Source: Acidobacteriota bacterium (lineage in GTDB: Bacteria; Acidobacteriota; Blastocatellia; Pyrinomonadales; Pyrinomonadaceae). From it: 64,000 bases of DNA. The stretch is taken from positions 1,589 to 65,588 of the forward strand of contig JANMAA010000235.1 of assembly GCA_031359215.1 (NCBI GenBank), read 5' to 3'. The first letter of the stretch is position 1. Every line of letters begins with the position of its first letter. The notes under the pieces are model-generated. The model saw only the letters and a list, made by a program, of their open reading frames with translations. It made no database searches and was not told the origin of the DNA. Below are positions 1-64,000 of this stretch, in pieces. Made by a program: the position numbers and the translations under genes.

Positions 1-50
1 AGATTTGATATTATTAAAATGAAATAATTAAATTATTTTGAGAGAAGAAA

Positions 51-833
51 ATGAAAATAATATTTAACTTGCTTGTTTTAACCGGTATTTTCAGCTTTTT
101 GACTTTTGGGGTGATTGCACAAAAGCAGGAAATTCCGAAGACTAAAAGTAAAACGCCGGTTTTGGTCGAACTTTTTACATCCTAAGGCTGTTCGAGTTGT
201 CCGCCTGCCGACCGTGTTTTAACTCAACTCGAAAAAGACCAGCCGAATGCCGACGCGGAAATTATTGCACTTGAGATGCACGTTGATTACTGGAATTATC
301 TGGGTTGGCGGGACGAGTTTTCGCTTCCGCACTTTGGCGACAGGCAGGGCGGCTATGCGAATTTTTTCGGTCTCGATTCAAATTACACACCGCAAATGGT
401 CGTTGACGGACAAAAGGAATTTGTCGGCAGTAATTACAAAAACGCGACTAATGCGATTGCCGAAGCGGTTAAAAACGAAAAGGCGGCAGTAGAAATTTTA
501 ACCGAAACGGAAGCTAAAAAAATTAATTTCAAAATAAAAAGCAACGACATCGCCAAGCACGACGAGTCTTACATTTGGCTGGTTGTAACGGAAGATAATT
601 TAACGAATAGCGTTAGCCGTGGCGAAAATGCCGGCAGAACCCTGTCGCATACATCGGTGGTTCGTGAGATGAAACTTATCGGAAATCTGCTTCCTGCCGA
701 TAAAACATTCAATATCGAAACTTTTGTCAATATGCAGCCGAATTGGAACAAGAAAAACATCAAATTCGTCGTGTTTGTGCAGGGCAAACAATCAAAAAAG
801 GTTTTCGCTTTGGATAGAACCAAGTTATCTTAA
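51..833 (+). pseudogene. DUF1223-family secreted CxxC protein gene interrupted by a single in-frame TAA
   Basis: ATG at 51 opens a signal-peptide-like N-terminus (MKIIFNLLVLTGIFSFLTFGVIAQ...) in the same frame as ORF 276..833. Codon 183-185 is TAA exactly where the downstream paralog has GAA (LFTS-E-GCSSCP). The frame is otherwise open to 833. Confidence 0.75.
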
Positions 834-873
834 GGTTATCGAAAATTTATATTATTTTGAAGGAGAAAAATAT

Positions 874-1689
874 ATGAAACACGTTTTATTAATCGGACTT
901 TTAGCACTTTTTTCCGTCTTAGCAGCGTGCAGCGTGCAGTCTGATACGACGGTTGTTGACGTTCCGCAAATACAACCGAACAAGCCGAATGAGCCAACCG
1001 AGCCGGTAAATAATAAAAATAAACAGCCGGTTTTAGTCGAACTTTTTACATCCGAAGGCTGTTCGAGTTGTCCGTCCGCCGACCGTGTTTTAGCGCAACT
1101 CGATAAAGATCAGGCGAATCCGAATGCCGAGATCATTACGCTTTCCCTCCACGTCGATTATTGGGACAACATCGGTTGGAAAGACCAGTTTTCATCTTCT
1201 TTGTATAGTCAACGGCAAGCCGCCTACGGGCGCGCATTGAGGTTGGATTCAAATTACACGCCGCAGATGGTGGTTGACGGGCAAACCGAATTCGTCGGCA
1301 GTAATATGTCGAACGCCAACAAAGCGATAACGGATAATGCCAAAAACATCAAAGCTAATGTCGAATTATCCAATGCCGGAAATAATTTGAAAGTAAAAAT
1401 TTCCGATATTCCTAACCACGAAAATGCGACGGTTTTTTTGGCAATCGCCGAAGATAATTTAGCAACAAGCGTCAAAGGCGGTGAAAATTCGGGACGCAAA
1501 CTCGAACATTCGTCAGTTGCCCGCGAACTAAAATCAATCGGTGCGGTAACAGCGCAACAAAACAGTTTTACTACCGAAACGACAGTGCAGTTTCAGCCGA
1601 ATTGGAAAAAGGAAGATGTGAAACTGATTGTTTTTCTGCAAGACAATACAAGCCGGAAAATTTTGGGCGTAAATAGAATTGTGCTTTAG
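874..1689 (+). CDS. DUF1223 domain-containing lipoprotein (intact paralog)
   Basis: AGGAG at 861-865 precedes ATG 874. Lipobox-like MKHVLLIGLLALFSVLAAC. SEGCSSCP and HVDYWDNIGWKD/YTPQMVVDG motifs are typical of DUF1223. About 88% nucleotide identity to copy 1 around the CxxC patch. Confidence 0.85.
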   Translation: MKHVLLIGLLALFSVLAACSVQSDTTVVDVPQIQPNKPNEPTEPVNNKNKQPVLVELFTSEGCSSCPSADRVLAQLDKDQANPNAEIITLSLHVDYWDNIGWKDQFSSSLYSQRQAAYGRALRLDSNYTPQMVVDGQTEFVGSNMSNANKAITDNAKNIKANVELSNAGNNLKVKISDIPNHENATVFLAIAEDNLATSVKGGENSGRKLEHSSVARELKSIGAVTAQQNSFTTETTVQFQPNWKKEDVKLIVFLQDNTSRKILGVNRIVL

Positions 1690-1716
1690 AAAGATTAAAT
1701 TTTGGTTATTTTAAGG

Positions 1717-1774
1717 TAGTGCAAATATCATTAAATGAAAAATCTTTGAATTATATTTGCACTATTTTGTTTTT
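1717..1774 (+). terminator. Hairpin plus T-run downstream of the DUF1223 gene
   Basis: TAGTGCAAATAT (1717-1728) pairs with ATATTTGCACTA (1753-1764), followed by TTTTGTTTTT. Confidence 0.5.
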
Positions 1775-1977
1775 AAAATAAATTTTATTGCATTTTGAAT
1801 TATTGTGTGTGAGAATGAGTTTTCTTCCTGTTATCCATGTAATCGGGAATTTTACTTGAAAACACTCTTCAGTGCCGGACTAAGTTAGACCAATTTTAGG
1901 TCGAAATGTAAATAAAAAAAGTGTTTTTAAAAAAATATAGTCTAACTTAATTGAGTCTCGTTAATTAACTGAAGCCG

Positions 1978-2135
1978 GTGCAAATTAAAGTTTATGTGTT
2001 TTTAGCAATTTACAATTACTGAAATAGTTGATAGTTGATAGTTGATAAACGTCATCTTCAAGCCGACTATTTATCAATTATTCAATATCAAATATCAATT
2101 ATTTCAGCAGTTTTTAACCCGTTTTTAATTTGCAC
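1978..2135. repeat. About 158-bp imperfect palindrome with internal heptamer direct repeats, upstream of the PqqD/Cys-rich gene
   Basis: Outer arms GTGCAAATTAAA (1978-1989) and TTTAATTTGCAC (2124-2135). Inner arms CTGAAATAGTTGATAGTTGATAGTTGATAAA versus TTTATCAATTATTCAATATCAAATATCAATTATTTCAG. The left arm carries 3 tandem AGTTGAT units. Confidence 0.8.
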
Positions 2136-2165
2136 ACTCTTCAATTATATTGAAAATAGTGAAAG

Positions 2166-2780
2166 GTGATGAGTATTGGAACAGCGGTTTTAGTTCCGGT
2201 ATTTAACAATCCTTCCAGAAAAAAAATAAAAAACCAAAATAAACCGTTACGCCGTAAAGATGAAATTATTGTTCAAGAACTTAATGGAGAAGTTTTAATT
2301 TATGACTTAAAATCGAATAAAGCGATTTGCTTGAATGAAGTTTCTTCTTTGGTTTGGTATGCCTGTGACGGAAACCAAAGTGTTTCGGAAATCAGTCAAT
2401 CCATCGGAGAAAAACTAAACTCTCCCGCCAATGAAGATATTGTGTGGTTGGCGTTAGACCAACTTAAAAAAGAAAAGTTGATTGCTAATGATACAGAAAT
2501 TGTTTCCAAATTTGATGGAATGTCGCGCCGTGAAGTTATCAGGAAAGTCGGTTTGGGAACAATGATGGCTTTACCGATAATTACATCATTGATTGCTCCA
2601 ACTGCCGCTAATGCTCAATCTATATGTGCCGGTGCTTGTACCTGCACAATGACCGGTATGACAGTTGGGGCTGGGAATCCATGTGCGCCACCAAATACGG
2701 GCGGGTGTTCGACGGCTATTTCAGGATGTACTTGTCGCGCCAGTGATAACGGAAATAATTTTAACGGTGCTTGCAGTTAG
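2166..2780 (+). CDS. PqqD/RRE-like domain fused to an internal Tat-type signal peptide and a 54-aa 8-Cys C-terminal peptide
   Basis: Residues about 33-105 (EIIVQELNGEVLIYDLKSNKAICLNEVSSLVWYACDGNQSVSEISQSIG...LALDQLKKEKLI) match the PqqD-family pattern. M119-SRREVIRKVGLGTMMALPIITSLIAPTAANA-Q151 is a complete twin-arginine signal with an AxA site. The tail is QSICAGACTCTMTGMTVGAGNPCAPPNTGGCSTAISGCTCRASDNGNNFNGACS. Confidence 0.7.
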   Translation: MMSIGTAVLVPVFNNPSRKKIKNQNKPLRRKDEIIVQELNGEVLIYDLKSNKAICLNEVSSLVWYACDGNQSVSEISQSIGEKLNSPANEDIVWLALDQLKKEKLIANDTEIVSKFDGMSRREVIRKVGLGTMMALPIITSLIAPTAANAQSICAGACTCTMTGMTVGAGNPCAPPNTGGCSTAISGCTCRASDNGNNFNGACS

Positions 2781-2924
2781 TTTTTAATCAATAATCTAAA
2801 CGATACAAAATTTCAGATGGTCGTCTTTGTGATAAATCAATTGCATAAGATTATCGCCTGAGATAATTTAGCTGTGTTTTGCATCACCGTTTCGGTGAAA
2901 AATTTAGAAACTCCCAAGTCTTTT

Positions 2925-3926
2925 TTACAACTTTTTTTTATTCGGGAATCTAAGATGTGGAGTATTTTGTTGCGCCATTCTAACTCTTGCAAACGCAAAA
3001 ACAGGCGAATAGTTTTGCGGTTTTATTTCAGGATTTGACGGCAAACTCACTGACCAGTTTTCTTTTTTTTGTGCAAGGCTTAAATCAAATTTGATTTCGC
3101 CAACGGCAAGTTGGAAAGGCTGAAATTCATAGATCGTAGTATTCCAACTTTGTGAATCAAAAGCATCCATCTTTATTTCGTCGGTGAAAAAAGAGTGAGT
3201 AAAAGTGGCGAAAGCATTTACTTCCGATATATTATCTAATTGCCACGACAGCGAAAGATTTTGTAGACACGGATTGGATTCTACCGTTCTAAAATCAATT
3301 TTGACAAGTTCTTGCGGTTCTGCTAAAAATTTCACCCTTTGCCGTTCTGACAAAGAATAAGTTTGTGGATAATTATATGATAAAGATTTGAAAAAATCGC
3401 ATTTAATCGGTAATCCGGCGGGCAAGCCCTGAATTGAATTTTCAACCCGCACGGGAATAGCAAACATAATCATTTTTTGCGGGATCAATATTCCGTTAGA
3501 TGCCAAAAAACGATTTCTCAACTTAACAAAAGCACTCACAGTCGCTTCGCCAAAAGCATCAACACCAAAAATCTCGCTAACAATGAGGTTAAATTTGCCG
3601 CGAATTTTGAAATCGTTTGAATGGGCGTGGATAATTTCCATTTTGTTTGCGACACCGTTTTCTTGTGCGTGCCGAAACATTATTGGAATTAAACTTTCTT
3701 CAATCTCAAGCGCTACAACTCTCTTTGCTCCGAGTTTTGCCGCTAAAATTGCCCAAATGCCCGTTCCCGCACCAACATCAAGAAAGTTTGTTTCGCTAGT
3801 AATATTTTTTTTGATTGCTTCATAAAGTAATTTATTTCTAACACCATCTGCTAGCATCTTTCGGTGATAAGGTAATACACCCTGGATTTGAGTGGAAAAT
3901 TTCTCGTCGTTCGTTAGTGGCTTCAT
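2925..3926 (-). CDS. Protein arginine N-methyltransferase (PRMT)-like class I SAM methyltransferase
   Basis: HRKMLADGVRNKLLY plus LDVGAGTGIWAILAAKLGAKRVVALE (motif I). SEIFGVDAFGE has two Glu 9 residues apart (double-E loop). SQSWNTTIY sits at the THW-loop position. Length of 333 aa equals a PRMT core. Confidence 0.75.
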   Translation of the reverse strand: MKPLTNDEKFSTQIQGVLPYHRKMLADGVRNKLLYEAIKKNITSETNFLDVGAGTGIWAILAAKLGAKRVVALEIEESLIPIMFRHAQENGVANKMEIIHAHSNDFKIRGKFNLIVSEIFGVDAFGEATVSAFVKLRNRFLASNGILIPQKMIMFAIPVRVENSIQGLPAGLPIKCDFFKSLSYNYPQTYSLSERQRVKFLAEPQELVKIDFRTVESNPCLQNLSLSWQLDNISEVNAFATFTHSFFTDEIKMDAFDSQSWNTTIYEFQPFQLAVGEIKFDLSLAQKKENWSVSLPSNPEIKPQNYSPVFAFARVRMAQQNTPHLRFPNKKKL

Positions 3927-3989
3927 ATTCAGTTGAAACTTTTAACTAAAATAGTTGCTCTGTCAAATGATATACAGGAAGAATTTAAA

Positions 3990-4235
3990 TTACCAACGCC
4001 AATCGTATTTGGAAAAATTTTCGCGCCAATTTTCTTCTGTTTCGGTTTTGAGAATGGGGATTTTCCCGTCGAAAACAATTTCCGCATCTAACAGGCGACG
4101 CAAACGGTAAGTTCTGCCCAAGGGCGAACAGACAATCAGCGTCGCTTTTTCTTCGTCAAATTTTGAGATAACCGCAACCCGCCAATCTATTTTGGAACGG
4201 ACAAGCAGACGTGCGCCGACGGGCAAATCACGCAA
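3990..4235 (-). CDS. Small Arg-rich hypothetical protein (about 81 aa; longest ORF extends to 4334)
   Basis: ORF 3990..4334 overlaps the 3' end of the upstream gene by 97 nt. A TTG at 4235 lies 2 nt after that gene's stop. No recognisable domain. Confidence 0.35.
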   Translation of the reverse strand: MRDLPVGARLLVRSKIDWRVAVISKFDEEKATLIVCSPLGRTYRLRRLLDAEIVFDGKIPILKTETEENWRENFSKYDWRW

Positions 4236-4237
4236 GG

Positions 4238-4984
4238 TTATTTGAGTTTCGGGAGTTTCCAAGATTTTTGGTAAGTTTGATAATTTGCTTCGGGCATTTG
4301 AATTAAAACCGGATTTTTTTCGGCATCGAGCCAACTCAAAAGCGTTTCTATGTTTTCACGTTTCATCGCCGTGCATCCGGCTGTGCCGCTTTTTTCGTCC
4401 TTCCAGATGTGTAGAAAAATACAAGAACCGTTGCCATTTTTAACCGGGATTAAATTATGAGCGACAAAAACGCCTAAATCGTATTGTGCGCCAACCGCCA
4501 ACATCTTTTCCGAACTGTCCCAATCGAAATTTCCGATCTTGTAGCGGTCAACAATTTGGTTATAGTTAGCGGATTTTGTATCGTCAACGCATTCGGTTGA
4601 TGATTTGAGTTCGGTAAAGGGAAGTTTGACGTAATCGGGTTTTGCATGTGATCCGAAGGCGGAAGTTAGATTAAAAATTCCGGCAGGCGATTTGCCGTCG
4701 CCTTCGCGTTTATATTTGACAGGTTTTTCAGATAATAAATAAGCAATATCTTCACTCCACGCCAGACCGTTTTTGCCGACGACAACCGGGAAAATTGTGC
4801 TGACCGCATTCCATTCGGTTTTCAAGTTTTTACGTTCAAACATTTGTGCTTTACCTTGAATCGAGTTCCAATCTTTGGTCGTTACGACAATTACCTGAAG
4901 CGATTTGGAAAATGTGGTTTTTTGCGCGCAAATATTATGGCTGAAAAAAAGAATTCCTAAAAAAAGAAAAGTAATTATCTTCAT
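4238..4984 (-). CDS. L,D-transpeptidase-family (YkuD/COG3786-like) secreted protein
   Basis: Signal peptide [22 protein letters not shown]-terminal GSCIFLHIW...TAGCTAM resembles the His...Cys catalytic motif of L,D-transpeptidase folds. Confidence 0.6.
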
Positions 4985-5062
4985 TTTTACTGAAAGTTAA
5001 AAGCCGCGAAAGATACAAACTACAGGAACTAGTATCTTTCGCGGCTTTATTTTGCAGACATT

Positions 5063-5851
5063 TTAATCTTCAAACGGTAAATCGTGGTTAGCGGATTTTT
5101 GGCTAACAGCGTAGAAACGCAAACCGATGGAAAGCATCAAAACTGAAATGCCGATCCAAATAAAAACCCACGCAAACGCCGGCAAGCCGGTCGCCATTGC
5201 CATATTCGCCGCGTCCGTATGAATATCCGAACCGATAAGCGGCGCATTGATAAAAAATAAAGTTTTTAAGTCCGAGAAAGCATTTAGAAGACACTGAACG
5301 GCGAGAAAACTCAGGGCAAACTGCACGACTTTCGGGCTGGCGTATTTAGCTAACGCAAGTAGTCCGACGATTAGCAATGCGCCGGAAAAGACGGTGAAAG
5401 CGACGCTTCCCGGTGTAACCTGAGCCGAAAAAATATTCCAAATCGGTGCGATAAGTCCGAAAACAAGCGTCATAGCTCCGACGAAAATTGCCGAACCCGT
5501 TAAAATTATCCGCGCTGAGTAGTCACGACGAATCAATACGAGAAGCAATGTCCCGAAAGCGATCGTGCCTAAATATCCCGCGCTTGAAATGAGCAGCGCG
5601 GCAAACCAATTTGACGGCAGAGAGTAAACCATTCCGCTTCCGTCGGTTGAAACCGTCAGGCTTTGCACCGAACTTCCCGTAACGAACGACATCAGTGCGT
5701 GACTTCCTTCGTGAATAAATGTTACGAAAAGCCTGATCGGATAAACCAGGTATTCGGTGTATGGAATAAACCACAAGGCAATAGTGATAAGGGTTGCAAT
5801 CAGTAAAAGAATCAATTTCGGTTTGGCATCTTCGGCAACTTTGTATTTCAT
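5063..5851 (-). CDS. M50B-like integral membrane metallopeptidase
   Basis: HEGSH (HExxH) in the first TM region, followed by DGSG. About 7 predicted TM helices. Confidence 0.7.
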   Translation of the reverse strand: MKYKVAEDAKPKLILLLIATLITIALWFIPYTEYLVYPIRLFVTFIHEGSHALMSFVTGSSVQSLTVSTDGSGMVYSLPSNWFAALLISSAGYLGTIAFGTLLLVLIRRDYSARIILTGSAIFVGAMTLVFGLIAPIWNIFSAQVTPGSVAFTVFSGALLIVGLLALAKYASPKVVQFALSFLAVQCLLNAFSDLKTLFFINAPLIGSDIHTDAANMAMATGLPAFAWVFIWIGISVLMLSIGLRFYAVSQKSANHDLPFED

Positions 5852-5970
5852 TTTCTCAAAATCTCCTTATAAATTTCTAAAACACTCTACGTTTTATTTT
5901 ACACTATTGTTCGTAAATCGTTAATAGTTAGTTGTAAATTTCAGATGGTTTGTTGCTTTGTTATTAACTG

Positions 5971-6438
5971 CTAATTCTTTGCATAATCCGACTTTCCGCC
6001 GGTTTTCGATTTTAACTGAATTTCTGTAATGCAAATATCTTTTTGCACCGCTTTGCACATATCGTAAACAGTCAACGCAGCAACCGAAATCGCTGTCAAT
6101 GCTTCCATTTCAACGCCGGTTTGTGAGTTTGTTTTGGCTTCTGCTTCCAAATAAATGCCGAAGTCCTTTATTTCGACCTTGATCTCGACTTTCGACAAAT
6201 TTATCTGATGACACAACGGAATCAGGCTTGAAGTTTGCTTTGCCGCCATAATTCCGGCGATTCGGGCGATTTCCAGCGGATTGCCTTTCGGATTTTTATT
6301 CGACGTAAGAATTGTGAGCGTTTCTTTATTTAGCAGCACTTTGCCCGAAGCGACTGCGTGGCGCGATGTTACGATTTTGTCACCGACATCAACCATTTTA
6401 ATGTTGCCCGATTCGTCAAAATGTGAAAGTTTTTTCAT
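5971..6438 (-). CDS. moaC: Cyclic pyranopterin monophosphate synthase MoaC
   Basis: Full-length similarity to MoaC (MVDVGDK...LIPLCHQI...GVEMEALTA...TVYDMCKA). Confidence 0.92.
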   Translation of the reverse strand: MKKLSHFDESGNIKMVDVGDKIVTSRHAVASGKVLLNKETLTILTSNKNPKGNPLEIARIAGIMAAKQTSSLIPLCHQINLSKVEIKVEIKDFGIYLEAEAKTNSQTGVEMEALTAISVAALTVYDMCKAVQKDICITEIQLKSKTGGKSDYAKN

Positions 6439-6471
6439 TATTTTTAGATTGTGGCGCGATGAAAGAAATTT

Positions 6472-6591
6472 TCACCGCAGAAACGCAAAGACGCAGAGAA
6501 ATATGAATAAAAGATTATCAAAACAACCTGAAAGCATTATACTTTAAAGCAGAATTTCTAAAAAACTCTCCGCGTTTCTGCGTCTTTGCAG
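6472..6591. repeat. Inverted pair of triple 8-mer (CGCARARA) blocks between moeA and moaC
   Basis: Left block CCGCAGAAACGCAAAGACGCAGAGA (from 6474). Right block TCTCCGCGTTTCTGCGTCTTTGCAG (to 6591). About 19 of 25 positions are complementary around a roughly 65-nt AT-rich loop. Confidence 0.6.
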
Positions 6592-6599
6592 TTAATTAT

Positions 6600-7808
6600 T
6601 TATGGTAAATACGCAATTTCAACTACATCTCCGATTTCGCAATTCTTGCCCTGCGGCACAAAAGCAAGCGCATTAGCATTGGCAAAAGCGATGAAATTTG
6701 AAGAACCGCTAAAGCGCAAAGATTCGACGATCAGTTTTCCATCTTTATCGGTTTCAAGATGAACCGGCAAAAAACTGTCGCGTTCTTTTGCACCTTTAAT
6801 TTTAGCGGATGCAACGGCATAGCCTTGTTTTAACTGACAAATCGCTGCATTTTGCATTTTTAATAAAGCGGTTCGAACGAATAAATAAAATGTTACGGCA
6901 ACCGAAACCGGATTTCCCGGCAGACCGAAAATCAATTTGTCATTAAGTTTAGCAAAAACCGTCGGCTTGCCGGGTTTTAGACTGATACTTTCAAATAGAA
7001 TCTCCGCGCCTAAATTTCGCAGAGCAGGTTTTGTAAAATCATAATCACCAACCGAAACTCCGCCCGAAATAATTAAAACATCACAACTTTCGAGCGCGTC
7101 CAGAATTTTATTTTGCAAATTTTGCAGATCATCTTTGACTATCGGTAAAACTCGAACGTCAGCATAATCTTCCACAAAAATTTTAAGCATAACGGAATTC
7201 GAGTTGCGAATCTGATCTTTTTTCGGCGTTTCATTAATCCCGACAATCTCGCTGCCTGTCGCTAGAATCGCCACCTTCGGCTTTTTGACAACCTTGATTT
7301 CGGCATAGCCGAAAGATGCCAACGTCGCAATTTTTCGTGCGGTAATAATGTCGCCTTTATCAAAAACTTTCTTGCCTTTTACAATCTCGTCGGCGCGATT
7401 GACGATGTGTTGCTTTAATTTCGTCGGCTCTAAAATCGTGATAAAACCGTCGCTTTCGCTTGTCAATTCGACTTTTTGAACTGTGTCCGCGCCATCGGGA
7501 ATTCTCGCGCCGGTCATAATTCTGACGGCTTCGCCGGTTTTGATTTTTCCGTCAAAACCTGTTCCAGCCGAACTTTCGCCGACGATTTTAAGCATTACGG
7601 GTGTGTTCTCAGTATCTTTTGTTTTTACTGCAAAACCGTCCATCTGTGAACGATTAAACGGTGGCAAATCCATATCCGCACAAACTGCTTCCGCCAAAAC
7701 TCGCCCGCACGAATCGGCTATTTCAACCTTTTCAATGGAAAGTTTGCCGACTTGTTTTTCGATAATTTTTAAGGCTTTGGAAATCGGGATCATAGATGTT
7801 ACCGACAT
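6600..7808 (-). CDS. moeA: Molybdopterin molybdenumtransferase MoeA
   Basis: MoeA signature regions (FNRSQMDGFAV, GGVSVGDYDF, LPGNPVS). ATG at 7808 (MSVTSMIPISKAL) is preferred over the GTG at 7829. Confidence 0.9.
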   Translation of the reverse strand: MSVTSMIPISKALKIIEKQVGKLSIEKVEIADSCGRVLAEAVCADMDLPPFNRSQMDGFAVKTKDTENTPVMLKIVGESSAGTGFDGKIKTGEAVRIMTGARIPDGADTVQKVELTSESDGFITILEPTKLKQHIVNRADEIVKGKKVFDKGDIITARKIATLASFGYAEIKVVKKPKVAILATGSEIVGINETPKKDQIRNSNSVMLKIFVEDYADVRVLPIVKDDLQNLQNKILDALESCDVLIISGGVSVGDYDFTKPALRNLGAEILFESISLKPGKPTVFAKLNDKLIFGLPGNPVSVAVTFYLFVRTALLKMQNAAICQLKQGYAVASAKIKGAKERDSFLPVHLETDKDGKLIVESLRFSGSSNFIAFANANALAFVPQGKNCEIGDVVEIAYLP

Positions 7809-7857
7809 TATGAACACATTTTTAAACACGAGTTGCCGAAAATATATGAAAACTGAC

Positions 7858-8046
7858 CATTCACAACCAGCAATCGAAGATTCACAGGTAATAATCGAAC
7901 ATTCACAAGTGATAATCGAACAATCACAAGTGATAATCGAAGATTCACAGCTAACTTTAATACATTCACAACTAACTTTAATACATTTACAGCTAACTTA
8001 TGAGGATTCACAACTAACTTACAACCATTCACAAGCAATGTTCTTG
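7858..8046. repeat. Nine contiguous 21-bp direct repeats (core ATTCACA)
   Basis: Units start at 7858, 7879, 7900, 7921, 7942, 7963, 7984, 8005 and 8026, for example CATTCACAAGTGATAATCGAA and GATTCACAGCTAACTTTAATA. No spacers. The first base follows a GAT/CAT/CAW pattern, giving a 63-bp super-period. Confidence 0.9.
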
Positions 8047-8065
8047 AAATTATTGTCGCAGTGAG

Positions 8066-8638
8066 TTAATTACTTACTTTTTCCGCGTCATATCTTTTCA
8101 AAATTGAAGAAACATAAGCCTTTGTCGAAGCAATATCAATGCGTTCGATAAATTGTTCTCTCGTGAGCTTTGCGGCATCAGTGTTTTTTGTCCATTCTTC
8201 GACACGGCTGGCACCGGCGTTATATGCCGCTAAAGTCATTGCTTCTTCCGCCGTGTCGCCGCGATAGTTTTCCCGTAATTTTTCCAGATACCAACAGCCG
8301 ACTTGGATATTTCTCTCCGGGTCGCGCAAAAAATCCACTAAATTTTCGGCGGTTTGTTTTTCAAATTCCCGAAAACCCGTTTCTTTCGCCCATTCACGCG
8401 CCACCGTCGGCGTAACCTGCATCAAACCGACTTCTTCCGCCGCACCGATTTGCCATGTGCGAAAGTAAGTTTCTTCGTAAATTATGCTCCAGACTAATTT
8501 TTTATCCAATTTATAAACACCAGCCTGACGCGCTATCAATTCGTCGAACCGGTGAATCCAATAATTGTTAAAAAAATACAGCCCGCTCAACGAAAGAAAA
8601 GCAAAAATTATCAGGCTGAAATATAAATAACGGCGCAT
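8066..8638 (-). CDS. Lytic transglycosylase (SLT domain), membrane-anchored
   Basis: N-terminal TM segment. Contains EEVGLMQVTP (catalytic Glu context) and AAYNAG motifs. Confidence 0.8.
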   Translation of the reverse strand: MRRYLYFSLIIFAFLSLSGLYFFNNYWIHRFDELIARQAGVYKLDKKLVWSIIYEETYFRTWQIGAAEEVGLMQVTPTVAREWAKETGFREFEKQTAENLVDFLRDPERNIQVGCWYLEKLRENYRGDTAEEAMTLAAYNAGASRVEEWTKNTDAAKLTREQFIERIDIASTKAYVSSILKRYDAEKVSN

Positions 8639-8711
8639 TCTTTAGGGGAAAGATTTATTGAATACGTTAATCGGCAATCATTTTATAAACTTCACGAACT
8701 CAATAAATTAC

Positions 8712-9509
8712 TTAATTGTTTTTTTTGAATTTCTTCCAAAAATCAACTGTTCGAACTGTCCGATAAGACCAATCAACACCTTCGTAGGCAGAAATCAACG
8801 CAGTTTCACTTATGATATGACCTTGCAGCCAAATGTCGGCTTTGACAAACGCGCCAACCTGTAGCTTTGCACCTTTCAAGGCGAGTTTATTGACTAAAAT
8901 CTCTAGTTTCATCTCACCTAAATCTAAATAAAGCCAATATAAATCATTTCCCGAAAAAGGATTGCGAAGAGCATTAAACGCGATAATTTTCCCGCCCAAA
9001 CTCCAATCATTTTCGTTAGCGATGATGTTCACGGCTATCTCATCAAAGGATTTCCAGTATGCCGGCTCTACTTTGTCATTAATCTCCGCCCGGTAAGCCA
9101 AACCGCAAAGTCCGACGTGCAAAGAGTTTTGCTCGAATATTCGCGTTCCCGTTTCTGTCAGATTTTGCAAAGCAAACAAAACTTCCGTGTTGCCGTTTTC
9201 GACAAATCCGTGAATTACCGCTTCTCCTTCTTCGTCAAATTCGGTTAAAATCCATGGGGAAATTTTCTGTGCGTAACGTGCCCGAAAACCCGGACGGCAA
9301 TCAGTGTAAAAAATCTCGCCCGTGCCTGATTCATACAAAACCGTCCAAACTTCCAAACCTTGACCGAATTTTAAACAACGTCCGTGTAGCACACCGCTTT
9401 TGCGCGAAAGCCGCGAGATTTCCCCGCGTTTTCCAACGTCCTTTGCTAAATTGTTAAAGGCTGCTTTGTTTTTAATTTCGATTCCAATGGCATCAAAGGC
9501 AATTTCCAT
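8712..9509 (-). CDS. Hypothetical protein (265 aa), no recognisable domain
   Basis: Long ORF with coding-like composition. It starts 10 nt downstream of the 62-aa ORF. Confidence 0.6.
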   Translation of the reverse strand: MEIAFDAIGIEIKNKAAFNNLAKDVGKRGEISRLSRKSGVLHGRCLKFGQGLEVWTVLYESGTGEIFYTDCRPGFRARYAQKISPWILTEFDEEGEAVIHGFVENGNTEVLFALQNLTETGTRIFEQNSLHVGLCGLAYRAEINDKVEPAYWKSFDEIAVNIIANENDWSLGGKIIAFNALRNPFSGNDLYWLYLDLGEMKLEILVNKLALKGAKLQVGAFVKADIWLQGHIISETALISAYEGVDWSYRTVRTVDFWKKFKKNN

Positions 9510-9519
9510 AAATATAAAG

Positions 9520-9708
9520 TCAGTTTTTGGTTGTTAATTCTTCAGTTGTTTCGACACTTTTGATTCTTCGGTCAGAATCTGATTTCAACTCCGAAAACTT
9601 CCCGGAGCGAATCATTTCTACAAATAAATCTACATCATAATCAGCTTCACGCGACATTTCTTGACGAATTTCGATTAAAGTTTCCAAAAATTTCGGACGA
9701 CGATACAT
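9520..9708 (-). CDS. Small acidic hypothetical protein (62 aa), possible antitoxin-like partner
   Basis: Compact ORF between the PIN gene and the 265-aa gene. MYRRPKFLETLIEIRQEMSREADYDVDLF. Confidence 0.4.
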   Translation of the reverse strand: MYRRPKFLETLIEIRQEMSREADYDVDLFVEMIRSGKFSELKSDSDRRIKSVETTEELTTKN

Positions 9709-9761
9709 ACATTATTAATTGTTAATTGTTGAGCGTCAATCGTCAACCTACGGAGATTCAA

Positions 9762-10220
9762 TTAACTGTGGACGAGAAATTCAGGCGTAACAATCATCGG
9801 CACAAAAAAACCGGCAGCCGTATTAAAAAGCCTCAAACGCGCTTGTTTGCGAACATTTGCCAGATGACCGAAATTCCAGGTTACTAAATAATCGATTTTA
9901 TAATATGAAGCAATCGCAAAGTGAAGCGCATCGGCGATAAATTTGCGGTGGAAAATTCCGCGTGCTATGTAGCCCTCGGCTAAAATAGCGACTTCTTCAG
10001 CCAATTCCAATTTCTCGAGCGGTTTGATGAGATTTAAATATCCCGTCCGATGCGGTTCCGCAACTCGTTCGAGTTCACGCTTGACGAGAATCGAACTATA
10101 TGCAAGATATTCGCCAAGTTCGTGTTCCCACCAACGAATAGTCAAATCGCGCCGAAAAGGTTCACCGTTGTCTAAATATGCCCCGATTACCGAAGTTTCT
10201 AAATACAAACTTTGTTTCAT
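9762..10220 (-). CDS. PIN-domain (VapC-like) nuclease
   Basis: LYLETSVIGAY at the N-terminus and DALHFAIASYYKIDYLVTWNFGHL in the C-terminal half fit the PIN acidic-residue pattern. ATG at 10220 (MKQSLYLE) follows the upstream stop at 10237. Confidence 0.65.
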   Translation of the reverse strand: MKQSLYLETSVIGAYLDNGEPFRRDLTIRWWEHELGEYLAYSSILVKRELERVAEPHRTGYLNLIKPLEKLELAEEVAILAEGYIARGIFHRKFIADALHFAIASYYKIDYLVTWNFGHLANVRKQARLRLFNTAAGFFVPMIVTPEFLVHS

Positions 10221-10236
10221 AGTTGACGGTTCTAAA

Positions 10237-11823
10237 CTATTTTGCAATCGGCACAAACAACACTTTCGAGTTAATAAAATCAAACGTCAGACGATAATTT
10301 TTTAAAAAATTGCCGCCTAATATTCCAGCCTGTTCAAAACCTGACGTTTCGTTGATTAAATTTAGATCAAGCGCAATTGCCTTTATACTTTCACGGCTAT
10401 GCGTGCCGAACGTAACACGCGGAAGCAAAAAAGAAGCAACGTCCTCGGTAACGCCGGCAGCTCCGATGACGCGCATTTTCTCGTTTCTCAAAAAAGGATT
10501 CATTTCTTTTGAACCTGCCAGTTCATCCGAAATGACGGAAATACTTGCACCTGTATCGACAATGAAATTTAAAGGTGCTTCGATACCTTCGAGCGTTACT
10601 TCGCCGCTTAGAAATCCGCTTGACGTAAGACGCAGCGGTAATGATAAAGTTTCTCCCTCGAATTTAAGATTTTCAACTGCATCTTTTCTCTTTAGTGTAA
10701 AAGTCGAATTACCGTAATCGATTGTCGTCAGAAATTTCGAGATCAAAGAGATGCCGATATAACCATCTATTTGTTCAGTATTGGAATGAAATTTACGAAT
10801 ATAAATCGGAACATTAGTAACTTGCACCTCGCCGATATTGACCGATTTCAAAAAACCGTAAACTATCTCGAATTTGCCGTCGCCGCCTATGGCTCTCGCC
10901 AAACCGCCATGCGTAACGGGTTTGATCTTTAGCCGCTCGGCTGTTTCTTGTGAAATTACGCTAATGCCTGATCCGGTGTCTAAAACGAAATTCAAGACTT
11001 CATTCTTTTTATCGATTTTTAACTGAATCACCGGACGATCATTGACCAGCTTAAAAGAAACGACGGCTTGTTTTTCGCCTTTTACATTGTAAAGCGATTG
11101 CCTGTTTCCTAAAAAACGTAAAAAATTTATCAAACCTTTGATTCGGTCGCGTCTCTCCTTATCACTTTGCGGAGAAATTCGGAGAAAAGTATCGTAAGCC
11201 CCGGCAGCTTCGCTGTATCTCTCGGCACGGGATAAAACTTGTGCGAGCGTAAAGAAGAAATCAGGATTATCAGGTGCCTGATAGACTGCCACACGCAAAC
11301 TGTCAATGCTTTCGGAAATACGGTTTTCGTAAAAATTAAGCGTTCCGTAGCCTGCCCAAGCTAAAGCCTCATTTCTATTTAATTTGATTGCATTTACAAA
11401 AGAAATTTTCGCATCTCTGAAATTTCCCGCACTCAAAAGAGTTACCCCTAAAACGGCAAAAGCAAACGAATTTTTCGGCTCTGCTTTAACAACTGCAATA
11501 GAAATATTATACGCTTCGATCAATCTTCGTTGCTTAAGTAAAAGATGCGCTAAATTGATTTTTGCTTTTGATTCTTGCGGATTTATATCGATCACACGCC
11601 GCAAAATCTTCTCGGCTTCGACAACTTCTCCGCGCCGCGTGAGCTTTTCAGCCTGCTTCATTAATTGCCGCGTATCATCACTGTTTACTTGTTGAGTATC
11701 GCCTTTTGCCGCAGCATAAACCGACGTGCCGCAAAACAGCAAACAAATCCAAGTTATACCGATTAAACGCTTCTTGTGGAAAGGAAACCCAAAAACTTTC
11801 AATAATAAACCCTGTAAATTCAT
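10237..11823 (-). CDS. Secreted TPR-repeat protein with two retropepsin-like aspartic protease domains
   Basis: Signal peptide, then TPR-like repeats, then two D-T-G-S/A motifs (VLDTGSGISVIS and IVDTGASISVIS). Confidence 0.7.
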   Translation of the reverse strand: MNLQGLLLKVFGFPFHKKRLIGITWICLLFCGTSVYAAAKGDTQQVNSDDTRQLMKQAEKLTRRGEVVEAEKILRRVIDINPQESKAKINLAHLLLKQRRLIEAYNISIAVVKAEPKNSFAFAVLGVTLLSAGNFRDAKISFVNAIKLNRNEALAWAGYGTLNFYENRISESIDSLRVAVYQAPDNPDFFFTLAQVLSRAERYSEAAGAYDTFLRISPQSDKERRDRIKGLINFLRFLGNRQSLYNVKGEKQAVVSFKLVNDRPVIQLKIDKKNEVLNFVLDTGSGISVISQETAERLKIKPVTHGGLARAIGGDGKFEIVYGFLKSVNIGEVQVTNVPIYIRKFHSNTEQIDGYIGISLISKFLTTIDYGNSTFTLKRKDAVENLKFEGETLSLPLRLTSSGFLSGEVTLEGIEAPLNFIVDTGASISVISDELAGSKEMNPFLRNEKMRVIGAAGVTEDVASFLLPRVTFGTHSRESIKAIALDLNLINETSGFEQAGILGGNFLKNYRLTFDFINSKVLFVPIAK

Positions 11824-11850
11824 AACTTCCTCCTTTCCTGTCAGTAAAAT

Positions 11851-12513
11851 TCATTTAAGAATTTCACCTGTTTTTAATGACCATAAAACTAAATCCAATT
11901 CATCAAAATCGATGTTTAATCGGTAGGCTAGATTTTTTAATTTTTCTTCAATCGTTAGATACCTTAACCTTGTATTTGGTGGCTTCGGGTCATCAATGAT
12001 TTTCAATTCCGCCAAACTTCGTAAAATATGTTTGTCAAGGATAGCGTAGCCTTTTAAGCCGATGTTTCGCAAAAAATGACTCGCTTCTTTATATCCCAAA
12101 CCCTTGATACGTTTTTCTTTGACCAACCAATCGCGTCTTTCCAATGGATCGTTGAAACTTTCTAATTTATTACGCAGCCGCATTTCGCAATGTTCCGCTA
12201 GAAATTCGCGTGAAGCGACAATATAACCTGACCGCGCATTTGGGTAACGATGTTTTCCGCGCAAAATTTCGGCAAGTTCGGTTTGGTTTCCGTGCATTAA
12301 AAACGGTCTGACGGCTTCGATTGAACGAAGTCCCATTTTTGCTGAACAGCCGCCGGTGAAAAAGCAAAAAACCATTTCTTCCCATAGCCGCTCATCTGTT
12401 CCGGTTTGCCAAACGGCTTCAAACTCCGAAAGTCTGGAGCGAATTTCACCGTATCTTTCAGAGTGAGCTGTTTTTATTTTTTCAAAGGTTAAAGGTTGAT
12501 TTTCTTTTTTCAC
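11851..12513 (-). CDS. ogg: N-glycosylase/DNA lyase, Ogg2-type 8-oxoguanine DNA glycosylase (HhH-GPD)
   Basis: IKGLGYKEASHFLRNIGLKGYAILDKHIL is the HhH plus catalytic Lys/Asp region typical of archaeal/Thermotoga-type Ogg. Confidence 0.75.
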   Translation of the reverse strand: MKKENQPLTFEKIKTAHSERYGEIRSRLSEFEAVWQTGTDERLWEEMVFCFFTGGCSAKMGLRSIEAVRPFLMHGNQTELAEILRGKHRYPNARSGYIVASREFLAEHCEMRLRNKLESFNDPLERRDWLVKEKRIKGLGYKEASHFLRNIGLKGYAILDKHILRSLAELKIIDDPKPPNTRLRYLTIEEKLKNLAYRLNIDFDELDLVLWSLKTGEILK

Positions 12514-12642
12514 AAAACAAGTTGGTTAGGCTTAAGTCTATGAGTTTTACAGGTAGGTGTCAATGTTTTTAATTTTATGAATGTCCATCGCCTTAGTAAT
12601 GAAAAATTAAACTGATGCGTCGTTCTCATGAAGTTAAAATCA

Positions 12643-12671
12643 TTGACAAAATGTTAAAAATCTTTTTTAAT
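12643..12671 (+). promoter_or_regulatory. Candidate sigma-70 promoter for the kinase/regulator operon
   Basis: TTGACA (12643-12648), a 17-nt spacer, then TTTAAT (12666-12671), about 100 nt upstream of ATG 12775. Confidence 0.3.
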
Positions 12672-12774
12672 TAAAGTAGAAGTTTAAAACTTCTCATTTC
12701 CAAATTCATCAGAGCCTCTCAGATTACATAATTTCCCTATTAAAAATTATTCAGTCTGTGAAAAACGATAAAAA

Positions 12775-14439
12775 ATGATTACCCCGAAGCGAATCGGAAG
12801 CGAATCGAAAGCGTATTATCCCACAAGAAAAAATACGGATTCTTCGCATCAATTAAAATTTATCACCGAACTCGGTCGTAGTTTACTTTTTACGGTTCAC
12901 CCTAAAAAAGTCGCATCGCGTGTTGCGGAGGCTATCGGGCGGGAAACTGATGCGCTGATTTGTGCAGTGGTTGTTGAACTAGAACAAATCGGTTTGGTTA
13001 GTAGTGCTGTTACCTCAGGAGTTTCGGAACCGACTGAAAATTTTCTCAATAAAGGCAGATTTCAAAAATGGTTGGAGTTTTTGCCGCCGAAAGTATCGGT
13101 TTGGAAGGAAAACGAACAGGAGTTTTTGCTGAAGAGCAAAACTCACAACTTTGAATACATTTCACCTCTACACATTAACGGCGAAGTTAAAGGTGCGTTG
13201 GTCGCAGGGTTTAAAAATAAGTCTGATTGCGCTCAATCCGTCCAACGTCTGATCGATGCCACGACTCAGATGACGGCTATGAGCCTTAATTTATCGTCGC
13301 ATTATGAAGCGGCAATAAATACTTCGATAAATCAGGCAAGAGCCGAACACCGTCGATTTACCGAAGCAATTTTGGATGCTTTGCCGGTTTCGATATATGT
13401 TATTGACCGCGATTATCGAATCGTAACCTGGAATCGTCACCGGGAAATCGGTGTGCAGGGAATACCGCGCGATTCGGTGATCGGGCGGGATGTTTTTCAG
13501 GTATTGGCTAAATATCCCAAAGGCAGATTGCGGCAGGAGTTTGAAAGAGCGTTTCGGACAGGACAACTCGAACGCATCGAGCAGCGCACGACGGATGACA
13601 ACGGCACGACAAAACATTGGATGGTCAGCAAAATTCCGATGCGCGATTTGGAAACTAAAGAAATTACGCACGTTATTACGGTTGGCGAAGATATAACGAT
13701 GCGCGTTGAAGCGATTCACGCAGTCGGGCGCGCTGAAAAACTTGCAGCCGTCGGCAGACTCGCGGCTGGTGTAGTTCATGAAATAAATAATCCGCTGGCA
13801 ACAATTTCGGCGTGTTCCGAAGCCTTGGAAACAAGGGTTGAAGAAGGCATTTTCGGTGAATCGGAAGAAGTCGCCGATCTGCGCGAATATCTGGGTCTTA
13901 TCAGAAGCGAAGCGTTTCGTTGTAAATCGATCACCAACGGTTTGCTGGATTTTAGTCGCGGGCGCACCGGAAATCGCTTTGCAATCGATATTTCCGAAGT
14001 AATAAAATCTTCAGCCCGTCTTGTTACACACCAAAAACGCGGCGATAACATCAAAATAAAACTAGAATTAGAAGAACAAATGCCATTGGTTAATGCTGAT
14101 GAAGGACAAATTCAGCAAGGCATTATTGCACTTGCCACCAATGCAATAGATGCGATGCCCGATGGCGGCACGCTAACTTTTCGTGCGGCTTCACAAAATA
14201 ATCGCGTTGTCATCGAGGTTCAAGATACTGGCATTGGCATCGCGTCCGATGAATTATCAAAGATTTTTGAACCGTTTTACACCACCAAAGAAATCGGTAA
14301 AGGCACGGGACTCGGTTTAGCGGTCTGTTACGGGATTATCACTGAACACGGCGGGCGCGTTAGTGTCCGTTCAAATGTGGGCATCGGGACAACCTTCTCG
14401 ATATATCTTCCTATTCTTAAAGAATCCGTTGAATCCTGA
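12775..14439 (+). CDS. PAS-domain sensor histidine kinase
   Basis: PAS region (FTEAILDALPVSIYVIDRDYRIVTWN), H-box HEINNPLATI, and HATPase N/G boxes (NAIDAM, DTGIGI, GTGLGL). Confidence 0.9.
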   Translation: MITPKRIGSESKAYYPTRKNTDSSHQLKFITELGRSLLFTVHPKKVASRVAEAIGRETDALICAVVVELEQIGLVSSAVTSGVSEPTENFLNKGRFQKWLEFLPPKVSVWKENEQEFLLKSKTHNFEYISPLHINGEVKGALVAGFKNKSDCAQSVQRLIDATTQMTAMSLNLSSHYEAAINTSINQARAEHRRFTEAILDALPVSIYVIDRDYRIVTWNRHREIGVQGIPRDSVIGRDVFQVLAKYPKGRLRQEFERAFRTGQLERIEQRTTDDNGTTKHWMVSKIPMRDLETKEITHVITVGEDITMRVEAIHAVGRAEKLAAVGRLAAGVVHEINNPLATISACSEALETRVEEGIFGESEEVADLREYLGLIRSEAFRCKSITNGLLDFSRGRTGNRFAIDISEVIKSSARLVTHQKRGDNIKIKLELEEQMPLVNADEGQIQQGIIALATNAIDAMPDGGTLTFRAASQNNRVVIEVQDTGIGIASDELSKIFEPFYTTKEIGKGTGLGLAVCYGIITEHGGRVSVRSNVGIGTTFSIYLPILKESVES

Positions 14440-14498
14440 GAGTCAAGACTCAAAATAATGATTTTTAGATTCACCAAAATCACCGGACAAAAAAATAT

Positions 14499-15887
14499 AT
14501 GGCAAAACTTTTAGTAGTTGACGATGAAAAAAATCTGCGGATGGTCGTGCAGAAAGAAATGAGCCGTCAGGGTCACGAAGTAGAAACGGCTTCTGATGGC
14601 GAAGCGGCATGGGAAATGCTCGAACAGCAGGATTTTGATGTTTTATTGTGCGATATAAATATGCCGCGACTTGACGGTATCGGACTGCTTCGTCGGTTGC
14701 GCGAAAAGAGTCAAAATATGCCGGAAGTAATTATGCTGACCGGGCAAGCGACGGTCGAATCGGCAATTGAAGCGATGAAACTCGGGGCGTATGATTATCT
14801 GACGAAACCTTACCGTATCACCGAACTCGCCGTGTTGGTTACGCAATCCGCCGAAAAACAAAAGTTGAAAATAGACAATCAGCGGCTTCGCGCACAGATC
14901 GAGCGAACTCACCAAAATATGCCCGAGATCGTTTCCGAATCGCCGCAGATGAAGGAGATTTTGCGGCTTGTGCAGCGCGTCGCATCTTCCGATACATCCG
15001 TTCTAATCACGGGCGAATCGGGAACGGGCAAAGAACTTATCGCGCAGGCACTCTACCAACTTAGTAAGCGCAACAAAAAGACCTTTATTGACTTGAATTG
15101 CGCTGCTTTGCAGGACACATTGCTCGAAAGTGAGCTTTTCGGACACGAAGCCGGAGCATTTTCGGGCGCACGGGCACGCAAACTCGGACTTTTTGAAATC
15201 GCTGACGGCGGAACACTTTTTCTTGATGAAATTATGGAAATGCCCGCGCCGCTTCAATCGAAACTGCTTCGCGCACTCGAAACGCGCTCATTTTTCCGCG
15301 TCGGCGGCGTGAAAAAGGTTGAGGTCGATGTCCGACTAATTGCCGCGACTAATCGTAATACGGAAAAAGCTGTGGCGGACGGGATATTTCGGTCCGATTT
15401 ACTTTACCGAGTAAACAGTTTTGAAATTCACCTTCCGCCGCTTCGGGAACGCCGCGAGGACATAGAACCTTTGGCACGGCATCTTTTACAAAAAATTGCC
15501 GGAGCAAACGCGCCTGAACTTACGCCTCAAGCTATTGATGCGTTATGTGCATACAGTTGGACGGGAAATGTCCGGCAACTGCGAAATTGTCTGGAAAGAG
15601 CGGTTTTACTTGCCGACAATGGCAAAATAACCACTAAAGAACTTCCGCCTGAAGTGATTTGTAAGGCAAATGAGCCAAACATTTCGGTAAGTTATCAAAT
15701 GCCGGGTGAAAATAGCACTAATTCTTTCAAAAACGCTACTCCGACCGCTTTGCACGAAGTTGAAAAACAGCAAATTCTACGAGCCTTGGAACAAACCGGC
15801 TGGCATCGCGGTAAAACCGCTGAACTTCTAGGCATTTCCTCATCAACTCTTTATCGTCGTCTGCGTGAATACGATTTGGATGCCTGA
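14499..15887 (+). CDS. Sigma-54-dependent response regulator (NtrC family)
   Basis: REC domain (DDE...DVLLCDINMP). AAA+ domain with GESGTGKE, ESELFGHEAGAFSGA and the R-finger region. C-terminal Fis-type HTH (TAELLGISSSTLYRRL). Confidence 0.92.
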   Translation: MAKLLVVDDEKNLRMVVQKEMSRQGHEVETASDGEAAWEMLEQQDFDVLLCDINMPRLDGIGLLRRLREKSQNMPEVIMLTGQATVESAIEAMKLGAYDYLTKPYRITELAVLVTQSAEKQKLKIDNQRLRAQIERTHQNMPEIVSESPQMKEILRLVQRVASSDTSVLITGESGTGKELIAQALYQLSKRNKKTFIDLNCAALQDTLLESELFGHEAGAFSGARARKLGLFEIADGGTLFLDEIMEMPAPLQSKLLRALETRSFFRVGGVKKVEVDVRLIAATNRNTEKAVADGIFRSDLLYRVNSFEIHLPPLRERREDIEPLARHLLQKIAGANAPELTPQAIDALCAYSWTGNVRQLRNCLERAVLLADNGKITTKELPPEVICKANEPNISVSYQMPGENSTNSFKNATPTALHEVEKQQILRALEQTGWHRGKTAELLGISSSTLYRRLREYDLDA

Positions 15888-15932
15888 TAATCGCAAAAGA
15901 AATACTTCTAAAAATCTACTTGAACGCTAATG

Positions 15933-16445
15933 TTATTTGCATTTAGCGGTGTTTGCTTTCACATAATCGGCTAAAGTTCCAGCCTTTTGTTTTTCCAACA
16001 ATTCATCCATTAGTTTGAATTTGGCTTTCGGTTTTTCTTTCTTAATTGATTGCCAGGTTCTCAAAGCACCTTCCACGCCTGCTAAATAAGCGGCTTTTTC
16101 GTCAGTGGCTTGATCAGGATTTTCAATAATAAATTTGGCTTGTGAATATGCTGATTGTCCGACCAATTCAGCTTCATAATCGCCTTTGAATTGGTTTGTT
16201 TCACCAAAAGCATTGGTGCAAAGATTAACAGTAATGTCAGGAACTTCCGCCAAAAAATATAACAGGGTTGCCCTGTAATTTTTTGCTTCTTTGCCAAATG
16301 GCTGAGTTTCCAAATAATTAACCATCTGCACGGCAGCCTTTCTTTCCTCCGGCGTAGATGCGCCGCGTTTTTGTTGGGCGGAAATTGCGGTTGTAAAGCA
16401 TAAGCCAAGGACAAGAGCGAGAACATAAATGTAATTTTTCAACAT
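15933..16445 (-). CDS. Secreted hypothetical protein (170 aa)
   Basis: Signal peptide MLKNYIYVLALVLGLCFTTAISAQ. No recognisable domain. Confidence 0.6.
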   Translation of the reverse strand: MLKNYIYVLALVLGLCFTTAISAQQKRGASTPEERKAAVQMVNYLETQPFGKEAKNYRATLLYFLAEVPDITVNLCTNAFGETNQFKGDYEAELVGQSAYSQAKFIIENPDQATDEKAAYLAGVEGALRTWQSIKKEKPKAKFKLMDELLEKQKAGTLADYVKANTAKCK

Positions 16446-16485
16446 GATTTTTAATTTCCTTAAATAGATTTTTCCGAAATAAAGT

Positions 16486-16545
16486 CGGAGTTATGGCTTG
16501 AAGTTTGAATTATTAAAAGTTGTCAAACTTCAAGCCATAACTCCG
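16486..16545 (-). terminator. Perfect 23-bp-stem hairpin downstream of the PPIase gene
   Basis: CGGAGTTATGGCTTGAAGTTTGA (16486-16508) is the exact reverse complement of TCAAACTTCAAGCCATAACTCCG (16523-16545). Confidence 0.6.
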
Positions 16546-16565
16546 AATACCAAGCCGTTAGTTAT

Positions 16566-18182
16566 CTATTTTTTTTTAGGCTCGGGTTTTGCGTCTTTTG
16601 ATTCGTCTTTCGAAGGTGGCGGTTGCGGTGCCATTTGTTGCTGCATCATTTGCTGTTGCTGCATCATTTGCTGTAGTTGCTCTTCGGAAACTTTTGGAAT
16701 CTCAAAGTCTTCCGCAACTTCCGCCGGATTGTTTGCCACTATTTCATCTAAAACCGTTTTTTGTTTTTCTTTTTCGAGTTTTCCTTTGACCAAATCCGTA
16801 ACGGGCATATCGCGTCCCATTGGATTAGTCGGGTCTTTGACCGTCGTGGTGATCAAGATGTGGCGAACATCGTATGTTTCCGCAGGTTTGCCGCTTGCAT
16901 CTTTGCCTTCGCCTTTGCGTTCGAGTTTTATGATGTGAAAACCGAATGGTGTTTCAACCAAATTATCGGCAATTTTGCCGGGTTCGAGAGCTAACGCGGC
17001 TTGCTCAAATGCGGGCACCATTTGTCCTTTCGGCACGTCTTTGTAAAGTCCGCCTTGCTCTTCGCCTTTCGGGTTTTTGTTGCCCGGGTCTTGGCTGAAT
17101 TCATTAGCTAATTTGGCAAAATCTTCACCGGCTTTGGCGCGACTTAAAATTTGTTCGGCTTGCGCTCTTTTCTCTTTCGGATCAAATTCAGGATGTTCGG
17201 CGATATATTTATTAACATCCTCATCGGAAACTTTGACCTTTTCCTTCAAAATTTTCTCGGCGTAAAGTCCGGCTAGAAACTGTGATTGTTGCAATTTAAC
17301 CTGCAAATCAACTTCGTGTTGGAAATCCTCGCCCAATTCACCGGCTTTTGCGGTAGCTTCTTCTTCGTAAATTTTGATTTTGGCAAAATCATTTTTGGCT
17401 TGGGTAAGTTCTTCTTCGGTCAATTCTTTATCTTTCGGAAACTTTCCGCTTTCTTTGGCAAGCGCAATTTTAGAATCTATAAATTGTTGAAACTCGGCTT
17501 CGTGGCGGCGTTTATCGGCATTGCCGGTTATCCAGCCGATCCCGATTTTGTTCATTGTTGATTGAAACGCGCCCGGTTCAGGTTCGTTTTCGCCCCAAAA
17601 TCCTTTTATTTGGTCATCCGAGATAAGTCCGAATTGCGGCATTGCGCCTTTGTCTTTATTGACTTTCTGATCGTAAATACTGGCAGTAATGACCGTTCGT
17701 ATATTATCCAATTCGTGCTGAATATTCGGATCGTTAGTCAGACCTTCTTTACGGGCGGCACTTGCTACAGCCAGCAATTGTTTAAGGTTTTCGGAGATTT
17801 TTTTCTTCCCGTCAGGACTTTCCGACAATGCTTTTAGCTGCATCGGGTCGGCATCTTTCAGAAGAATCTGCATTTGTTCTTTGCTTATCGAATTCAATGA
17901 CCCTTCGCTATGCGCGCCGACTTTGTTTTTCCAGAAAAGCAATCCCACACCGACAGCTAAAATTACGGCAATAACAACTGCTCCTTTGGCTAAGGAACTC
18001 ATTCCTGCCGTTTGACTTGAAGATGCACTTGCCGAAGCGGTTTTTGCCGCTTCAACTTCTTCCTTTTGAGCAACTTCTTCGGTTTCAACCGCTTCCGGTG
18101 TGTTTTCAACTTCCGCTGAAACTTCGTCCGTCAGACCGTTCTCTGCTTCATTTTCTAATTCATTTTCCTTATTTGTATTCAT
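16566..18182 (-). CDS. Membrane-anchored parvulin-type peptidyl-prolyl isomerase (PpiD/SurA-like)
   Basis: Acidic N-terminus, one TM segment, a SurA-like chaperone region, the PpiC motif FGFHIIKLE, and a Q/M-rich low-complexity tail. Confidence 0.8.
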   Translation of the reverse strand: MNTNKENELENEAENGLTDEVSAEVENTPEAVETEEVAQKEEVEAAKTASASASSSQTAGMSSLAKGAVVIAVILAVGVGLLFWKNKVGAHSEGSLNSISKEQMQILLKDADPMQLKALSESPDGKKKISENLKQLLAVASAARKEGLTNDPNIQHELDNIRTVITASIYDQKVNKDKGAMPQFGLISDDQIKGFWGENEPEPGAFQSTMNKIGIGWITGNADKRRHEAEFQQFIDSKIALAKESGKFPKDKELTEEELTQAKNDFAKIKIYEEEATAKAGELGEDFQHEVDLQVKLQQSQFLAGLYAEKILKEKVKVSDEDVNKYIAEHPEFDPKEKRAQAEQILSRAKAGEDFAKLANEFSQDPGNKNPKGEEQGGLYKDVPKGQMVPAFEQAALALEPGKIADNLVETPFGFHIIKLERKGEGKDASGKPAETYDVRHILITTTVKDPTNPMGRDMPVTDLVKGKLEKEKQKTVLDEIVANNPAEVAEDFEIPKVSEEQLQQMMQQQQMMQQQMAPQPPPSKDESKDAKPEPKKK

Positions 18183-18211
18183 TAAATATTTCCTCTATTA
18201 AATTCTAAATT

Positions 18212-18610
18212 TTATTTTTGACTTTGGACCAATTCTAGCAAAACGCCATTTGCCGATGAAGGATGCACAAAAGCAACCAGACAACCTTCCGCGCCGATTC
18301 TCGGTTTTTCATCTATTAAACGCATTCCTTCGGCTTTAAGTTTCGCAAGGGATTCTTCTATATTATCAACTTCGACAGCGATATGATGAATTCCGCCGCC
18401 GCGTTTTTCCAAAAATTTCGCAATCGGCGAATCGTCCGAAGTCGGTTCAAGCAATTCTATACGACTTTCGCCAATCGGCAACATTGCCACGCGCACTTTT
18501 TGGTCTTCCACAATTTCCGTGTGAACATTTTCCAACCCGAGCGCGTCTTCCCAAAACTTCAACGCTTCGTCAATTCCTTTCGTTGCAATGCCGAGATGAT
18601 TTATTTTCAT
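18212..18610 (-). CDS. mce: Methylmalonyl-CoA epimerase (VOC family)
   Basis: MKINHLGIATKGIDEALKFW...IELLEP...GGGIHHIAVEV...VAFVHP is the typical epimerase pattern. Confidence 0.85.
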   Translation of the reverse strand: MKINHLGIATKGIDEALKFWEDALGLENVHTEIVEDQKVRVAMLPIGESRIELLEPTSDDSPIAKFLEKRGGGIHHIAVEVDNIEESLAKLKAEGMRLIDEKPRIGAEGCLVAFVHPSSANGVLLELVQSQK

Positions 18611-18613
18611 ACT

Positions 18614-18961
18614 TTATTGTTTAAAGTTCTTACGCTCTTCTGCTTGAATCTGCACCTGTTTTTCGCGTTCTTCCTTTTGCAGTTGAACAATTCCTTTCCT
18701 TTCTACGCCGTGTTCATTGCGAACAACGCCACGTTCATAACCATTATCATCTTTAGGAATTGCACCAAATTCTTCTTTTTGTCTTGCGAGAATCTTATCT
18801 AAAGTTTCCTTTTGTGTTTGTTTCAATTCATCACGTTCGATTTTTTGTTGACTCAATAAATCACGATAAGAGTATTTTTCGCTACTTTGAGCATTAGCTA
18901 AAGCAGCAAATGAGAGAGCAAGTGCAAAAGTGAAAACGATATTTATAAATGCTTTTTTCAT
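18614..18961 (-). CDS. Small secreted charged/coiled-coil hypothetical protein (115 aa)
   Basis: Signal peptide ending ALANAQ. Its stop lies 3 nt from the epimerase start. Confidence 0.55.
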   Translation of the reverse strand: MKKAFINIVFTFALALSFAALANAQSSEKYSYRDLLSQQKIERDELKQTQKETLDKILARQKEEFGAIPKDDNGYERGVVRNEHGVERKGIVQLQKEEREKQVQIQAEERKNFKQ

Positions 18962-19032
18962 AAATCTAAAATTTCCTCATCTACCGAATACGGTTTCGAT
19001 TTCTTTTCAGCAATTTATTATCGTCAAATTAA

Positions 19033-19644
19033 CTAAGTTTCCAAAATACCGATTAATATGCGTAAAATTTCTTCCAAATTATTCGGCAGAACGAAAACAT
19101 TTATTCCTTGATGGAACACTTTATTTGTCCTGTCGAGCTTTCCGAATTGCCATTCTTGTCCGGTTGAAACTGCGCCGTAAATAATTTCTTTGTCCGTTTC
19201 TTCGGCTTTGTCAAGTGCAACCATTTCAACTGCAAGTTGTGCAAATGCTCTAGTTAAATCAGCATTTTTAGCTTCGACAACAAGTAAATCATTTTCACGT
19301 CTTAAGTAATAATCAAGCGAACCTTTTAACTGATGATTAACTTCAAACCAATATTCGGAATTTAACTTTGCGTTTGTCAGATGTCTGACAAATGACAAAA
19401 TCGGTGCAATTAAAAACTCGCGGCGCGTGATTTCATTTTCTAAACTGATATGAATCAAGTGATCTTCAATCTGCGAACTCAAATAATCAAACATCGGCAT
19501 CTCGATCAAACTTTTTTCAAGATGCATCATCTCATTAACTTTTTTATAACCGAAATATTCGAGAATTTCTTCCGTTCGCGCCCGAAGTTTAAAGTAATCG
19601 GAAAAAGTCAAAGATTGTTCGGGAGAAATTATTAGTTTTTTCAT
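19033..19644 (-). CDS. PD-(D/E)xK nuclease-fold hypothetical protein (HsdR N-terminal-like)
   Basis: SLDYYL...DLLVVEAK...Q fits a D...(D/E)xK motif in a roughly 200-aa protein. Confidence 0.5.
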   Translation of the reverse strand: MKKLIISPEQSLTFSDYFKLRARTEEILEYFGYKKVNEMMHLEKSLIEMPMFDYLSSQIEDHLIHISLENEITRREFLIAPILSFVRHLTNAKLNSEYWFEVNHQLKGSLDYYLRRENDLLVVEAKNADLTRAFAQLAVEMVALDKAEETDKEIIYGAVSTGQEWQFGKLDRTNKVFHQGINVFVLPNNLEEILRILIGILET

Positions 19645-19654
19645 ACTTTAAAAT

Positions 19655-20590
19655 CTAATCTCCCAAAATTTCCTCAACCGCCGAATACGGATTCGTTTTC
19701 TTTTCAGCGATTTCTTGCGCTAATTTGTCCAACTTTTCACTCGTCCCGTTGCGGCTTAAAACATCTGCAAGCAATTTTTCCTGTAAAAGTTCTAACAAAC
19801 GCCAACGTGCAATTGCTTTGCGCCTTTCTAAGTTTTCGCCCGTTTTTTGAAATTCGTCATAACTTTCGATGGCTTTCGATAAGTCTTCGATGCCTTTTGA
19901 TTCGGTGGCGATGGTTTTGATGATCGGCGGCATCCAGAAATCGGGACGATGCGCGAGATTTAGTAAGGCTTCGAGTTCTTTGACGGTTCGCAAAACGCCT
20001 TCGCGGTCGGCTTTGTTGATAACGAAAACGTCGCCGATCTCCATAATTCCGGCTTTTATCGCCTGAATGTCGTCGCCCATTCCGGGAACGAGAACGACGA
20101 CCGAAACGTCCGCCGTTTTGACGATTTCGACTTCATCCTGCCCGACTCCGACCGTTTCGACGATGACTTTATCGAATCCTGCCGCATCCAAAATCGCCAC
20201 CGCGTCAACGGTTGCGCGTGAAAGTCCGCCAAGATTTCCACGCGTCGCCATCGAACGAATAAAAACATTTTTATCAAGCCCGAGCGTTTGCATCCGAATC
20301 CTGTCGCCAAGAATCGCACCGCCCGAAAACGGACTCGACGGATCAACGCAGACAATTCCGATCTTCTCGCCTTTGTTCTTGTAAAATAAAGCCAACTTGT
20401 CAACAAGCGAGGATTTTCCCGCGCCGGGCGAACCCGTAATGCCGATAACAACCGCATTTCCTGTTTGCGGAAAAACCGCCTTCATAATTTCGGCAGCATC
20501 GTCTGCGCCGTTTTCAACTTTTGTGATCGCCCTTGCCACAGCCCGTGCATCGCCTGCGAATAGTTTTTCTAAAATTTCGGAATGTAACAT
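19655..20590 (-). CDS. meaB: Methylmalonyl-CoA mutase-associated GTPase MeaB/ArgK
   Basis: GITGSPGAGKSSL (P-loop), ETVGVGQ and NKAD motifs. Confidence 0.9.
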   Translation of the reverse strand: MLHSEILEKLFAGDARAVARAITKVENGADDAAEIMKAVFPQTGNAVVIGITGSPGAGKSSLVDKLALFYKNKGEKIGIVCVDPSSPFSGGAILGDRIRMQTLGLDKNVFIRSMATRGNLGGLSRATVDAVAILDAAGFDKVIVETVGVGQDEVEIVKTADVSVVVLVPGMGDDIQAIKAGIMEIGDVFVINKADREGVLRTVKELEALLNLAHRPDFWMPPIIKTIATESKGIEDLSKAIESYDEFQKTGENLERRKAIARWRLLELLQEKLLADVLSRNGTSEKLDKLAQEIAEKKTNPYSAVEEILGD

Positions 20591-20815
20591 TTATAATCTT
20601 GTTTGACGAATAATTCTTTGAGTATTAAATGTTTGCGTCGGCAAATTTTTTATAAGCAAAGATTTTCTCATTTTTCCAAAAAATTGCCAAAGGTTAAAGA
20701 GTTTTTTGCTTCATTCCGAAAGAAATAATTTCCTGAATTTAACTTTAAACCTTGCTTTTAACTTTTTTTTCTAATAAGTTATGAAAACATTTTTCTTAAA
20801 ATAGAAGAAATTTGT

Positions 20816-20833
20816 GTTTCATATATGAAACAG
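20816..20833. promoter_or_regulatory. Perfect 18-bp palindrome upstream of recA (candidate operator)
   Basis: TGTTTCATATATGAAACA lies 87 nt upstream of the proposed TTG start of recA. Confidence 0.4.
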
Positions 20834-20919
20834 TATTTCACAAACGCCTCCTTTTGTGTTAGACTGATCTGAGATTGAATCTGATTTTTACAAAAGTTTA
20901 TATAAAAGGAGAAAAAACA

Positions 20920-21972
20920 TTGGCAAAAGAGGCAGTTCAAATGAGTATTGATACCAAAGGCAAGGCTATCGAATCGGCATTGTCGCAAATCGAAAAAAAG
21001 TTCGGCAAAGGCTCGATAATGCGGCTCGGTGAGCGTCCGCAGGAATTAATTCCGGCAATCTCGACAAATTGTTTGAGTTTAGACGCGGCAATCGGTGTCG
21101 GCGGATTTCCGCGCGGCAGAATTATCGAAGTTTACGGTCCTGAAAGTTCGGGTAAAACGACGCTCGCTCTGCAAGTTGTCGCACAAGCTCAAAAAAGTGG
21201 CGGAATCGCGGCGTATATTGATGCAGAACACGCAATGGACCCGGAATATGCGGAGAAACTCGGCGTAAACATTGAAGAGATGCTGATTTCACAACCTGAT
21301 TCGGGCGAGCAGGCACTTGAAATCGCGGAAACGCTTGTTCGATCAAACAGTGTTGATGTCATTGTTATTGACTCGGTTGCGGCACTCGTTCCGCGAGCCG
21401 AACTCGACGGTGAAATGGGCGATTCGCACATGGGATTGCAAGCGCGTCTGATGTCGCAAGCATTAAGAAAATTGGCGGGCATCGTTTCGAGTTCAAACAC
21501 TTGTTTTATTTTTATCAACCAATTGCGCGATAAAATAGGCGTATTTTTCGGTTCGCCGGAAACAACCACGGGCGGCAAGGCGTTGAAATTTTACGCAAGT
21601 GTTCGCCTTGATATTCGGCGCATCGGTGCAATCAAAGAAGGCGATAAAATGGTTGGTAATCGAACCCGCGTTAAAGTCGTCAAAAACAAAGTCGCGCCGC
21701 CGTTTCACGAATGCGAATTTGACATAATGTATGGCGAAGGCATTTCACGTGAGGGTGACTTGCTTGATTTGGCGGTCAATAACGGCGTGGTTGATAAAAG
21801 CGGCGCGTGGTTCTCTTACGGCGATGAACGGCTCGGACAAGGACGCGAAAACGTCAAAAATATGTTCAAGGAAAATCGGGACATTTATAGCCGCATCGAA
21901 TATGATACGAAAGTTGCACTCGGCTTGATAATAGTAGAAGAAGCAAAAGTAAAAGCAAAAACGGAAGAATAA
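20920..21972 (+). CDS. recA: Recombinase RecA
   Basis: Unmistakable RecA sequence ([27 protein letters not shown]). AAGGAG at 20905-20910 precedes TTG 20920. An alternative ATG is at 20941. Confidence 0.97.
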
Positions 21973-21997
21973 TTTTGTTCGTTTTAATAAAAAAAGA

Positions 21998-22031
21998 GCG
22001 GCGTGAATTATTAACACGCCGCACATTTTTT
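21998..22031. terminator. Bidirectional hairpin terminator between recA and the AAA+ gene
   Basis: GCGGCGTG (21998-22005) pairs with CACGCCGC (22015-22022). Flanked by an A-run and a T-run. Confidence 0.65.
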
Positions 22032-22050
22032 GTATTCAAATTTTGGCTTT

Positions 22051-23232
22051 CTACTTCATATCTGCCGAAGTTGCCGTCTGTGGCAACGGCATTCCAACGG
22101 CATCGGATTTGGTTTCCGGTTCTTTTTCCAACAAACTTTCGTCATAGTCGTTGACGATCATTTTACCGGCTTGTTTTGAGAAGATAAGTTTGCGTTGTTC
22201 TTCATCAAAATCAATTTTTACCATATCGCCTGTTTCGACCTGTTGCGTCGCCACGAGGTTCGACAACGGATAGACAAGAAAGCGTTCGATAGCTCGTTTC
22301 AAATGCCGTGCGCCGTATTTTAGATCAATTCCTTCGCTCAATAGATATTCTTTGGCTTCGTCCGAACATTCAAAAGCGAATTTTGTTCCGGCAGATTCGG
22401 TTATGCGATCCTGAACGGAGCGCAACTCGATTTCCAAAATTCTTCTTAAATGATGTTCTTTCAAACTGCGGAACACGACAACTTTATCGATTCGATTCAT
22501 AAATTCGGGCGAGAATTTACGTTTCGCGGCTTCGAGAGCCGTTCGATAAATTTTCGTGTCAATTTCGTTATCGTCTTGATTTTTATCGGTTTTTGTCGGA
22601 GCAAATCCGATTCCGCCCGAAATCATATCACTCATTTCGCGAGCGCCGAGATTTGAAGTCATAATAACGACCGCTCTCGAAAAATCGACGCGACGATTAT
22701 CGCCCAAGGTCAGCGTGGCTTTGTCCAAAATGCCTAAAAGAAGTTGCCATAACGCATCGGAAGCCTTTTCAATTTCGTCGAAAAGAACGAACGTCAGTTT
22801 TGTATCGTCGGTATGTGCTTTGTCCAGATTTTCCTGCGTCAGCATCGGCGAAGTTTCGCGGTGTCCCAAATATCCGGGAGGCGAACCGATAAGTTTGGCG
22901 ATCTCGTGCGAATGTTGAAATTCGGCGCAATCAATTTTGACGACGGCGTGCGGTTCGCCGAAAAGAACTTGTGCCGCCGCTTCGACGACGCGGGTTTTTC
23001 CCGAACCGGTCGGACCTAAAAAAAGCATCGTGCCGAGCGGACGCGCCGGATTGTTCATTCCCGCCAGATAAATTTGAAAAAGTCCGCTCATCCGCCTGAC
23101 GGCGCGTTCTTGCCCGACAATAAAAGCCGAAAGTTTGTCTTCAAAATCTTTAGCTCGCGGACTTTTTTTATCGGGGTCAAGCAAAAATAATTTTTGGTTA
23201 GTTTCTTTGTTTTTAGCCATTTCGTTTTTCAT
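22051..23232 (-). CDS. Stand-alone Clp/Hsp100 D2-like AAA+ ATPase (single ring, no N-domain or D1)
   Basis: IVGQERAV, LFLGPTGSGKT, IDCAEFQHSHEIAKLIGSPPGYLGH, VLFDEIEKA, VVIMTSNLGA, FMNRIDKVVVF and a ClpB_D2-small-like end (GARHLKRAIE). Confidence 0.8.
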   Translation of the reverse strand: MKNEMAKNKETNQKLFLLDPDKKSPRAKDFEDKLSAFIVGQERAVRRMSGLFQIYLAGMNNPARPLGTMLFLGPTGSGKTRVVEAAAQVLFGEPHAVVKIDCAEFQHSHEIAKLIGSPPGYLGHRETSPMLTQENLDKAHTDDTKLTFVLFDEIEKASDALWQLLLGILDKATLTLGDNRRVDFSRAVVIMTSNLGAREMSDMISGGIGFAPTKTDKNQDDNEIDTKIYRTALEAAKRKFSPEFMNRIDKVVVFRSLKEHHLRRILEIELRSVQDRITESAGTKFAFECSDEAKEYLLSEGIDLKYGARHLKRAIERFLVYPLSNLVATQQVETGDMVKIDFDEEQRKLIFSKQAGKMIVNDYDESLLEKEPETKSDAVGMPLPQTATSADMK

Positions 23233-23594
23233 TCTCGTTTTCTCCTTACTCCATTAAAAGAACGCTTTTCACATAAGCAACTTGCAAAACCTAGACGAAC
23301 TTTCAAACTTGACTTTGCCAATTTAATTTTGGAAAGTCTCGGTCTATATTGATGATTTCAAAAGATTTTTCGTTGGCTGGGCTTTGATTACGGAAGGCTT
23401 TCGTCCATCGGAATGCAAGTCGAATTCGAGTGAATTCGACTCTAATTTATGTTTAACATAATTTAGTTAAAATATGCAAGCACAAATTTCATTGAAAAAA
23501 AATCAAAATTTCGGGTTTTTGGAATAAATGTTAAAAAGAAGGATATTATAGTGTTGGAGAACGAAGATTTGAAGGAGAAAACTTGAGCTGAATC

Positions 23595-24188
23595 GTGTTT
23601 AATCTAATCAAAAGAAAATCTGAAGAAGAACGATTATGGGCGGACTTTGAGCATGAGGCGATGCCGCATTCGGCGGACTTATTTCGCGTGGCGATGTTTC
23701 TCAAGCGAGACCGCGATGTTGCCGAAGATCTAGTGCAGGAAACGATGATGCAGGCTCTCAAATCATTTCACCGTTACGAAAAAGGATCAAATTGTAGGGC
23801 TTGGCTAACGACGATTATGTATCACACACATTACAAGCAATTAAGAAAACAAACAAACTTGCAGCTTGTTGCCGACACGGAAGAAAAAATTGCGGAAACG
23901 GTTCAGTTTGAAGCACCGATTCCGCAAAATTTGACCGATGAAGATGTCATAGAAGCGTTGAAAAAAGTTCCCGAAACCTTTAGAGAAATTGTTTTATTAA
24001 GTGATGTCGAAGGTTTTGCTTATAAGGAAATAGCATCCTTTTTAAGTGTTCCGATTGGAACGGTGATGTCGAGACTTCATCGCGGACGAAAAATTTTGCG
24101 CGGCGAATTAGCTGTTTATGCGCGTAATTACGGCATCGAAACTGAAGAACTTAGAGAAGTTAGAAAACAAGGAGGGAAATCTATATGA
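23595..24188 (+). CDS. ECF-type RNA polymerase sigma factor
   Basis: Region 2 (AEDLVQETMMQALKSFHRYEKGSNCRAWLTTIM) and region 4 (FREIVLLSDVEGFAYKEIASFLSVPIGTVMSRLHRGR). GTG start. Confidence 0.88.
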   Translation: MFNLIKRKSEEERLWADFEHEAMPHSADLFRVAMFLKRDRDVAEDLVQETMMQALKSFHRYEKGSNCRAWLTTIMYHTHYKQLRKQTNLQLVADTEEKIAETVQFEAPIPQNLTDEDVIEALKKVPETFREIVLLSDVEGFAYKEIASFLSVPIGTVMSRLHRGRKILRGELAVYARNYGIETEELREVRKQGGKSI

Positions 24189-25066
24189 AATGTCTGGATT
24201 TCCGTGAAATAATCGATTCTTATTTGTGCGGTGAGTTATTGACCGAAACCAATCACGAGGTTTTGCGTCATTTGGAAGCGTGCGCCAACTGTCGGTGCGA
24301 GATCGAGGCGCGGCGCAATCTGCGTTCACAGTTGCGATTTGCCGTTCAAAATTCGCCTCAATATCAAATGTCCGACAATTTTTATGCAAACCTTTGCGTC
24401 CAATTAAAACAAAGTGTTGTTCCGCCAAAACAGGCTAAGACATTTTTTTGGACAAATCCGAATAACTGGCTGGTGTTCGCGGCGGGACTTATTTTGGCGG
24501 TCGGATTGGGATTTTGGTTTGTCAAAACTCAGCCGACAGATATTTCCGCTTCGGAGAATAATCTAATCAATGATGAAAAAGCACTAAACGCGACTTTGGC
24601 GGATTTTGCGGTTGGCGATCATCAAAATTGTGCGGTGAAGTATAATTTGACCGAAAAACCAGTTGAGATCAATCTAGCGTCGGCGCAATATGCAGATTTG
24701 CGCCACTCCGTGTTACTGCCTTTGGAAACTTCAGCGGGCAAATATGAATTTGAAGAGGCTCATAAATGCAAATTTGCCGGACATAATTTCACTCATATCG
24801 TTTTTCGCCATCAAAATAAAACTGTTTCAGTATTGATGACCGATTTGGATAATTATCCGACTTTGAAAAACAGCGATATTGTTAAAGTTGTTTCAAACGG
24901 CTACCAGATTGCCCGATTCGATGTCAAAAATAAAGCGGTTTTTGTTATTTCCGATTTGCCCGAACAAGAAAATTCGACAACGGCGGAATTATTGGAAACC
25001 CCGATGAAACAAAGATTTTCCGTCAAAGAACAAACAGAATCAACTTTATTTGCATTAGCTCAATAA
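24185..25066 (+). CDS. Anti-sigma factor (zf-HC2 N-terminus, single TM)
   Basis: The ATGA overlap couples it to the sigma gene. HLEACANCRCE zinc-finger motif and TM helix WLVFAAGLILAVGLGFWFV. Confidence 0.8.
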   Translation: MKCLDFREIIDSYLCGELLTETNHEVLRHLEACANCRCEIEARRNLRSQLRFAVQNSPQYQMSDNFYANLCVQLKQSVVPPKQAKTFFWTNPNNWLVFAAGLILAVGLGFWFVKTQPTDISASENNLINDEKALNATLADFAVGDHQNCAVKYNLTEKPVEINLASAQYADLRHSVLLPLETSAGKYEFEEAHKCKFAGHNFTHIVFRHQNKTVSVLMTDLDNYPTLKNSDIVKVVSNGYQIARFDVKNKAVFVISDLPEQENSTTAELLETPMKQRFSVKEQTESTLFALAQ

Positions 25067-25081
25067 ACTTTTTAATTAAAA

Positions 25082-25127
25082 ATGCGGAGTTCGGAGAAAT
25101 TATAACTCCGAACTCCGCATTTTTTTT
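25082..25127. terminator. Bidirectional hairpin terminator
   Basis: ATGCGGAGTTCGGAG (25082-25096) pairs with CTCCGAACTCCGCAT (25106-25120). Flanked by an A-run and a T7 run. Confidence 0.8.
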
Positions 25128-25641
25128 ACTCAAATCGTATTGCCGTAACTTTCCAACGAATATTTGCGCGGTCGGAATCCTTCTTAAAACCGTCAATCGG
25201 CACATAAATGTGAATAGTTTCATTGGGATTTAATTTTTCTATTTTATTAGTCGGCACAATCATCACTTTTTTCTCTTTTAGAACTTTGTTAAAAATGTCA
25301 ACCACACCAACTTTTACTTCGAGTCCATTAATGATTTTGTTGCCTTTATTCAAGACATCCGCGTGAAGGCTCATCGCAATCGTGCCGAGTCCGATTAGCG
25401 ATTCGGTGGTGCGATTCGTATCGGTGCTGATGATTATGTTTTTTGTATATTGTTCGAATTCCGGCGAGTTTTCAAGATACGCGCCTTCGAGTTGTTGTTG
25501 TTTTTGCTCTTCAATCGTCGGCTGAAAAGACAAAAGCCAAATTGCGCCCGCCACAATTAACGCCGCAATTGCCAATGCCGCTAACAAAACTTTATTTACG
25601 CCTCTTTTTTCTTTTTTGCCGTTTTCAAAAAGTGTATCCAT
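25126..25641 (-). CDS. Membrane-anchored hypothetical protein (171 aa)
   Basis: N-terminal TM helix (VLLAALAIAALIVAGAIWLL) followed by a beta-rich domain. Confidence 0.6.
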   Translation of the reverse strand: MDTLFENGKKEKRGVNKVLLAALAIAALIVAGAIWLLSFQPTIEEQKQQQLEGAYLENSPEFEQYTKNIIISTDTNRTTESLIGLGTIAMSLHADVLNKGNKIINGLEVKVGVVDIFNKVLKEKKVMIVPTNKIEKLNPNETIHIYVPIDGFKKDSDRANIRWKVTAIRFE

Positions 25642-25756
25642 AATTTCATCCCGGATAATTAGACTCTCGTTTTTGTAAAAAGTTCCTTTAGGTTATCATT
25701 TTATTTAAAGAAATTGGAAAACATAATGCAATGCTTTTGCATCAGCATTTTTCTCG

Positions 25757-28255
25757 ATGCAAAATTCAGCCGCCAAAACTTTTCTACAGGACAAGCCACA
25801 ACCGATATATGTCGAAGTCGCTCTGCCATTGCCGTTGCGCCAAACTTTTACTTATATTTTGCCCGTCGGTTTGCAAGAGAACATTCAAATCGGGTCGCGT
25901 CTGCTCGTGCCTTTCGGCAAGCGGCAACTGACGGGTTATGTAGTTGCGCTTCATCAAGTTTTAGACACCGAACTTGAAATAGAAGAATCCGCACTTAAAG
26001 AGGCGGTTGAATTGCTCGATTCCGAACCGCTTTTGACTGCTGAAATTATAAAACTGACGCAATGGACAGCCGATTATTACGCCTCTTCGTGGGGTGAAGT
26101 GTTAAAAGCATCTTTACCCGCAGGAATCAATGCCAGCGTCGAGCAAGTCGTTTCGATAACCGAAAACGGGCGTAACGAACTGGCAAAAGTTTCTTCGGCA
26201 AACACGCTGAAAGTTCAACTTTTGCAATTCTTAAGCGAAAACGGTGAAATTTCCGCCCGCGAACTCGGCAAAAAATTCGGCGTTTCAAAAACTCAACGGA
26301 ATATCCGCGAACTTCTCAAAGTCGGTTGGATAAATACCTTGAATCGCACCTTAACCGCCCAATCAAAAGCGAAACGACGCAAAGCCGTGCGCCTTTTGCC
26401 GCCCGAATTGCATCAGCCGGATAATAAACCTTTAACCGATGCACAGCAAGGAATTATTGAGACTTTACTGGAAGAAAACGGGGAAATTATTTTTACCGAA
26501 CTGCTCGAAAAAGCCGATGTCGGCGCGTCTTCAATAAACACTTTGGCAAAACGGGGAATCGTCGAAATATTTGTTCAGGAAGTTCGCCGCGATCCGTTGC
26601 AGAATGCAAAACTTCCCGAACTGCAAAATTTAATTTTGACCGATGAGCAAACCGCCGTTTTAACTGAAATTCAAAAGGCTTTGCAAACTGATGGTTACAA
26701 AGCGTTTTTGCTTCACGGTGTTACGGGTAGCGGAAAGACGGAAATCTATATTCAGGCGATGAAAACCGTCATGGAAAAAGGCAAAACCGCACTGATGCTT
26801 GTTCCTGAAATCGCGCTGACACCTGTTTTTTCCCGAAGATTGCGAGCGGTTTTCGGTGATGAAGTAGCGATTTTGCATTCGAATCTTTCGACCGGTGAAA
26901 GATTCGATGAATGGCGCAGACTTCGCAGCGGCACGGCACGAATCGCTATCGGCACCCGTTCCGCCGTCTTTGCACCGCTTGAAAACATCGGCTTGATAAT
27001 CATTGACGAGGAACACGACGGTTCTTACCGGCAACACGAATCACCTTTTTACAACGGGCGCGATGTCGCCGTTGTCCGCGCAAATTTTGCGGATGCGGTT
27101 GTCGTTCTCGGTTCAGCCACGCCCGCACTGGAAACATTTCACAATTCGCACACCGGGAAATATGAATATCTTGCATTGCCGAATCGTATCGGCAATCGCC
27201 CGATGGCACACGCCGAACTCGTTGATATGCGCCAGGTTTTCAAACAACTCGGTAAGGATGCTTCCTTTTCACCGCAACTCGTCTCGGCAATCGAAGAAAC
27301 TCACTCGCGGGGCGAACAGTCAATTATTCTGCTAAACCGGCGCGGCTTTTCGCAATTCGTTTTGTGCCGCAGTTGCGGTGAATCTATTCGCTGTAAAAAC
27401 TGCGATATTACGCTGACTTATCATCGGCGCGACGCAAAACTCGTCTGTCATTATTGCAATCACCGCGAAAAATCTCCGCGCAGTTGTCCGAACTGCAAAA
27501 GTCAATATCTCTATTTTGTCGGCGAAGGCACGGAGCAAATCGAGGATATTTTGAAGCGTAAATTTTCAAATCTTCGCATTGCCCGGATTGACCGCGATAC
27601 GACCAAAAAACGCAGAGAATTCGAGGAAACGCTAATGCAATTTAGCGAAGGTGAAATCGATATGCTCGTCGGAACGCAGATGTTGGCGAAAGGACACGAC
27701 TTTCCGAATGTTACCTTAGTCGGCGTAATTTCGGTTGACGCGGGACTTGCAATGCCCGATTTTCGTTCCGCCGAGAGAACTTTTCAACTTCTGACACAGG
27801 TTGCCGGACGCGCCGGACGCGGCGATTTACAAGGGAAAGTTTTGATTCAAACCTATTATCCCGAACATTACGTTCTCAAACACGCAGTCCAACAAGATTA
27901 CGCGGGCTTTTATGAAGAAGAAATAAATTTTCGTCATAAACTAAGCTATCCGCCGTTTGTCGCGCTCTGTTCGATATTGATAAAACATTCAAATTATAAC
28001 TACGCTTTTGATCACGCACAGATTTTGAAGGAATGTTTACAAAATGCCGATCCCGATAAAATGTGTAGAATTTTGGGAGTTGCGCCCGCTTCTTTACCAA
28101 GACTGAAAGGCGAATATCGCTTGCAAATTCTGGTTAAAGCGCAAAACCGCACTAAGCTACGCGAAACGCTCGATTTTGCGCTTCACGATGCTCAAGAAAA
28201 ATTTTGCGATTTGCGGATTGTAAATGTAGAGATCGATCCAGTAAATCTAATGTGA
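25757..28255 (+). CDS. priA: Primosomal protein N' (replication restart helicase PriA)
   Basis: GVTGSGKTE, DEEHD, a Cys-rich zinc insertion (CRSCGESIRCKNCDITLTYH...CHYCNH...CPNC), and GTQMLAKGHDFPNV. Confidence 0.95.
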   Translation: MQNSAAKTFLQDKPQPIYVEVALPLPLRQTFTYILPVGLQENIQIGSRLLVPFGKRQLTGYVVALHQVLDTELEIEESALKEAVELLDSEPLLTAEIIKLTQWTADYYASSWGEVLKASLPAGINASVEQVVSITENGRNELAKVSSANTLKVQLLQFLSENGEISARELGKKFGVSKTQRNIRELLKVGWINTLNRTLTAQSKAKRRKAVRLLPPELHQPDNKPLTDAQQGIIETLLEENGEIIFTELLEKADVGASSINTLAKRGIVEIFVQEVRRDPLQNAKLPELQNLILTDEQTAVLTEIQKALQTDGYKAFLLHGVTGSGKTEIYIQAMKTVMEKGKTALMLVPEIALTPVFSRRLRAVFGDEVAILHSNLSTGERFDEWRRLRSGTARIAIGTRSAVFAPLENIGLIIIDEEHDGSYRQHESPFYNGRDVAVVRANFADAVVVLGSATPALETFHNSHTGKYEYLALPNRIGNRPMAHAELVDMRQVFKQLGKDASFSPQLVSAIEETHSRGEQSIILLNRRGFSQFVLCRSCGESIRCKNCDITLTYHRRDAKLVCHYCNHREKSPRSCPNCKSQYLYFVGEGTEQIEDILKRKFSNLRIARIDRDTTKKRREFEETLMQFSEGEIDMLVGTQMLAKGHDFPNVTLVGVISVDAGLAMPDFRSAERTFQLLTQVAGRAGRGDLQGKVLIQTYYPEHYVLKHAVQQDYAGFYEEEINFRHKLSYPPFVALCSILIKHSNYNYAFDHAQILKECLQNADPDKMCRILGVAPASLPRLKGEYRLQILVKAQNRTKLRETLDFALHDAQEKFCDLRIVNVEIDPVNLM

Positions 28256-28269
28256 TTTTTATCAAAAAA

Positions 28270-28851
28270 TCAATCAAATTTTATCTGTGCATATATTTCT
28301 CCAACCGAAGTTTTGCAATTGATCGAATCGAGCGAAATTATGTCTTCGCGCCGATTGTAAATTTTGTATATCCATTGATTTGCCGTTTGTTTGGCGTAAT
28401 GCTCGACACGCATTTCTTCTTCTTTAACAAGCAGACATTCACGCACACTTTCCATTGCCAGATAGCAGTCGAGTTTTTCGGTTTTATCGTGACACAGCGT
28501 CGGTTTTGATAAAACTTCAACAATAACAGTCGGATTAAGTAAGATGTCCAACTCGTTGCCGTCAAATTTCGGCTCGTCTTTAATGACGACAACATCGGGA
28601 TAACAATAACTATGGTCGGTTAGTTTGACGCGCATATCATTGACGTAAATTTCGCAATGCTGACCGCTTAAACGGCTGCCGATAGCAATCGTCGTGTTGC
28701 TGCCGATCAAATTATGCCGACGGGTAGAACCGGCAGTCGCCAAAACCTTGCCATTATGATATTCGTGTTTATTTGCGCCGTTACGCTCAATTTTTAAGTA
28801 GTCTTCAACGGTGTAATTTTTCTCTGTTTGCGTTAAAATTTTTTCACTCAT
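28270..28851 (-). CDS. Uma2-family (DUF820) endonuclease-fold protein
   Basis: YTVEDYLKIERNGANKHEYHNGKV...PDVVV...VEVLS pattern. Confidence 0.75.
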   Translation of the reverse strand: MSEKILTQTEKNYTVEDYLKIERNGANKHEYHNGKVLATAGSTRRHNLIGSNTTIAIGSRLSGQHCEIYVNDMRVKLTDHSYCYPDVVVIKDEPKFDGNELDILLNPTVIVEVLSKPTLCHDKTEKLDCYLAMESVRECLLVKEEEMRVEHYAKQTANQWIYKIYNRREDIISLDSINCKTSVGEIYAQIKFD

Positions 28852-29003
28852 ACTATTACCTCATTATGAACGATTGAAATTGGGACATATTTACAGGATG
28901 AAATAGGGGGGAAGTTAGTTGGTAACTTTTTGTCATCAAGCCGAAATCAGTATTAGATAGTATAAACTATTTTACGAAATGTTAAAACAATTTTTTAAAT
29001 TCT

Positions 29004-30035
29004 ATGAAACTGAAAATTATAGCTGAAAAGACTTCTTCAAACATCGAGCGAGGCGACGCGGATTTGGAATTAACGGGCGCGGCGGGACTCGATATTGCCG
29101 GGCAAGGGCAAATTACATTTTTGGCAAATCCGAAATATACACCCCAAATAAAAGAAACAAAAGCGAGTGCGATTTTTCTGAACGAAAACATTTCTTTGGA
29201 ACGAAAAGACATTGCCATTTTGCGTTCAAAAGATGCTTATCTTGCCTATACGCGAGCCTTACGGATTTTCAATCCTGAAATGGAAGTCGTTTCGTCGTAT
29301 ATTCATCCGACTGTTTCACTTCACAAAACCGTAAAAGTTGCAAAAAATGTTTTCATAGACGCTTTTGTTTCGATAGGAAAAGATTGTATTATTGCGGAAA
29401 ACGTCAAAATCTTTCCAAACGTAACAATTTATGACGGTGTGAAAATCGGTGCAAACTCTATCATTCATTCCGGGGTTTCAATTCGTGAAAATTGTCAGAT
29501 TGGCGAAAAAGTTATTATTCAAAATAATTGCGTTATCGGTTCCGATGGTTTCGGATATGCCAAAGATGAAGAAAAACATTGGCTGAAAATTCCGCAAACG
29601 GGAAATGTAGTTATCGAAAATGATGTGGAAATCGGTGCGGGAACTTGTATCGATTGTGCTTCGGTTGGCGAAACCCGAATAAAAACGGGCGCGAAAATTG
29701 ATAATCTGGTGCAGATCGGACATTCCTGCACGATCGAGGAAGATGCTCTGATCTGCGCTCAAACCGGACTTGCCGGAAGTTCGGTTATTGGAAAAAGAGT
29801 TATTCTGGCAGGACAAGTCGGCATTGCCGGACACTTGCGCGTTGGCGACGATGTAGTGATGACGGCAAAGTCGGCGACCAGCCACGATGTCGAAAACGGC
29901 AAAGTTTTGTCAGGTGTTCCGGCATTTGATAACCGCGATTGGCTTCGATCAACGGCGGCTTTCCGGCGGTTGGGTGAAATGGCGAAAACGCTCAGAGAAT
30001 TGCAAAAACGAATTTCAAATCTTGAGAAAAAATAA
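29004..30035 (+). CDS. lpxD: UDP-3-O-acylglucosamine N-acyltransferase LpxD
   Basis: LpxD N-terminal domain plus left-handed beta-helix hexapeptide repeats. IGSDGFGY...IPQTGNVVIENDVEIGA. Confidence 0.9.
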   Translation: MKLKIIAEKTSSNIERGDADLELTGAAGLDIAGQGQITFLANPKYTPQIKETKASAIFLNENISLERKDIAILRSKDAYLAYTRALRIFNPEMEVVSSYIHPTVSLHKTVKVAKNVFIDAFVSIGKDCIIAENVKIFPNVTIYDGVKIGANSIIHSGVSIRENCQIGEKVIIQNNCVIGSDGFGYAKDEEKHWLKIPQTGNVVIENDVEIGAGTCIDCASVGETRIKTGAKIDNLVQIGHSCTIEEDALICAQTGLAGSSVIGKRVILAGQVGIAGHLRVGDDVVMTAKSATSHDVENGKVLSGVPAFDNRDWLRSTAAFRRLGEMAKTLRELQKRISNLEKK

Positions 30036-31093
30036 TGGAAAAAAAAGAGAAAGTAATTATTATTGTCTGCATTGTGGTAACGATTATTGCCGGGTTTTTG
30101 CACTATTCGGACTTTAATCCGGTTGTCGCTTTTGTCGTTACGGCAGCAGCACTTGCATTGTTGGCGATGATCGTCGGCGATGCTACCGAACAATTAGGCA
30201 GTCGTTTAGGTCCGGGCGCAACCGGAATTTTGCAGTCAGGTTTGGGAAATCTACCCGAACTTTTTGTATCGATCTTTGCGCTCAGGGCAGGTCTAGCCGA
30301 ACTCGTGCAAGCAGCTTTAGTCGGTTCGATTTTGGGGAATTCATTATTAGTTTTTGGACTTGCATTATTTCTCGGCGGATTGAAAAACGGCACGCAGCGA
30401 TTTAAATCCGACACTCCTAAGATGATCGCAACACTTATGTTATTGGCAGTTGCTGCGTTAATGATCCCGACGCTTGCCAAAGAATTGCATACGCCCGCCG
30501 AACCGCATATTGATAAACTGGACATTGCCTGCGCCGTCGTTCTTTTAATTTTGCTTGCTGCAAGTATCTATTTTTCAGTAAAAGGCGATAAACCCGTCAG
30601 CCCGAACCCGGAAGATTGTGATCAACACGCCGAATGGTCGATGAAATTAACCATTGCTGTTTTAGCCGGTGCAGGTATAGGTGCGGCATTCGTTTCCGAA
30701 TGGTTTATCGCGGCTCTCGAACCGGCGATTAAATTACTTAATATATCGGAAACCTTTGCGGGTTTGGTAGTTGTGGCAATTGCCGGCAACGCTATTGAAA
30801 ATGTTATCGGAATCCAATTGGCGTGGCGTAATCAGTCCGACTATGCCGTCAGCGTGATTTTGAACAGTTCTCTTCAGGTTGCTTTAGGTTTGACCCCGAT
30901 TTTGGTTCTGCTGTCATTTGTTTTAGGAGGATCGATTTTAACGCTTGCCTTGTCTCCGCTTTTGATTGTCGCACTTGCTCTTGCGGCAATTGTCAGCGCA
31001 TTTGTCGTTTATGACGGCGAATCTATCTGGCTGGAAGGTTTGGCTTTGATCGGGTTGTATTGCATCATTGCCGCCGCTTTTTGGTGGGGTTAA
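30035..31093 (+). CDS. Ca2+/H+ antiporter (CAX/ChaA family)
   Basis: Two alpha-repeat motifs (GNLPELFVS and GNAIENV) and about 10-11 TM helices. Start overlaps the lpxD stop (TAATG). Confidence 0.85.
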   Translation: MEKKEKVIIIVCIVVTIIAGFLHYSDFNPVVAFVVTAAALALLAMIVGDATEQLGSRLGPGATGILQSGLGNLPELFVSIFALRAGLAELVQAALVGSILGNSLLVFGLALFLGGLKNGTQRFKSDTPKMIATLMLLAVAALMIPTLAKELHTPAEPHIDKLDIACAVVLLILLAASIYFSVKGDKPVSPNPEDCDQHAEWSMKLTIAVLAGAGIGAAFVSEWFIAALEPAIKLLNISETFAGLVVVAIAGNAIENVIGIQLAWRNQSDYAVSVILNSSLQVALGLTPILVLLSFVLGGSILTLALSPLLIVALALAAIVSAFVVYDGESIWLEGLALIGLYCIIAAAFWWG

Positions 31094-31121
31094 GCGTAGG
31101 AAAAGATTGTGAAAATTGAGT

Positions 31122-32270
31122 TCAATTAACAAAATTTTCGATAATCTTAATATTTCTTTTTGCCAGTTTTGCAACAAATTTATCTGAGTCGATCGATAAT
31201 TCTTGCGGGGTTGCGCCACGCATTTTTACATCACCTTTTGCCATCATTTGGGCGATGATAGAAGCCGGAAATGCGGTTGTCCGCATCATCGCGCTCAGTC
31301 CGGTTGTTTCGTCAAATTTATCTACAATATCGTATCGCAGACGCTTTGATTCGCCTTCGATTTTACCGACGAATTCAAGCCGAATCAATACATAATCAGG
31401 TTCGTCAGCCGGTAGATTTCTGGTTAAAAGCTCGCCTAAAAATTTGCGGGGCGTAACTTTAGCAAAGTCGGCGATGATTTCTTCGCTCGAACACAAACCC
31501 AAATCGATCATCGTTTTAAACTTGTCGCAATGTCCGGCGTAACGAATTGTTTTGTAATCGAGTTCTTTGATTTTCCCCGAAAATGTATCGGGTAAAGTTG
31601 AAGTTCCGCCCGATGTCTGAAAGGCTTCCAGTTCGGGAAATCCGTCAAAGGAAAGTGTTTCGAGTTCAGTCATTGACTCGATTTCTTTTATTTCGCCGCC
31701 ACGAATAACACGCGCCGTTTCGATATATTCATTTATCAAACCTTCGACCGAGAAAACGAGTTGATAATTGAGCGGCGGTTGCGGATTTTGCGGCAAGCCG
31801 CCGACGCGAATGTGAATTTCTTCGATTTCGGAAAAACGATTTGCGCCCTGCATTGCTAAAATTGAAACCATTCCGGGCGCAAGTCCGCAATCGGGAATAA
31901 TATTGATACCCGCGTTTTTTGCTTCTTCATCGAGCGCAAGTTGTTCGTCCACGACATAGTTGTTGCCGCCAAGATCGCAAAAGTTCGTCCGGGTTTCAAT
32001 CGCGGCGCGTGAAAGTTTCAAATTATACCAATAATTAACGCACGAAATTGCTGCGTCGTGACCGCGCATTACGGCAACGGTTTTTTCCTCGTCGCCGACA
32101 TCCAATTGGACGGCGGAAATCTTCGGGTTTCCAACGAGTTCGGCAACTTTTTCAGCCTTTGCAAAATCAGCATCGGCAACTGTTATAGCTTCAGCTTCAG
32201 GTGAATTATGAGCCAAATCAAACACTGCTCCGTGCCCCATTCGCCCTGCGCCAATGACAAGTATTTTCAT
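31122..32270 (-). CDS. Saccharopine dehydrogenase-family NAD(P) oxidoreductase
   Basis: Rossmann motif MKILVIGAGRMG, plus DCGLAPGM and the Sacchrp_dh C-terminal region. Confidence 0.8.
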   Translation of the reverse strand: MKILVIGAGRMGHGAVFDLAHNSPEAEAITVADADFAKAEKVAELVGNPKISAVQLDVGDEEKTVAVMRGHDAAISCVNYWYNLKLSRAAIETRTNFCDLGGNNYVVDEQLALDEEAKNAGINIIPDCGLAPGMVSILAMQGANRFSEIEEIHIRVGGLPQNPQPPLNYQLVFSVEGLINEYIETARVIRGGEIKEIESMTELETLSFDGFPELEAFQTSGGTSTLPDTFSGKIKELDYKTIRYAGHCDKFKTMIDLGLCSSEEIIADFAKVTPRKFLGELLTRNLPADEPDYVLIRLEFVGKIEGESKRLRYDIVDKFDETTGLSAMMRTTAFPASIIAQMMAKGDVKMRGATPQELSIDSDKFVAKLAKRNIKIIENFVN

Positions 32271-32345
32271 TTGTTTGTAAATTATTATTGATTGATATTT
32301 TATTAAATTTTATTCTGAATGAACAAATAAAATATTCGGTTTTTA

Positions 32346-32711
32346 TTACCAATCGTCCCACGCTTCAGGCTCTTCAGCGGCTAATATTTCTCCGGCGTAT
32401 TCCCAGACCTTTTTTCTCCATAACCGGAGCGATTCGGTAAGTTGGAATGCCACTTGCGGATGCGCGGCGTTGCGTTCAAGCCGAATGACCTGTGCTGAAA
32501 ATGTAACTTCGTCATCAGCCCGCTCCGTTAATGTCAAACTCACTTTGCATCCGACGGGCGGAAGTTGGCGCGGTAAAAAAGCCAATGCCCCGTGCGGTCC
32601 GACATTTTCCGTCAAACCATCTTGAATTACCTCCTGTCCGTTTTCGTCTTTCCATTTAAGGCGGATAGGAAATGAAATGTTGTGACGCGATCCTCTTCGG
32701 CGTTCCGGCAT
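32346..32711 (-). CDS. PilZ domain protein
   Basis: RRGSRH (RxxxR-like) followed by TENVGPHGA (D/NxSxxG-like) in a 121-aa protein. Confidence 0.6.
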   Translation of the reverse strand: MPERRRGSRHNISFPIRLKWKDENGQEVIQDGLTENVGPHGALAFLPRQLPPVGCKVSLTLTERADDEVTFSAQVIRLERNAAHPQVAFQLTESLRLWRKKVWEYAGEILAAEEPEAWDDW

Positions 32712-33048
32712 AGTAATATTCTCCCAAATAGTTATACTGAGTTATTTGAAAAATACGAAATAAGCAGTTGGAAGTCTCATAAAACTATAAGTTTATAAGA
32801 TGCTGTAAGGCGTAACTTTCACCCGAATGATTCTAGCGGTTTTTGTGAAACTAGACAAGGAGCGGTAAAAGATGATAATATCTGAAACTGTTTTTCATGA
32901 AAGTCCTTAACCGGGCTTTTGTTTTATTAGGTCAGTCAAAATAATAAAGACTATTTTGGTCAGCGCATAAAAAAAATCAACTAATTTTTATGGCATCGAA
33001 ACGGTCTGACCGGCATAAGAAGAACGTGAAAACATAGGAGACTTTATA

Positions 33049-33579
33049 ATGATAAATCTAGCTAGAGGAAGTATTTTTCTCGGCTCGGTCATCGTGTTGT
33101 TTGCAGTTTTATTTTACTTTCAACCGAGAGCCGAAGCCAAAAACGCCTTCAGTATAGCGATCGATTCGCAGGAAAATTTACAACAAGAAATAATTCAAGA
33201 TACTAATCGAACAACCCCGCAAGAAAACATTAATTCTATAATTACAGAAACATTAGACGGTTCGGACAGAAACACAGGAGTAGTTCTGGAAGCGAAAAAC
33301 TTCAGAGCAACTGCGTATTGTCTGAAAGGCAGAACTGCAATTGGCGGAAACGTCAGGCGCGGAATTGTCGCTGCCGACCCGAGAATTTTGCCGCTTGGAA
33401 CACGTATTCAAATGAACGCCGGTTTGTATAGCGGCACATATACAGTTGCCGATACCGGCGGCGCAGTAAAAGGTCGCATTTTAGACATTTGGGTTCCGAG
33501 TTGCTCCGAGGCGATTCGTTTTGGGCGCAAAAGCGTTCAAGTCAGCGTTTTGGGCAGAGGTAGTAAAAACAAATCCTGA
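33049..33579 (+). CDS. 3D domain-containing (MltA/RlpA-like barrel) cell-wall protein
   Basis: Signal anchor. ATAYCLKGRTAIGG...VAADPRILPLGTRI...YTVADTGGAVKGRILDIW is a typical 3D domain. Confidence 0.8.
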   Translation: MINLARGSIFLGSVIVLFAVLFYFQPRAEAKNAFSIAIDSQENLQQEIIQDTNRTTPQENINSIITETLDGSDRNTGVVLEAKNFRATAYCLKGRTAIGGNVRRGIVAADPRILPLGTRIQMNAGLYSGTYTVADTGGAVKGRILDIWVPSCSEAIRFGRKSVQVSVLGRGSKNKS

Positions 33580-33621
33580 TTTTTAACAATTTAATTTAAT
33601 AAACTTTTATATTTAACACTA

Positions 33622-33654
33622 AAACCCGCCTCGAATTTCGAGGCGGGTTTTTAA
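33622..33654 (+). terminator. Rho-independent terminator
   Basis: AAACCCGCCTCGAA pairs with TTCGAGGCGGGTTT, followed by a T-run. Confidence 0.85.
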
Positions 33655-33879
33655 TAAAATATGGAGCGTTGAACTTTTCCAAATATATTTCGGTCTTGTC
33701 AAAACATACTGAATATAAATTTGCTTCAAATTCGCAAAATTACTAACCTCAATTCTGCCAATAATAAACCTCGCATTTGCATTCTTAACGATTGAAAAAT
33801 CAAAAATCTCTAAATTTTAAGAAATTATTTGAAGATCGGTTTTACCGCAACTCAAATCTTGGTTCCGAATTTTCAATGC

Positions 33880-34326
33880 TCATTTTTTATAGCTTGCCGC
33901 AATCAAATTTTCGCGGCGTGGAAAGTGTAGAATAATTCCTAAAATACCGAGCCCGAACCACAAAAAGAAATACTGATATGAAAAGGCAAAAACCAAAATC
34001 ACTCCGAGCAGCGAAATTGCTTCGCAAAAGGCATAGGCAAGAATTAAACCGGTTTGCACGAATGCGATTTTTTGTTCAGCTATGGCTTGTTCGTATGAAC
34101 GCTTTTTCATCACGAATGAAAGCACGAAATTTGTCAGAGCCAAAACTACAAAGACAAGTAAAATCGGAGCATTTTCACCAAACAGAGGTTTTGTAACGTC
34201 GAATTTGAAAACTTCGGGTTTGGCAAAAAAGATAACGACCAAAAACATCATTTGCGACATTAAGAGTGCAAACCAAATAACAGCCAATGTTTTGTAACTT
34301 TGTTCGACATTAAGATTTTGATTCAT
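33880..34326 (-). CDS. Small integral membrane protein (4 TM)
   Basis: ATG 34326 (MNQNLNVEQSYK...) avoids overlap with the ABC gene. Hydrophobic helices throughout. Confidence 0.6.
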   Translation of the reverse strand: MNQNLNVEQSYKTLAVIWFALLMSQMMFLVVIFFAKPEVFKFDVTKPLFGENAPILLVFVVLALTNFVLSFVMKKRSYEQAIAEQKIAFVQTGLILAYAFCEAISLLGVILVFAFSYQYFFLWFGLGILGIILHFPRRENLIAASYKK

Positions 34327-34360
34327 ATTTTCCCTCAAGTTGATTTTTCGGCATAGTTTG

Positions 34361-36130
34361 TTAATCAGTCGCTTCCAACTCTTCTTCCAAAAGTTGGCGT
34401 TCATAAAGGTCGGCGTATTCGCCGCCGAGATTTATCAATTCATCGTGAGTTCCGCGTTCGATTATTCGTCCGTCGTGTAGAACGCAAATCAAATCGGCAT
34501 CTCGAATCGTTGAAACGCGATGCGAAACGATCAAGGTTGTTCGGTCAGTCCGAATATCGCGCAAATTGTGGAGAATCGTTTCTTCGGTATAAGTATCAAC
34601 TGCCGAGAGTGAATCGTCCAAAATCAAAATTCGCGGGTTTCGCATCACGGCACGGGCAATCGCCGTGCGTTGCTTTTGTCCGCCGGAAAGCGTAATACCG
34701 CGTTCGCCGACGCGCTGTTCGTATTTGTAAGGAAAATCCTTTATGTCATCGGCTAAACCGGCGACTTCGGCGGCTTTCTCGACAGAAAGTAGAGAACGGG
34801 AAGAGCCGTTTGATTGCAATACTTTTGAATTTTCTACTCCGAAAGCAATATTTTCCGCCAATGTATCGCTAAATAAAAAAGTTTCCTGCGGAACAAAGCC
34901 GATAGATTTCCGCAATTGTTCGAGTGGAAACTGACGAATCGGGACATCATCAATAAAAATCGTATTTTCGGGCGCATCGAGAAGGCGCGGAATCAAGGTT
35001 ACAAGCGTTGATTTGCCGCTGCCTGTTTTACCGACTAAGGCAACGGTTTTGCCTTGCTCGATTTTCAAATTAATATTTTCAAGAACAGGTTTGCCATTAT
35101 AAGCAAAGGTCAGATTGCGAAATTCGATCTTACCTTTGATTTTCGGTTGTTCTCTTGAGTCGGGTGCATTTCTGATAGTCGGTTCGGTTTCTAAAATCGC
35201 GTTAAATCTTTTCAGCGAAGCCGTGCCGCGTTGGTAAAGATTGACAACGTAACCGAGCGCAATCAGATACCAAATCATTTTCTGTAAGTAAAGAATAAAT
35301 AATGTAAATTCGCCCGTCGTAATCTCGTCGCGCACTGCCATCGGCACACCGACGGCGACGATGATGACAAAACCCAAACCGATAAAAAAGAAAAGAAGCG
35401 GACGCATCGCCGCGCCGAATTTGACGAGCGCAATGTTTCTTTTCGCATATTCACGGTTGAGTTCCTGAAATTTTTCAATTTCCGCATCTTCCTGCGCGTA
35501 AGCGCGAATCACTCTGACACCCGAAAGATTTTCTTGCGCCCGCGCTGTGATGTCCGAGAAAAACTCCTGAATTTTTTCAAAGCGAACGTGAATTTGTTCG
35601 CCCAAAAACTTAACCGTCAATGAAACAAACGGCATTGGAATCAATAGTAACAGAGTGAGTTTGACATTGATTTTGAGCAGTATCGGCAAAACTATGGCGA
35701 GCGCAAAAATTGCTTGGAACGAATACAAAATCATCGGTCCGACAATCTGCCGCACCGCACCCAAATCATTTGTCGCCCGCGCCATCAAGTCGCCAACGCG
35801 ATTATTTTGAAAATACTCAAGCGGCTGATTGACCAACGCGGCGTAAAAATCGCGGCGCATATCGTATTCGATGTGGCGCGAAGTATTGATCAAAAGTCGC
35901 CGTTGCCAAAACAAAAAAATTCCGCTGACGAAACTTACACCCAGAATCACCAACGGATAATAAATGACTTTGCTCCAAGTAATCCCGGCACTTAAATCAT
36001 CAATAGCTTTTCCGACCAAATAAGGAACTAACAGCCCAAACACCATCGAAACCAAGATAAAGACAATTCCGACGATAACGTGCCATTTATAAGGCTTGAA
36101 ATATCGTGCAAATTTTTTGAGTTCTTCCAT
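34361..36130 (-). CDS. ABC transporter, fused permease/ATPase exporter (MsbA/multidrug type)
   Basis: 6-TM domain plus GKTGSGKST (Walker A), LSGGQKQR (signature) and [12 protein letters not shown] (Walker B). Confidence 0.92.
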
Positions 36131-36222
36131 AATTTTGTAAATCTTGCAACTCTGTGATTGATAGTGGATTTAAGCAAATACGTTGCCCTTGTTTGTCGCT
36201 GATGAAATTCTCGCCAACATCT

Positions 36223-37326
36223 TCAAATTGCGTTTAAACCTTGAGCAATATCTTCGATTAAATCATCACTGTTTTCACAACCGGCACTAAAACGAATAAA
36301 ACCTTCAGGTATCAGGTCGCCGCCCCAACGCGCCCGTCGTTCGGCTGTTGTCCGAATGCTGCCGAAACTCGTTGCTTCGATCACTAACTTACACGCCTGC
36401 AAAAAGTGTTCGGCGCAAGCCCGGTCAGCCAACACGAAGCTGATTACCTGTCCGTAGAAACGCATTTGACGGGAAGCCGTCTCGTGCGACGGGTCTTGCG
36501 GCAGTCCGGGATAACGTAATCCGGTAACTTCGCTGCGGGTTGCCAAATATTCGGCGATAGTTTGAGCAGTGCGGCATTGTTTTTCCAAACGCATTTCGAG
36601 CGTAGCCAGCGAACGATGCGCCAGCCACACTTCCATCGGTCCCGGCACTGCACCGATCTGTGTGCGCCACGAGTGCAATTTTTCAGCCCGCGCCGCATCG
36701 CGCACGGCAACGTGACCGAGAATCAAATCCGCGTGTCCGGTCAGCATTTTCGTATCCGACGCGACGGAGTAATCTGCACCAAGTTCGAGCGGATTTTGAC
36801 CGAGAAACGTCGGTGTCGTGTTGTCAACCGCGACAAGCACATTACGTTTGTGTGCGGAATCAACAAGGGCGGCAATATCGCAAACATCCAGCCCCGGATT
36901 TGCCGGAGTTTCAAGCCATAGTAGTTTTGCTCCGTCCAAAAGTTGACTCAATCCGTTGCTATTAGTAGGGGCTTTTCGAACTTCAATGCCCATTTCCGCG
37001 AAAAATCCATCCGCGAGAAGCCGCGTGGTATAGTAACAATCCGAAGGCATCACCAAAATATCACCGGGACGTAAAACAGTGCCGAAGACTGCTGCCACAG
37101 CCGCCATACCGGAAGCGAACGCTATTGCGATGCCGCCTTCTAAATCACTTAGCGCAAGCTCGAACTGCGTCCAAGTCGGATTATGATAGCGACCATAGAG
37201 ATAAGGAATATCCGTCGTGTCACCCGAAGCATGATAACTTCCTGCAAAAGTAACTCCGTCTAAAAAAGGTTTCCCTTGAACGGGAGGAGCAATGCCTGCG
37301 CGAATTATTTTTGTTCCGATTTTCAT
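36223..37326 (-). CDS. PLP-dependent trans-sulfuration enzyme (cystathionine gamma-synthase/lyase family)
   Basis: Cys/Met-metabolism PLP family pattern, including SDTKMLTGHADL (PLP Lys). Confidence 0.8.
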   Translation of the reverse strand: MKIGTKIIRAGIAPPVQGKPFLDGVTFAGSYHASGDTTDIPYLYGRYHNPTWTQFELALSDLEGGIAIAFASGMAAVAAVFGTVLRPGDILVMPSDCYYTTRLLADGFFAEMGIEVRKAPTNSNGLSQLLDGAKLLWLETPANPGLDVCDIAALVDSAHKRNVLVAVDNTTPTFLGQNPLELGADYSVASDTKMLTGHADLILGHVAVRDAARAEKLHSWRTQIGAVPGPMEVWLAHRSLATLEMRLEKQCRTAQTIAEYLATRSEVTGLRYPGLPQDPSHETASRQMRFYGQVISFVLADRACAEHFLQACKLVIEATSFGSIRTTAERRARWGGDLIPEGFIRFSAGCENSDDLIEDIAQGLNAI

Positions 37327-37344
37327 TTTTGATTTATAAAGTTT

Positions 37345-37776
37345 TTATTGGACTTTTGTATAAGTCGAAAGGGAAGTTGCGATCAATTTTCCGGCATCGT
37401 TAAATACTTCCGCCGAAACCGTCAAAATCCGGTTTCCCGCCCGCTCGACCCGCGCCGTGCATACGATTTCACCAGAACTGACCGGACGAAGATAATGCAC
37501 TGTCAGATCGATCGTCGTTGTCTGCACATTCTCGGGAACGCAGGTTCGGACGGCAAAAGCCATGGTCGTATCGATCAAGGAAGCCGTTGCGCCGCCGTGT
37601 AAAACCCCGTAAGGTTGCCGCAATTCATCGCGCATCCGCAATTTTATTTTCGCTTCTTTGGCGCACAAATCAACCAATTCAAATCCGAGCAGTCGCGCAT
37701 ATGGAACGCTTTTAAGTGATTCGGAAGCAGATTGTTTGTGCGCTTCGGTAATTTCTATTTGTTTTTCGTCGCTCAT
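37345..37776 (-). CDS. PaaI-family hotdog thioesterase
   Basis: YGVLHGGATASLIDT motif in a 143-aa hotdog-sized protein. Confidence 0.8.
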   Translation of the reverse strand: MSDEKQIEITEAHKQSASESLKSVPYARLLGFELVDLCAKEAKIKLRMRDELRQPYGVLHGGATASLIDTTMAFAVRTCVPENVQTTTIDLTVHYLRPVSSGEIVCTARVERAGNRILTVSAEVFNDAGKLIATSLSTYTKVQ

Positions 37777-37784
37777 ATTTTTAT

Positions 37785-38498
37785 TTAAACTTCACCTTGT
37801 AAAACCTTGCGAAATTCTTCAACTGAAACTTTGCGGAAATCTTTCGGAATCTCAAACAGATTCGCGTCGGCTTGAGGCTTGAAATTTTTAATTTCAAAAG
37901 TAAAATTCAAAATCTTTTGCTCACCGTTGACGCTGTAAAATTCTTGTTTGACAGGCAAACCGATATTTTTATCTACCCAAATAAACGATTCGGAAGTTTG
38001 ATTGTTATCTAAAATTACACGATATTTCAAAAAATTATTTTCCGTTCCGAGAAATTCAAATTTTGCGTCCGCTTTCTGATTGAGCCATTCGGTCGTTAGA
38101 AAATCAAATGGATTTTCTGACGCTTCCACCAATCTATTACTGATATTTTCAGTGTAGATTTTCTTATTGTTGAAAATAAGAAAAGTTTTATTATCAGCGG
38201 TTTGCAAAACCGAAATTTGATTTTTTTGTCCGTAATGATAATCGTAGCGACGGGAATTATCTAAACCGCGCATCGCAAAAGTCTTATCTTCTTTACCTTC
38301 CGTTGTTACGATAAATTCGGCTTGAAAATTTTCGGGTTCTTTCGTAGAAAAAGGAATGCCGCTTTTTACTTCTTCAACAGCAAAAGGTGTGGGCGAAGCC
38401 GGATTATTTTCTGCTTTTTGCCACCAGCGACAGGCAGAAAATAAAGTCAAAAAAAGAACCGCAATAAAAAAAACTTTAACTGAATTTGACGAAAGCAT
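37785..38498 (-). CDS. Hypothetical lipoprotein (237 aa)
   Basis: Lipobox LFSAC. AT-rich gene with no recognisable domain. Confidence 0.6.
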   Translation of the reverse strand: MLSSNSVKVFFIAVLFLTLFSACRWWQKAENNPASPTPFAVEEVKSGIPFSTKEPENFQAEFIVTTEGKEDKTFAMRGLDNSRRYDYHYGQKNQISVLQTADNKTFLIFNNKKIYTENISNRLVEASENPFDFLTTEWLNQKADAKFEFLGTENNFLKYRVILDNNQTSESFIWVDKNIGLPVKQEFYSVNGEQKILNFTFEIKNFKPQADANLFEIPKDFRKVSVEEFRKVLQGEV

Positions 38499-38561
38499 TT
38501 GTAAGTTGAAATCTTATCATATTGATTGGACAAAATTCACACCCGGTATTGTGTAAAAATT

Positions 38562-39305
38562 ATGAGTATAACTTCAATGCAAATGCGTTACATTCTTTGC
38601 GGCATTCTCGTTCTGCCATTTGCGCCTTTTCTTTATTTGCAAGCAAAATATGTCCGCCGTAAGGTCGGCAGACTGCCCGATGCCGAAGGCGCAACGATTG
38701 GAAAGTATGGTGAACAAGCGGAAGTAATAAATCTATTGGCAGTCGGTGAATCAACCGTCGCCGGCGTTGGCGCGAAAACGCATAACGAAGCGTTGACGGG
38801 ACAATTTGCCAAACATCTAAGTCAAACCACCAAAAAATCGGTGCGTTGGCACGCACTCGGCACAAGCGGAATCACGATAAAAAGAACTTTGCGGGAACTC
38901 GTCCCGAATTTTCACCCGGAAAAAATGGATGTCATACTTATCGCTTTGGGAGCAAACGATGTTTTCGGGCTTTCGAGTCCACAAACATTTCGCCGGAATT
39001 TAGCAAAATTGCTTGAGGTTTTGCGTGAAAAATATCCCGATGCAAAAATCTTCGTTGCCAATGTCCCGATGGTCAGGGATTTCATCGTGCTTCCCAATCC
39101 TTTGCGATATATTCTTTCAAGGCTTGCCAAACTTCATCATTTCAACGCGATAGATTTGATTTCCAAGTTGGCAAATGTCAGTTATTTTGATGACGTGAAC
39201 AGAGTTGACGACGATTTTTTCAGTGACGGTATTCATCCTTCGCCGAAAGGTTACGATTTATGGTCAAAGGCGATGGTTGATTTTTTTGTCCAAAACGCTG
39301 ATTAA
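38562..39305 (+). CDS. SGNH/GDSL-family hydrolase
   Basis: Block I AVGESTVAGVG, block III GANDV, block V DGIHPS. The ORF track start at 38526 is a TTG. ATG 38562 is preferred. Confidence 0.8.
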   Translation: MSITSMQMRYILCGILVLPFAPFLYLQAKYVRRKVGRLPDAEGATIGKYGEQAEVINLLAVGESTVAGVGAKTHNEALTGQFAKHLSQTTKKSVRWHALGTSGITIKRTLRELVPNFHPEKMDVILIALGANDVFGLSSPQTFRRNLAKLLEVLREKYPDAKIFVANVPMVRDFIVLPNPLRYILSRLAKLHHFNAIDLISKLANVSYFDDVNRVDDDFFSDGIHPSPKGYDLWSKAMVDFFVQNAD

Positions 39306-39368
39306 GTTGAATAAGTCTCGTTTATGTTCAATTAAGATTTAACTTTTTAAATTATTCACAGACTTCAA

Positions 39369-39800
39369 TTAAACTTTGAAATTTCTTTGCTTTTCTCTCT
39401 CGCTAAAATTAACGGGCGGTGCGCCGCTAACGAATTTCAGCATTTGATTGGCAATTGCACTAGCGCGAAGTTTTAGAAAATCGGCGCGTTCGCCGTCAAA
39501 GGTTTCGTTAATGGTTTCGTGAAAAATTTCCAGCCAATGCTGAAAATGTTCCAACAACAAAGGCGTTTTTTCATTTAGCGCAGCGTGAACTTGCGAAGGA
39601 TTGCGCCCGTGTTTTTGATAATTGCCGGTTCCGAAGAGCAGAGTTTCCCAAAAATCGCCGATAATCGGCAGATGACTTTCCAAATCCAGCTTTGCCACGT
39701 CCGTGAAAATATAACCGATTGTTTCGTCGGTTATCGCTTTGGCGTAAAAACGATTCATCAAATCATCAATGTCGGCGCGGGTTTCAATATCTTTTTTCAT
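39369..39800 (-). CDS. Truncated hemoglobin (group III-like globin)
   Basis: MKKDIETRADIDDLMNRFYAKA...HLPIIGDFWETLLFG...H pattern of 2-on-2 globins. ATG at 39800. Confidence 0.7.
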   Translation of the reverse strand: MKKDIETRADIDDLMNRFYAKAITDETIGYIFTDVAKLDLESHLPIIGDFWETLLFGTGNYQKHGRNPSQVHAALNEKTPLLLEHFQHWLEIFHETINETFDGERADFLKLRASAIANQMLKFVSGAPPVNFSEREKQRNFKV

Positions 39801-41650
39801 TAAAATCAATTTTACTGTGTAAAGTTTGGGTTGCGGCTTCCGTTTCCAAATCAACAATCGTTTCGCCTTCGGGGTTTTTATGAAAAAACATCAAATCGAG
39901 CGCGAACCAGACGAATACAATCGCGCCGACGGCAAAAATCGTATCGCCGAGCATTCGCATCCAGCGCAAAAATTGCATTAAGTCGGTCTGCATAAATTCG
40001 GGTGAACGCGCCGACCAATAGCCGACATTGACCGATTGATAAGTTTGCAATAAACCTACGGGCAAAAGACTTAATACGATTTCCAGAAGCATTCCGATAT
40101 TTATTGCCCAGAACGCAAACCTGATCGGTTTTTCCTTCCATTTGAGTTCGGGTTTCATCGCCCGCAGACAAAAGAGCGTCAAACCTAAACCGAGCGTTCC
40201 ATAAACGCCGTAAAGCGCACCGTGCGCGTGAACCGCCGTCGTATTTAAGCCCTGCATATAATAGAGCGCAATCGGCGGATTGACCATAAATCCGAAAATT
40301 CCCGCGCCGACCATATTCCAGAACGCGACGGCAATAAAGAATATAGACGACCCATTTATACTGCTGAAGCCACGGACGCACTTTTGAACGGCGAATGTTT
40401 TCGACCGCCTCGTGTCCAACCAGCAGAAGCGGAACGATTTCCAATGCCCTGAAAGTCGAACCGAAGGCGATTGCCACCGTCGGAGTTCCGGCAAAATACA
40501 GATGATGCAGAGTTCCGATAATTTCGCCGCTTAAATAAATCGCGCCCGTCAGCAAAGACGCTTGCGCCGCGCTTTCCGGTCGAATCACGCGCAGTTTGGC
40601 AAACAAAAAAGCAATAACTACTGTGGCAAAAACTTCAAAAAATCCTTCAACCCAAAGATGCACCACCCACCAACGCCAGTATTCGACTACCGAAAGGTGT
40701 GAACGCATTCCCCAGAAAAGTCCGGGCGCGTAGAAAAAAGCGATTCCCGACGTTGTTATAAGATAAAGAGCAATCAAGGATTTCGGCGTGCCTTTTTGTC
40801 TGAGCGCGGGAATCGCTGTTCGCGCAATCAAAAACAGCCACAGAAGCAAACCGATGAAAAGCGCGGCTTGCCAAACTTTGCCTAAATCAACGTATTCATA
40901 GCCATGATGCCCGAACCAAAACCACAAATCGCCCGAAAGAAGGTGCATTACCGACATCCATTGTCCAATCATCGAACCTAACACGACGATGAGCAAAGCA
41001 AGAAACAAAACATTAACGCCGAGTTTCTGATATTTCGGCTCGTATTCGCAGATAAACGGCGCAATAAAAAGCCCGAAAGCAAGCCACGCCGTCCAAAAGA
41101 AAAATGAGTTTAATTGTCTTAATTTTGTCGGGTCTGCCTGAGCGTTGCGCTGAATTGCAAAATCTTTGCTGCCGTTTGAGAAAATATCCGAATAATGTTT
41201 AAGATTTTCTTGATATGCCTGCGCTCGCAGCGGATTAATTGTGAGCCTTCCCGTCGCTTCATCATAAGTGTTGGTTCTGACCGTATTTTGCAGACGCTGG
41301 CGCAAAACGGCTTGCTGTTCGCTGTTTAAATTGTCGTAGCCGTTTCCGAACTCGCTATTTGCCCAACTATTTAACAAAAAAAGTGCCTCGCGGTGCAAAT
41401 AATCCGCCGACCAATCGGGCGCAACATCAGAGCCGTGTCCCCAAATCGAGCCGACCTGCGTCCCGCCCATCGCCTGCCAGACGTTTTGCCCGTTCTGGAT
41501 TTCCTCCGCCGGAATCAAAACTTGCCCGTCGGTCGTGACGACTTCGCGCGGAATCGGCGGAGCTTGCCGAAAAATCTCCGTTCCGACCCAGCCTAAAACT
41601 GCAAACGAAAACACAAAAATTCCGATAAAAATCAGCCAAAGTTTTTTCAT
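39784..41650 (-). pseudogene. norZ: Quinol-dependent nitric oxide reductase (qNOR, NorZ/NorB) split by a frameshift near 40340-40346
   Basis: N-terminal about 435 aa are in the frame of ORF 39878..41671 (GGAGGG RBS, ATG 41650). After ...RPWLQQYKWVVY that frame becomes Arg-rich nonsense. The conserved continuation IFFIAVAFWNMVGAGIFGFMVNPPIALYYMQGLNTTAVHAHGALYGVYG is in the frame of ORF 39784..40494. Confidence 0.8.
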
Positions 41651-41667
41651 GAAAGTCGCCCTCCGTT

Positions 41668-42015
41668 TCAAACAGCCTTAAATTTTGTTACTAGCAAATG
41701 AATTTCCGGCTCGGCAACAACTTCGTGTTCGATTTCCGCCTCCAAAGTAATCAATGTTCCAGCCTCTAATTTTTGCTCGTCTTCCAAATCTTTTCCGGCG
41801 CGGAATGTGCCGCTTCCCGCCAAACAAAAAACCGTAATCGGCTCAGCCGCTTTATGCTTTGCCAAAACGTCGCTGTTGCGAAGAATCACACTGATTAGTT
41901 GACGACGCACACCGTCGAAAACTTTTTTTACTTCTTTAGATTTTTCGCTGTCGGAAATTTTGCCCAATTCAAACTTGTCTAAAAATTCGATATTTTTCAT
42001 AATGATTTTCTGCAC
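41668..42015 (-). CDS. Cupin-domain protein
   Basis: 115-aa beta-barrel-sized protein. Lies immediately upstream of norZ. Confidence 0.6.
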   Translation of the reverse strand: MQKIIMKNIEFLDKFELGKISDSEKSKEVKKVFDGVRRQLISVILRNSDVLAKHKAAEPITVFCLAGSGTFRAGKDLEDEQKLEAGTLITLEAEIEHEVVAEPEIHLLVTKFKAV

Positions 42016-42270
42016 TTTTAGCGCAGAAGCAAACTAAAGTTTTTATTGCCGACTTATCGCTTAAAATTTAATGCCGACTACAAAATCTATGCTTGATGCA
42101 AAGCCTAAAAAAAACGCAATATCCAAACAATATCTTTAGTTGTTTCAATATTCTGTGTGATAGCACACCTAATAGACATATTAAATGTTTTGAGTAGCGA
42201 TTGATGACGATGATATTTTCATCCTAAACGGCGAATTCACAACCGGAAAACTTCTTTGTCCGGCGCAAAT

Positions 42271-43770
42271 ATGACAGAAATGAATCTTGAAGATACTTTT
42301 ACAGAAATAAAAGATTTGCTCAAACTTTATCACGAATGGCTTTTGATACATCCGTCGGGCAAAACTTTTGGTTTGCAAAAAGAGGAAATTGAACTAAAAT
42401 TTGAACGTAACAAAATTCTTTTCAGCTTTTTGGACGAAAACGGTTTTCAAACGTGGCGGATTGTCGAATTCAGACAAAAAAAAAGCGAAATTTTACTTAA
42501 AATTACCCGCAATTTTGGAAAAGAGAACGAGCGGATTCGACTTATTCCCCGTATTTCCGCTAAAGAATTAGAGGCATCAATCGAACTTGCGCGGCTTGAA
42601 AAGGCGAATAAAATTGCAAGTTTGCTGATTTCGGAAATTCCGCAAATACAACTTATCCGTGTCGCCTTAAACAAAGAAAACGGACGTTTCGCACAAATAT
42701 TTATCGAGAATTTAAATGGCAAACAGACCGCGGTTATTTCTGATGTTTCAGATTCGGCAACTCCCGAAATACTTATTTCGACCGCGATTTTATGGCTTAC
42801 AAAATTAGAGCAGCGTAAGAAAAAACCGATTGAAACAGTTTGGATTTTGGCGGAAAAGAAACTGGTCAAAAAAGTGCGAAAACTTCACGCATTGCTGAAG
42901 GAACATTGGAAATCGAACATCAAATTACGGGGAATTTCAAGTTCAGGAGCAAAGTCGGGAATTACGGAACTTTCACCGCTTGAGATTCATCACTTGTGGC
43001 GCGAAAAAACCAAGAAAATTTCATTAGTGGAAAAAACGGAAATGAGCCGAACGGCTCGGGAAATTACAAAAACCGCGCCTCAAAAGATAGACGTTATTTT
43101 TACCAAACAAGGTGAAACTTTGCGTTTTCAGGGTTTGCCCGTGGCGCGCATCAGAAAGACTTTGGGCGTGGAAAAATGTTGGTTTGGAATTGAGCAAAAT
43201 AAAAGAATTTTGAATGAAGGAGCGCGGGAAGATTTTTTCGATTTGCTGGAAAATTTAGAAACTTATCGCTGTTTCGATGCTCCGAATAAACGCCACGCAC
43301 TTTTTGAACTTGCACCCGAAGCGTGGCTTGAAGCGATTCTCCGGCGAAACATCAAACAACTCGACACAAATCTGATTTTATCGCCGCTTTACAATCAGTT
43401 TCGGGCTGAATCCGGCAAGATCGATTTATTGGCTTTGCGAAAGGATGGACGACTAATTGTTGTCGAACTTAAAGTTGCGCCCGACCGCGAAATGGTTTTT
43501 CAAGCGGTTGGTTATTGGCGAAAAATCGAATTAAATCGCCGTAATGGAATTCTGCAACAGGCAAAACTTTTTGGCGATTTGCAGATTGCCGACGCGCCGA
43601 CAATTTGTTATCTGGTCGCGCCAACTTTGTGTTTTCACCGTGATTTTAATTTTTTACTGCAAACTATTGCGCCCGAAATAGAAATTTTCCGCTTTGATTT
43701 GGCGGAAAACTGGCGTGAGAATCTGAAGGTGTTGCGAAGAGAAAAAAATAATTTTTTTGACGGTTATTGA
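42271..43770 (+). CDS. Hypothetical protein with a C-terminal NucS/DUF91-like PD-(D/E)xK nuclease module
   Basis: The C-terminal GKIDLLALRKDGRLIVVELKVAPDREMVFQAVGYW matches the D...ExK...Q core of NucS-type nucleases. The N-terminal about 370 aa are unrecognisable. Confidence 0.6.
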   Translation: MTEMNLEDTFTEIKDLLKLYHEWLLIHPSGKTFGLQKEEIELKFERNKILFSFLDENGFQTWRIVEFRQKKSEILLKITRNFGKENERIRLIPRISAKELEASIELARLEKANKIASLLISEIPQIQLIRVALNKENGRFAQIFIENLNGKQTAVISDVSDSATPEILISTAILWLTKLEQRKKKPIETVWILAEKKLVKKVRKLHALLKEHWKSNIKLRGISSSGAKSGITELSPLEIHHLWREKTKKISLVEKTEMSRTAREITKTAPQKIDVIFTKQGETLRFQGLPVARIRKTLGVEKCWFGIEQNKRILNEGAREDFFDLLENLETYRCFDAPNKRHALFELAPEAWLEAILRRNIKQLDTNLILSPLYNQFRAESGKIDLLALRKDGRLIVVELKVAPDREMVFQAVGYWRKIELNRRNGILQQAKLFGDLQIADAPTICYLVAPTLCFHRDFNFLLQTIAPEIEIFRFDLAENWRENLKVLRREKNNFFDGY

Positions 43771-43775
43771 AGATT

Positions 43776-44510
43776 CTACAAATCTTGCGACATTACTTTC
43801 GGTTCGGGGCTGATATATAAAATTCTAGTGCAATTTTCGCAAGTGATAATCACATCGGTTGTTCTCAGTTCAACCTGCACTTGCGGACGAAGTGTCATAA
43901 AACACGCACTGCAAGAACCGTTAATAACCTCGGCAACCGCAATTCCGTCACGGCTGCGTTGCGCCAAACGATTATAAATCGAAGCCATTTGCGCCGGTAA
44001 TGTTTGAAAAACCTTTTCGCGCTTTTGGCTTTCGATTTCCGCTTCTTGCTTGTTTTTGGCTAGTTCTGCTTCAAAATCTTTAAGAGCTGCGGCTTGATTT
44101 GAATCTAACGAGTTAATTTCATCAGCGCGTTCCGCCAAAATCTTCTCGACCTCTTCGATTTCGGTCATTTGTTCCAAAACTTGTGTTTCCAGAGTGGAAA
44201 TCTGCTTTTGCAGATTGTCCGTTTCACGCATCGCCGTTTCATATTCTTTCTGATTCTGTGCGTTTTTCAAATTACGGTTAGAGCGTTCGACAAATATCTT
44301 ATTTTCAGCGATTTGCTTTTCCAATTCCGTCCGTGTTGTCTGCGCCGTATCGCGTTTCGACTGTATTTCACGAATAGAAAAAGCGTGCTGTTCAAACTCT
44401 TGTTCAAGACTAGCACGCCTCTGTTCTGCGGATTCGATGGCTTTTTTCAAGTTACGAATTTTGGTGTCCGTTTTTTGTAATTCTATCAACTTCTCAAGTT
44501 CTGACTTCAC
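43776..44510 (-). CDS. Coiled-coil zinc-ribbon protein (COG1579 family)
   Basis: Long coiled coil followed by CSACFMTL...CENCTRILY. Confidence 0.75.
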   Translation of the reverse strand: MKSELEKLIELQKTDTKIRNLKKAIESAEQRRASLEQEFEQHAFSIREIQSKRDTAQTTRTELEKQIAENKIFVERSNRNLKNAQNQKEYETAMRETDNLQKQISTLETQVLEQMTEIEEVEKILAERADEINSLDSNQAAALKDFEAELAKNKQEAEIESQKREKVFQTLPAQMASIYNRLAQRSRDGIAVAEVINGSCSACFMTLRPQVQVELRTTDVIITCENCTRILYISPEPKVMSQDL

Positions 44511-44623
44511 TTATGAAAATCTCCTGTTAAAAACAACTCATCAATATGAAAATTTTCACATATTATTAACCTGCTTGCAACGCTTGAAATGAAGATTGAG
44601 AATTTTACGCGGGTTTTGTCAAA

Positions 44624-45235
44624 TTAAAATCTGACAACTTCTTCCGGCGCATCATTTCCTTCCGCTGTTTTCCATTGGTCGGAGTTGTCGTAAAAATTGC
44701 AGTCAAATTCGGCTAAAGATTGAATTTTGATGCCTTCAATTTCGTCGGGAGCATCTTCAAATCTGACAATTGCCCCGCAACCGATAATTTCCGCACCTAA
44801 TTCCTTTACCAGTTCAGCCGTTTCAGTCAAGGCTCTTCCGGTGCGGATAAGATCATCAACGATGATACAAGGATAAATATCACCGGACTTCAAATATTGG
44901 CGAAATTGTCGTTTACCATTCTCGATTTCCGCCCAATAAATCTGATCTGCGCCAAGTGCTTCGCGCACGGCAAATGCGACGGGAATACCGCCCGGACTCG
45001 GACTTATAACCGAAATTTTCGGTAGTCGGCTTGAAATTGTTTTTTCCATTCGGAATTTACGGCTCAAACCAACCGACAAAACCCGCGAATTGTCGTAATA
45101 ACGAAATGCGAGCGGCATCTGAAAATAATGCGAAGCGTGTTTGCCTGACGGATAAACGAAATGTCCTTGCCGGTATGCGCCCGTTTCTTCTAAAATTTGC
45201 ATCACTGTTTGCGATGGCGGAATTAAATCTATCAT
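44624..45235 (-). CDS. Phosphoribosyltransferase (orotate PRTase-like)
   Basis: PRPP-binding loop CIIVDDLIRTGRAL. Confidence 0.7.
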   Translation of the reverse strand: MIDLIPPSQTVMQILEETGAYRQGHFVYPSGKHASHYFQMPLAFRYYDNSRVLSVGLSRKFRMEKTISSRLPKISVISPSPGGIPVAFAVREALGADQIYWAEIENGKRQFRQYLKSGDIYPCIIVDDLIRTGRALTETAELVKELGAEIIGCGAIVRFEDAPDEIEGIKIQSLAEFDCNFYDNSDQWKTAEGNDAPEEVVRF

Positions 45236-45384
45236 TTATTGTCTCCTTTTGATTTACTAAATATTTATTAAATTATATGACAATTTTTTCAAGTTTTGAA
45301 TTTGGAAATTCAATCTTCTGAGTTTGTTCTGCTAAAAAAAGTTTCTTGTGCGATTTTGCCGCGAAATATTTTACCGATGAAAAT

Positions 45385-45846
45385 TCATACTTTAATTGAT
45401 CTGAAAACTTCCTGCACGATCATTTTTTGGTCTTCATCCATTTGTTTCGGAATTTTATCAATTTGGAACCACGCCGCCTCTTTTATCTCACTGCTTTTTA
45501 CTTCGGCTTTACCGATGGCTCGAGCGCGAAAGAGAATTTCAATATGACGATGTATCGTTCTCACTCTGAACATCTCTATATTATGCAATTCCAAACCCGT
45601 TTCTTCACGGATTTCGCGCCTGACCGCTTCTTCAGGCTGTTCGCCGCTATTTAAAAATCCACCCGGAACACCCCAACTCGAAGCAGAGCGAAAGATGTGG
45701 TCTAGTAGCAAAATCTCCCGGTTTTCGTTTATAATGATGGCTGCTGCTGAAACCGTAAATTTTTGCTGGGTAACACGAACTATTTTCAGTCGTAAATAAG
45801 GCGTTAATAATTTCCAAATTGTTCCAACAATTTTATTTAACATCAA
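45385..45846 (-). CDS. NUDIX hydrolase
   Basis: Nudix box GGFLNSGEQPEEAVRREIREETGL. Confidence 0.88.
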   Translation of the reverse strand: MMLNKIVGTIWKLLTPYLRLKIVRVTQQKFTVSAAAIIINENREILLLDHIFRSASSWGVPGGFLNSGEQPEEAVRREIREETGLELHNIEMFRVRTIHRHIEILFRARAIGKAEVKSSEIKEAAWFQIDKIPKQMDEDQKMIVQEVFRSIKV

Positions 45847-45995
45847 GTGTTTTTTGTTTACAAAGAAATAGTCTTAGTGTAAGATTTTTTTGGAAAATAA
45901 ACATTGTTAAAACTGTCTTTACAATGTAAGAAGTATTTTCCCCCAAATCTTTTAGCAAATCTAATAAACATATAACTATTTTTTCGGAGTATTTA

Positions 45996-47996
45996 ATGTT
46001 GAAAAACTTTTTCCGTTTTCAAGACATTCTGTTCGTATTGTATTTTGTTTTGTTATTTACGACGGTTGCTTTCGGGCAAAATCGTAATTTGCAAAATGAA
46101 TTGAGCAATTCTTTTAAATCATTCAATGTGATGCAGTTCAATAATAAAACAACTTTTCAAAATGTAAAGAGCGGAAATTCTCTCATAATTTCAACTGCTG
46201 CGAGAAATTTTGAATTATCTTTAACACCGAGAGACCTGCGTGCTGCAATCTATCGTGCCGAAGATACGAGTGCCGAAGGTGTTCGCCAACTTGAAAAAGG
46301 CGAGGTAATTACTTTTAAGGGAAAGGTCTCAGGCGAACCTGTTTCGGAAGCCCGGCTGACAATTGACGGCGAAAAAATTGAGGGTTATTTCGGTGTAAAC
46401 GGCGAAAAGTTTTTTATTGAACCGGCGAAAAATTATTCACGCTTTGCCACAAAAGAAGATTTTGTTATTTATCAGGAAAAAGATGCTATAAATTCGGAAG
46501 GTTTTACCTGCCAATCAGAACTTGCTGAAAAGATCGAGGATGGAAAATCAATAGTTGTCAGACGAACTTCTCCAAATGTGCAAAATGTTCTTGACATCGA
46601 TATTGCGACGGAAGCCGATTTTGAGTTTGTAACTGAATTGGGTGGTGCAAATCAAGCCAATAGAGAGATTTTGAATATACTGAATATGGTCGAGGGTGTT
46701 TATCAAACGGAACTCAACCTGACAATTAGCGTAGTTTATCAAAGCACCTGGTCGATGCCTGATCCGTTTGTAGCAGTAACTACTCAAACACTTTTAACTT
46801 CATTTCAAAACTATTGGAACACAAACCGCCCGACAACAGTAATTCCGCGTGATATCGCCCACCTGTTTACCTCAAAGCCGTATGCTGTGTTACGCGGTTT
46901 TTCATTTGTCGGAGCAATTTGCCGAAGCCCGTCTTTTGCTTACGGTTTGAGTGGAAGAGTGCCTTTTGAACCGGCGAAATTTCTTTTAACGGCACACGAG
47001 ATCGGTCATAATCTCGGAGCAAATCATGCCGAAGTTGCACAAAATTGCGGCGATACGGTTATGAATATGACGATAACCGCACTAACACCGTTTACTTTTT
47101 GTGCGTTTTCACGGACGGAAATTACAAACTTCGTTACTAATAATAATAGTTGTTTAAGTTCGCAGAGTCTCGCCGTGCCTAAATTTGATTTCGATGGTGA
47201 CCGTCGGGCTGATATTGCTGTTTTTCGCCCCTCGAATGGCGTTTGGTATATCACCAACAGCGGAACCAACACCTTTAATTTCGTGCAATTCGGATCGGCA
47301 GGCGATATACCCGTTTCATCCGATTTTGACGGCGACCGTAAAACAGACATCTCCGTCTATCGTCAAGGAGTTTGGTATTGTCTGAATTCTTCGGATAATG
47401 TCTTTTCCGGGGTTAGTTTCGGACTTCCAAACGACATTCCGACACCCGGTGACTTTGACGGGGATGGTAAAGCCGATATTGCCGTATTTCGCCCTTCAAA
47501 CGGTGTTTGGTATCGGCTGAATAGTAGAAACAGTGCGTTCTTTGCCACCCAGTTCGGAAGTAATGGTGATATTCCTGTAGCAGCAGATTACGATGGTGAC
47601 GGTAGAGCCGATATAAATGTTTTTCGTCCCTCAAACGGGGTTTGGTATCGCCTGAACAGCGGAAACAGCGCATTTTTTGCGGCTCAATTCGGATTAGACG
47701 GCGACAAACCGGCAGCGGGCGATTTTGATGGTGACGGCAAAGCCGACCTAGTTGTTTGGCGACCTTCTAACGGTGTTTGGTATGTGTCAAATAGCGCGAC
47801 CGGCGGGTTTTACGGTGTTCAATTCGGAGCTTCCACCGATGTTCCCGTAGCGGCGGATTTTGATGGTGACGGCAGATCGGACATCTCGGTTTTTCGTCCG
47901 TCAAATGGCGTTTGGTATCGTCTGAATAGTGCAAATAATTCATTTTTTGCTACTCAATTCGGGGCGAGTGAAGATGTTCCTATTTCTTCAAAATAA
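45996..47996 (+). CDS. Secreted reprolysin-like (M12B-type) zinc metalloprotease with 6 FG-GAP/VCBS-like repeats
   Basis: Signal peptide. HEIGHNLGANH zinc motif. Six roughly 45-aa repeats of DFDGDGKADIAVFRPSNGVWY...QFG..GD.P. Confidence 0.8.
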   Translation: MLKNFFRFQDILFVLYFVLLFTTVAFGQNRNLQNELSNSFKSFNVMQFNNKTTFQNVKSGNSLIISTAARNFELSLTPRDLRAAIYRAEDTSAEGVRQLEKGEVITFKGKVSGEPVSEARLTIDGEKIEGYFGVNGEKFFIEPAKNYSRFATKEDFVIYQEKDAINSEGFTCQSELAEKIEDGKSIVVRRTSPNVQNVLDIDIATEADFEFVTELGGANQANREILNILNMVEGVYQTELNLTISVVYQSTWSMPDPFVAVTTQTLLTSFQNYWNTNRPTTVIPRDIAHLFTSKPYAVLRGFSFVGAICRSPSFAYGLSGRVPFEPAKFLLTAHEIGHNLGANHAEVAQNCGDTVMNMTITALTPFTFCAFSRTEITNFVTNNNSCLSSQSLAVPKFDFDGDRRADIAVFRPSNGVWYITNSGTNTFNFVQFGSAGDIPVSSDFDGDRKTDISVYRQGVWYCLNSSDNVFSGVSFGLPNDIPTPGDFDGDGKADIAVFRPSNGVWYRLNSRNSAFFATQFGSNGDIPVAADYDGDGRADINVFRPSNGVWYRLNSGNSAFFAAQFGLDGDKPAAGDFDGDGKADLVVWRPSNGVWYVSNSATGGFYGVQFGASTDVPVAADFDGDGRSDISVFRPSNGVWYRLNSANNSFFATQFGASEDVPISSK

Positions 47997-48033
47997 ATTT
48001 ATCAAGATCAAAAAAGGTAAAACAAGACAAAAT

Positions 48034-48070
48034 AAAAGAGAGCGATTTTTAGGTCGCTCTCTTTTATTTT
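48034..48070. terminator. Bidirectional terminator between the convergent protease genes
   Basis: AAAAGAGAGCGA (48034-48045) pairs with TCGCTCTCTTTT (48054-48065), followed by a T-run. Confidence 0.8.
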
Positions 48071-48087
48071 TAGTTGCAACTTAATGT

Positions 48088-50202
48088 TTATTGCAATGAT
48101 ACATCATCAACTCGGAAAGTAGTTGTTACCGAACTATCAGTTGTAGTTCGGAATTGAACACGAACCGTTTGACCTTTGTAAGCCGACAGGTTAAACGCGC
48201 CTCTTTGCGTATATGAACCAGCCGTGGCTTTGTTCAAATTGCTGTAAGTCGCAAGTGTTGCCAACAAAGTGCCGCTGGTATTGCGAACTTCGACAAACAA
48301 TTTATCATATTGCGTCGTCGTTGTCGTTTCACTTGAACTGACATTTAACCAGAAAGTCAGATTTGCCGTCGGTGCTGTGCTTGGGATGGAAACCTGTTGA
48401 TAAGTTTGTCCGGCAACACTGTTATTTACACCGAAATAAATATAACCCGTTCCGCCGTGCGGTGAACTTCCGTTGGCAATGTAGAAAACTCCCGTGCCGG
48501 AAGAAACCCATGGCGATTGACTGCCTTCCAGTCCGCCGTTAACGATAAGTTCGCTTCCGCCGCCGGGAGTTGGTGTCGGTGTCGGGTTCGGATTCGGGCA
48601 AGCACCCACACCGACCGCACACCATGATTGAGCAACGGCAGTTGCTTGCGAACTCGATGCTCCGAACATATCGTTGGCAGCATTTACCGTTGCGGTTCGT
48701 GCCGCCGCAAAATTCGTTCCCGCCGTCATATAAACCGTCAAAGCGCGATACCAGATTTTTTCAGCATTGGTTGCGCCGATTCCTGTTACGGAAATACCGC
48801 CGCTGGTTGTGCCGCCTTGTGCCAACAGATAAAATTCGTAATTGGCAATGCCGGAATTGGTGTGAACGCCGCCGCTATCGGAAGAAGTTATCACTCGATT
48901 AGCATAGTTGTCGGGTTGTCCGCCGAGAGTCGGGTTGTTCATATAGCGCAACGCGTCGCCCGAAGTTGCCGGCGTGTAGGCTTGTTCACCGATTTTCCAG
49001 GTATTCGAATCAACAACGCCGCCGCGTGAATAGCGTTCGACCATTGCGCCGAAAATATCGGAAACCGCTTCATTGAGAGCACCCGATTCATTTGAATAAG
49101 TTAAATTTGCCGTGAACTGTGTAACGCCGTGCGTCATTTCGTGTCCGGCAATATCAGTTGTTACAAGCGGAGAAAATGACGAACCATCACCGTCGCCATA
49201 AGTCATCACGCTGCCGTTCCAAAAAGCGTTATTATAGCTAACACCAAAATGAACTCTCGAAACAACTAAAGAAACTCCGCTGTTAGCCGCCGCCGCAGTT
49301 GTTCCGGGTCCGTTACTGCCGTTAATGCCGTTACGTCCGTGAACCGCTTGATAATAATCAAAAGTAGATGCTGCGCCTATGTGCGCGTCAACTCCGGCAC
49401 GTTGAGCGGTGCTGTCCCAAATATCATCCGTATCGGTATAGCGCGATTGAGTTCCGCCGGTGCCGGTTGAAGTATTACCCGTGTTGTTCATATTGAATGT
49501 TCCCATCCGGCGGGTTACGTCTTCCATATAAAATGTTGAACCAGCCGAACTTGTTGCAATATTAACGGTTCCGCTATACAACGAAGAACCGGTTGCGGTT
49601 TGCAGATTATTATATTCAAAAATCTTTTCGCCTGTTTCTGCATCTATAAAAAGCACGGGCATTGCGTTTTGCCGGGTGCCGTCTTCACGTCGAAGTTGGA
49701 CACGATAGGCGAGATGATCGCGGTCTTCGCCTCGATAAATCCACAAATCTGAAACCGGGTCTGCGGTCAAGTATTTCGAGCCGGAATACATTGTTTTAGC
49801 AATTTCAATAGAATTTTCGACTGAAAATCTCGCTCTCGTATTTACGCTCACCGCATCCTTTAAATCATCCGTAATTGAAGTCAGCGAACCGTCTGCTTTA
49901 ATATGGACAATGGCTTCGCCTTCCCAAACGGGAACATCATTTACAGTTTGACGCACCTTGGTATGCGCCATTTTCAATTGGTCAAACGAAACTGACAGAA
50001 CATTAAACGTATCGACACTACCGACTGCGCGGTTAGCCGTTTCATTTCTTAAATAGTTCAGACTGATTTGTTTGACTCGCTCAATATCGCTTTGGGAACC
50101 GTTGCTGAAAACCGTTTTGTTGGCTTCGGCTGTTTTGGACACAAATGTAAAAACAATAAGTGCAAATACCAGAATTGCACCGATACTTAGAATTTTTTTC
50201 AC
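48088..50202 (-). CDS. Secreted M4 (thermolysin-family) metallopeptidase with propeptide and C-terminal accessory domain
   Basis: AGHEMTHGV (HExxH) and GALNEAVSDIFG. N-terminal FTP/PepSY-like propeptide. PNPNPTPTPTP linker plus a roughly 150-aa C-terminal beta domain. Confidence 0.88.
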   Translation of the reverse strand: MKKILSIGAILVFALIVFTFVSKTAEANKTVFSNGSQSDIERVKQISLNYLRNETANRAVGSVDTFNVLSVSFDQLKMAHTKVRQTVNDVPVWEGEAIVHIKADGSLTSITDDLKDAVSVNTRARFSVENSIEIAKTMYSGSKYLTADPVSDLWIYRGEDRDHLAYRVQLRREDGTRQNAMPVLFIDAETGEKIFEYNNLQTATGSSLYSGTVNIATSSAGSTFYMEDVTRRMGTFNMNNTGNTSTGTGGTQSRYTDTDDIWDSTAQRAGVDAHIGAASTFDYYQAVHGRNGINGSNGPGTTAAAANSGVSLVVSRVHFGVSYNNAFWNGSVMTYGDGDGSSFSPLVTTDIAGHEMTHGVTQFTANLTYSNESGALNEAVSDIFGAMVERYSRGGVVDSNTWKIGEQAYTPATSGDALRYMNNPTLGGQPDNYANRVITSSDSGGVHTNSGIANYEFYLLAQGGTTSGGISVTGIGATNAEKIWYRALTVYMTAGTNFAAARTATVNAANDMFGASSSQATAVAQSWCAVGVGACPNPNPTPTPTPGGGSELIVNGGLEGSQSPWVSSGTGVFYIANGSSPHGGTGYIYFGVNNSVAGQTYQQVSIPSTAPTANLTFWLNVSSSETTTTTQYDKLFVEVRNTSGTLLATLATYSNLNKATAGSYTQRGAFNLSAYKGQTVRVQFRTTTDSSVTTTFRVDDVSLQ

Positions 50203-50825
50203 CCTTTTAGGTAACTCCTTTAAAATTTTAATTTAGGAAATTTGCCGATATAATTTATCAAGCCGTAATATAAAAAAAACTACAAACCGAGAACAAAACA
50301 CTCCCTGAGTTTCAATAAAAAAATGGTCTTGTGTGTCCTGAAATAAAAAAGTCCAATTTGCTAAAATTTATTTTGGGGTTTTTAGGAATTGCAGAACAGA
50401 TTCTAGCACTAATATTTATACTGTCAAGCGCATAGGTTCAAAATTGTTTATTAAACAAAAAAACTTTAAAATTCTTCAAAACAGACCTTATTTGCGAATG
50501 CCCATTGTTTTTATTGAAGGTTCAATCTGCAATTGTTCAGGTAATTAAATTCAAATAAGCCTCTAATTTTTGCAACTTTTGCTCTTAATCCGTCGTGAAA
50601 GAGTGTGTTTAAAAAGTTCTGCATCCTAAATCCGAAAATGGCGCATCAAAAAACTTTACATTAATTAAGGATTCTGAGAAACAAAAAGAACAATGAGAAA
50701 ACAGTTGTAGATATTTATAATCGTTTGAATTTGCTGTCGGGATTTGAAACTTTAAGAATAAATAACAAAGGGCAAAGAATAAAACTAAGGACAAAACTGA
50801 GTTTCTCGTGCTAAACTGAAAGAAA

Positions 50826-51443
50826 ATGATTACTAAACTTAATCTTGCCAGTAAACCATTTCGCAACCGGACGTTGCCTTATCTGCTTGCGCTTTTTCTA
50901 TTGGCTTTTGCCACAGCCGGAACGATTATTTCGTTTGCTCAATTGAGCAGCATCAATCAACAGGCTGAAAGTGCGCGCAAAAGTATTGAGGAAAATGAAG
51001 CCGAACTTAAAAAGATAAAAGGCGATGGTGAAAAAGTTCAGCAACAATTAACGCCCGAACAGCGTTCGCTCTTAATTGCCTCGCACAAACTCGTGGCAAA
51101 TAAAACTTTCGGCTGGTCGCGCCTATTTGCCGATCTGGAGCAGATTCTGCCGGGTGGAGTCAGCGTTTCTCGCATCAGCATCCAAAATGTTTATCAGGAC
51201 GGCGACAAAACGAAAGCCGAATTGGACTTCGGAGTTTTGAGCCGCGATTATCAAAACGTCATTACGATGATCGACAATATGAACAGCTCACGCATTTTCC
51301 AAGCCGAATTACGAGGTCAGGATCGTCAAAAAACCGAGCGCACGACCTATACGGAATACAGTATGAAGTTAATTTACTCGCCGAATTACAGCACTGCGCC
51401 GACAGAGCGCGAGGTTGATGTAGTGCAGGGAGGAACTCAATAA
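50826..51443 (+). CDS. pilN: PilN-like type IV pilus assembly protein
   Basis: N-terminal LNLASKPFRNR followed by a TM helix and a coiled coil, at PilN size and topology. Confidence 0.6.
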   Translation: MITKLNLASKPFRNRTLPYLLALFLLAFATAGTIISFAQLSSINQQAESARKSIEENEAELKKIKGDGEKVQQQLTPEQRSLLIASHKLVANKTFGWSRLFADLEQILPGGVSVSRISIQNVYQDGDKTKAELDFGVLSRDYQNVITMIDNMNSSRIFQAELRGQDRQKTERTTYTEYSMKLIYSPNYSTAPTEREVDVVQGGTQ

Positions 51444-52448
51444 ATGAACGAAGATATTAAGCCTGATGAGTCGTCAAATAAAGTAAAAGAACCGGAAATT
51501 GTCGTAAATCAATACGGCACGACGAAGGATTCCGCAGTCGTTATCGAAGAAGAAACGCGCACCGTTTTGCTGACTGACGATGAAACCATCATCATCGAAA
51601 AACCGGCGAAAATAGATATTGTGCCTAAAAATCGCCCGCGTAATGTTTATGCGGGAATGTGGGGGAATACCGAGATAGCGACGGTCGGTTTAGGTTTGCT
51701 GGCAATTTTGGCAGCTATAATTTTATTTATTTTTGTTGTTTTGCCGGCACAGACCGAGCTTGATGACAGTAAAAAGAAGCGCGACGGTCTGGAGAAAGAA
51801 TTAGTTTCCGAGCGAAGTAAATACGGTAATTTCACGACTACGGAAGCGCGGGTTGCCGAACTCGTCAATAGCGCAACCGATTTTGAAACAAGATTTCTGC
51901 CAATTGCCGCGAACGGTAAAACCGCACTTTATCAACGAATCAACGGATTGATCTCGGCGTATGGATTAATCAATACCACTGGTCCCGATTATGCACCGCT
52001 GGAGATCGCCGACGAAACACGCGGACAAACATCGGAAGCCGAGCGCGGCAGAACAAAATTTCAAAGTTTATTCCCAGGTCAATATGTAACTATGACGGTT
52101 GAGGGTTCGTATCAGAATCTGCGGCGGTTTATCAGGGAAATTGAAACCAGCGACCAGTTTGTTATAATCAGCGCAGTTGAACTTCAGCCGACGGAAAATG
52201 AAGATAAAAATAAAATGGAAACAGTTTTTCAAACACAAGTAAATAATGTTCCGGTCGCACCAAATAATCCGCCGGGATTTCCGCAACCGCAAACTTTTGG
52301 ACAAACGATTCAACAAACTCAATCGTCCCAACCGCGACCGAAAGCTAATACCGGCAAAACACACGGTGAAACGGTTAGTTTGCGTCTTGAAATGGCGACA
52401 TATTTCCGACGTTCGATTATTCAGCCGACGATAACCGTCAATCAGTAA
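51444..52448 (+). CDS. pilO: PilO-like pilus assembly protein with extended N- and C-terminal regions
   Basis: TM helix, coiled coil (QTELDDSKKKRDGLEKEL), then YQNLRRFIREIETSDQFVIISAVELQP. The stop of pilN abuts the start. Confidence 0.5.
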   Translation: MNEDIKPDESSNKVKEPEIVVNQYGTTKDSAVVIEEETRTVLLTDDETIIIEKPAKIDIVPKNRPRNVYAGMWGNTEIATVGLGLLAILAAIILFIFVVLPAQTELDDSKKKRDGLEKELVSERSKYGNFTTTEARVAELVNSATDFETRFLPIAANGKTALYQRINGLISAYGLINTTGPDYAPLEIADETRGQTSEAERGRTKFQSLFPGQYVTMTVEGSYQNLRRFIREIETSDQFVIISAVELQPTENEDKNKMETVFQTQVNNVPVAPNNPPGFPQPQTFGQTIQQTQSSQPRPKANTGKTHGETVSLRLEMATYFRRSIIQPTITVNQ

Positions 52449-52453
52449 TAGAA

Positions 52454-53539
52454 ATGAAATTATTTGAAGGAAAAACTCCGACGGAACGAAACAAAATCAT
52501 TGCGGCTATTGCGCTTGGTGTAACGGCTTTGCTGGCACTAACTTATACATTCAGCGGAATGTTCGTTGGTTCCAAAACAACGGTAAGCGTTTCTACTTCA
52601 CCAACGCCGAAAACATCCGCTTCGCCGAAAAGCGGTGATACGCAAAACACGACCCTTCCTACGGTTGATGAAACAAATAGCCTTTATACAACCACGCCGG
52701 TTATCTATAATCCAAACAAGTTCTACGCACCGGATGCGGGCAGAAACATCTTTGCGTTTTATGAGCCGCCGGTGCCAACGCCTTATATTGCACCTCCTCA
52801 GATTGAAAAAACTCCGAAACCGATTCCGCCTACGCCGCCGCCGCCGCCGCCGCCGATTTCTCTCGGTTTTATAACTCCGCAAAGTGTCTATGCCGGTTCA
52901 AAAGGTTTTCGGCTGGAAGTCAACGGAGATAAATTTACAACTGATCTGGCTATTTATTTCAATGGCAGTCAACTGCCGACGAACTATATTAGTCCGCAAA
53001 AGTTAGTGGCGGACATTCCGGCGAACTTTATTGCAGGCGAGGGCAATATTCAAATTTTGGTTCGCACGGCTGATGGAAAACTTTATTCAAACCCGGTTTT
53101 TCTCACGGTGCAGGCACAGCCGATACCCCAACTGACATATATCGGGATGATCGGAAAAGAGCGTTATAATAACGACACGGCTTATTTTCAAGAACGGGGC
53201 AAAGAAAATGAAAAGCCGATCAGTGCGCGCCTGAACGACGTTGTCGGTGGACGCTTTAAATTGACAAGTATTTCGCCGGTCGAGGTTATATTGGAAGATA
53301 TAAGTTTAGGGTTTAAACACCGAATCGAGCTTTATCGAACCGCCGCTGAACAAGACCCGAATTCGAGAGGTAATCAGAGAGGCAGCAATAATCCTCCATT
53401 TAATCCGAATGCGCCGAATTTTACGATACCACAGGGAGAAATTCCGGGCATCCCGAATAATATTCAGCGTAAAACTGTCCAAGCAAATCCGGGACAACAA
53501 ACAGACAAGAAGTATGAAGATGATGACGGCGACAATTAA
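52454..53539 (+). CDS. Membrane-anchored Pro-rich protein with an IPT/TIG-like domain
   Basis: N-terminal TM segment and a P/T-rich linker with PPTPPPPPPP. ITPQSVYAGSKGFRLEVNGDKF...NIQILVRTADGKLYSNPVFLTV resembles an IPT/TIG Ig-fold. Confidence 0.5.
   Translation: MKLFEGKTPTERNKIIAAIALGVTALLALTYTFSGMFVGSKTTVSVSTSPTPKTSASPKSGDTQNTTLPTVDETNSLYTTTPVIYNPNKFYAPDAGRNIFAFYEPPVPTPYIAPPQIEKTPKPIPPTPPPPPPPISLGFITPQSVYAGSKGFRLEVNGDKFTTDLAIYFNGSQLPTNYISPQKLVADIPANFIAGEGNIQILVRTADGKLYSNPVFLTVQAQPIPQLTYIGMIGKERYNNDTAYFQERGKENEKPISARLNDVVGGRFKLTSISPVEVILEDISLGFKHRIELYRTAAEQDPNSRGNQRGSNNPPFNPNAPNFTIPQGEIPGIPNNIQRKTVQANPGQQTDKKYEDDDGDN
52835..52855 (+). repeat. (CCG)7 trinucleotide tract encoding poly-Pro
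   Basis: Seven perfect CCG codons inside the Pro-rich linker. Confidence 0.9.
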
Positions 53540-54242
53540 CCAAAAACCACAACTTAAAACCCGCACCCGGAAAACTGAAGCGGGACTTTCTTTGATCGCA
53601 ATTTTAGCGGTGATGACCATTTTTGCGATTGCACTTCTTGCGGTTGCCCCATCAATTCAACAAGGCGTTCAGCGTGAAAAAGAATTGGAGCAAATTCGGC
53701 GGGGTGAGGAAATTGCCGAAGCAATTCGTCAATATGTAGAGTTTTATCAGGGCAGAAAACTTCCCAAATCAATGGATGATTTGCTCGAAGGTCTTCCGCA
53801 AGGCACAAAAAAACGACAGATATTGCGACCTTCGGCGGCGGTTGACCCGTTGAGCGAGGACGGAAAGTGGCGTTTAATTTCGCCGACCAGCCAAGCCTCG
53901 ATTAATTTTATCAAGCAGGTGCAAATTTACAATGGCGGAATTCTGCCATCAAGTTCGAGCCGGTTTTTTGATCAATTTGCGATTCAGGTTGTTAATGTTC
54001 TCAATACCAAAACCCCGGATGAATTGGAAAAAGCCGCCGATGAGGAATATGAAGTAAAGACCGAGGACACGCCATTTATCGGGGTTGCCAGCCAAAGCCG
54101 TAGTAAATCGATTATTGCCTACTACGGTATCGAAAATCACAGCAAATGGATTTTTACACCGCTTTTTCGCGGTTCAGGCAGCGGCGGCGGTGGAAACGGA
54201 ATCCAGCAACCGCCGGTCGTAGTTACACCAAATAGCCAATAA
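53514..54242 (+). CDS. GspG/pseudopilin-like protein with a non-canonical prepilin N-terminus
   Basis: TEAG-LSLIAILAVMTIFAIALLAV resembles a class III signal but has Ala at +5 instead of Glu. Followed by a GspG-like helix (EEIAEAIRQYVEFYQGRKLP). Overlaps the upstream gene by 26 nt. Confidence 0.45.
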   Translation: MKMMTATINQKPQLKTRTRKTEAGLSLIAILAVMTIFAIALLAVAPSIQQGVQREKELEQIRRGEEIAEAIRQYVEFYQGRKLPKSMDDLLEGLPQGTKKRQILRPSAAVDPLSEDGKWRLISPTSQASINFIKQVQIYNGGILPSSSSRFFDQFAIQVVNVLNTKTPDELEKAADEEYEVKTEDTPFIGVASQSRSKSIIAYYGIENHSKWIFTPLFRGSGSGGGGNGIQQPPVVVTPNSQ

Positions 54243-54250
54243 AAATAATA

Positions 54251-54287
54251 AAGCAGCGAGAACATAGCGTTCTCACTGCTTTATTTA
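54251..54287. terminator. Hairpin terminator between the convergent pseudopilin-like and TonB-like genes
   Basis: AAGCAGCGAGAAC pairs with GTTCTCACTGCTT (one mismatch), followed by TATTT. Confidence 0.6.
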
Positions 54288-54302
54288 GTTGGTAACAACG
54301 GT

Positions 54303-55622
54303 TTAGAGATTAAAGTTAAAACTGACAAAACCCATTGCTTTGACCGGCTCACCGTTACGGACAAAAGGCTTGAATTTCCATTTTCTGACTGCGTCCGTCG
54401 CCGCTCTTTGAAGCAGGGAAGGACCGCTCGTATTTTGAACCTTGCTCACCTGACCGTCTTCATCTATTTCCAATTCAATGCGGACAACGCCGGTCATTCG
54501 CAAGGTCTTTGCCGTTGGCGGATAAACCGGACTAGGTTTACTCGTCGCATATTCAACCAACGAACCGATCACTAATGGCGAGTTATCTTTTACAACGCCG
54601 GCATTGACGGGAACAGTCTGATTATCGGGTTTGTTTTGATCTGATGCGGTTTCCGTATCTTTATTTTCAACACGCCGTTCTCTTGGCGATTTAGCCGGAT
54701 TGTCGGAAACCGCTGTTTCTTTGTTATCCGTCTTTTTGACTTCTTCCTTTGATTTGTCGGTTTTAGTTGTCGATTCGGCTGTTGGCTTGGGTTCAACGGC
54801 AACCTTTGACTTATCTGTCGGAATCGGTTGTTTACCGACCGGAAGCATTATCGGGGTAGTTATCGGGGCAACAGTCGAACTATTTGTCGATGTGTCTGGT
54901 GTCGGGTTATTTGAAGCAACAGTATTTTGCGGATTACCATTCGTTTCCGGCGGAGTTTCAACGACTGCATTAATAACGACACTTCTTGAACTGGCGATTA
55001 ATTCACGCGCATCGGCAGCTTCATTTTTCCAACGGTTTGCATCGTAATCATCTTTTGCTAAATTGCTTCTGGCACTGGTTGCTTCTTCAAGAAGCGTTAT
55101 TGCACCGGCGGTTTTGTCCTTGTCCTTCCCAAAAACTTTTGATTGCTCGACCACTAATTCGAGCGTTTCGCGCATTTTTTGAATGTCGGTTGCCGCTTCC
55201 GTCGGCAAATTTCGGTCTAAAACACTCAATCCAAGCGCACGATAGCGTTCGAGTTGGCTTCTTGCGCCCCTGATAACTTGTCCGGCAACGGCTGAATAAT
55301 TCGTTACACCGCCGGTTTGGTTGATTTTTTTCGGGTTGGAAAGTTCGGTTAAAAAATCTTGTGCGCGTTTGTAGTCGCCTTGCTCCAAATAGCTGTTCAT
55401 CAGCAAAACATTGATAACACTGTGAACCGTCGGGTCGGATGTTTCACGTCTGATATTTTCGAGTTCGTAGATTGCGGCGTTGTAATTCTTAACCGCAATA
55501 AACGCCTTCGCTTTTCCGACACGCTCACGCATTATGTCGGCAGATGTTTGGGCATTAATAACAAAAAAACTAATTAAAACCAGTAAAACCGAAGAGCAAA
55601 ACCTTCTGACATTTAGCGGCAT
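54303..55622 (-). CDS. TonB-family protein with an N-terminal TPR-like region and P/T-rich linker
   Basis: C-terminal TonB_C pattern (PVYPPTAKTLRMTGVVRIELEIDEDGQV...AATDAVRKWKFKPF). Confidence 0.75.
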   Translation of the reverse strand: MPLNVRRFCSSVLLVLISFFVINAQTSADIMRERVGKAKAFIAVKNYNAAIYELENIRRETSDPTVHSVINVLLMNSYLEQGDYKRAQDFLTELSNPKKINQTGGVTNYSAVAGQVIRGARSQLERYRALGLSVLDRNLPTEAATDIQKMRETLELVVEQSKVFGKDKDKTAGAITLLEEATSARSNLAKDDYDANRWKNEAADARELIASSRSVVINAVVETPPETNGNPQNTVASNNPTPDTSTNSSTVAPITTPIMLPVGKQPIPTDKSKVAVEPKPTAESTTKTDKSKEEVKKTDNKETAVSDNPAKSPRERRVENKDTETASDQNKPDNQTVPVNAGVVKDNSPLVIGSLVEYATSKPSPVYPPTAKTLRMTGVVRIELEIDEDGQVSKVQNTSGPSLLQRAATDAVRKWKFKPFVRNGEPVKAMGFVSFNFNL

Positions 55623-55763
55623 TTTCGAGTCTCCTTTCTTTTTTGGACTTTAAATTTTCCGCCAAGGTCAAAGCGAACAACCCGCACAGGTTCACTTTTA
55701 CGACCTCAACATATTTTCATTTCAAATATTTTTCAAACAAGTTTTTTAAGAAAACCTGTCCTC

Positions 55764-57167
55764 TTAATTCAATAAACTTTTGATGATTTTCTGACGATAA
55801 GAGTTTGCGTCTTTCTTTATATCACTTTCGTTGAGCGTGAGCAAGCGTTTATCGCGCATTACGAGCTTTCCGTTGATAATAACGTGGCGCACGTCTTCCG
55901 CCTTAGTTGCATAAACCAAACTCGAATAAACACTAAAATAAGGCGTTTGATGCAAATTATCAAAATCAACGATGACTAAATCGGCGCGTTTTCCGACTTC
56001 GACCGAGCCGATCAGATTTTCCAGATGCAATGCCCGTGCGCCGCGAATCGTCGCCATTTCAAACACTTGTTCGGCTGATGTAACCTTCGGGTCTTTTGCA
56101 AAAACTTTGTGCAATTTCGCCGCCGTATCCATTTCTTCCCATAAACTCAGATCATTATTTGAAGCCGCACCGTCTGTGCCTAATCCGACCGGCAAATCCA
56201 TTTTTAACATCATCGGAATCGGCGCAACGCCCGCCGCCAACTTCATATTCGACTGCGGATTGTGCGCGATACCGACACCGCGATTTTTCAAAATACCGAG
56301 TTCCGCTTCGTTTGCCTGAATAACGTGCGCGGCGATGACTTTGTTATTTAAAAAACCGATGTTTTCGACATATTCGATCGGGCGAATTCCTTTATAATTT
56401 TTTTGGATAAACTCCGTTTCCGTTTCGGCTTCAGCAAGATGAATAACAATCGGCGCATTGAGTTTATCGGACAATGCGCGTGATGCTTTCAAATGTTCTT
56501 CCGAAACCGTATAAGGCGCGTGCGGCGCAATTGCCGGAACGATCAACGAATTTCCCTGCCATTTTTTGATAAATTTTTCCGTGTAATTCATTGCTTCGTC
56601 CCAAGTTTTATTATCAGGAACAGGAAAATCAATCACAGTTTCGCCAAGAACTCCGCGCACACCGGCTTTTTGTGTTTCGTCGGCGATAGCATCCTCAAAA
56701 TAATACATATCGCAATAAGTCGTCGTGCCGCCGCGAATCATTTCCGCCAATCCGAGCCTTGTGCCGACGCGCACAAAATCTTCGGTTACATTTTTTGCTT
56801 CGGCGGGAAAAATATATTTCGTCAACCATTCCTGCAAATCCAAATCGTCGGCAATCCCGCGAAAAAGCGTCATCGGAATATGCGTATGAGTGTTGATCAA
56901 ACCCGGAATAATAACCTTTCCATCAGCATTGATAGTTTGTTTTGAAGAAAATTGCCGCGCAATTTCGTCTGCCTTGCCCACTGCAACGATCTTATCTTTT
57001 TCAACGGCAACAGCACCGTTTTCGATAATCCGTTTGTTTGCATCCATCGTTACGACAGTTCCGCCGCGAATAATTAAATCAACCGATTTTTTTTGGGCAA
57101 AAATCGAATGCGGGACAAATAAAAGAAAGAAACTAAATAGAATTATTAGATTTTTCAATTTTTTCAT
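55764..57167 (-). CDS. Amidohydrolase-family protein (MtaD/chlorohydrolase-like) with a signal peptide
   Basis: GLINTHTHIPM metal-binding HxH, plus downstream H, H and D motifs. N-terminal MKKLKNLIILFSFFLLFVPHSIFAQ. Confidence 0.8.
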   Translation of the reverse strand: MKKLKNLIILFSFFLLFVPHSIFAQKKSVDLIIRGGTVVTMDANKRIIENGAVAVEKDKIVAVGKADEIARQFSSKQTINADGKVIIPGLINTHTHIPMTLFRGIADDLDLQEWLTKYIFPAEAKNVTEDFVRVGTRLGLAEMIRGGTTTYCDMYYFEDAIADETQKAGVRGVLGETVIDFPVPDNKTWDEAMNYTEKFIKKWQGNSLIVPAIAPHAPYTVSEEHLKASRALSDKLNAPIVIHLAEAETETEFIQKNYKGIRPIEYVENIGFLNNKVIAAHVIQANEAELGILKNRGVGIAHNPQSNMKLAAGVAPIPMMLKMDLPVGLGTDGAASNNDLSLWEEMDTAAKLHKVFAKDPKVTSAEQVFEMATIRGARALHLENLIGSVEVGKRADLVIVDFDNLHQTPYFSVYSSLVYATKAEDVRHVIINGKLVMRDKRLLTLNESDIKKDANSYRQKIIKSLLN

Positions 57168-57256
57168 AAACCTATATTTACAAATTTTCTACCTAAAAGA
57201 CAATCAATTAACAAATTCAGCAAATTAGTTTAGAATCTGATTAGGAAGTAAAAGTA

Positions 57257-57880
57257 ATGTCAGCCGTAATCGAAATCCCTACTTTAACGCCATCAACTGA
57301 TGACATTTCAAATGGTCATTATCTAAAACTCCGTCGCTTAACGGTTAAAGAATATGATGCAATGATTCAGAACGGGATTTTTAAAGAGAATGACCAAATC
57401 GAACTACTGAACGGAGTATTAGTTGAAAAAATGCCTAAAGGAACAAAACATTCATCAGCCAATGACCGTGCCACCAAAGTTTTCTATAGAATTCTTGGGG
57501 AAAAAGCGATTATTCGTAATCAAAATCCAATTTGGCTTGACGATTTTTCCGAACCTGAACCTGATATTGTATTAGCCGTGTTTAATGAAAATGATTATGA
57601 GGAAACACATCCAACGCCCGCTGACATTTTATTAATTTTAGAGGTTTCCGACTCAACCTTGAACTATGACCGCAACGCAAAATGCCTGACATACTCAAAG
57701 GCAGGAATTCGTCAATATATTTTGCTTAACGTCCAAGACCGGACAATTGAAGATTACCGCGAACCTAGCGCAGACGGGTTTCAATCAAAACAAACTTATC
57801 GCGCCGGACAAGAATTTAATCTTGTTGCCTTTCCCGAAATTTCTTTTCAAGTGCAAGATTTTTTACCAACAAATTTCTAA
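57257..57880 (+). CDS. Uma2-family (DUF820) endonuclease-fold protein
   Basis: LTVKEYDAMIQNGIF...IELLNGVLVEKMP...PDIVL...LILEVSDS pattern. Confidence 0.75.
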   Translation: MSAVIEIPTLTPSTDDISNGHYLKLRRLTVKEYDAMIQNGIFKENDQIELLNGVLVEKMPKGTKHSSANDRATKVFYRILGEKAIIRNQNPIWLDDFSEPEPDIVLAVFNENDYEETHPTPADILLILEVSDSTLNYDRNAKCLTYSKAGIRQYILLNVQDRTIEDYREPSADGFQSKQTYRAGQEFNLVAFPEISFQVQDFLPTNF

Positions 57881-57893
57881 CACCATTTTGGTA

Positions 57894-58292
57894 TCATTTC
57901 AAAAATTTCGTATCAAAAGCACGCGGAAGAAGTTCGCTCATTTGCAAGGTTTCGGTTTTGCCGTACAGGTTTGCAAAGATAACCGGAACATCGCCGCAGA
58001 ATTCCCAGATTATCTGGCGGCAGACTCCGCACGGCGGCGTTAATTCTTCGGTGTCGGCGACGACGGCGATATTTTGAAATTCTGTTTCGCCCTCGGAAAC
58101 GGCTTTCCAAATCGCCACTCTTTCGGCACACACGGTCAAACCGTAGCTTGCCGATTCGACGTTGCAACCCGTATAAACTTTCCCGCTTTTGGTTCGTAAT
58201 GCCGCGCCGACTTTGAAATTTGAAAAAGGCGCGTAGGCTTTTTCACGCACATCTTTGGCGGATTTTACTAACTCTTTCAGTTCTTTATTCAT
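57894..58292 (-). CDS. cdd: Cytidine deaminase
   Basis: CAERVAI and PCGVCRQ zinc motifs in a 132-aa protein. Confidence 0.92.
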   Translation of the reverse strand: MNKELKELVKSAKDVREKAYAPFSNFKVGAALRTKSGKVYTGCNVESASYGLTVCAERVAIWKAVSEGETEFQNIAVVADTEELTPPCGVCRQIIWEFCGDVPVIFANLYGKTETLQMSELLPRAFDTKFLK

Positions 58293-58923
58293 TATTATAA
58301 CCTGCGCTTACAATTTCGTTTCGCAGTTTTTCGCGCACCAAACCGCATAACATTTCAATTCCGACGTGCGGTTGTCCGCCTTCGGGAATGATAATGTCGG
58401 CGTGGCGTTTTGAGGGTTCGACAAAATCGAAGTGCATCGGGCGAACCGTCGCAAAGTATTGTTTAATAACCGAGTCGGTCGTGCGACCGCGCTCGTTAAT
58501 ATCACGCTGCAGACGACGAATAAAACGAATATCATCGGGTGTGTCCACAAAAACCCGGACATCGAGCAAATCACGCACCCGCGATTCGGAAAAGATTAAA
58601 ATCCCTTCGACGATAACGATTGGTTTCGGATCAATATGTTCGGTATTGCTGCTCCGCGTATGAGTCTTAAAATCATATATCGGCATCTCGATTGACTGCC
58701 CGTTTTTCAAACGCTTGATGTGATTCATCAGCATTTCGCTGTCAATCGAATCGGGATGATCGAAATTCGCCTGATGACGTTCATCGAGCGGCATATCCGC
58801 CAAGTTTCGGTAATACGAATCCTGCTCAACCAACACAACATCCGTCAAGCCGATGTCTTGCACGATTTTTCGCGCAATCGTCGTTTTCCCCGAACCTGTT
58901 CCGCCACAAATGCCAATTATCAT
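58285..58923 (-). CDS. udk: Uridine kinase
   Basis: GICGGTGSGKTT P-loop plus QDSYY and NFDHPDS motifs. Overlaps cdd by 8 nt. Confidence 0.92.
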   Translation of the reverse strand: MIIGICGGTGSGKTTIARKIVQDIGLTDVVLVEQDSYYRNLADMPLDERHQANFDHPDSIDSEMLMNHIKRLKNGQSIEMPIYDFKTHTRSSNTEHIDPKPIVIVEGILIFSESRVRDLLDVRVFVDTPDDIRFIRRLQRDINERGRTTDSVIKQYFATVRPMHFDFVEPSKRHADIIIPEGGQPHVGIEMLCGLVREKLRNEIVSAGYNNE

Positions 58924-58957
58924 TGTCGTTTGTTCCTTGTATACGCTTCAAACTTAT

Positions 58958-59830
58958 TTAATTCAACTTTGGTATAATTCTCTTCAATAATTCTTTTAAA
59001 ACTGCCGCAACTTTCGCCCCGGTTTCCATAACTTCTTCGTGATTTATGGTTTCGTCGGAAATGCCTGCCGCGAGATTTGTGATACAGGAAATTCCCAAAA
59101 CTTTAATCCCTAAGTGTCGTGCCGCAAGTGCTTCGGGAACGGTTGACATTCCAACCGCGTCCGCGCCGAGAAGCCGCAACATCCGAATTTCGGAAGGCGT
59201 TTCGTAAGTCGGACCTGATAATCCGCAATAAACGCCGCGCCGCAAAATCCGATGTGTTTCCTGTTTCTTTCCCGTTCGCAACTCGTCGGCTTCGGCTTTT
59301 TCGATTGCCATTTCTTTCGCCACCGAAATCGCCACATCTTGATAACGGAGCGAATAAACTTCCGTCATATCGGGAAAACGCACACCGAATCTTTCATCGT
59401 TTGCGCCGCGCAGAGGATTAACGCCCATCAAATTGATATGGTCGCGGATGAGCATCAAAGTTCCCTGCTTAAAATCCGTGTCCACGCTTCCCGCCGCGTT
59501 GGTCAGAATTAGACTCTTCACGCCTAAAACGCCGAAAACACGCACCGGAAAAATAACCTGCGCCATCTCGTAACCTTCATAAAAGTGAAAACGCCCTTGC
59601 TGAACCGCGACGGAAACGCCCGCGATCTCGCCTAAAATAAGTTGTCCGGCGTGTCCTTCGACGGTTGATCTTTGGAAATGCGGAATTTCGGCGTATGGAA
59701 TAACGACTTTGTTTTCGACATCATCGGCAAACGCACCGAGTCCGCTACCCAAAACGAGTGCGACTTTTACATCCGGCGCGTATCTGGATTTAATAAATTC
59801 AGCGGTTTCTTTAGCTTTTTCGTAACTCAT
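58958..59830 (-). CDS. Purine nucleoside phosphorylase (trimeric PNP family)
   Basis: LGSGLG...GHAG...GRFHFYEG...NAAG...GPTYETPAE-like...GADAVGMSTVPE motifs. Confidence 0.9.
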   Translation of the reverse strand: MSYEKAKETAEFIKSRYAPDVKVALVLGSGLGAFADDVENKVVIPYAEIPHFQRSTVEGHAGQLILGEIAGVSVAVQQGRFHFYEGYEMAQVIFPVRVFGVLGVKSLILTNAAGSVDTDFKQGTLMLIRDHINLMGVNPLRGANDERFGVRFPDMTEVYSLRYQDVAISVAKEMAIEKAEADELRTGKKQETHRILRRGVYCGLSGPTYETPSEIRMLRLLGADAVGMSTVPEALAARHLGIKVLGISCITNLAAGISDETINHEEVMETGAKVAAVLKELLKRIIPKLN

Positions 59831-60055
59831 TGGTATTTATTTTTAACACAAAGGCGTGAAAGATAAAATCACATTCTGCCGAATTGAGCAGAAATTAGTA
59901 CAAATTAAACTTTAAGATATTCTGATTTGAAGACGGAAAGCTGGAAAAAAATGCTGAATTCACTGATTCAGATCGGGAAAAAAAACGGCTCGAGTTAAAT
60001 CAAGCCGTGATAAAGAATTTAATATTTAACCAATCTAATGGTTCGCAGATTTTAA

Positions 60056-60583
60056 TTACTTACTTGTTTCTTGCAACGCAAGGCTTTCCTTGGGCGATGC
60101 AAATTTCCATTCGCCATTTTCTTTGACAAAGGCAATCGGTGTCCAATTTCCCAAACTTCCGCCTCTTATTTCAGCAACAGCGGTGTCGCCTGTGATTTTT
60201 TCGTTGCGAACTTCGCGCTTTACTTCAACCGGGGCGGCATCGTCTTCCAAAATTGCCAAAAGCGTCGGCAGGTCTTCACTTTTTTCTTCCATCCAGTATT
60301 TTATCGCCGATTGTGAAAGAACCTTTTTCACGCCGGCTTCATCTTTTTTGAGCAAAGCAGAGTAATATGCTTCAACGACCGGTGTAAATGTCGGGGCGTT
60401 ATTGGTTGTTGCAGTTTCGGGTTTTTTGGTTGTTGACAATGGATCGGTAGTGTTAGTTACGGTTACATTTGCGGTCGTATTTGCTGTATTGGTTACATTT
60501 GTGGTGTCAGACGATTTCGCGCAACTGCTCAAAAAAATAGTCAAAATAAAAACTATCGTAAAAAATGTAATGTTCAAACGCAT
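60056..60583 (-). CDS. Hypothetical lipoprotein
   Basis: ATG 60583 with a GGAGA RBS. Lipobox FLSSC and a T/N-rich linker. Confidence 0.6.
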   Translation of the reverse strand: MRLNITFFTIVFILTIFLSSCAKSSDTTNVTNTANTTANVTVTNTTDPLSTTKKPETATTNNAPTFTPVVEAYYSALLKKDEAGVKKVLSQSAIKYWMEEKSEDLPTLLAILEDDAAPVEVKREVRNEKITGDTAVAEIRGGSLGNWTPIAFVKENGEWKFASPKESLALQETSK

Positions 60584-60666
60584 TATTGTCTCCTGAATTG
60601 TTAAAATTTTATAATTTAAATTATCTGAAAAAGGAAAAAGTATAATACAAAAAAACAAGGAAGCAA

Positions 60667-61200
60667 ATGATAGAAAAGAATTACCAAACTGAACTACGTC
60701 GTGTCTTTTTGATTGAAAACTTGCCCGAACCTTTGACAAGGGCGAGCAGTCATCTACAGATTTTTGATAATTATATCGAAAATACCCGGCTTAGACTGCG
60801 TTCGATTCGCATTCCCGAAATCAAAAAATGGAGTTGGGTTTTGGAACATCGTTTTCCGGCGGACGAAACCGATTTGGCGGTTTGGAAAGTAGCGGAAATG
60901 TTTTTGAATGAAGCCGAATATCAAGTTTTTGAACGGTTCGAAGGCAGGGAAATACGCAAAAATAGATATTTCTACGAACTTGACGGCAAATTACTCGAAC
61001 TCGACGTTTATATCGGCAAACTTTGGGGATTGAATATGGCGAAAGTTGCTTTTGAAACCATCGAAGAGATGCAAAATTTTGAAATTCCGCAGTTTGTCAT
61101 AAGAGAAGTTACGAATAGCAGTTTTTTTATCGGCGAAAATTTGGTTGGAAAAGGTTTTGCCGACGTGCAAGGGGAATTTGGAAAACCTGAAACGCTATAA
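60667..61200 (+). CDS. CYTH-like domain protein (degenerate ExExK)
   Basis: The N-terminal TELRRVFLIENLP aligns with the CYTH EIERKFLV start, but only the first Glu is kept. Size and beta pattern fit the CYTH fold. Confidence 0.55.
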   Translation: MIEKNYQTELRRVFLIENLPEPLTRASSHLQIFDNYIENTRLRLRSIRIPEIKKWSWVLEHRFPADETDLAVWKVAEMFLNEAEYQVFERFEGREIRKNRYFYELDGKLLELDVYIGKLWGLNMAKVAFETIEEMQNFEIPQFVIREVTNSSFFIGENLVGKGFADVQGEFGKPETL

Positions 61201-61210
61201 ACAAAAGAAT

Positions 61211-61286
61211 AATTAACAGGGATGAAGAGGATATACAGAGATAAAAAAATTAATATCCCTTTTCATCCACTTCATCCCTGTTAATT
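61211..61286. terminator. Long imperfect hairpin between convergent genes
   Basis: AATTAACAGGGATGAAGAGGATAT ... ATATCCCTTTTCATCCACTTCATCCCTGTTAATT. The outer 15-bp arm TTAACAGGGATGAAG is perfect. Confidence 0.55.
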
Positions 61287-61296
61287 AAAGTTTTAA

Positions 61297-62592
61297 CTAT
61301 TTTGTGCGCGGAATTACCGGAACATATTTGTCCATTGATTCATTGATTTGCAGATAAATCTTTGTTTCACGCGGAATTAAATTTTTCCAATTAGCACCGC
61401 CGCGCTTGATATAACCGGCAAGTTTTGAAGGATTTGAATTATAACCCGCCGACATCAATTCGGCAGGTCTGGCAATTCCGTTTTCAATCGCGCTTGAAAT
61501 CGTTTCACTGCCGGTTAATTCATCCCAGGTCATCTGCATATACAACAGCATCGCTTGGGCGGCATTGATGTGGTTTCGCATTCCTTCGACAAAATCCGGC
61601 ATCAAATTGACGTTATAATAGCGTGAGCGAATCAAACGATAGGTCGAGGGAATCATCTGCACCATTCCTCCTGCGCCTGCCGAACTGACCGAATAACGAT
61701 AAGTTTGACCTTCATTAAGCGCGTAAAGCGTATAGATGTCATTAAAAATAACCGGATGGTATTCGTTGCGAAAACGCTGATGATCAACGTGTTCAACAAT
61801 TGCCAGACGTTCCGCCATATCAGTAACTTGCGGTGAAATATAAACACTTTTTTTGCGTAGATTTTCCCGCGCCGCATCAATTACATTCCGCAAATAAATT
61901 TTACCGGCATTGACAACTTCCGGCGTTCCGATGCCCGGATGCGTCGAAATATAATATGCCATTTCGTAAAATCTGCCGTCGCGCTCAACCGGATATTGCA
62001 CAATTAAGGGTAAATGAGCCTTGTTATCATCATCGATCACCATTACGGGCGTATTTACACCATTGCCGCGAATAGTCCGAACCGTAACAAATTTTCCGTC
62101 GGTCGTTGTCGTTCTAATGTCCGAAGTCTTTAAGAGAAAAGATTCTTTTGTCATCACGATATAATCGATTCGTGCCGTTTTATAATCATAAAACGCTATC
62201 CGAACGACATCCGTTATCAAGGAACTGTCAGTCAAAGCGGTTGGAATCGGGCGACCTTGCATTTGCCGTTTGGCTTCTTCGATTTTGCTTTTTATCTGCT
62301 TCAAACTCAGCGGTTTGTAAAAAGTCGGTGAAACTGAAACAGGTGTCGGAATGATCGAAGACTCGATCGGTGTCGGGGTTGCTGTTGAAGTCGGAGTCGG
62401 AATTGGAGTAATCAAAGGCTTTACGGTTATAGGTTTTGGAGTTGGTGTCGGTGTCGAAGTTGGCACAGGAGTTGAACTGGAAACAACGACGCGCGGTCTT
62501 TCGGTAATTGGAGTCGGGTTTTTTTCCTGTGAAACGATTGAACTCACCGAGCAAATAATGACAATGAATCCGATTAAAATGTTTGATTTCAT
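61297..62592 (-). CDS. Secreted SLT-domain lytic transglycosylase with a P/T-rich linker
   Basis: ATG 62592 (MKSNILIGFIVIICSVSS). TPTPTP linker. C-terminal GAGGMVQMIPSTY ... AGYNSNP. Confidence 0.7.
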   Translation of the reverse strand: MKSNILIGFIVIICSVSSIVSQEKNPTPITERPRVVVSSSTPVPTSTPTPTPKPITVKPLITPIPTPTSTATPTPIESSIIPTPVSVSPTFYKPLSLKQIKSKIEEAKRQMQGRPIPTALTDSSLITDVVRIAFYDYKTARIDYIVMTKESFLLKTSDIRTTTTDGKFVTVRTIRGNGVNTPVMVIDDDNKAHLPLIVQYPVERDGRFYEMAYYISTHPGIGTPEVVNAGKIYLRNVIDAARENLRKKSVYISPQVTDMAERLAIVEHVDHQRFRNEYHPVIFNDIYTLYALNEGQTYRYSVSSAGAGGMVQMIPSTYRLIRSRYYNVNLMPDFVEGMRNHINAAQAMLLYMQMTWDELTGSETISSAIENGIARPAELMSAGYNSNPSKLAGYIKRGGANWKNLIPRETKIYLQINESMDKYVPVIPRTK

Positions 62593-62820
62593 AATGCTGC
62601 TTTTGGGAGATATGATAATTTTTGAGCAAGAACTCCTGAATCTCGGCGAAAAACGCGTGTTATGAAAACACGCACTTATAAAGATTCGCTTATTATTCAA
62701 AAGGTTGTCAAATCTTCAGAGAATAATTTATGGATTCAACAAATTTTAGTTATGGATGATTCGATTTGTTGTTACGGCGGGTTTTGCGGTATAACTAAAA
62801 TTTCATTCTTAGACAATTTT

Positions 62821-64000
62821 ATGAAAAAACTTTTTGGAACTGATGGAATACGAGCCGAAGCCGGTGAGTTTCCGCTTAACGAAAAAACAATTGAAACTAT
62901 CGGTGCTTCTTTAGCGCGGCAATTTGGTGAGAAACTCGGCAGACAACCCCGATTTATTACGGGACGGGACACACGGGAATCTGGAGAATGGATTGAAAAT
63001 TCTTTTAGTCGCGGTGCGGTTTCGGTTGGCGCAAATTGCGAATCAGCCGGAATAATCACTACGCCGGGTGTAGCTTTTTTAACTAAAAAATTCGACTTCG
63101 ATGCCGGAATTGTTATCAGTGCGTCGCACAATCCATTTCAGGATAACGGCATCAAAATCTTTTTACCGACGGGCAAAAAAATTGATGCAGCAATTGAACG
63201 TGAAATCGAGAAAGATATTTTTGAGAGTCGGGATAAGCACGAGGCAAGAAGTAAGTCGGAGGTTAAGTCTGAAAAATCAGGCGATTTTCAGGATGACTAT
63301 TTAAAGTATCTGGCGGACGAATTCAAAAATCTCTCGCTTGAAAATTTCAAAATTGTTATGGACTGCGCCAACGGAGCCGCTTCTCATCTTGCGCCGAAAC
63401 TTTTTCAGAAATTCGGCGCGTGCATTACGGCGATAAATTGTCAGCCTGACGGCAGGAACATAAATGAAAATTGCGGCTCACTTCATCTTGAAAAACTGCA
63501 AGAAAAAGTTTTAGAGAAAAATGCGGATTTCGGTGTAGCATTTGACGGGGATGCAGATCGGTCATTATTTGTGGATGAAAAGGGAAATTTAGTTGATGGC
63601 GACGCGGTTCTTTGGATTATGGCTAATCATCTGCAAAGTCAGGGGAAACTAAACAATCAAACAGTTGTCGCCACCGTTATGAGCAATATCGGTTTAGAAG
63701 TCGCACTTAATAAACAAAACATCAGCCTGTTACGCACAGCCGTTGGCGATAAATACGTTCTGCAGAAAATTATTGAAACAAATTCATCCGTCGGCGGCGA
63801 GCAATCGGGACATATTATTTTCCCGAACCAAAGTTTAGTCGGCGACGGAATGTTCACGGCATTGCGATTGCTGGAGGCATTATCGGAAAACGGTAAATCA
63901 TTATCGAAACTGACTGACGGATTTACCCGATTTCCGCAGGTTTTGGTCAATATCAAAGTCCGCGAAAAAATACCGTTTGAAGAAGTTACGGAAATTGCTG
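62821..64000 (+). CDS. glmM: Phosphoglucosamine mutase GlmM (3' end beyond the window)
   Basis: Not in the ORF track because it has no stop in the window. Hand translation from ATG 62821 gives MKKLFGTDGIRAEAGEFPL...ISASHNPFQDNGIKIF...FDGDADR...GGEQSGH. Confidence 0.92.
   Translation, partial: MKKLFGTDGIRAEAGEFPLNEKTIETIGASLARQFGEKLGRQPRFITGRDTRESGEWIENSFSRGAVSVGANCESAGIITTPGVAFLTKKFDFDAGIVISASHNPFQDNGIKIFLPTGKKIDAAIEREIEKDIFESRDKHEARSKSEVKSEKSGDFQDDYLKYLADEFKNLSLENFKIVMDCANGAASHLAPKLFQKFGACITAINCQPDGRNINENCGSLHLEKLQEKVLEKNADFGVAFDGDADRSLFVDEKGNLVDGDAVLWIMANHLQSQGKLNNQTVVATVMSNIGLEVALNKQNISLLRTAVGDKYVLQKIIETNSSVGGEQSGHIIFPNQSLVGDGMFTALRLLEALSENGKSLSKLTDGFTRFPQVLVNIKVREKIPFEEVTEIA

Follow-up and report, generated by a model that had tools for sequence, protein, structure and literature searches.

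A candidate RiPP-like precursor family of Acidobacteriota carrying an RRE-type domain, a twin-arginine signal-like segment and a hypervariable Cys-rich tail on one chain

Analysis of the window, that is, the whole 64 kb stretch of Acidobacteriota DNA studied here, revealed an open reading frame of 204 open codons and a stop (2166..2780; this and all other genes lie on the forward strand unless stated otherwise) whose predicted product joins an RRE/PqqD-type domain, a twin-arginine signal-like segment and a Cys-rich tail. Comparison of homologous sequences indicated that this three-part architecture is real and conserved across a family. The gene most likely makes a modified secreted peptide, and we read the frame, with moderate confidence, as a self-contained RiPP-like precursor of an exported, cleaved peptide. 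An earlier note on this DNA had offered three readings, namely a self-recognising RiPP-like precursor, dual products from two start codons and a bitopic membrane protein. The first is the best supported, because the family displays a leader/core pattern of conservation and because in most loci its genes are flanked by an HprK-related kinase and an NTP_transf_5 nucleotidyltransferase without space for a separate precursor gene.

An exhaustive search yielded 1,182 clusters (50% identity) at E<=1e-30, and 528 homologs of the window frame were found at E<=0.01. Genomic loci were read for the best 80 of 300 matching, nearly all of them labelled as Pyrinomonadaceae/Pyrinomonadales or Acidobacteriota MAGs. 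Conservation was scored on 208 close homologs and 147 representatives, and Cys residues were counted in 199 and 147 tails. Mean pairwise identity was 0.69 for the RRE and 0.68 for the signal segment, 0.31 over residues 106-115 of the poorly conserved linker that joins them (residues 103-115, 2472..2510) and 0.26 for the tail; aligned in this way, the putative recognition domain and signal are conserved alike and the tail is hypervariable, as in leader and core. A fusion artefact or frameshift was rejected, as 93/93 family genes from the fetched loci and the top 150 representatives all share the identical architecture. Several family copies per genome are common, and the MAG holding the closest ortholog of the window gene (locus L004) also carries a kinase-linked locus (L039).

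The earlier note knew of no family with a binding domain, an export signal and a Cys-rich core on one chain; the searchable literature likewise yielded no description of an architecture of RRE, signal and Cys-rich tail, of the HPr-rel-A system or of Pyrinomonadaceae RiPPs. Pyrinomonadaceae and related Acidobacteriota are common in soils, and very little is known of their secondary metabolism. Members of the family are currently annotated only as "PqqD family protein".

The N-terminal half had been described as PqqD/RRE-like from its residue pattern, and both profile and structure comparisons agreed. The Pfam PqqD model PF05402 matched residues 42-106 with 27.4 bits (gathering cut-off 23.4, E 4.4e-6) and was covered over its full length (1-67/67). 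AlphaFold2 modelled residues 34-102 (2265..2471) as a beta3-alpha3 winged-helix domain with strands at 34-39, 42-47 and 52-56 and helices at 58-66, 73-84 and 90-102 (pLDDT 70-80). In Foldseek the PDB structures closest to this model were lasso-peptide RREs, namely TbiB1 with its leader peptide (5v1u and 5v1v, E 1.5e-4, target TM 0.72-0.77) and 6jx3, a lasso B1 protein; 5why, a sactipeptide synthase entry, and PqqD also ranked high, so that the top matches were all RREs of lasso or other RiPP systems. The domain is acidic (pI 4.3), which makes a DNA-binding winged helix of the ToxR/CadC-like regulator type unlikely.

Behind the linker lies the twin-arginine signal-like segment (2511..2615), composed of an FxG-M-SRREVIRK n-region, an h-region, VGLGTMMALPIITSLIAP, and a TAANA c-region with an AxA site; in the window protein Met119 is followed by SRREVIRKVGLGTMMALPIITSLIAPTAANA and then, past the predicted cut, by QS. 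The SRREVIRK motif matches the S/T-R-R-x-F-L-K consensus and precedes an uncharged, moderately hydrophobic run; 22 uncharged residues follow the motif. The two arginines, R121 and R122 (2526..2531), were present in 208/208 close homologs and in every complete family sequence examined, and the sole sequence without them (L009, 95-310) is a fragment that starts 95 nt from a contig end, downstream of the motif. S or T stands before them in 196/208 close homologs and K or R follows the motif; G129 and A135 are invariant, and P137 and P145 were found in 207/208 and 206/208, respectively. At the predicted signal-peptidase-I site, A148-N149-A150 (2607..2615, predicted cut between 2615 and 2616), Ala occupies -1 in 188/208 close homologs and 136/147 representatives (~90%). 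In both samples -3 is A, V or I and -6 is Pro, and conservation drops sharply just past AxA. This pattern suggests cleavage by signal peptidase I after A150. When all window frames of at least 100 aa were screened across the 64 kb with a Tat-type rule (motif plus uncharged hydrophobic run), the family frame was the sole match.

The segment had been called a textbook Tat signal, which holds for the motif, the hydrophobic run and the AxA site; against it stand its internal position and the Tat profiles, which remained below threshold. TIGR01409 gave 12.5 bits for a family-consensus-like segment (cut-off 16.7) and left the window's own segment unmatched, the formate_TAT profile gave E 0.0036-0.09, under its cut-off, and Pfam TAT_signal (PF10518) left the signal segment unmatched. 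Of the 204 residues, the arginines are numbers 121-122 (~101-102 when counted from the family's usual start), so that a folded domain precedes them and they are not N-terminal. Tat is the most likely assignment; its basis is the motif and the degree of conservation rather than any profile match. Tat genes, TatA homologs included, were absent from the fetched DNA, a small sample. The suggestion that a separate Tat pre-peptide gene had been fused behind a PqqD domain found no support. Residues 114-204, used as a query, recovered five proteins: three fragments cut short at the N-terminus and two full-length fusions whose tails are short. The 6,104 ORFs of the fetched loci contained 0 standalone signal-plus-tail genes and only contig-end fragments of this kind.

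The predicted mature peptide comprises residues 151-204 (2616..2777); translation confirmed the 54 aa and 8 Cys that had been reported for it. It has a mass of ~5.1 kDa, contains one acidic and one basic residue only, and was modelled by AlphaFold2 with pLDDT 63-83. Charged and aromatic residues are nearly absent from the family tails, and the number of Cys is even in 197/199 and 140/147 of them. Such even counts point to disulfides and to an extracytoplasmic tail, and three to four disulfides are proposed for the window peptide. Ser or Thr occurs at +1 to +3 after the predicted cleavage site in 146/147 representatives; in the window this residue is Ser152 (2619..2621), and most kinase-linked copies have Ser at +3.

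Reading of the neighbourhoods revealed an HprK-related kinase within 3 kb of the family gene in 57/84 loci. Its placement takes two independent forms, either upstream and co-directional or downstream and convergent. All 32 kinases tested matched TIGR04352 (best E 2.4e-20), with 48.7 bits, below the cut-off of 200, for the kinase taken as example. A PDB search with a single kinase sequence returned nothing relevant and one with a profile reached HPr kinase 1ko7 only at E 1.5; the designation as HprK-related follows NCBIfam. A search for distant kinase relatives, such as canonical HPr-rel-A loci, recovered close Pyrinomonadaceae relatives only. An NTP_transf_5 (PF14907) nucleotidyltransferase gene was located directly downstream in 40 loci, within a glycan locus, and a WecA-like membrane glycosyltransferase shares an operon with the kinase-linked copy. 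Since the intergenic gaps in kinase-linked loci are mostly below about 100 nt, they leave no room for a separate precursor gene. Neither a dedicated peptidase or exporter nor MNIO, radical SAM, YcaO or lanthionine enzymes were found among the conserved neighbours. A Peptidase_S26 gene at locus L084 was considered as a conserved signal peptidase and rejected, since neither the window nor any other locus contains a homolog of it.

No kinase or nucleotidyltransferase homolog was found in the 64 kb of the window, and loci L004, L007 and L013 are likewise without a kinase at this site. Upstream of the family gene, 874..1689 encodes a DUF1223 thioredoxin-like protein (Pfam PF06764, E 5.6e-60) that contains a CSSC motif and probably starts with a lipoprotein signal; DUF1223 was found in 14 fetched loci, in most of them directly upstream of the family gene. 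Its product is a candidate, though only weakly linked to the family, for an oxidoreductase that would form the disulfides of the tail. A second DUF1223 copy (51..833) is interrupted by an in-frame TAA at 183-185; selenocysteine was rejected there, as the stop is TAA and stands in place of Glu, not Cys. Convergent with the family frame, on the reverse strand, lies a PRMT-like (protein arginine methyltransferase-like) gene (2925..3926; best PDB matches PRMT7, E 1.1e-25, and Pfam methyltransferase matches). In 6 of the loci fetched it likewise lies next to the family gene; it is a variable neighbour, and may encode a tailoring enzyme.

As a self-contained precursor, the family protein would work as follows. 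The N-terminal RRE would stay in the cytoplasm, where tailoring enzymes would dock on it as an integral platform, and it might also hold the protein's own signal segment. In most members the tailoring enzymes would be the adjacent HprK-related kinase and NTP_transf_5 nucleotidyltransferase. If they act as their counterparts do in the paeninodin and linear polyphosphorylated peptide systems, the conserved Ser/Thr close behind the cleavage site would first be phosphorylated and then decorated further. The twin-arginine segment would direct post-translational export, most likely by Tat, a route that would leave time for modification in the cytoplasm and tolerate decorated cargo. Signal peptidase I would then cleave after AxA, and the hypervariable peptide, of 54 aa in the window, would be released outside the cytoplasm and form three to four disulfides. 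The window copy is probably a dispersed paralog without its own kinase, and may be modified by enzymes that act in trans from other loci or by the PRMT-like neighbour, or be exported unmodified.

More tentatively, the family may represent a new RiPP class, with a recognition element built into the precursor, a twin-arginine signal in the role of leader, and exported, decorated, disulfide-rich peptides as products. The kinase, NTP_transf_5 and, in some loci, the PRMT-like methyltransferase or a 415-aa protein would dock on the RRE in cis and decorate Ser/Thr at the leader/core junction, after which Tat would export the product and signal peptidase I release it. Abundant soil Acidobacteria would in that case make thousands of hypervariable, disulfide-rich phospho- or glyco-peptides, and the fusion would indicate which type of substrate, long missing, the HPr-rel-A kinase/PqqD cassettes act on.

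Rather unlikely, in our estimate, is the bitopic membrane protein, in which the segment would be an uncleaved type II signal-anchor with RR/KK serving only as positive-inside determinants, the cytoplasmic RRE would bind the kinase, the nucleotidyltransferase or another peptide, and the small disulfide-rich domain, on the external side of the membrane, would act as sensor, receptor or scaffold of the glycan-synthesis machinery. The hydrophobic region, of about 18 uncharged residues, has a mean Kyte-Doolittle value near 1.7 (hand calculation), enough for a membrane span, and the conservation of the signal segment (0.68, with the four residues G129, A135, P137 and P145) is far above that of ordinary signal peptides and suits a partnered helix. 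The operon shared with the WecA-like glycosyltransferase also fits, and even Cys counts are equally compatible with this topology. However, a signal-peptidase site would account for the strict AxA, the Pro at -6 and the sharp fall in conservation right behind AxA, features that would be needless in an anchor, and hypervariable, duplicating tails with many dispersed paralogs per genome resemble secreted peptides and not a subunit of a machinery.

A built-in Tat proofreading chaperone, in which the acidic RRE would bind its own basic twin-arginine segment, as TorD, DmsD and NapD do with Tat signals, and delay export until the tail is folded, metal-loaded or modified, appears distinctly unlikely, and would not need to be a RiPP precursor in the usual sense. 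The charges of the RRE (pI 4.3) and of the signal n-region (net +3) complement each other. Strand beta3 and helix alpha3 of the RRE, between which leader peptides usually bind, rank with the signal segment among the best conserved stretches of the protein. The [IV]-A-L-P-x-[IV] stretch of the h-region resembles the [Y/W]xxPx[L/V/I] leader motif bound by lasso-type RREs, but the aromatic residue that defines the lasso/LPP motif is missing. In the AlphaFold2 single-chain model the signal segment was not docked on the RRE and added no strand, and residues 131-151 were disordered (pLDDT <50). This proposal overlaps with the self-contained precursor rather than excluding it.

The gene model bears on a further alternative, namely that the window copy is a decaying paralog, having lost its start codon and partner kinase, in an otherwise functional family. 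Alignment of the proteins, and of the DNA with L004, revealed that the usual ATG of the family, codon 21 of the window frame, is ATA in the window (2226..2228), and the L004 ortholog has GGAG...ATG at the matching position. Upstream, GTG 2166 or ATG 2169 would offer alternative starts that add 20 residues, and the N-terminus of the window protein is uncertain because of the replacement of the usual ATG by ATA. The ATA codon, the missing HprK-related gene where many orthologous loci have one, and the nonsense codon in the neighbouring DUF1223 copy are consistent with decay. Nevertheless, no stop interrupts the 204 codons, in-frame GTG and ATG codons precede the ATA, and dN/dS against the 90% identical L004 ortholog was 0.25 overall and 0.31 in the tail, with all 8 Cys and all signal residues preserved, values from which the tail is judged to be still under purifying selection. 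L004, L007 and L013 are also kinase-less at this site, and L004 still has an intact ATG. Decay is judged quite improbable. A promoter and terminator scan of 1600-3000 found nothing exceeding shuffled expectation. The 7-bp repeats at 2024..2102, ATAGTTG x3.4 followed by its reverse complement TATCAA(A) x4.4, are unstranded and possibly an operator; they are not kept in L004 in the DNA alignment, and their assignment to the family frame is uncertain.

Dual products, that is, the full-length protein and a Tat pre-peptide from the internal ATG 2520, would give a textbook N-terminal Tat signal in the window, where Met119 directly precedes SRR. Internal initiation was nevertheless rejected as very improbable, since this Met is conserved neither among the close homologs (M 94, L 57, Q 19, V 11 and I 11 of 208) nor among the representatives (Met in 25/147), and kinase-linked paralogs mostly have Q, T or R in its place. 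Neither a clear ribosome-binding site ahead of 2520, read by eye, nor a standalone signal-plus-tail gene, in the fetched loci or the search with residues 114-204, was found.

RREs are usually seen either as adapter domains of enzymes or as small discrete proteins. If the self-contained precursor is correct, an RRE fused to its substrate, with the export signal between them, would be a new coupling of recognition, modification and secretion. The fusion would give the HprK-related kinase and NTP_transf_5 pair a concrete candidate substrate. It would also provide a natural example of a twin-arginine signal that is internal, conserved in sequence and preceded by a folded domain in the cytoplasm.

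Among known systems, the partner enzymes of the family are, by analogy, the tailoring set of paeninodin lasso peptides and linear polyphosphorylated peptides (LPP). In the LPP of Bacillota an HprK-like kinase phosphorylates core Ser3 (Popov et al. 2026, PMC13381572), and the Ser of the family likewise lies within three residues of the predicted cleavage site. LPP/paeninodin (PMC13381572) and the family are alike in having a lasso-type RRE, an HprK-like kinase and an NTP transferase (PF14907 in the family) in polysaccharide loci, precursors with a conserved N-terminal and a variable C-terminal part, and leader removal at a signal-peptidase-I-type site, predicted in the family. They differ in that the RRE is fused to the precursor in the family and discrete in LPP/paeninodin, and in that the leader is twin-arginine signal-like instead of YxxP/WxxP, the nearest family motif being [IV]ALPx[IV]. 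Neither the SpI-like peptidase and MsbA-like exporter of LPP nor the B2 protease and lasso cyclase of paeninodin have a counterpart among the conserved neighbours of the family. The family core is Cys-rich with even Cys counts, unlike those of LPP/paeninodin, the phylum is Acidobacteriota and not Bacillota as in LPP, and the window copy is without the kinase and transferase of the set.

The pairing of kinase and PqqD protein is also common to the family and to HPr-rel-A of NCBIfam, which comprises TIGR04352 (HprK-related kinase A) and TIGR04353 (PqqD family peptide chaperone). The HPr-rel-A system also includes a nucleotidyltransferase and is found near exopolysaccharide loci. Family proteins score well under both equivalog cut-offs, with 48.7 against 200 for the kinase and 16.2 against 35 bits for the PqqD part of the L048 copy, and the window protein was not matched by TIGR04353; this model is without signal or tail because it is only 74 positions long.

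TorD, DmsD and NapD are dedicated chaperones that bind Tat signals. Like such signals and their chaperones, the family combines S-R-R-x-V-I-K, a hydrophobic run and AxA with an adjacent peptide-binding domain. Its segment differs in lying inside the chain, ~100 residues behind the N-terminus, in showing the conservation of a folded domain and in staying below profile thresholds, and its chaperone-like domain acts, if at all, in cis and has the RRE fold, not that of TorD or NapD.

In NHLP/Nif11 proteusins and in borosins, whose core is fused to its methyltransferase, a large structured N-terminal part precedes a short variable core, and bufferin precursors join a Sec export signal to a Cys-rich core. 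DUF2282 precursors with Sec signals have also been noted (PMC12710340). In contrast to bufferins, the family has a Tat-like signal, placed between domain and core. The domain fused in the family is the recognition element itself, in contrast to the enzyme or nitrile-hydratase-like fold of borosins and proteusins, and the overall plan of the family, in which a short variable core comes after a sizeable structured N-terminal region, is shared with proteusins, borosins and bufferins.

Analysis of the ORF at 2166..2780 on the plus strand (204 open codons) indicated a product made of an N-terminal RiPP recognition element (RRE), a signal-like segment and a Cys-rich tail. Residues 42-106 matched the Pfam PqqD model (PF05402) across its entire length with 27.4 bits (gathering score 23.4), which places the PqqD-like domain proposed in an earlier note above threshold; the NCBIfam search gave weak matches alone, to the PqqD-type chaperones ScmD, lasso PqqD and PQQ PqqD. 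In an AlphaFold2 model built with 93 homologs (mean pLDDT 66), residues 34-102 formed three strands and three helices at pLDDT 70-80, and Foldseek comparison with the PDB returned RREs as top matches, including TbiB1 with bound leader (E 1.5e-4, target TM 0.72-0.77), followed by the lasso B1 protein 6jx3, the sactipeptide synthase entry 5why and PqqD. The acidity of the domain (pI 4.3) makes it an unlikely DNA-binding winged helix. The signal-like segment, residues 119-150, is MSRREVIRKVGLGTMMALPIITSLIAPTAANA and stays below the thresholds of curated Tat-signal profiles, and the tail, residues 151-204, comprises 54 residues with 8 Cys. The three-part description in the earlier note was correct, with two details amended, the Tat profiles and the start codon.

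A word-indexed search recovered 528 homologs at E<=0.01, the best 120 all below 1e-52, and an HMM run exhaustively against 1.84 billion representatives recovered 7,718 at E<=1e-3, 4,606 at E<=1e-10 and 1,182 at E<=1e-30, with the alignments of the best 150 running through the signal segment. Relatives were encoded at 300 loci of species-representative genomes; nearly all of the best 80 of these were labelled Pyrinomonadaceae, Pyrinomonadales or unclassified Acidobacteriota MAGs, with a few labelled Blastocatellia or "Chloracidobacterium" and one just "bacterium". Several copies per genome were frequent, some in tandem, and one MAG carried at least six across four loci. The sole source name on the homologs was "PqqD family protein", and the literature search found no paper describing an architecture of RRE, signal and Cys tail. 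Judged from these homologs, the architecture is that of a large family and no local accident.

Alignment of 93 sequences revealed mean pairwise identities of 0.69 in the RRE and 0.68 in the signal-like segment, against 0.31 in the linker and 0.26 in the tail. Among 208 sequences the RR pair was present in all, preceded by S/T in 196 and followed by [ED]-V-I-[KR]-K, and G129, A135, P137, A144 and P145 were close to invariant. The AxA site carried A/V/I at -3 and Ala at -1 (188/208), beyond which conservation collapsed; representatives at 50% identity showed the same signal pattern (-1 Ala in 136/147) and, in 146/147, a Ser or Thr within 3 residues past AxA. Tails of these representatives ranged from 25 to 120 residues and were rich in C, G, T, A, N and S, charged or aromatic residues being almost absent from family tails. 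Even Cys numbers, most often 6, 8, 10, 12 or 14, were found in 197/199 unique tails and 140/147 representatives and point to disulfide-bonded and hence extracytoplasmic tails. Some tails consist of an internally duplicated 8-Cys module, and in the representatives P0129, P0142 and P0149 the whole Cys module was duplicated in tandem, so that the tail behaves as a modular disulfide-rich unit. By these measures, conservation is distributed as in the leader and core of ribosomal peptide precursors.

In a less likely rival reading, the RRE would act as a REMP-like chaperone of its own signal segment; this fits the complementary charges of the two parts and the similarity of [IV]ALPx[IV] to the lasso leader motif, although the AlphaFold2 model showed no docking of the segment on the RRE. 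Another rival, an uncleaved bitopic membrane protein, is plausible, as the hydrophobic segment shows the kind of conservation that a specific helix would have, but this leaves both the AxA conservation and the hypervariable, duplicating tails unexplained.

ORFs were called and clustered in 84 loci, comprising 83 fetched loci and the first 13 kb of the window. The kinase-linked setting, found for 46 family genes, showed the order WecB-like epimerase, two GT4 glycosyltransferases, WecA-like Glycos_transf_4, a protein of about 280 aa, family gene, a protein of about 290 aa, TsaB and RimI; this order was recovered again when genes on a 5.4-Mb contig were called independently. The protein of about 280 aa belongs to the HprK-related kinases: each of the 32 tested members matched TIGR04352 (best E 2.4e-20), 20 matched TIGR04355 and 2 bona fide HPr kinase, all these NCBIfam matches falling under the equivalog cut-offs. 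The protein of about 290 aa matched Pfam NTP_transf_5 (E 1e-17). Intergenic gaps in the cassette were mostly below about 100 nt, too short to accommodate a separate precursor gene, and the tails were about 32 residues long with 6 Cys, the majority starting A-x-S-C.

In window-type loci a single DUF1223 gene or a pair of them precedes the family gene. It is followed on the other strand by a variable PRMT-like methyltransferase, a second HprK-related paralog or both, and these by a small conserved protein, YkuD transpeptidase, Peptidase_M50B, MoaC and MoeA. A kinase adjoined the family gene in 57 of 84 loci in two distinct arrangements, which argues for a functional pair. The methyltransferase stood alone at this site in the window, its closest ortholog locus (L004), L007 and L013, and neither a kinase nor a nucleotidyltransferase, the enzymes giving the family its most informative context, was found anywhere in the 64-kb window. 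MAGs with a window-type locus usually carried a kinase-linked locus too (for example L004 with L039 and L006 with L071), so modification of window-type copies in trans is conceivable. Other paralogs adjoined CadC-like regulators or a protein of about 415 aa without annotation. The latter, of 414-472 aa and with no Pfam match, lay directly downstream on the same strand (L008:2340-3605, L014:10512-11930, L026:1380-2630, L032:1761-3020 and L037:2694-3938) of paralogs lacking the kinase-linked cassette, and could be another tailoring enzyme.

In the window, the usual start Met of nearly all homologs aligned with codon 21, where the plus strand reads ATA (2226..2228) and the L004 ortholog, 90% identical, reads GGAG...ATG. 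The upstream frame is open to GTG 2166 and ATG 2169, giving a 20-residue extension absent from most homologs. The first DUF1223 gene (51..833, plus strand) contains an in-frame TAA at 183-185, exactly at the Glu of ELFTSEGCSSCP in its paralog (874..1689, plus strand; thioredoxin-like with a CSSC motif), which lies just upstream of the family gene. A selenocysteine site was rejected because the TAA occupies a Glu position; either one nonsense mutation has turned the gene into a pseudogene, or the TAA is a sequencing error. This codon, the ATA and the lost kinase hint that the window copy is a decaying paralog, against which stands selection on the ORF, with dN/dS relative to L004 of 0.25 overall, 0.17 in the signal and 0.31 in the tail, and every Cys kept. 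Internal initiation at ATG 2520, which would give a second product in one of the three readings of the earlier note, was rejected because this Met is not conserved among homologs.

The gene at 2925..3926 (minus strand; best PDB match T. brucei PRMT7, E 1.1e-25) encodes a predicted bacterial protein homologous to eukaryotic protein arginine methyltransferases. In the window, as in 6 of the fetched loci, it adjoins the family gene, in most cases as a variable insertion just past it, and the invariant twin arginines are an obvious candidate substrate. Just beyond the kinase or methyltransferase of window-type loci lies the small conserved protein of about 90 aa (3990..4334, minus strand; no Pfam match, homologs in 17 loci), whose longest ORF overlaps the YkuD gene in the window, so its true start is probably later. 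Two 7-bp repeat arrays, ATAGTTG x3.4 (2024..2047) and, 25 nt past it, TATCAA(A) x4.4 (2072..2102; reverse complement of TTGATA), lie in the AT-rich 476-bp region upstream of the family gene and may form an operator; the L004 ortholog lacks both. A 21-bp tandem repeat in about eight copies (7858..8034) lies between moeA (6600..7829) and the gene at 8066..8638 and produces a repetitive open frame on both strands.

For the family as a precursor, the RRE would remain cytoplasmic and recruit tailoring enzymes, perhaps also holding the basic signal segment, and the conserved Ser/Thr near the junction would become modified. The twin-arginine segment would drive post-translational export. Tat is favoured because the RR and the usual preceding S/T are conserved, the hydrophobic region has only moderate hydrophobicity and abundant Gly, Thr, Ser and Pro, a folded domain lies upstream, and a decorated cargo would need Tat, not Sec. 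Signal peptidase I would cleave after AxA and the tail would be oxidised outside the cytoplasm, where DUF1223 could help, or its adjacency may equally be inherited synteny. We infer each step, Tat export and cleavage included, from sequence features, which alone are established.

The finding is rated real and unusual, its components being of known kinds, RiPP-like precursor, HprK/NTP-transferase tailoring and Tat-type export, here combined and not categorically new. The family is related to the NCBIfam system HPr-rel-A, yet does not qualify for it. The closest known system is the linear polyphosphorylated peptides (LPP) of Bacillota (Popov et al. 2026, PMC13381572), whose clusters lie within capsular polysaccharide loci and whose precursors of 35-200 aa have a conserved N-terminal and a variable C-terminal part; a kinase polyphosphorylates core Ser3, and the RRE presents the cleavage site to a peptidase (PMC13381572). 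Common to both are the kinase, transferase, lasso-type RRE, glycan-locus setting and a signal-peptidase-type site with an adjoining Ser. Unlike in LPP, no dedicated peptidase or exporter is conserved beside the acidobacterial genes, RRE and candidate substrate are fused, the leader takes the form of a twin-arginine signal-like segment and the cores are disulfide-rich.
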